From: a virus
Taxonomy: Duplodnaviria; Caudoviricetes
Strand: one strand, 5' to 3'
Length of the DNA stretch: 25,638 nucleotides
IMG/VR virus record: IMGVR_UViG_3300005662_000208
Location: 1 to 25,638 of that record
Under the pieces are notes generated by a model. The model was given only the letters and a program-made list of their open reading frames with translations, did not search any database and had not been told where the DNA came from. This document shows, piece by piece, positions 1 to 25,638 of the stretch (positions within the stretch are counted from its first letter, which is position 1; every line of letters begins with the position of its first letter). A program made the position numbers and the translations under genes.

Positions 1-62
1 AAAGTTTGAGTAAAATCAGTACCAGCATTTACAACTAAGTTATTGACGTAAACTGCTGCCAT
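1..62 (-). CDS. 5' part of a small cyanophage virion structural protein (runs off window edge)
   Basis: ATG at 62-60 translates MAAVYVNNLVVNAGTDFTQTF. This N-terminal pattern (AVYVxNL/IxI/VxxGxDFxxxF) is typical of small structural proteins of T4-like cyanophages. A TATAAATA late promoter lies 22 nt upstream. Confidence 0.75.
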   Translation of the reverse strand, partial: MAAVYVNNLVVNAGTDFTQT

Positions 63-84
63 TTATTTTATAAGATCTACTTCT

Positions 85-92
85 TATTTATA
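85..92 (-). promoter_or_regulatory. T4-type late promoter (gp55 sigma) TATAAATA
   Basis: Plus strand tatttata at 85-92 is the exact consensus on the minus strand, in an intergenic gap just upstream of an ATG. Confidence 0.8.
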
Positions 93-106
93 CTTTCAAT
101 TATCAT

Positions 107-271
107 TCATTTAATAGTCAGTAAAACCTCCTGCTGTTTTAAATATAACTTGCAGTAAAGTTTTGCAAATTTTTTCAATTCACTATGATCCAGTTCATCA
201 ATTAAACGAGCATGCTTTTCATATTCAAACAATTTGTTTATAGATTCCAATTCAATTTCATTTGGTTCCAT
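107..271 (-). CDS. 54-aa helical protein, NblA-like (candidate phycobilisome degradation adaptor)
   Basis: Manually translated: MEPNEIELESINKLFEYEKHARLIDELDHSELKKFAKLYCKLYLKQQEVLLTIK. GGAG lies upstream, the ORF overlaps the upstream gene by 14 nt and fills the intergenic gap. Size and hydrophobic spacing match NblA. The CDS is well supported; the NblA assignment is tentative. Confidence 0.6.
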   Translation of the reverse strand: MEPNEIELESINKLFEYEKHARLIDELDHSELKKFAKLYCKLYLKQQEVLLTIK

Positions 272-458
272 TTAATATCTCCATAAGTAAAGATTTAATT
301 TCTGATATATCATTTTTTATTTTTTCAATCTCATTTTTTTGAACTTCCTTATTGGATTTCATAATCATATATTGATTATATGCAATAGAATCGCAATTAA
401 TTATTGCTCCAGTTCTTTCATCTCTATATAAATTTGAATGTCCTTCTACTGGTATCAT
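258..458 (-). CDS. Conserved cyanophage hypothetical protein (66 aa, C-terminal coiled coil)
   Basis: IPVEGHxNLYRDxxTGAIIN motif and heptad C-terminus (EIEKIKNDISEIKSLL). Coupled to the upstream gene by a TAATG stop/start overlap at 456-460. Confidence 0.8.
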   Translation of the reverse strand: MIPVEGHSNLYRDERTGAIINCDSIAYNQYMIMKSNKEVQKNEIEKIKNDISEIKSLLMEILNGTK

Positions 459-3400
459 TATGCTAAAGCAATTGCCCTCAAATCTTTAAATCTTGGTGGT
501 TGGGATTGATCTGTCCCAGACATCACGATCTTAATTATATATCCAGTAAAAGGTCCTAAATTGTTTACACTGTACTCATACTCCAAAAACTGATTTTCTT
601 GACTTGCTGGAACAAAAGAATCTGGTAGTCCACTATTCTTAGACTGATCTACAACATTAAGGAATCCATCTTGATTACTATCAATAGTTAAATTATCATA
701 TCCTGGGAACAATTCAAATGTTGGTTCAACCTCACTTGAATCTGGGCGAATTAAAGCATATAAAACTCTAAAATCTGATGTAAAATGTCTATATGCACTT
801 AAAATAACTTTAAGTGAAGTTGCTGATTGTGTTAATGCCACTGTATTTGACACATAACTAGCCGCATGTGGATCATTAAGAATTCCATTTACTCTATTAT
901 CAGTAGTATAGTTTGATATTGGTGAATTTAATCTATTATTAAATAACTCAACAGAAGTTTCTTTCCAAAAAATCATAGGAGATATATTTGGATCCTTTGT
1001 CTCTAAGTCAACTTTTAAAGTAAAAGACTTATTTCGCAATAAAGAATCAAGATATTCTTCCTCATTAACATCGGAAGAAACAATTCTAACTGAGTTCAAT
1101 TTATTTTCAACTCCAAGTTCTACAGGTTCATATCCTTGATCCTCAAATGGAGTTTCATTCCCACTTACACTAGTCCCACTTACAGTTCTAATTTGTGCAT
1201 TAACCGATGTTAAAGGTCCTGGATTAAGTAGTGAAACATGGGGATTGACACTAATAAACTGAATATTTTCAGTTGCTTTTACAAGTTGACCTCCACAAGA
1301 AACTTCTTGGTTGAAAGAAATTTGTGGGTAATTAGTAGGTGTATTATCGGATGATCTATCCACCCCGTTAGTTGCTCTATTAATCTCAATAAAATATCCA
1401 TCCATATCAATATTAGTATTACTTATATTGTGGGTAGTATTAATTCTTCTTAAAGAAACTCCCCCAATTTCATACTTGTAAACGTTGGCGTTTATATCAT
1501 GATCGGTTACTAGTGTTGAATCTATTCCCCTATTAGTAATACTTAAAAATCCACTGCCAACATTATTATATTCAATAATTTCATTATCAATCTTTATATA
1601 ACCTAGATTATTTACATCTACTACCTTTCCTTCAAAAACTCCCAAATTTTCTGTTGAAGCTACACTTACTGTTGCTTGCTGTAAAGAAACTGGTTGTGTT
1701 AATAATACTGGTGCTAAATCAGATTCAACATCATATACCACTACCTTATTTACACTAGAATTCATTCCGTGTTCTGGATGATTAACTCTAAAGAAATTTC
1801 CTGAGTAGAATGACCCAACTGGAGTAGAACTTGTTATAGTAGTGCTAGACAAAGATACTAGTGTTCCTGAGTTATCAAAGTATAGTAAATTGCCGGCAAA
1901 AGAATTTCCTTGAACATTGGAAAGGTATAGTGTATCAATTCCAGTTCCAATACCAGTGATAGTAAGTCTTGCATCATTGCCAGTCGGAGGACTTACTGTT
2001 GATGTCACTACACCAACTACATCACCGACACTATATCCACTTCCTGGATTTACTACAGTTGCAATTCCAATAATTCCATTAGTTGCGGTAATATTTAACG
2101 TGAGATTTTTCCCAGATCCAGTAATGTTATAAGTTTCTACAACTCCAGAAGAATAATTAAACCCACCAGTAGTAACTCCCGTTGTCGAAGTTGAACTTCC
2201 AGTCCCAACTATAAATCCATAATTATAATTATTTGACGATCCAGAAACTCTTCTTCCATTACTTAAAATGTTGATTAGTGAAGAATTAAATACTGTAGTA
2301 ATTCCTAATGAAATCTGTCTGGGGAATATTGTTATTGGATTTGATTGTAGTGTAGGAACATAACTGTTACTTTCATCTAATTTTGGATTATGGAATAAAA
2401 CACTTCCATTTGTTGATGTAAATTTGCTCTTATACAGTTTAAATTTCAAATCTTGATATTGATTTGCTGACCAAATAGATCCATTCTGTGATTTAAATAG
2501 ACTTCCAATGGCAAATTGTTTTGAATATCTTTCAACTTGAGAATCTGGGAGGAATGCAGTTTCTATAGTTTTTTCTCCCATTTCAGCAATCCAAACTTCA
2601 TACTGATCACTTTGAGGGGCTAACATAACTATTGCATATTCTTTATTTGGTTCTAAGTAAATTGGATATTCAAAAGTTACTTTTGTTGGAACCGATGCAT
2701 CATCAGATATTGAAATATCTTCTGGATTTAATACTGTAGGTTTTCCTAAAACATTACGAGTTGGAGTTCCCAGTTCCATCGTTCTAACTTCAACAGTTAA
2801 AGGTGCATTATTAGGATCTTTACTTGCAAAAAACACATCTACTGCAGTTAAATAAACTCCGTTAGCATCCTCATTTGGTTTATTACCACTTTGCTCTTCA
2901 GTTAATCCCCCAACACTAAAAGATTGTGCTAGTGGATCAGTAAACACAGTAACTGTAGTAATTCTAGTAATATTTCTTCTTCTCACTTCCCATGTTCCTT
3001 CAGATCTATAAATAGTCTCCCCAGAAGAAATAAGAGTGCTTCCTGGTAAAGGAGTTGCATTTGTTGAACTAGATGATAATTTATAAACCTTAGAACCAGT
3101 AGAAATTCTAACAGCAGGTGGTGGAGAAGTATTTGGATCTCTTAAGAAAAATGAACCAGACAAAAATCCGTTAATATCGCTAATTAATCTAAGATCTTTT
3201 ACATATGAAACGGCACCGCTTGTCTGTCCGATTAACTTCATTCCAACTGTAAGATATCCTGAATAGAGACCTTGAGCTTGAATACATAAGGAATCAATAT
3301 CAACATTTAAAACCTTAGAAGAGGAGCTATAATTTGCTGAAATAAATTCAGAACTAAAGTATGGGTTTCTTGTAAAAATTGAACTAGGATTGTTAAAATT

Positions 3401-6400
3401 TCCCTTTTTATGATTTGATGTTGCAACTCTAAATTTAATTAATTCCACACCATTAACTGATCCTATTACAGTCTCGCCTACAATGAAAGAAGCAGAAGAT
3501 CCATAATTTTGTAAAGATTGATTGCTAGAAATTTCTATGAGTTTTGGAATGAAATTTACACCACTATTTCCATCTAAAAATTGATAATATCTAGTTAAAG
3601 GTTTTAAATTTGTAGCAGTAAATCCAGTATTTCTGGAACGCATATAAATTTCATTACCCGCACCTAATAGGGTTTCTTGGAATATTTCTCTGGTTGTTGG
3701 TGGTGGAAGTGTATTTGGAACAATTTGCCACCATCCTCTTCTTGCAAAAAGAAATCTGAGAAAAGGAATAACGATGAATGGGAAACGGCGTGGAGGTGCC
3801 GGCACCCAAACTCTACTCGTCGGAAGAGGTCCAGCAACAGTTTCTGTTCTTTCTTCTACGACAGCATCTGGGAGTCTAATTGTTCTTGTCCAACTATCAC
3901 TTTCTGGATTTAACTTTATTGTTCCATTATATGAAATAACATTAAATGGGTTTACATTTTCAACTCTTGTTGCAAAATTTTGTGATATCCACTCTATAGA
4001 TTCATACTTTAAACTTATTACATCACCAGATTTTTGTACATTGGGATCGAACAAACTGAAGTTAGATTCTAAATCTATACTTTCATCCGTTATATTTTCG
4101 GAAGAAACTGGTTTTAAATCAATACTATTTCTAGATACTATTGGACGCATTTCACTTTGATTAGTGTCAACTTCAATAGAAGAAACTCTCAAATTAATCA
4201 AATTGCTATCTCTAAAATCATCTACAAAAAATCCAGTTTTAAACCTATTCAATCCTTGTGCGTCTTGAATTTGTAAAGTCTGTGTATTTAATTCTAGTAG
4301 TGATAGGGAAGTTACTCTTTCTAGATTTTCTACTCTATCTTCAATTTTTCCAATATCTCTCATTGTATATCTTCTATTTTCTGCAACTGATATACTGGAT
4401 TGCTTTGGATCATAAAGATATGGAGGCAACAGTATAGTTGCTATTTCCATTACACCATCTGGTTTAGTTGGTTCTTTTGGATCTAATGCTGGAGTTCCTT
4501 GAATAACAGAAAAAACACCATATCTATCAAGATACAACTTATCAATCCGCCCCAAATAAAAATCATATCCAATTAAAGCACTTTCATTAGGTGACATTAT
4601 AATCTTAGGTTCATCTACAAATGTTCTAGATGAAAAATCAAACGGAGATGAAGAAGAACCAGAGAAAACAGATACTCTTGGTCTAAAGTCCAAAATATCA
4701 GTTACTCTTTGCTGCCTATTTCTACCAACATTTGCAATATCCGAAGAAAATCTCTGTATTGAATAACTATTTGCAGTAAATAGATCACCATTATCTCCGG
4801 AAGGAACTGAATAGTAATCAAATACTACTAAGAGTTGCCTAGAAGGTGAAGATTCTCCAGAATTTCTTACCAGTTTTGAATAATCATAATATTGTTCCTT
4901 TTGCCCACGATCTAATGAAAATTTGTTTGTTACGTCTCTATAAATTCCATTTATAATAGAAGATATATCCGTATTAATATTTGACTCCTCAAAGGTTACA
5001 GTTTCATTTGGTAAAAATCTATTTTTGTTTAGGTAAACAACACCTAAAGTATTTGCAGATGGTTTTGATACGACTCTAGCGACAGTGTTGCTATTATTTC
5101 CGATAATATTTTCACCAATAATGACATTAGTGTTTACATTTACTGCTGAACTGAAAGTAATTTTATCTAAAACTGGTTGACTTGTATTTAAAGATTCGTA
5201 TACGCAAATAATTTTAGATACATCTGGATAATTAAGACTTATTTCTTCGTCCTGTACCCTTAATCCATAATATTGATTATATACTAATCCATCATTAGTG
5301 GAAGTATTAATACCAGTACCAGACTGAGGATCTTTTGAATAAGTTACATTGATAGTTTTTGATTTATTAAATTGTTTTGACTTACTTTGAACTCCATTCT
5401 TAACAAATGTAGCATTTATAACTGCTATTTGAGTGTTGGAACTAAGGTTTGAAAAAGTAACCTGATCTGCATTTACACTTATAGAAACTTTATCTGGGGT
5501 TAAATTTTCAATACTTCCATTTGAATAGAAAATAGAATATCTTTCTTCATCAAAGGCTTCAAATTTTGCTAAGGTTGAATTAGTTCCTAAATCAAAATCT
5601 TGAAGATTTACAGTTAAACTGTTTGCCGTTGGTGTAAATGTTGTATTTGATTGTGCGGAAAAAGTTATAGTGGATGAGGATAAATCAACTGATGCAATAT
5701 TAGAATTTGGCAACACAGCATATAAAAATCCTTCTTGCTCATTTCTAATAGCAGAAACTCCCAGAGAATATGAACCACTGAATTGTGTAGTAGGAAGTGA
5801 TCCATTACAAATTCCATTAACAGCATTGACTCCCGCTAGAGTCATGGATGTTAATGAGGGAGATACTGATATTACTCTATTATAAGTTTCTGTAGATAAT
5901 CCTGCTACTTGATACCTAATTATACTGTTTGGTGTTATATTACTAAATGAAAATGGTGATGATACAGTAGCTGTACTTATTCCTCCACTACCAGCAGATA
6001 TTGTGATAATTTCTTGACGACGAATTCTATTAAGTTGCGTATCACATAAGAAAGAAGTATTAAATCCAGAAATAGATGTTGGTTGATGAATAGACTTAAT
6101 ATCTTCTGGCGTATAAACTTTAATTGAAGAGATACTAAATGAATATAAATCAGATCCATTTACTAAAATTTGTTCTCCAACAAAAAAGTTCCCCGAAGTT
6201 TGACTAACAACTAGTGAAGTAGTGTTTGATCCTGCATAAACTGCATATCCAATCGCACCACTATTTTTTCCTTTTATATAAGAAGTTGCTGGTATTTCTG
6301 TGGAAGATGCAGATCTATTTAAAGTTATTTCAGTATAAGTCTGTATGTCATATAAGTATAAATCCCAATTAGTATTACTTCCAGTATAAGCAGCATCAGT

Positions 6401-7723
6401 TAAATTAAAATTATAAATTCTTGCAGATCCAATAGTTGTTCCTGCTGCAACATTTGTGCTATTTTTTCTTAAATTTTGAAAATATAATACTTCTTTTTGT
6501 TTAGCTGCTCCAGTTGCATTATTTACTCTTATTAAATTTCCCATTTCGAAGGGAATATTTGTTGAGGAAACAGTTTGTGTGGTTCTCGGCTTGTTTATGT
6601 CAATAATCTCAACTCCAGTTTTTTCAATATCATATCCCCTGACATACGCCTTTCCTGGAGAAATTTTTAGACAATACAAATCATCTGATGGTGTATTTCC
6701 TTGATTAGTTTTTTCTGTATCAAAAAATATACCGTCATTTCCAAGTCTATTATTTAAAGAATTATTAACCGAACATTGGAAAGGAATTACAGAATAATCA
6801 CCAGATTCGTCATATGTTCTTTGAGCTAGATAATCTTTTATAATATTATAATTAGTTCTTGCCTCTAATTTTTGAAGTCCACCATCTTTAACTCTTAATA
6901 TTTCTATAAAATCAGTATCATTAGTATCTGTTAACAGTTTTTTCGTTAAAGTTAAAGAAATTTTAAATCTATCGGCTCCGGGTGCAGCATAGTTTGTAAA
7001 TCCTTTTGCATTATCATACAATGTAGGATCATCTTTTGCACTTATAATTTGCTCTTCTACACGTAAACCAACTCTGTATGATGGTGTATTAGTATAGTAA
7101 TCTAAGATTATTGTTTGCTTTCCAACCTTAACAAAACAACCTCTAACAAAAAAGACTCCTTCGCCAATAGAAACTGCAGATCCAACAGATGTTGAAGAAG
7201 ATGAAATAGGAGTTGCAAAAGGTGTATTCCCAGATATAGTACCTACTGTTTCATCCGCATAAAGTGGTTCCCCATCTAGAAAAGGATTTATTTCAAAATT
7301 TGAATCTGATTGAAGATATTTTACATAAATTGTTGGATATTCTACCTCAGAATTTGTTAGTTGAACGTACTGTATGGTTGCAGTAACGCCAGATATTTGT
7401 CCGGTAATCTTTTTACCTACGAATTCACTTAAATAAGAACTAATATTTACACCATATTGTTGTTCGTTTAATTTTACAGAGTAAAATTGATTATCAAAAG
7501 AAATGTTTCCTGGAATTACTAAAGAACCCTCTTTAAAGATATGACTTCCAAAGGTTTCTATTTGATTTTGTAATATAGATTGGAGTGTATTTAATTCCCT
7601 AGTTTGAATAGGTCTTCCTGGATTAAACAGGACTTTATAATAGTTTTTATCCCTAGCTCCCGAATCTTTTTCGGAAAAGTCATCATAGTATGGGCTTATG
7701 TTGAGATTAGTTTTTTGAGACAT
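458..7723 (-). CDS. Large virion structural protein, DUF4815 / VrlC-like (2421 aa)
   Basis: N-terminus TNLNISPYYDDF...YYKVLFNPGRPIQTRELNTLQSILQNQIE, plus APGADRFKI, RTYDESGDY, RRYTMRDIGKIEDRVENLE, RFKTGFFVDDF, DPLAQSF and C-terminal PRFKDLRAIALA. Follows gp8, as in T4-like cyanophages. Confidence 0.88.
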   Translation of the reverse strand: MSQKTNLNISPYYDDFSEKDSGARDKNYYKVLFNPGRPIQTRELNTLQSILQNQIETFGSHIFKEGSLVIPGNISFDNQFYSVKLNEQQYGVNISSYLSEFVGKKITGQISGVTATIQYVQLTNSEVEYPTIYVKYLQSDSNFEINPFLDGEPLYADETVGTISGNTPFATPISSSSTSVGSAVSIGEGVFFVRGCFVKVGKQTIILDYYTNTPSYRVGLRVEEQIISAKDDPTLYDNAKGFTNYAAPGADRFKISLTLTKKLLTDTNDTDFIEILRVKDGGLQKLEARTNYNIIKDYLAQRTYDESGDYSVIPFQCSVNNSLNNRLGNDGIFFDTEKTNQGNTPSDDLYCLKISPGKAYVRGYDIEKTGVEIIDINKPRTTQTVSSTNIPFEMGNLIRVNNATGAAKQKEVLYFQNLRKNSTNVAAGTTIGSARIYNFNLTDAAYTGSNTNWDLYLYDIQTYTEITLNRSASSTEIPATSYIKGKNSGAIGYAVYAGSNTTSLVVSQTSGNFFVGEQILVNGSDLYSFSISSIKVYTPEDIKSIHQPTSISGFNTSFLCDTQLNRIRRQEIITISAGSGGISTATVSSPFSFSNITPNSIIRYQVAGLSTETYNRVISVSPSLTSMTLAGVNAVNGICNGSLPTTQFSGSYSLGVSAIRNEQEGFLYAVLPNSNIASVDLSSSTITFSAQSNTTFTPTANSLTVNLQDFDLGTNSTLAKFEAFDEERYSIFYSNGSIENLTPDKVSISVNADQVTFSNLSSNTQIAVINATFVKNGVQSKSKQFNKSKTINVTYSKDPQSGTGINTSTNDGLVYNQYYGLRVQDEEISLNYPDVSKIICVYESLNTSQPVLDKITFSSAVNVNTNVIIGENIIGNNSNTVARVVSKPSANTLGVVYLNKNRFLPNETVTFEESNINTDISSIINGIYRDVTNKFSLDRGQKEQYYDYSKLVRNSGESSPSRQLLVVFDYYSVPSGDNGDLFTANSYSIQRFSSDIANVGRNRQQRVTDILDFRPRVSVFSGSSSSPFDFSSRTFVDEPKIIMSPNESALIGYDFYLGRIDKLYLDRYGVFSVIQGTPALDPKEPTKPDGVMEIATILLPPYLYDPKQSSISVAENRRYTMRDIGKIEDRVENLERVTSLSLLELNTQTLQIQDAQGLNRFKTGFFVDDFRDSNLINLRVSSIEVDTNQSEMRPIVSRNSIDLKPVSSENITDESIDLESNFSLFDPNVQKSGDVISLKYESIEWISQNFATRVENVNPFNVISYNGTIKLNPESDSWTRTIRLPDAVVEERTETVAGPLPTSRVWVPAPPRRFPFIVIPFLRFLFARRGWWQIVPNTLPPPTTREIFQETLLGAGNEIYMRSRNTGFTATNLKPLTRYYQFLDGNSGVNFIPKLIEISSNQSLQNYGSSASFIVGETVIGSVNGVELIKFRVATSNHKKGNFNNPSSIFTRNPYFSSEFISANYSSSSKVLNVDIDSLCIQAQGLYSGYLTVGMKLIGQTSGAVSYVKDLRLISDINGFLSGSFFLRDPNTSPPPAVRISTGSKVYKLSSSSTNATPLPGSTLISSGETIYRSEGTWEVRRRNITRITTVTVFTDPLAQSFSVGGLTEEQSGNKPNEDANGVYLTAVDVFFASKDPNNAPLTVEVRTMELGTPTRNVLGKPTVLNPEDISISDDASVPTKVTFEYPIYLEPNKEYAIVMLAPQSDQYEVWIAEMGEKTIETAFLPDSQVERYSKQFAIGSLFKSQNGSIWSANQYQDLKFKLYKSKFTSTNGSVLFHNPKLDESNSYVPTLQSNPITIFPRQISLGITTVFNSSLINILSNGRRVSGSSNNYNYGFIVGTGSSTSTTGVTTGGFNYSSGVVETYNITGSGKNLTLNITATNGIIGIATVVNPGSGYSVGDVVGVVTSTVSPPTGNDARLTITGIGTGIDTLYLSNVQGNSFAGNLLYFDNSGTLVSLSSTTITSSTPVGSFYSGNFFRVNHPEHGMNSSVNKVVVYDVESDLAPVLLTQPVSLQQATVSVASTENLGVFEGKVVDVNNLGYIKIDNEIIEYNNVGSGFLSITNRGIDSTLVTDHDINANVYKYEIGGVSLRRINTTHNISNTNIDMDGYFIEINRATNGVDRSSDNTPTNYPQISFNQEVSCGGQLVKATENIQFISVNPHVSLLNPGPLTSVNAQIRTVSGTSVSGNETPFEDQGYEPVELGVENKLNSVRIVSSDVNEEEYLDSLLRNKSFTLKVDLETKDPNISPMIFWKETSVELFNNRLNSPISNYTTDNRVNGILNDPHAASYVSNTVALTQSATSLKVILSAYRHFTSDFRVLYALIRPDSSEVEPTFELFPGYDNLTIDSNQDGFLNVVDQSKNSGLPDSFVPASQENQFLEYEYSVNNLGPFTGYIIKIVMSGTDQSQPPRFKDLRAIALA

Positions 7724-7726
7724 TTC

Positions 7727-9304
7727 TTAGAATTCCAGAATGATTTTAAAATCTTCTACTTGATTAGTGCTTCTCTGTACGGTTGGGCGATTGTCTATGT
7801 AAACTATATCCCCAGACTTATTATTTATCTCTGGTTTAGCCAGTCCATTAGTAAAAGAAACACCCAAATTAACTATTTTATTTGATAATGTAGTTGTAAT
7901 TCCAGTAAATGAACTAACAGATGCAGAAAAACCACCATCAGTTAAAACAGTACCACCAGTTATAAAAGATAAATTAGTATTGTTTGTAGAAAATTGTGAT
8001 GATATTCCAATAGTATCTACATTATTTGTTGCACCACCATAATAAAGTGATCTATCTTGATAGTATTTTAAAACCTTAGTTTCTTTATCATAAGAAGTTA
8101 CCCAACCGTATGCAGTTCCACCAGGAACGGATTGTCTAATTTTATCACCAATTGCAATGGTGTTTTCTTGAATTATTGTGTTTTCATTAAATCTCATGGC
8201 ATAAACTGCTGAGAAGTCATTAGAAGTATAGATATTTTGACTCTCTCCAGAAGCATCATATATTGTTGGATTTTTTAAAATTCCTACTTGAGAAAAAATA
8301 GAATCTATAGGAAATTGTTTTGAGGTATTGTCAAACCTAGAGTAAATTAAAACCTTATCTGTTCCAAGTTCCTGATATACATCAAAACCATGACCCCTAG
8401 AAGGTGGAATAATAGGAATTAATTCTGCTGGTGTTTGGTTAGCAGCAAAACTATTAGTTCCTAAATCTACAGCAGCATAAGTGTAATTTTTTCCTCCCTG
8501 AGTTACAGTTGCATTTGTTATGCTAGTATTTGTAACTTCTATAGAAACTTTTCCACCAGAACCATCACCAACAATATCATAAACCGCCTGTGACGGTAAT
8601 GAATAATTTACTCCAGAATTTTTAATATAAACTTTTTTAATTTGATTATTATTTAAAGAAGAATCTCCATTACTTCTAATTGCGGAAATATTATTATCTG
8701 AGGATGTTTCCCAATCATTAGGTACTACGACATATTCAGTAGAATCAAATTTTATAATATCACTTGGGGAAATAGAATACAAGTATTTCCAAGAATACCC
8801 ATCAGTATATTTTACTGGTTCAAAATCAGTGTGTGTTGGTTCTATAAGTGATGCATTTCCAGTATAATTTGAAGAATTGGTGGATCCAGAAGAACCATTA
8901 TCTATACATATGTAAACTTTATATTCAGAATTAATAACATAGTATAATGCATCATATAATCTTAATGAATTTGTAACTGGAGATGGATTTAAAACACTAT
9001 AATCATTTCTATACATCTCATATTTTTGTCCAGAAACCCAAGTATTATTTTTTACTACCCTCCTTACGTTAGCACTTGTAATTTTTTTACCATATAAAAT
9101 AGTAGACTTATAATGATTTAAGTAACTAACATTGTCAATAGGGTTTGGAGTATTCGTATCCCAATCACTAGTTCTACCAAATCCAACTCCAGATGCATTA
9201 GATAACCCAACAAATATGTAATAAGAATTATTAGTATTCTTAATAGAATCTATAAAGTTCGATGCATTAAGTATTCTAAATTGATCAGTTACTATTGCAG
9301 CCAT
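7727..9304 (-). CDS. gp8: Baseplate wedge subunit gp8 (525 aa)
   Basis: MAAIVTDQFRILNA start; W...YEMYRNDY; YYVINSEYKVYICIDN; EPTH; DGYSWKYLY; PIIPPSRGHG; C-terminal GDIVYIDNR...QVEDFKIILEF. Follows gp7. Confidence 0.9.
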   Translation of the reverse strand: MAAIVTDQFRILNASNFIDSIKNTNNSYYIFVGLSNASGVGFGRTSDWDTNTPNPIDNVSYLNHYKSTILYGKKITSANVRRVVKNNTWVSGQKYEMYRNDYSVLNPSPVTNSLRLYDALYYVINSEYKVYICIDNGSSGSTNSSNYTGNASLIEPTHTDFEPVKYTDGYSWKYLYSISPSDIIKFDSTEYVVVPNDWETSSDNNISAIRSNGDSSLNNNQIKKVYIKNSGVNYSLPSQAVYDIVGDGSGGKVSIEVTNTSITNATVTQGGKNYTYAAVDLGTNSFAANQTPAELIPIIPPSRGHGFDVYQELGTDKVLIYSRFDNTSKQFPIDSIFSQVGILKNPTIYDASGESQNIYTSNDFSAVYAMRFNENTIIQENTIAIGDKIRQSVPGGTAYGWVTSYDKETKVLKYYQDRSLYYGGATNNVDTIGISSQFSTNNTNLSFITGGTVLTDGGFSASVSSFTGITTTLSNKIVNLGVSFTNGLAKPEINNKSGDIVYIDNRPTVQRSTNQVEDFKIILEF

Positions 9305-9324
9305 TTGGAATATTGTTTTTTTTA

Positions 9325-9332
9325 TATTTATA
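9325..9332 (-). promoter_or_regulatory. T4-type late promoter TATAAATA upstream of gp8
   Basis: Exact consensus in the 45-bp gp7-gp8 intergenic gap. Confidence 0.8.
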
Positions 9333-9349
9333 CCATAATAAAAAGATCT

Positions 9350-12300
9350 TTATATATTTAATGATCCTGTTCTCCTTAAACCACCAATCCCTCTTCTTTG
9401 AATAATTGGGAAAGTGGACAGTCCAACATCAACAGAGTATCCAGAAACTGCTATAGAAATTGGAGAATTTGATCTTGTAAATCCAGATAGTTTACCCCAT
9501 GAATACTTACCAACAGTACTTCCAGATGTTGATATCCCAATAATGTTTGAATCGGATCTAATATTGCAGGTTGCGATTCCTGAAATCGGATTAAAAGCAT
9601 TTACATAGTAAATATTATTTAAAAATTCAGTACCAACGCCAATTGTAGTGGAATTATTACTTACGATAGAAGTTACTCCGTTGCCAACTTTAGTGTCAAA
9701 CACAAATATTATATCACCTACTGATAGACTTCCTGGAGATTCTAAAGTAAATCTGAGTGCAAGGTTAGTTCCAATTCCAACAGAAGTTTGGATGCCCGTA
9801 ATATATCCAGAAGCACCATTTACACCACTTAGAGATGGAATTCCTTTAATAAGTTCATAATTTACTTGCGGAGACGGAATTATCACTTGTGGAGGATCAC
9901 TAATTGAATATCCAAAACCTGGATTTATAATTGTTACTGTAGAAAGTGATCCATTAACTATAGAGATAGATGCTGATGCAGTTATAGCAGATCCAACTAT
10001 AGAAGGATTTGAAATATTTACTATCACTTCGGAACCTTCATATCCACTTCCAGGATCGTTAATAGATAATGACTGAATTGTTGTATTATTTGCCACTATT
10101 GCAGTTACAGCAGCTGAAACAAAATTTAGTGACCCTGAAAAAATAATTGCATCAAATTCTACATTAGAAGAACCCAATTGATCTCTCTCATAATTAAAAA
10201 ATTCTGCGTTATCAGTATAAATTACATTATCACTGGAAGAAAAATCTTTTACAATTCTAGCTGTTGGATATATCTGTGATTCTATAGAATTTCTTGATTT
10301 ATATACCAATACACCTTCAATGTTTTTATCAACTTTTTGTTTTGACCAACTTACTGGTTTATAGTTGATAGGATCAATACCATCAAGAAAATAAGTATTA
10401 GTTCTAATAGTATCTGCAGAATAAATCTCTCTTACTAACCTGTTTGTTTGTGAAGTAGTAATACCCAAATAATTATTATTTGATATGGATTGAACTTCAT
10501 CCCCTACTTTTATAGTTTCATCAACATCAACTATGAAACTATCCTCATAACTTCCCCTATAAACAAATAGTGAAATTTCATCTTCTTTTCTTGGTGGAGA
10601 AGTAAAAGTAAATGTAGTACCACCAGAAAACTCATAAGCAATTCCCGGTTGTTGGAGAATTCCATTTATAAAAACAATTAATACAGCATCAATATCAATT
10701 AATTGAGATTCTGAATTTTGATCATTTTTCTGGAAACTTAATAGTTCTCCATTATAAAATAGCGGGAATCTAGTCCTAACACCATCTTGATAATTTTTAA
10801 TTGAATCCATATAATCAATATATCCAAATTGCCATCCAGAAAATGAATCATTGAAGCTTTCTAAAATTTCTAATTTAAATTCTGAAACTGGATTTGCTAG
10901 ATTAGCATCAGTAACTAAACCAACAACTTTTATAACATCACCTTTTCTAAATCCATAACCATTCCTAACAATCTTGAAATTTGATACTTCGTACAGTGTT
11001 GAACCTATTCCAACATTTGAACTGGGTCTGACTTCAAGATCTAGTAATAATCCTGTACCACATTCGGTAGTATTTCCTACCCCCAAACGAGATACTCCAA
11101 TTACTGAAAGATTACTGTATGTTGGGGATGGAACAGAAATAATTGGATTAGTATAACCAGTTCCACCGTTAACTACGGTAAACGATAAGGTTCCACCAAG
11201 ACCGACAGAAGCACTTACACTAGCAGCAGTTCCAGAATGTCCCGATTCAGTAACTGCTACAGAAACTGGACTTCTATATCCAGATCCAGAATAACCTAAA
11301 ATAGAAGTTATAGATCCCCCAGCACCAATTACTGCAGTTACTGAAGCACCAACTAAAGGTGCATATCCCAATCCTGCAGTAGATCCAAGAGATACGATTA
11401 CTCCACCTCTAGGCAATTCATTCATATTGACATCATTTTCACTGATAAACAAAGATCCAGTTTCTAATCTAATTCCATTAAACACAACGCTAGTTATACC
11501 AGCATTAGTATCATCAGATATAGAATAATTTGTATTTGATTCTGCATTGTTATTTGGAGTTCTTGGAGTTTGGAATATACCATTTATAAAAATTAAACCA
11601 TTTCCACCAGTACTTCCAACACCAGATGTATTTGCCCCACCTACCGTTATTCGGTATGTTTGACCTATTCCAGTAAATTTTGGAGAAATATCATCAAAAA
11701 TGTTATTTGTAGTATAGTCTTTTCTTAAGAATACTCTTCCAGTAAAATCTGAAATGTAAGGTTCAATTCCACTGTTAGTAAAAAATGCTTCATTATCTAA
11801 AGTAGTTTGTAATGAATCTGTAAAATATATTTTATTTTTACTAATTCTAAATGATCCTTTATGAAGATACACATTTGATGAGTTTGAATGTGTGGAAGCA
11901 CTAGATCCTACAAAACCTCTTTCAACTTCAACCAAGGAAAATGGTCCAGAAAAAGTTATGGGACCAAATGAAGTTGTCCCAAGACCAACATTCAATACAT
12001 TCATATATTCATTATCAATCTTGAGAATATCATATGGACTAATTGAACCAATGCCACTCAAAGCAAATACTGAAGATGTAGAACCTATTCCAGATGGAGT
12101 ATTAACACTATATGATAGTAAAGAATATGATATTGGACTCTGTACTACATCATTAATTGTAATAATGCTCTTTTCGGTAGATTTATACATTTCAAGTTCA
12201 TGAAGAGTACCAATACCAACACTAGTAAATGTTACTCCAATTGCAGGACTTGCCAATGCATAATCTTTACGAGTTGAAATTTTAAAAGATTCATTATCAA

Positions 12301-15300
12301 TTCTAATTGCATAAACTGTAGATGGTAATATATTAGTTGGAATTCCTACATTGTTTGATGTTGTACCAATTCCTAAAGATCCAGATGTTACATTTGGTCT
12401 ATAAATTAATTCTTCTCCAGTATTGAAGAAATGATTTTGAATTTTAAATACCCCAGTAGATAGATTTAATATCTCACTATCATTTGGATCAAAAGTTTTC
12501 ATAAAAATAGGTATGTTCTGATATTTTAATTCATACCCATCACTTTCATCAATAATATTAAATTTATCACTTATATCATCTATTCTTAAAACTCTATTAG
12601 TTCTTAATTCAATAAAACTTGCAAGTTTTTTATTTTTAAACTTTAAAAGTTCGGAATTGTTATTAAAAACTTCTGTGTCAATAACTAGATCAAAATCATT
12701 AATTGTATCTACTCTGTTTTCACTCACCAATTTATTGACAACAGTGGTATACTCTTCCTTAGTCTTTGTTGTTAATACGCCAACACTAGCACTATTAATG
12801 ATTTCAGTATCCGAAAAGTTTTTAAGTCCTACTGGATGTAAAATAGAATTAACTGGACTTACAATATTATCCCAAGTCTGTCTACTCTTGATCGAATATG
12901 ATAAATTTTGATAATAATCATTATCTGGAATAACTTGATTATCCTGACTAAGTTTTCCAATATCATCTTTCCATTCTGACAAAGAATCATAAAAAGAACC
13001 TATGTTAAAATATCCGAAAGAATTATCAATTTTATTTACCGTAGCTATCGTTCCAGATTGAACTCCTCTAATTAAATTACCTATCTTTAAGCGATATAAA
13101 CCAGAAATTTTAACATAAGATTTATTTGATTCAATTATCTTTAAATCTTCTGCTGTGAAAATGCTTCCATCGTCACTAACTTCTAAATTTTCATTTTGTA
13201 TAAAATTAGAAATTGTTTTTACTAGTGAAAATTTTGGATAATTATTATAATTTATAATTTGTCCCGTATCATTTACAGGAATTCCAGCGTTAGTTGAAAC
13301 GCCAGCAAACGTTAAAACTCTAGGAATGGAAGATCCTCCATTCAAATAACTAGTAATTGTAAAAAATTCATATCCATAATTTTCAGAGTTCAACCCATCA
13401 CCACCATTCGATTGAATACCCTCAACAAAAATCTTATCTCCAAGAGCAAAAGGTTCTATGGTAAATCCATTTAAAGGAGTGACTATAGTACAAGTAACAA
13501 TACCAGATGAGTGTGATGTACTTAATATCCTAACACCATTTGTATTATTAACTGCTTTTATTTCAATTACCGAATCAGGTATACCTTTTGGAGGTTGTAT
13601 AATATTTACAGATGTTATTGAAGAAGATCTAATACTTGCAGTTATTAAACCCGAATCAATTTTCTTTCCAGTTTCAGTATTAACAATCACTAAATTAGGT
13701 TCTACAACATAATTTTTTCCGCCATCTAGAATTAATATTTCTGAAATAGTAAAAGCGTCTTTAATTGTAACTAAATTGGAAATAGATGCTTCTGGCCTAA
13801 TTGTCTTGTCTGATGAATACTCATAAACACTACTCAATAAATTAACTTTTTTAATTTTACCAATAGAATCTGATACTGGTAAAATATAAGCATCATTGCC
13901 ATCTACAGAATCTGTACTATCGAAAATTGGTAACTTTTTGAAGTTAGACTTTGAAGAAATTGTTTTGATCTTCGAGATCCCACCTTTAGCACTTTCTGAA
14001 GTTGTGGTATATTCTAAAACTCTAGTATTAGATTGATTATATTGATTTCTTTCTGGATTTTTTCTTAAATTAATTTTGAACGTAGTATTTCCTGTACTTA
14101 CGATATTGTAAGTATCAGTATAAACACTATTGACAAAATTAATACGAGAATAATTTGTAACTTCTGAATCTGGAGCAATGATCGATCCAGATTTTTCTAA
14201 GCAGTAATATAAAAAGTCTCCTATACTATCATCATATTTTATAGTTAAAGATGATCCAGTACTGACAACTGAAGAAGTAGTGGTTAATCCAGTAAGAGAA
14301 AATTGATTTTTAAAATCATTATCAAGGAATATTTTTAGTTTATAACCACTCAAAGAAGGATCGGATAAATTAAATACTAAACTATCCCCTTTAACAACAT
14401 TTATTGACGGATTAATAACTTTTATTTGATGTGCTGATGAAGGAGCATTTGTTATATCAACTACTTTTGGTGGATTATTTTTAGAATCCTTAATTGTTTC
14501 ACATAATGTAATTCTATTGTTATCAATTTTATAAACATAGTATATGCCAGTAGATAATCCAGTTGGAACAACTTGTGCATCATATATGATTTTATCTCCA
14601 GTAACAAGATTGTGATTTGGTAATGTTATTTGATTTGTTATCGTACTGATCGATCCTGATGTAAAATCAATCGGATTGATTACTAATCTCTCATAAACAG
14701 AATCATAACTAACATTTATAGAAGAAGATGTTCCTATTCCAGTTAAATTATTAGAAATGACGGATAATTTAATTATATCACCATTGGACAACCCATGACT
14801 AGTAGAAACTGAAATGGTTGCATTATTTGTTTCTATATTTCCAAATATTTGATTATATTCAGATCTAAATGAATATTGGTAATCATCAGAACCACTATTC
14901 AGGAAAAATAGACCATTTGTAGATGTAGTCAGTCCTATTTGAGTTACTATGCCAATATAATCATCAGTTTTCTTAATTACATAAACTCTTTGTTCTGTAG
15001 TAATACCAGATAGTATATTAAATGGGGTTTGTGAAGAAGTATTTGCTACGCCTATTGAAGAATTTGAAGAAATTCTTTTACTTATGATTACTTTTTGCCC
15101 TGTGTTAAATTTATGATCTGGTAAATAAATTGCTTGAGTAGGGACAAATATATTTTTCGTTAAATTTCCAACCTTATAAGAGTTTGAAGATCCACTGCCA
15201 GATGTAGTTCCCAAACCAATCGATTGATTTGGATTGAAATATACAATTCTATTTACTTTAGAATCAAAATACTCGGTATTATTCTCAATGACAAATTTAT

Positions 15301-18300
15301 TAGATAAAAAGTCAACTCTTGTTGTTGAAGTATAAGCAACTCCAGATGATCTTACAACTCTAATAGCATTTTCATCATCAAAAACATTTAGGATTTTTAA
15401 TGTCTCTGTTCCAATTTTAATATATCCTTCAATTGAAACATTATTTGGAATATTTGATAGATAAATGTCAGTTACAATTCCAGATAATGTGGAAGGAATC
15501 GCCTGAATCAAATGAGACTTATAAGAAGATACCCCTATTTGATATGTTTTATTTAAAAAACTTAAACTAGAAGAGAATCCAGATATATTAACATAATCTA
15601 AGTCGTTATATTCATGATATGGTATTGTATTCACTTCAATTTTATTATCACCAATCCAAGTAAATACGGAATCGCTATACTCCGTTTTATTTGAAGATAT
15701 ACTTTCTATGTTCTCCCCTACTATCTCAGATACTCTTACATCTAAACTATTATTACTATTATTTTCAACATCATTGAATATAACTGCATCGTTTATTTTA
15801 TAATTACGTCCAGGATTTAGAATATTAAAATTATCAATGGAATCACTTTCTACAGAATCAACTATAGAAATTTGATTGGCAATTCCTTCAGATCCAATGA
15901 CAAAATCATTGCTAGTATATTCACCAAATAATTTGTATGGGAAAGTATTTCTAATTAAATTGGAATTATTAAAATTGAATGTTTGATCTAAAAATTTATT
16001 TTCTGAGACAAATTTAGACTTATAAGTATCTCCAATAAAATAAGGAAAACTTGGCACTACATTTCGATTAACATCTAATTTAGTAGTTGCAAAATAAGCA
16101 TAAGTACCATTTGGGAATTCTGGAGTTATACAGAATCTACCATTATTTTTGTCTAGATCTCCAGATTCATTGTATACATAATCTTCTATAAAAAATCCAG
16201 AAGGAAATTGAGATGTTGGAGGTCTACTTATAACATTGTTGCTATTTAAAATATATCCAGATTCCAGTCTTTTAATTGGTGTATTTTGTAGTAATTTATT
16301 AGGATCCTCATAAGCATATGATCCATATATTGGATTTCCATCATAAGCCCATCCAATAATTGGAGAATGTTGATTCGAATTGGAATCATTGAATAACTCT
16401 GTTATCTTTTCAGAATAAGAGCAAATACTATATTGTAAATTATAGTTTGATTCTTTAGTTACTTCACTTCCATATAAAAAATTATTATTTACAGTTAAAG
16501 ATCTGACCTGGGGATTAAATAATGAATCTTTTCCTGAAGATTCTACAATAATTTCAGTTTTTGATTGAGTATAACCAGAACCAGAATTTAAAATAACAAC
16601 AGCAGTTATTTTATTATTTTCAATGACTGGTCTTAAAATTGCTCCAATGCCATCACCAATTACTTTTAAATTTGGAGTTGAGTAATAATCTTCTCCACTA
16701 TTTAAAATTGAAATATCAATAATTTTTCCATCGTTTATAATTGGTAAAAGTTGACATCCTTTACCATTTTTTACAATGATATTTGGTTTTTTATGATTAT
16801 TTAAAATAAAGGAACCATAATTACTTCCCTTTTCATACACATAAGTATCAATTATTTCTCCTTTTATTACGGGAGTGGAAACTATACTACCCGTAAACTC
16901 TGTACTTCCAATTCCAGCAGATCTGTATCTAACATTGAGAGTTATATCTGGATATTTAAAAATTTGATATCCAGATCCACTGCTAGAAAATTTTACATAT
17001 TTTTCTCTTTCATAATTTTCCCTAAAAGTTCCACCAATTCCAGCATCACATAACTTATAGTAATCATCATCAACTTTTTTAATATAGTACTGATTAATTG
17101 TTGTTAATCCAACTATAGGGTTAGTTTGATATTCATAAGAAATTACTTCCCCATCATTAAATCCATGATTTTTATAAAAAACAGTACTATTTACTGTAGA
17201 AATTCCGACAGGAAGAACTCTAAGTTTTCTATTTTCATATCCACTACCACCATTTATAACTTTTATTTCAATTAGTCTATTTTTACTTAAAGTATAAAAA
17301 TTATGAATACCCGAATTACTAATTGTAGTAAATCCTACAGTGTTAATTCCACTTCTATAATCTGCAACTGATGGGTAAAGTTGTATTGTATCATCATTAA
17401 TATATTTTGCTACATAATCTGTTCCTTTTTTTAAAGTTAGTCCACTATTATTGTTTGATCCACTATATGTACCAATACCTAATTCTGGATTACTATTTGG
17501 ATCATAAGTAATTACTTCCCCATCACTCAATCCGTGATTTATTTCAAAAGTAATTGTTTCATCAATAGAATTAAGACCCCCTCCATCTAGTATACTTCTT
17601 GCATTAAAATTTAACTTTCTATTCCTTTTTTCAATAACTGGTTCAAAAGAAGCTCCACTACCATTACCTCCAGACATTGATGCCGATATTACAACATCAA
17701 TATCAAAATCTTGAGGATCAGTATAAACTTTTTCTACCGATCCTCTAACTATAGGTTGAACTAGCGCATTTCCAGAATCTACTTCTAAAAGTGGAGGATT
17801 ACTTACATCATATCCAACACCTCCACTCAAAACATTCACTTTTTCAAGAGGTCCGTAATAAATTTTATTCTCTGATTTATAATTTAAAATTTCTACACCA
17901 TTTGAAAGCATCCCAATATATCCAACTTCAGTAGCATTAGAATCATCAGTTTGATTTGTTGGAGATAATGGAAATTTTCTTAATATTTTTTGTGGTGATA
18001 AAGTTTTAGATTTTTGATTTAATAATGTAAAATTATGCGTTCCTGATGTATAATTATTAAATTTTACATAATTAGAAGATCCTAATAAAAGATTAGATAT
18101 ATACAATCTAATTTCCGTTTTACTTGCCAAAACTTCAATGTAGTAATTACCTTCTTGCAATCCACCAATTGGGTTTGCGGATGGTTTATAATAGATCAAA
18201 TCGCCCGTTATAAACGAAACTGCATTTGCAAATACAATATTTGCAAATTCTGCGTTTTCAGATTGATTACTTACAAGTTCAGATAATCCAATGGAATCAT

Positions 18301-20050
18301 ATGAAAAGATTGGTACATTTATCTCATATGATGGTATTGAATTTGATGCAACATACATGTATTCATCAGAATCATTATAAACATTTTGAATATCTGCAAA
18401 TATGTTGGGATATTCTAAAGAAGATTTTGTATTACTATTGATAGAACCAAATCTTATTTTTTTCCTTATCTCATAATCTATACTTGAATTTAAATTCAAT
18501 GTTATTGCGGAATTGTTTTCACTATTAACTTCGATTTCTTGTTCGATTCCGCTGATTATATTATTTACAATTAGATTATTATATACAATTTGTTCCGAAT
18601 CCTGCAACAAGATATCAATCCTATCCGATACTTTTAAAATTTTATCGATGGGAGTTTTTAATACAATCCTATTTGTACCATTAACTTTATTAATTTGATA
18701 TCTGGGATTAGTATTATAATTCCAGATATTTGCAAATACTTCTTTAAGAGTTTGATTGGAATCTGGATCTTCAATTTTTTCTCCGATGTTTTTTACTGAA
18801 ATATATTCACCTTCGGAAGAGGTAGAAATTTGAGTATCTGAATTAAAATCTGATATTACTCCAACTAATTTAATTTCAACTTTTTTACTCAAATCTCCAT
18901 TTTCATATCCATAGTAAGTATCTTCTGAATAAATTGCAGATGCTGTAGATATTCCAGAAACTACTCCACTACATCCAAGAAATTGATTTATAGTCTTTTT
19001 AGTATATGTTACAACGTTAGATCCAGAATATAATTTTCCAAATTCAGGAAATCCGATTGTGGAGTCCACTGTAATTGCGGAACTTCCCGGACTAATGTAG
19101 TTTAAATTCTTTGTACTTCCAGTGATATCTATATTTCCTGTTATAGATGATAATGAATCATCATATCCAACAAAAATAAAAAGTTTATAATAAGTTTTAT
19201 TATTCCTAGTAATTGCTTCTACTTCAGAAATTGCTGCAGTGATTTGCGAATCTGTTGTTTTTGTAATTAATTGCCCCTCTAAATTTAAAGGATTTCCACT
19301 TACAGACTCTGCAATAGCAATTTTTCTTCTTGCATAAGACGCAGTAGAAGATTTAATTAAAAAATTCTCTAAATCGATTATTTTTGGTTCATCATTAAAT
19401 AATACATTAAAAAGAATTCTAAAAGATTCATCAGTTCCTTTAGATCTATAAAGTGTTCTAGATTCCTTAATAAAGTTACCAATATTCAAATTCGGAGTAA
19501 AGTTTACACTTTCTAAACCAGGATTTAAAGAATATTTCGTTTTTTTATAAAACTCTTGTAAGAAAAGTACGCTTAAATTATTTACCTCAGAAGATTGTAA
19601 ATGACTTTGAGATTCTGATTCAGTAAATATTAATTCCGAAAGACTTGCATTTTTAGTGTAATCAGTAATACCAGAAAATCCACGAATACAACCAGTAAAA
19701 GAATTTGTAGTTATTCCAGTATAAGTAATTACTTCATCATCAATTTTTATTAATCCATACTTCTTTGGAAATCCTTTTGTACTTGATACGTTTATTGTCG
19801 TTGCAGATGAAGATATATTTTCTGCCAGTGAAGTATTACCAACAATAACCTCTGGTGTTAAATTATCTAATTTTAGATACTGGTCTAAATTATCAACAAT
19901 ATCAATTGGACCACCTTGATATTCCTGACCAATATAATATTGCCTCAAAAATTCGGTCGTTTTTGGATTCTCACTAGTAATAAATTCTGGAAGTTGACTT
20001 TCTACTATATCCGTTATTTTTATTCTTGTTTCAAATCCAATATTTAACAT
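9350..20050 (-). CDS. gp7: Baseplate wedge initiator gp7-like giant structural protein (3566 aa) with YHYH-type domain and repeated beta modules
   Basis: N-terminal QLPEFI...FLRQYY and LYRSKGTDESFRILFNVLF; DNDYYQNLSYSIKS...HPVG motif; HSPIIGWAYDGNPIYG...DLDKNNGRFCITPEFPNGTYAYF. Sits between gp6 and gp8. Confidence 0.85.
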   Translation of the reverse strand: MLNIGFETRIKITDIVESQLPEFITSENPKTTEFLRQYYIGQEYQGGPIDIVDNLDQYLKLDNLTPEVIVGNTSLAENISSSATTINVSSTKGFPKKYGLIKIDDEVITYTGITTNSFTGCIRGFSGITDYTKNASLSELIFTESESQSHLQSSEVNNLSVLFLQEFYKKTKYSLNPGLESVNFTPNLNIGNFIKESRTLYRSKGTDESFRILFNVLFNDEPKIIDLENFLIKSSTASYARRKIAIAESVSGNPLNLEGQLITKTTDSQITAAISEVEAITRNNKTYYKLFIFVGYDDSLSSITGNIDITGSTKNLNYISPGSSAITVDSTIGFPEFGKLYSGSNVVTYTKKTINQFLGCSGVVSGISTASAIYSEDTYYGYENGDLSKKVEIKLVGVISDFNSDTQISTSSEGEYISVKNIGEKIEDPDSNQTLKEVFANIWNYNTNPRYQINKVNGTNRIVLKTPIDKILKVSDRIDILLQDSEQIVYNNLIVNNIISGIEQEIEVNSENNSAITLNLNSSIDYEIRKKIRFGSINSNTKSSLEYPNIFADIQNVYNDSDEYMYVASNSIPSYEINVPIFSYDSIGLSELVSNQSENAEFANIVFANAVSFITGDLIYYKPSANPIGGLQEGNYYIEVLASKTEIRLYISNLLLGSSNYVKFNNYTSGTHNFTLLNQKSKTLSPQKILRKFPLSPTNQTDDSNATEVGYIGMLSNGVEILNYKSENKIYYGPLEKVNVLSGGVGYDVSNPPLLEVDSGNALVQPIVRGSVEKVYTDPQDFDIDVVISASMSGGNGSGASFEPVIEKRNRKLNFNARSILDGGGLNSIDETITFEINHGLSDGEVITYDPNSNPELGIGTYSGSNNNSGLTLKKGTDYVAKYINDDTIQLYPSVADYRSGINTVGFTTISNSGIHNFYTLSKNRLIEIKVINGGSGYENRKLRVLPVGISTVNSTVFYKNHGFNDGEVISYEYQTNPIVGLTTINQYYIKKVDDDYYKLCDAGIGGTFRENYEREKYVKFSSSGSGYQIFKYPDITLNVRYRSAGIGSTEFTGSIVSTPVIKGEIIDTYVYEKGSNYGSFILNNHKKPNIIVKNGKGCQLLPIINDGKIIDISILNSGEDYYSTPNLKVIGDGIGAILRPVIENNKITAVVILNSGSGYTQSKTEIIVESSGKDSLFNPQVRSLTVNNNFLYGSEVTKESNYNLQYSICSYSEKITELFNDSNSNQHSPIIGWAYDGNPIYGSYAYEDPNKLLQNTPIKRLESGYILNSNNVISRPPTSQFPSGFFIEDYVYNESGDLDKNNGRFCITPEFPNGTYAYFATTKLDVNRNVVPSFPYFIGDTYKSKFVSENKFLDQTFNFNNSNLIRNTFPYKLFGEYTSNDFVIGSEGIANQISIVDSVESDSIDNFNILNPGRNYKINDAVIFNDVENNSNNSLDVRVSEIVGENIESISSNKTEYSDSVFTWIGDNKIEVNTIPYHEYNDLDYVNISGFSSSLSFLNKTYQIGVSSYKSHLIQAIPSTLSGIVTDIYLSNIPNNVSIEGYIKIGTETLKILNVFDDENAIRVVRSSGVAYTSTTRVDFLSNKFVIENNTEYFDSKVNRIVYFNPNQSIGLGTTSGSGSSNSYKVGNLTKNIFVPTQAIYLPDHKFNTGQKVIISKRISSNSSIGVANTSSQTPFNILSGITTEQRVYVIKKTDDYIGIVTQIGLTTSTNGLFFLNSGSDDYQYSFRSEYNQIFGNIETNNATISVSTSHGLSNGDIIKLSVISNNLTGIGTSSSINVSYDSVYERLVINPIDFTSGSISTITNQITLPNHNLVTGDKIIYDAQVVPTGLSTGIYYVYKIDNNRITLCETIKDSKNNPPKVVDITNAPSSAHQIKVINPSINVVKGDSLVFNLSDPSLSGYKLKIFLDNDFKNQFSLTGLTTTSSVVSTGSSLTIKYDDSIGDFLYYCLEKSGSIIAPDSEVTNYSRINFVNSVYTDTYNIVSTGNTTFKINLRKNPERNQYNQSNTRVLEYTTTSESAKGGISKIKTISSKSNFKKLPIFDSTDSVDGNDAYILPVSDSIGKIKKVNLLSSVYEYSSDKTIRPEASISNLVTIKDAFTISEILILDGGKNYVVEPNLVIVNTETGKKIDSGLITASIRSSSITSVNIIQPPKGIPDSVIEIKAVNNTNGVRILSTSHSSGIVTCTIVTPLNGFTIEPFALGDKIFVEGIQSNGGDGLNSENYGYEFFTITSYLNGGSSIPRVLTFAGVSTNAGIPVNDTGQIINYNNYPKFSLVKTISNFIQNENLEVSDDGSIFTAEDLKIIESNKSYVKISGLYRLKIGNLIRGVQSGTIATVNKIDNSFGYFNIGSFYDSLSEWKDDIGKLSQDNQVIPDNDYYQNLSYSIKSRQTWDNIVSPVNSILHPVGLKNFSDTEIINSASVGVLTTKTKEEYTTVVNKLVSENRVDTINDFDLVIDTEVFNNNSELLKFKNKKLASFIELRTNRVLRIDDISDKFNIIDESDGYELKYQNIPIFMKTFDPNDSEILNLSTGVFKIQNHFFNTGEELIYRPNVTSGSLGIGTTSNNVGIPTNILPSTVYAIRIDNESFKISTRKDYALASPAIGVTFTSVGIGTLHELEMYKSTEKSIITINDVVQSPISYSLLSYSVNTPSGIGSTSSVFALSGIGSISPYDILKIDNEYMNVLNVGLGTTSFGPITFSGPFSLVEVERGFVGSSASTHSNSSNVYLHKGSFRISKNKIYFTDSLQTTLDNEAFFTNSGIEPYISDFTGRVFLRKDYTTNNIFDDISPKFTGIGQTYRITVGGANTSGVGSTGGNGLIFINGIFQTPRTPNNNAESNTNYSISDDTNAGITSVVFNGIRLETGSLFISENDVNMNELPRGGVIVSLGSTAGLGYAPLVGASVTAVIGAGGSITSILGYSGSGYRSPVSVAVTESGHSGTAASVSASVGLGGTLSFTVVNGGTGYTNPIISVPSPTYSNLSVIGVSRLGVGNTTECGTGLLLDLEVRPSSNVGIGSTLYEVSNFKIVRNGYGFRKGDVIKVVGLVTDANLANPVSEFKLEILESFNDSFSGWQFGYIDYMDSIKNYQDGVRTRFPLFYNGELLSFQKNDQNSESQLIDIDAVLIVFINGILQQPGIAYEFSGGTTFTFTSPPRKEDEISLFVYRGSYEDSFIVDVDETIKVGDEVQSISNNNYLGITTSQTNRLVREIYSADTIRTNTYFLDGIDPINYKPVSWSKQKVDKNIEGVLVYKSRNSIESQIYPTARIVKDFSSSDNVIYTDNAEFFNYERDQLGSSNVEFDAIIFSGSLNFVSAAVTAIVANNTTIQSLSINDPGSGYEGSEVIVNISNPSIVGSAITASASISIVNGSLSTVTIINPGFGYSISDPPQVIIPSPQVNYELIKGIPSLSGVNGASGYITGIQTSVGIGTNLALRFTLESPGSLSVGDIIFVFDTKVGNGVTSIVSNNSTTIGVGTEFLNNIYYVNAFNPISGIATCNIRSDSNIIGISTSGSTVGKYSWGKLSGFTRSNSPISIAVSGYSVDVGLSTFPIIQRRGIGGLRRTGSLNI

Positions 20051-20051
20051 T

Positions 20052-21968
20052 TTATGACCTCTTTAATTCCCCATTAGAGTAACTTGATGTGTAATATTCG
20101 CTACCAGAAAATAAAGTACCAGATGAATCATCTCCAGATTCAATCACATCCTTTACCATATTTATTCTACTTTTTGATACATCAAAAGACAGATATAAAT
20201 CTTTTAATCCAATTACGTCATTAGATTCTGGGAATGCTTGTATTTCTATAATATTATTTGTCAAAACAGTTGAGGTTATATTCAATACCCCCAACATTAT
20301 TTCTCCAGTCTCATAATTGACGCTTCCTGCAGATTGAATTACTATGGTAGGTTCAGATTTTTCTCCACTCGAATTTGGTGAAGTATTTTCTTTTACTACA
20401 GAAATTATACCACTCTTTAAATCTGAATTTGGAACATCTGTCAGATATACTAAATCAGAAACTCCAAAGATATTAAATCCTGTTGATTTAATATTTTTCC
20501 CTTTTGAATTTGCATAGAAACGATTTCCAAAGCAAATTTCATATTGAGTTGGAGAACTTATGTTTACCTTTAAATCTCTTCTAATTCTTACCTTCGTAAT
20601 ATTAGATGTAATTGCAGAATCTGTTGAGTCAATTACTTGAAGTACTTTACTGTACTTAAATCTGCCAGAAAAAGAATTCAAATATATTGATTTAGAATAT
20701 TCATTTAAAGAACTAATAATACTAGTTTTTAAGTTATTTGGCGAATCTACCTTTGAATAATTATAATAAATCGCAGAATCAATCTCAACATAAAGAATTT
20801 TCAAATCCATAATTTCTGGATTAATTCCAGCTATAGAATATTGCCTCAGTTTATTTTTAATTTGCTCTTTATCAAAGTCCGACACAAAAGTTCCATTTTG
20901 AGGTTTAATACTAATAATTACTTTACCATATTGTGGTGGGTCCAATTCTTCTCCACCCACAACTGATATTGCTTCTGCTTTAGGGTAGATTTTAGATTTA
21001 ATAATTGTTTCATAATCTCTACCAGTAACTGCTCTGTATTGAGAAGAATATAATCTAGGTGCATATGATCTAATTGATTCTATACTCTCTATATCAGATC
21101 CATTATTAGATTTTTCAATCGTCGTTATCTGAACTCCATTCAGTAAAGATACAATTGTTCCATCATCACCTTTAAATGATCCAGCAAATGCAAATTCAGA
21201 TACATCATTGCCATTTTTACCATCACTGACAATATATGTGACTGTAACTATGGAATCATTTTCAAGTTTTTTTCCAAAAATTCCATCTCCAAATAAAATT
21301 TCATACTTTTCATCTACTATTTCTTGAATCAAGAAGATTTCAGAGTTTTTATCGATCTCAAAAATATTATCTACAAGTTTATATTGTTTCCCAATACCAG
21401 TATCGCTTATACCTTTTACATAAACTCTAATTGTTGATGTATCAATAAAAGAATTATCTAAAATAAATTTTTGATTAGTAGAATTATTGACTGTAAATTC
21501 TGCCTTTAAAAAAGTGCCTTCATTTATAGTAATGTTTTCAAATGATGCTATATTATTTTCTACGGTAGATGTTATATTTTCTGGAACAGAGAATTGATAA
21601 GAAGATCCTTTTGTAGTTCCTTTGCAAACAAGACCAGATTGTAGAGTAAGTGTCTTATAGTTATTTGCAGGTACAGAAAAAGAAACAACAGCACTTGCGG
21701 AAGTTTTTGATCTTGGAACATATCCAATATTTCTTGCTAAAGAAACTACGTTTTCTCTTAGGGTTGCAGAATCTAAAAAAGATTCATTTGCAACCATATT
21801 AGCATTGAATGATGTAATATATGTGTTATATGCAAGAGTATCAATTAAAACTGAAAAATTTGATCCTTCAAAATCAAAATCAGTAAAATTTGAATTTGAA
21901 CGAAGATAATCTTTAATAGATGTTCGAATTTGATCGAAGTCTAAATTAGCAAACTTTGTAAAAGGCAT
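20052..21968 (-). CDS. gp6: Baseplate wedge subunit gp6 (638 aa)
   Basis: LDFDQIRTSIKDYL...FTDFDFEGSNFSVLIDTLAYNT...NESFLDSATLRENVVSLARNIGY, FGDGIFGK and QYRAVTGRDY are classic gp6 motifs. Confidence 0.95.
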   Translation of the reverse strand: MPFTKFANLDFDQIRTSIKDYLRSNSNFTDFDFEGSNFSVLIDTLAYNTYITSFNANMVANESFLDSATLRENVVSLARNIGYVPRSKTSASAVVSFSVPANNYKTLTLQSGLVCKGTTKGSSYQFSVPENITSTVENNIASFENITINEGTFLKAEFTVNNSTNQKFILDNSFIDTSTIRVYVKGISDTGIGKQYKLVDNIFEIDKNSEIFLIQEIVDEKYEILFGDGIFGKKLENDSIVTVTYIVSDGKNGNDVSEFAFAGSFKGDDGTIVSLLNGVQITTIEKSNNGSDIESIESIRSYAPRLYSSQYRAVTGRDYETIIKSKIYPKAEAISVVGGEELDPPQYGKVIISIKPQNGTFVSDFDKEQIKNKLRQYSIAGINPEIMDLKILYVEIDSAIYYNYSKVDSPNNLKTSIISSLNEYSKSIYLNSFSGRFKYSKVLQVIDSTDSAITSNITKVRIRRDLKVNISSPTQYEICFGNRFYANSKGKNIKSTGFNIFGVSDLVYLTDVPNSDLKSGIISVVKENTSPNSSGEKSEPTIVIQSAGSVNYETGEIMLGVLNITSTVLTNNIIEIQAFPESNDVIGLKDLYLSFDVSKSRINMVKDVIESGDDSSGTLFSGSEYYTSSYSNGELKRS

Positions 21969-21969
21969 T

Positions 21970-22371
21970 TTATCTAGTCGCCTCTAAAATGAAGGAAAAT
22001 TGTTGTACTGGAACTTCTTGACCTATAATATTAAAAATTACGGTAACATTAAACTCATTCGTATCTGGACTTGGTTCAACTTCAATTTCAACATTATCAA
22101 CTCTTGGTTCATAGTTTGAAATTGTATTTGTTATTTGATCTTTTATAATTGAAGATGTACCAAAATCCACAAATTCAAATAAACTTCTTCTAATATCAGA
22201 TCCCAGTAAAGGATTAAAAAATCTTTCACTGGGAATTGTCTCTACCAAATTGCGAATAGCACGAATAATTGCGTTTTGATTCGTTAAAATTGGCAAATCT
22301 TTAGTTATTGGATGTGGTTCAAAGGATAGACTAATATCTTTAAAAGATCTAGATATCCTAGTTATTGCCAT
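21970..22371 (-). CDS. gp25: Baseplate wedge subunit gp25 (133 aa)
   Basis: FKDISLSF..HP..KDL..L.N..AI.RAIRNLV.T...ERFFNP.LGS...YEPRV; directly upstream of gp6. Confidence 0.95.
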   Translation of the reverse strand: MAITRISRSFKDISLSFEPHPITKDLPILTNQNAIIRAIRNLVETIPSERFFNPLLGSDIRRSLFEFVDFGTSSIIKDQITNTISNYEPRVDNVEIEVEPSPDTNEFNVTVIFNIIGQEVPVQQFSFILEATR

Positions 22372-22390
22372 TTGTATAGAAACTTTTTTT

Positions 22391-22398
22391 TATTTATG
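22391..22398 (-). promoter_or_regulatory. Probable late promoter CATAAATA upstream of gp25
   Basis: NATAAATA variant overlapping the stop codon of the upstream ORF, 19 nt before the gp25 ATG. Confidence 0.65.
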
Positions 22399-22642
22399 TT
22401 GATTTCCAAGAAGATCCATAGTTTGGTTCTGTTCCATATTCCCAATCATCATAATCTTCATCATTTCTAATTTTTTCATGCAAATCAAGTTGATTTTTAA
22501 AATTATGTTTGGGTGCAACATCGTGCATAATTTCTTGAATCACTCTTTTAGTAGGTTCTGGACTATAATCAGTAATTAATTTATCAGTCCCCCACATTGA
22601 ATGCATATATTCTTTATTTCCATCTACGGGTAAATTCGACAT
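22394..22642 (-). CDS. Conserved cyanophage hypothetical protein (82 aa, acidic C-terminus)
   Basis: ORF with AGGAG SD, motifs MWGTxxLITDY and HEKIRNDEDYDDWEYGTEP, located just upstream of gp25. Confidence 0.8.
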   Translation of the reverse strand: MSNLPVDGNKEYMHSMWGTDKLITDYSPEPTKRVIQEIMHDVAPKHNFKNQLDLHEKIRNDEDYDDWEYGTEPNYGSSWKST

Positions 22643-22645
22643 TTG

Positions 22646-22701
22646 AGCTCCTGTTTTAGTGAATAAAACAGAACTTTTATAAAGGAGGTTGCTATCTCCT
22701 T
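22646..22701 (-). promoter_or_regulatory. Two-hairpin structured leader; the second hairpin sequesters the Shine-Dalgarno sequence
   Basis: Minus strand AAGGAG-ATAGCAAC-CTCCTT (22701-22682), then AGTTCTGTTTTA-TTCAC-TAAAACAGGAGCT (22675-22646), ending 3 nt before the ATG. Confidence 0.55.
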
Positions 22702-22709
22702 ATGTCTAT

Positions 22710-23051
22710 TTAACGATATACTTCTCTTAGCGAATAATTGTCAGAATTTAAGTATTTTAATAACTCAATAGCAATTAATTTTGGATTTCCATCTCCACAA
22801 GTGTATACATCAATTGCAATGCACCCATTTTCAGGCCAAGTATGACAAGAAACATGACTTTCAGAAAGAGCAATAACAATCGTACATCCTTGAGGATAGA
22901 AGCAATGTTGAAAAATATTTAAAATTGTCATTTTTGCTCTCCCAATTCCCCTTTCCATCGCTTCCTGAAGAGAAATAGAGTCATTTAAAAGATTAAAATT
23001 GACATTATACACCTCTAAAAGCAGGTGTTTACCCATTGAAAACTGTTCCAA
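22710..23051 (-). CDS. speD: S-adenosylmethionine decarboxylase proenzyme (pyruvoyl-dependent, class 1b)
   Basis: GKHLLLEVY; F.PQG.T....LSESHVSCHTWPE (E-S autocleavage site); AIDVYTCG (catalytic Cys). Start is TTG at 23051, with an alternative ATG at 23036. Confidence 0.93.
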   Translation of the reverse strand: MEQFSMGKHLLLEVYNVNFNLLNDSISLQEAMERGIGRAKMTILNIFQHCFYPQGCTIVIALSESHVSCHTWPENGCIAIDVYTCGDGNPKLIAIELLKYLNSDNYSLREVYR

Positions 23052-23070
23052 CTCAATTTTAGTAAAAATC

Positions 23071-23078
23071 TATTTATT
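23071..23078 (-). promoter_or_regulatory. Possible late promoter AATAAATA upstream of speD
   Basis: NATAAATA just downstream of a terminator and about 20 nt before the speD start. The AT-rich context lowers specificity. Confidence 0.5.
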
Positions 23079-23093
23079 TTCTTTAAAAATTTA

Positions 23094-23127
23094 AAAAATA
23101 AGTCCAGATATGAGAGATACCTGGACT
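23094..23127 (-). terminator. Rho-independent terminator
   Basis: Minus strand AGTCCAGGTAT-CTCTC-ATATCTGGACT (11-bp stem, one G:U) followed by TATTTTT, 12 nt after the stop of the basic-peptide gene. Confidence 0.8.
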
Positions 23128-23139
23128 CTTTGTTTAAAT

Positions 23140-23292
23140 TTATCCCTTTCCTTGCCCTCTATACTTTTTGCGAGCTTTATTACGAGAAGAAGGGGCGTAT
23201 TTAGTTCCACCACCATCTCCTTGACGAGACTTCTTAGGAGGACCAGGAATATAAGAGGTCTTATTTAGACCTACTTTTGATTTTGCAGCCAT
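23140..23292 (-). CDS. 50-aa highly basic small protein (not in ORF track)
   Basis: MAAKSKVGLNKTSYIPGPPKKSRQGDGGGTKYAPSSRNKARKKYRGQGKG. GGAG SD upstream, terminator downstream, 14 K/R versus 1 D. Confidence 0.82.
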   Translation of the reverse strand: MAAKSKVGLNKTSYIPGPPKKSRQGDGGGTKYAPSSRNKARKKYRGQGKG

Positions 23293-23459
23293 TTAGTTTT
23301 CTCCAATAAAATTTCAGTTTCAAGATCTTCAGGATTTGGAGAACCTGTCTGATAAAATTCTATTGACAGATCCTCCATTACGTCGAAGTATTCTTCTTCT
23401 GTAAGGTGATTGTAAATTTTTATCCCCTTACATAGAATATTATAGCGTCTGTTAGACAT
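23271..23459 (-). CDS. Conserved cyanophage hypothetical protein (62 aa)
   Basis: YNILCKG..IY..LTEEEYFDVMEDLS.EFYQTGSP motif; starts 4 nt after the glycosyltransferase stop. Confidence 0.78.
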   Translation of the reverse strand: MSNRRYNILCKGIKIYNHLTEEEYFDVMEDLSIEFYQTGSPNPEDLETEILLEKTKWLQNQK

Positions 23460-23463
23460 TCAA

Positions 23464-24222
23464 TCAAATAACTCTTGTTTTTTCGTGCCCGACTCTAATA
23501 CGAGGATCGCACCAAATTTCAAATCCTGCTTCCTTTGCATCCAAACAGAAAGATACGTCTTCTCCACACATATCCTGAACGCTACCAGATTCAAAAACTT
23601 GCATCTTCGGTGCAAACCAAGGATATTTCATTTCCGAATGTTCAAAAACACCGTACTTAATCAATACCCATCCAAATCCAGTATAGTCAACTGTAAATGG
23701 TTTACGACGCTTCGAAATGCTTTCAACGGTTTCATGATTCATTACGCCGCCATTGCTTCTAAAGTCATCTTCTTCAAGCCAATGAGCTACAGAAGTTGTA
23801 TGTCCGTCTTCGGTTGCATACCAACCAGCAGCAATATCTTTATTCATTAAAACAAGTTGGAAAAACTTTTCACTATTGAAGACAATATCAGAATCAATCC
23901 ATACTTGCCAATCATATTTAAGTTTTCCATCCCAGGGAACTTGATCTGGTCCACGAAGCACATTGGCTCCTAAACATTTGCATCTTGCAAAATTTACCAT
24001 TGACGAATAATCTTGTGAGATCTGAATACTAGCTCCAGTCTGCACTAAGTCAAAACAAAGTTGAACGAAACTTTTAAGGAAGGTATAAGAAACTCCTCTT
24101 CCAGGGAGGCAAAAGACGATGGATTTTCCTTTTATCATCTCTTTTGCAAATTCATAATCCCATTCTTGTTCTTGAATTTGAGGTGTAGGCGCTTTTGCCT
24201 TTATTGTGAATCCTTTAGCCAT
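23464..24222 (-). CDS. GT-A fold glycosyltransferase-like protein (252 aa)
   Basis: IVFCLPG beta1; SSMVNFARCK; WIDSDIVF (DxD metal motif); GFGWVLIK..VFE; GEDVSFC...KEAGFEIWCDP...VGH. Confidence 0.85.
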   Translation of the reverse strand: MAKGFTIKAKAPTPQIQEQEWDYEFAKEMIKGKSIVFCLPGRGVSYTFLKSFVQLCFDLVQTGASIQISQDYSSMVNFARCKCLGANVLRGPDQVPWDGKLKYDWQVWIDSDIVFNSEKFFQLVLMNKDIAAGWYATEDGHTTSVAHWLEEDDFRSNGGVMNHETVESISKRRKPFTVDYTGFGWVLIKYGVFEHSEMKYPWFAPKMQVFESGSVQDMCGEDVSFCLDAKEAGFEIWCDPRIRVGHEKTRVI

Positions 24223-24246
24223 AAGATAAGGTTTTTTTACTTCAGT

Positions 24247-24275
24247 ATCATACTCTATTATGTATGTCTTGTCAA
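24247..24275 (-). promoter_or_regulatory. Sigma70-type (early) promoter TTGACA-N17-TATGAT
   Basis: -35 TTGACA at 24275-24270, 17-bp spacer, -10 TATGAT at 24252-24247, 24 nt upstream of the glycosyltransferase ATG. Confidence 0.88.
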
Positions 24276-24446
24276 TTATTCTTTCTCAGAGAGAATTACT
24301 TCATTACCTTCCACTGAAAATCGAATTTGAGTGTCTTCGTACCACTCTAATTCATTCATAATTTGCTCTGGAATTTTGATATAATAGTCTCCACTAATTG
24401 GATCAACCTCTATGGATTCAAAAATATCTGCGGATTTTTTTTTCAT
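24276..24446 (-). CDS. AbrB/MazE/SpoVT-like DNA-binding protein (56 aa, not in ORF track)
   Basis: MKKKSADIFESIEVDPISGDYYIKIPEQIMNELEWYEDTQIRFSVEGNEVILSEKE. The IP..I...L.W.E...I.F.VEGN.VIL pattern matches the swapped-hairpin AbrB fold. Confidence 0.75.
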   Translation of the reverse strand: MKKKSADIFESIEVDPISGDYYIKIPEQIMNELEWYEDTQIRFSVEGNEVILSEKE

Positions 24447-24662
24447 TTTCGTATCTATAAAACCTTATTTTATTTTTATATAGCGAAAAAAATATTTTTA
24501 ATATTCAACAATGCTTATTATATTCTCTCTCTTTTTTTGTAAATCCTTATGAGATATAAAAATTGTTCCGGAATTTTTTTATTTAATGGTATTATATTTA
24601 CTTGCCTTCCGTAACACTTTGTAGGTTAGGGTAGTTATGCGTTTTTATACGCGCCCGCGCCA

Positions 24663-24745
24663 CGATGAACGCCACCGCGATGAACTGCCAAACACGAACG
24701 AACGAACTGCCCCCCACGAACGAACGCAGGGGGCAGGGGGAGGGG
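24663..24745. repeat. Low-complexity repeat patch at the end of the GC-rich array
   Basis: cgatgaac x2 (24663, 24678); (acga)n runs at 24694-24707 and 24716-24726; gaactgcc x2; G-runs at 24729-24745. Confidence 0.7.
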
Positions 24746-24943
24746 TCACCCCTGCTGAGAGCGCCACCCGCTGATGGGGCAACGGGCAACGTCGGCAGCG
24801 TGTGCCTCAGCGAACTGGGCAGACCAGATGGTAGCGGGATGACCCACGGGGTCGGTGATGGCATTGAAGTTGCTGCCATCGTTGCGGTAGGCAACCCAGA
24901 CGGTCTGGCGATCACGAAGGCGGGTGGCAGGTGAGAGGCGCAT
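24746..24943 (-). CDS. 65-aa hypothetical early protein (cassette 3)
   Basis: MRLSPATRLRDRQTVWVAYRNDGSNFNAITDPVGHPATIWSAQFAEAHAADVARCPISGWRSQQG. Start reassigned to the CCGATG at 24943, which lies just downstream of the repeated promoter. Confidence 0.7.
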   Translation of the reverse strand: MRLSPATRLRDRQTVWVAYRNDGSNFNAITDPVGHPATIWSAQFAEAHAADVARCPISGWRSQQG

Positions 24944-24954
24944 CGGAGGGGTGT

Positions 24955-25002
24955 GAACTGAGAGAATTGTAGCACGGATCGGGGGGCACGACGGCACCCC
25001 CC
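24955..25002 (-). promoter_or_regulatory. Repeated promoter/leader unit, copy C (extended -10 TGCTACAAT plus upstream GC stem-loop)
   Basis: 24955-24983 is identical over 29 bp to 25509-25537. Hairpin GGGGGGTGC-CGTC-GTGCCCCCC lies at 25002-24981. Confidence 0.8.
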
Positions 25003-25011
25003 ACGAACGGA

Positions 25012-25236
25012 TCAGAGCGGGTTCGCCAGATCCAGGAAGCGATTGACGAACCAACCCAGACCAGTGCCAGGGACCAGGACGCGGGCGATGTCGCGGCGGC
25101 GGATGCGATGGGCAGACTCGTGCCCGCTCTGCCAGTCAACGAAGGCAACGCCCGCCAGCGGGAAGATCTCCAGGGCGGCAACCGCAACGGAGGGGCGGCG
25201 GATGGTGAAGGACAGGTCGGTGATGGGGTTGAGCAT
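25012..25236 (-). CDS. 74-aa small early protein, KTSC-like (cassette 2)
   Basis: MLNPITDLSFTIRRPSVAVAALEIFPLAGVAFVDWQSGHESAHRIRRRDIARVLVPGTGLGWFVNRFLDLANPL. The S.AV..L...P..G.A.V.W..G...RR.I...LG.FVN pattern resembles small cyanophage early proteins and the KTSC domain. Start reassigned to the CCGATG at 25236. Confidence 0.65.
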   Translation of the reverse strand: MLNPITDLSFTIRRPSVAVAALEIFPLAGVAFVDWQSGHESAHRIRRRDIARVLVPGTGLGWFVNRFLDLANPL

Positions 25237-25251
25237 CGGTCGGTGTCGGTT

Positions 25252-25273
25252 GAACTGAGAGAATCCTACCACG
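25252..25273 (-). promoter_or_regulatory. Repeated promoter/leader unit, copy B (extended -10 TGGTAGGAT)
   Basis: Minus strand CGTGGTAGGATTCTCTCAGTTC matches copies A and C at 19/22 positions and directly abuts the hicA stop codon. Confidence 0.72.
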
Positions 25274-25498
25274 TCAGGCGGCGGATTTGGCGGCGATCAG
25301 CAGGGCGTGGAACTTGTGGAATTCGTGAGTCATCCCAGGGGAGAGAGTCGGGCGTCCCTTGCTACCGTGCGCCGGTAGGTGGAAGGTCTGGGAGGTCGCG
25401 GGGTGGGTCACTTTGTCGTGACTGCCACCTGGTTTGATCGACGCGCCTGCCTTTAGGATCAGGCGGCGGGCGTCGCGGACTTTGATCGGAGATGCCAT
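25274..25498 (-). CDS. hicA: HicA-family mRNA interferase-like protein (74 aa; cassette 1)
   Basis: K.RDARRLILKAG....GGSHDKVTHP.....HLPAH.....LSPG: catalytic GSH, then HP, P.H and L..G with the spacing of the dsRBD-fold HicA family. Confidence 0.8.
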   Translation of the reverse strand: MASPIKVRDARRLILKAGASIKPGGSHDKVTHPATSQTFHLPAHGSKGRPTLSPGMTHEFHKFHALLIAAKSAA

Positions 25499-25508
25499 CG
25501 GATCGGTG

Positions 25509-25552
25509 GAACTGAGAGAATTGTAGCACGGATCGGGTGGGGGTCACCCCTG
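25509..25552 (-). promoter_or_regulatory. Repeated promoter/leader unit, copy A (GTGACC-N16-TACAAT with extended TG and a GGGG-TGA-CCCC mini-hairpin)
   Basis: Minus strand CAGGGGTGACCCCCACCCGATCCGTGCTACAATTCTCTCAGTTC, with 29 bp identical to copy C. Confidence 0.8.
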
Positions 25553-25636
25553 GCAAGGGTGCAGAGGGTTTACCACGTCAAACAACCCGAAGCGTCCTCC
25601 ACAGCAGACGTACCCCTCAAAAACCCAATCCGTCGC
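25544..25636 (-). CDS. 3' end of a further cassette gene (partial)
   Basis: Open frame ...ATDWVFEGYVCCGGRFGLFDVVNPLHPCQG* ends in CAGGGGTGA, the same 3' end as cassette 3. The frame choice is inferred. Confidence 0.45.
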   Translation of the reverse strand, partial: ATDWVFEGYVCCGGRFGLFDVVNPLHPCQG

Positions 25637-25638
25637 CT

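Follow-up and report, generated by a model that had tools for sequence, protein, structure and literature searches.

The right-hand tip of this cyanophage genome fragment carries a GC-rich array of small genes, each placed behind its own repeat of a hairpin, a -10 box and a leader, which is likely to be an early promoter, and whole units are probably gained, lost and replaced there, the likely route being homologous recombination. The repeat is coupled one-to-one to open reading frames, indels among relatives are unit-sized and end in the repeat module, and a second allele is present in the phage's own population.

The window, meaning the whole stretch that was analysed, is an entire contig of 25,638 nt. 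It derives from a T4-like freshwater cyanophage of the Kyanoviridae, with gene order as in S-SRM01 and P-SSM2, and the sequencing runs holding most of it are freshwater metagenomes. Its right end codes for proteins of 3566 aa and 638 aa in the gp7 and gp6 baseplate positions, these names being given by synteny with S-SRM01. They share the minus strand with genes for a baseplate wedge subunit, for S-adenosylmethionine decarboxylase and for small PHROG families. A near-consensus sigma-70 promoter (11/12) lies at 24247-24275 (minus strand) ahead of a 252-aa phrog_1574 gene, and differs in class from the array repeat. The GC content is about 30% up to position 24,600 and about 62% in the last 1 kb; taken per 100 nt, it is 20-22% over 24401-24600 and 53-71% beyond. 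The features of this end are as follows.

24276..24578, minus strand: first core gene (phrog_661) and a strongly AT-rich spacer, both lying beyond the array
24579..24662, minus strand: junction element, single-copy and non-coding, at the GC-to-AT step
24663..24745, minus strand: array tail, which lacks a U-tract and holds a 12-bp hairpin (24736-24707) together with CGTTC repeats and a TCGTG..CAG box
24746..24943, minus strand: gene C (65 aa), without a family in Pfam or PHROG
24944..25011, minus strand: repeat module C, with a G6...C6 hairpin (25002-24981), TG and a TACAAT -10, predicted +1 at 24959
25012..25236, minus strand: gene B (74 aa), in the functionally uncharacterised family phrog_7365
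25237..25273, minus strand: repeat module B, beginning right at the gene A stop, with TG and a TAGGAT -10, predicted +1 at 25256
25274..25498, minus strand: gene A, 74 aa, solo HicA-like protein
25499..25552, minus strand: repeat module A, with a hairpin, a weak -35-like GTGACC, TG and a TACAAT -10 (25525-25520), predicted +1 at 25513 and a C/A-rich leader
25544..25638, minus strand: putative partial fourth gene, a 30-codon open frame ending in TGA

The compositional step extends to codon usage, with GC3 values of 0.72-0.84 for genes A to C versus 0.13-0.28 for six core genes. Matching of codons is insufficient on its own to account for the high GC of the array, because its intergenic DNA (GC 0.64) is as GC-rich as its genes. 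In long related loci the GC content falls over several kb going away from the junction element. Upstream of the junction in L003, L010, L012, L016, L064 and L081 it declines gradually, being about 63% at the junction and about 40% at a distance of 7-8 kb, while promoter-led genes keep a GC3 near 0.7 all along.

Within the window the repeat ATTCTCTCAGTTC occurs three times, always on the minus strand (starts at 25521, 25264 and 24967), with no other copy in the 25,638 nt. The first-pass annotation of this DNA had described a shared repeat before each complete gene, and copies A and C are indeed identical over 29 nt, with copy B matching at 19/22; the CCGATG at all three gene starts and the 13-mers shared by gene ends (24742 and 25540; 24710 and 24997) also lie where it had placed them. 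The longest word present three times in the last 1 kb has 13 nt, as against 6-10 nt in 500 block-shuffles. Each of the three genes begins 15-20 nt after the start predicted from the -10 and TCTCAGTTC repeat.

Related loci were collected with an exact 20-mer query, which hit viral contigs in 78 stretches (on 74 differently named contigs), and through the flanking core gene, which gave 80 further loci. Locus L161 equals the window plus 3 nt, is otherwise identical and was not counted as support; the same search word as for L161 returned 0 viral contigs. In 226 distinct TCTCAGTTC contexts a TAnnnT hexamer lies 7 nt ahead of the A (T 0.96, A 0.93, T 0.93), and the first ATG falls mostly 15-24 nt past this A. 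The -10 is sigma-70-like, being TACAAT or TAGGAT in the three window copies and TAnnnT in relatives, where TATACT, a form absent from the search word, accounts for 82/306 copies. An extended -10 had been proposed earlier, and the TG extension is present in all three window copies, but in only 130/306 related ones, counts of TG and TACAAT in relatives being inflated by their presence in the 20-mer and the related loci being non-independent. A palindromic TG[GT]CAC box stands 29-31 nt before the -10 in 107/306 related copies and before none of the window's three. TG and box are nearly exclusive of each other (TG in 118, box in 95 and both in 12 of 306), and within the final kb ahead of the junction the TG type, to which those of the window belong, makes up 39 of 53 copies, against 3 with the box.

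A -35 at a spacing of 16-18 nt scores 4/6 in the window only for copy A, and among relatives it defines a minority class, with at least 4/6 in 70/306 copies (about 21 expected from shuffles) and 5/6 in 31/306 (1.9 expected). A GGG..CCC pair is found in 201/306 related copies and a hairpin z below -2 in 86/306; in the window z is -2.2 for module C and -2.5 for module B, whose hairpin overlaps the -10, and module A is not above shuffles. No intrinsic-terminator-like site occurs in the window array, and a T-run follows in 13/306 related copies. The region from -70 to -14 has 64% GC, that is, no AT-rich tract, and the leaders are 85% A+C, with a Shine-Dalgarno-like word (GGAG, GAGG or AGGA) in 17/241. 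The most conserved letters, TCTCAGTTC, lie across the predicted +1. On this anatomy a promoter role for the repeat is likely. The TCGTG..CAG box of the array tail recurs in 58/69 relatives.

Coupling of repeat and gene is close among the relatives. Matrix hits gave 315 distinct repeat copies, 307 of which are followed within 10-35 nt by an ATG reading frame of at least 35 aa, as compared with 779/4020 random array positions (19%). The 519 promoter-led frames fall into 71 families, with a median length of 62 aa. Between close loci (at least 94% identity) we found 26 events, some of them the same event in different pairs, and 21 change the length; 7 of the 74 distinct indel ends lie inside reading frames, though at least 59% of the array DNA is coding. 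Fifteen of the 26 events, picked for gene gain or loss, were aligned. Most of the aligned insertions span from one module to the next, and short alleles carry hybrid modules in which the left flank of one copy is joined to the right leader of the next. At best the exact overlap over the -10 in these hybrids is 25, 18 or 10 nt, several events have one of just 0-3 nt, and the joints scatter from about -48 to +17 around the predicted +1. Crossover within the repeat is likely rather than proven, since selection against broken genes also gives intergenic ends.

In 52 non-nested maps the HicA-like family occurs in 7 and that of gene B in 7, with varied neighbours, and that of gene C in 40. The majority order held in 1454/1655 pair observations (88%, versus 64% when shuffled), and 134/222 pairs were never reversed, some others being found both ways round. 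Order is mostly conserved, and therefore gain, loss and replacement dominate; of the modular behaviour ascribed to the array earlier, these are found at the repeat, and reordering has less behind it. The idea of cassettes has a precedent, and it rests on comparison of the putative units between genomes. Two tandem units of family F2, each with its own promoter, occur in L091, L094, L095 and L142 and are likely to have arisen by unit duplication.

Cultured phages carry the same kind of array. S-PM2 has 11 promoter-gene units of 50-60% GC (L164:21554-24802) in the same genome place as the window array, and 9 of the 11 match families of the lake contigs, including those of genes B and C, with the family of C last. 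Only 3 of these 11 frames are annotated in AJ630128, the other 8 being unannotated, and one annotated array frame matches a PHROG anti-restriction family; p071 and p074, annotated on the minus strand within the array, look spurious. Repeat-bounded indels, which the first-pass annotation had recommended looking for, are present among relatives, and they include a 197-nt unit that S-CAM7 isolate 0910SB42 carries and isolate 0910CC49 lacks, with the hairpin-promoter repeat at its bounds and flanks about 99% identical. The S-CAM7 arrays (L170:6335, L171:6136-6331) have the same architecture with a different leader, ATACCAAAC, and the isolates also differ by gene replacements. S-SRM01 has two repeat copies; an unannotated short frame inside its array (L001:12543 onward) resembles gene C by eye and adjoins an HNH endonuclease gene on the opposite strand. 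Syn9 has no copy of the repeat and S-RIM8 none in the array region, so that the repeat is not a universal feature; both phages show little GC step. The matrix found none in Syn1 or in two S-RIM44 regions and two scattered matches in S-CAM1. The TG[GT]CAC box is present in P-SSM2, Syn9 and S-SRM01 (it was also noted in L001, L002 and L163-L165).

Contigs assembled from sequencing runs gave a view of this phage's own population. The array continues past the window's edge, as had been predicted, with a further 31-nt repeat copy past 25638 in each of runs X2 and X11, and the joints at which contigs of these two runs seemed to go back are read as that copy. In run X3 two sequences adjoin the gene C unit (depth 203) on its upstream side: A+B at 132 and a different one at 104. 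Together they account for the depth of the upstream contig, 236; here the alleles are linked by graph adjacency and depth sums. In run X11, from another study, gene C and this other sequence are joined in one contig at depth 3.8, and the second allele departs exactly at the gene B stop codon, 5' of the hairpin, and not at the -10. A different gene replaces B ahead of C in this phage's population. Its product has no peptide match among the related loci, and L162, the sole IMG/VR match, was dropped as an unrelated chance match. Another X11 contig, with B after an A-like promoter without the HicA-like gene, is a hint only, at depth 2 and with 6 mismatches.

The depth in run X3 is about 40-55 in the core and 132-236 in the array, and over 24693-25638 it exceeds the depth of the neighbouring core contig by a factor of 2.4-4.3. 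This step fits GC bias, terminal redundancy and shared cassettes alike, and the contig break at 24693-24722 may reflect a second backbone that shares gene C. RNA run X12 gave two short unrelated matches only, and it and the other low-share runs provide no evidence on expression or habitat.

We envisage that unmodified host RNA polymerase would read the repeat as an early promoter, starting at the A of AGTTC, 7 nt past the -10, within minutes of infection. Cyanomyoviruses lack alt, modA and modB, and early expression via the unmodified host polymerase has been proposed for them (PMC3152331). The C/A-rich leader would allow initiation free of a Shine-Dalgarno sequence, and the high GC3 would fit the host tRNAs before phage tRNAs exist. 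The phage's homologous recombination would cross over in the 10-45 nt of shared module, and the solo HicA-like protein may be an RNase that aids host mRNA shut-off.

Several other readings of the array were weighed. The repeat could be a promoter only, kept alike by selection or gene conversion, with genes moving non-homologously and broken ones being purged. The events with nearly no exact overlap at the joint speak for this, as do the divergence of the second allele at the B stop codon and the mostly conserved unit order; we nevertheless hold it to be unlikely, given the hybrid modules with overlaps of 10-25 nt and the clean repeat-bounded 197-nt indel between cultured S-CAM7 isolates. A good deal less probable is that the module serves, not as a promoter, but as a leader for RNA processing or translation, cutting a long early transcript into single-gene messages. 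It would account for TCTCAGTTC straddling the predicted +1, for hairpins without U-tracts and for the lack of a -35 in most copies, but TAnnnT stands at the canonical -12 to -7 spacing, and TG and box are near-exclusive upstream aids, as expected of promoter classes.

A site-specific system resembling an integron, in which a dedicated recombinase inserts cassettes at the repeat, would explain the unit-sized cassettes, the conserved hairpins and the fixed boundary element. It is very improbable in view of the spread of the joints relative to the predicted +1 and of the result of a Pfam search at E 0.01, in which none of 69 array family representatives proved to be a recombinase. An assembly chimera, or foreign DNA joined to a phage contig, as the origin of the GC-rich end is suggested by the abruptness of the step close to the contig end and by the higher X3 depth on its GC side; it can hardly be credited, as contigs of runs X1 and X2, both possibly the window's own source, cross the step with 0 differences, and the same step recurs in many relatives (median GC 65% before and 28% after the junction element, 69 distinct copies) and in cultured S-PM2 and S-CAM7. 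Recombining promoter-gene units are the reading that we prefer.

A conserved element in single copy, overlooked in the first-pass annotation, forms the boundary of the array. It comprises an A-tract, a core at 24630-24619 and a conserved G and T further on, and is present in 65/160 loci. A 46-nt query matched 325 places in 324 phage records (E up to 10), of which 316 belong to cyanophages or marine viruses; the remaining 8 are from Streptomyces phages and probably matched by chance. Among the 60 matches listed, 58 have no annotated feature beneath the element (one of the 58 being an unannotated record), and a 19-nt core is exactly common to many. A structured RNA is not favoured because covariation in 56 junction copies gave no covarying helix, just one pair with a 3-nt loop. 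Rfam at gathering thresholds gave 0 matches for the window and four loci, and this, together with the spacing of the A-tracts and the covariation result, suggests that the element is a DNA site; the candidates are a pac site, an origin or a DNA-binding site of another sort.

We found no description of the element in the literature searched, which included few subscription papers, and no terminus result in the part of PMC9146016 covered. In S-PM2, reads are reported to be 2-3 times denser just past the downstream side of the ORFanage, which has been taken as terminal redundancy (text of PMC4503421). Tentatively, and with more doubt than confidence, we suggest that the element could be a family-wide packaging-initiation (pac) site or replication origin of T4-like cyanophages, and the array the terminally redundant or first-replicated genome end. 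The array would then be a recombination hot spot, which would explain why GC declines with distance from the element and why read depth is raised; its repeats would provide a standing testing ground for new host-takeover genes, and the physical genome map of the family would be fixed.

The gene identities proposed earlier were upheld in part: there are three small genes and A is HicA-like, albeit below the cut-off, while the KTSC character of B is at most a weak resemblance. Gene A matches PF07927 with E 9.5e-5 and 22.9 bits, under the curated cut-off of 27, and the 'toxin' family phrog_18430 with E 1e-19; 19/22 members of its family match PF07927 at E < 0.01 and 0/22 match NCBIfam at E 0.01. 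The Gly/His hairpin motif of HicA has a catalytic role. As in HicA of the HicAB type II toxin-antitoxin systems, this motif is kept in gene A, with Gly24 and His27 invariant across 22/22 aligned relatives. Unlike HicA, gene A falls under the curated cut-off, is a mobile solo unit (7/52 maps) and has no partner found, with no HicB match among the 69 array family representatives nor in B or C, the gene upstream of A being incomplete. Profile search found no HicA structure for gene A. A gene of S-RIM8 in the same genome sector is 55% identical to it.

Gene B has no match to Pfam KTSC (PF13619), and 2/13 distant relatives scanned match under the cut-off (E 0.0046 and 0.1). Its predicted structure, with a pLDDT of 58 alone and 49 with 14 sequences, is too poor for fold search; in the ESM Atlas gene B had no usable match and gene C reached scores of at most 0.80. 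Gene C has at least 100 relatives and is the commonest unit of related arrays, usually the last, terminating 18/40 junction-anchored maps. It belongs to the same family as S-PM2p242, linked through other family members, and tblastn of gene C itself against cultured phages gave no match. The part of a fourth gene claimed earlier is present as the 30-codon open frame, its stop placed in the loop of a GGGG-TGA-CCCC mini-hairpin, but it has no homolog among the related loci. Overall, 6/69 array family representatives match Pfam at E 0.01.

The picocyanobacteria that are the main producers in lakes and seas fall victim to T4-like cyanophages. To our knowledge, hardly any of the earliest genes of these phages are known, and often they lack annotation. 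With a repeat marking each unit, such genes can be called and counted directly, and S-PM2 and S-CAM7, being cultured, are ready models for the promoter, for unit loss and for the boundary element. The repeat would also offer a mechanism for fast gene turnover in a group where, for the adjoining region of S-PM2, shuffling of the promoter-stem-loop (PeSL) type had been considered unlikely (text of PMC4503421).

Among known systems, the array shares with integrons the unit-sized cassettes, conserved hairpins and fixed boundary element, and differs from them in its scattered joints and in having no recombinase among the array families. An early-gene regulatory element of Syn9 and P-TIM40, and the early promoters of the group, were reportedly described by Doron et al. 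(2016), and we know of no proposal of a recombination role for that element. It reportedly lies in the same genome region, upstream of gp25, and we would guess that the TG[GT]CAC box is this element; the window's three copies, unlike those bearing the box, use TG instead. The early promoters of Doron et al. may cover part of the repeat motif. Their motif is not given in the parts covered of PMC9964418, PMC5780444, PMC6359870, PMC6708340, PMC5082946 and PMC5313236.

PeSL cassettes are known from the T4-like phages RB49/phi1, T4/PST and KVP40/nt-1 (PMC2839356 and PMC4122927). The passages of these covered here report none from cyanophages, and we found no paper on such arrays in cyanophages in the literature searched. 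The analogy with PeSLs drawn in the first-pass annotation stands as regards modularity: in both, modules of hairpin and promoter with GGGG...CCCC stems are repeated between small ORFans of a variable region, and unit indels have their joints inside the module. Unlike the AT-rich PeSLs, the window array is GC-rich, is mostly without a good -35 and has neither a Shine-Dalgarno sequence nor a U-tract, its conserved letters straddle the predicted start, and it forms one dense co-oriented block running up to a fixed element in phages of another host group. Since three defining features, the -35, the AT-rich tract and the Shine-Dalgarno sequence, fail, the array is PeSL-like rather than a canonical member. 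It also resembles the S-PM2 ORFanage, a set of small unknown genes with shuffled neighbourhoods, freshwater-enriched and in the same genome sector, in which the density of PeSLs was judged too low by its authors (text of PMC4503421); unlike the ORFanage, the S-PM2 array described here is a dense series of 11 units situated 6 kb further on (21.5-24.8 kb).
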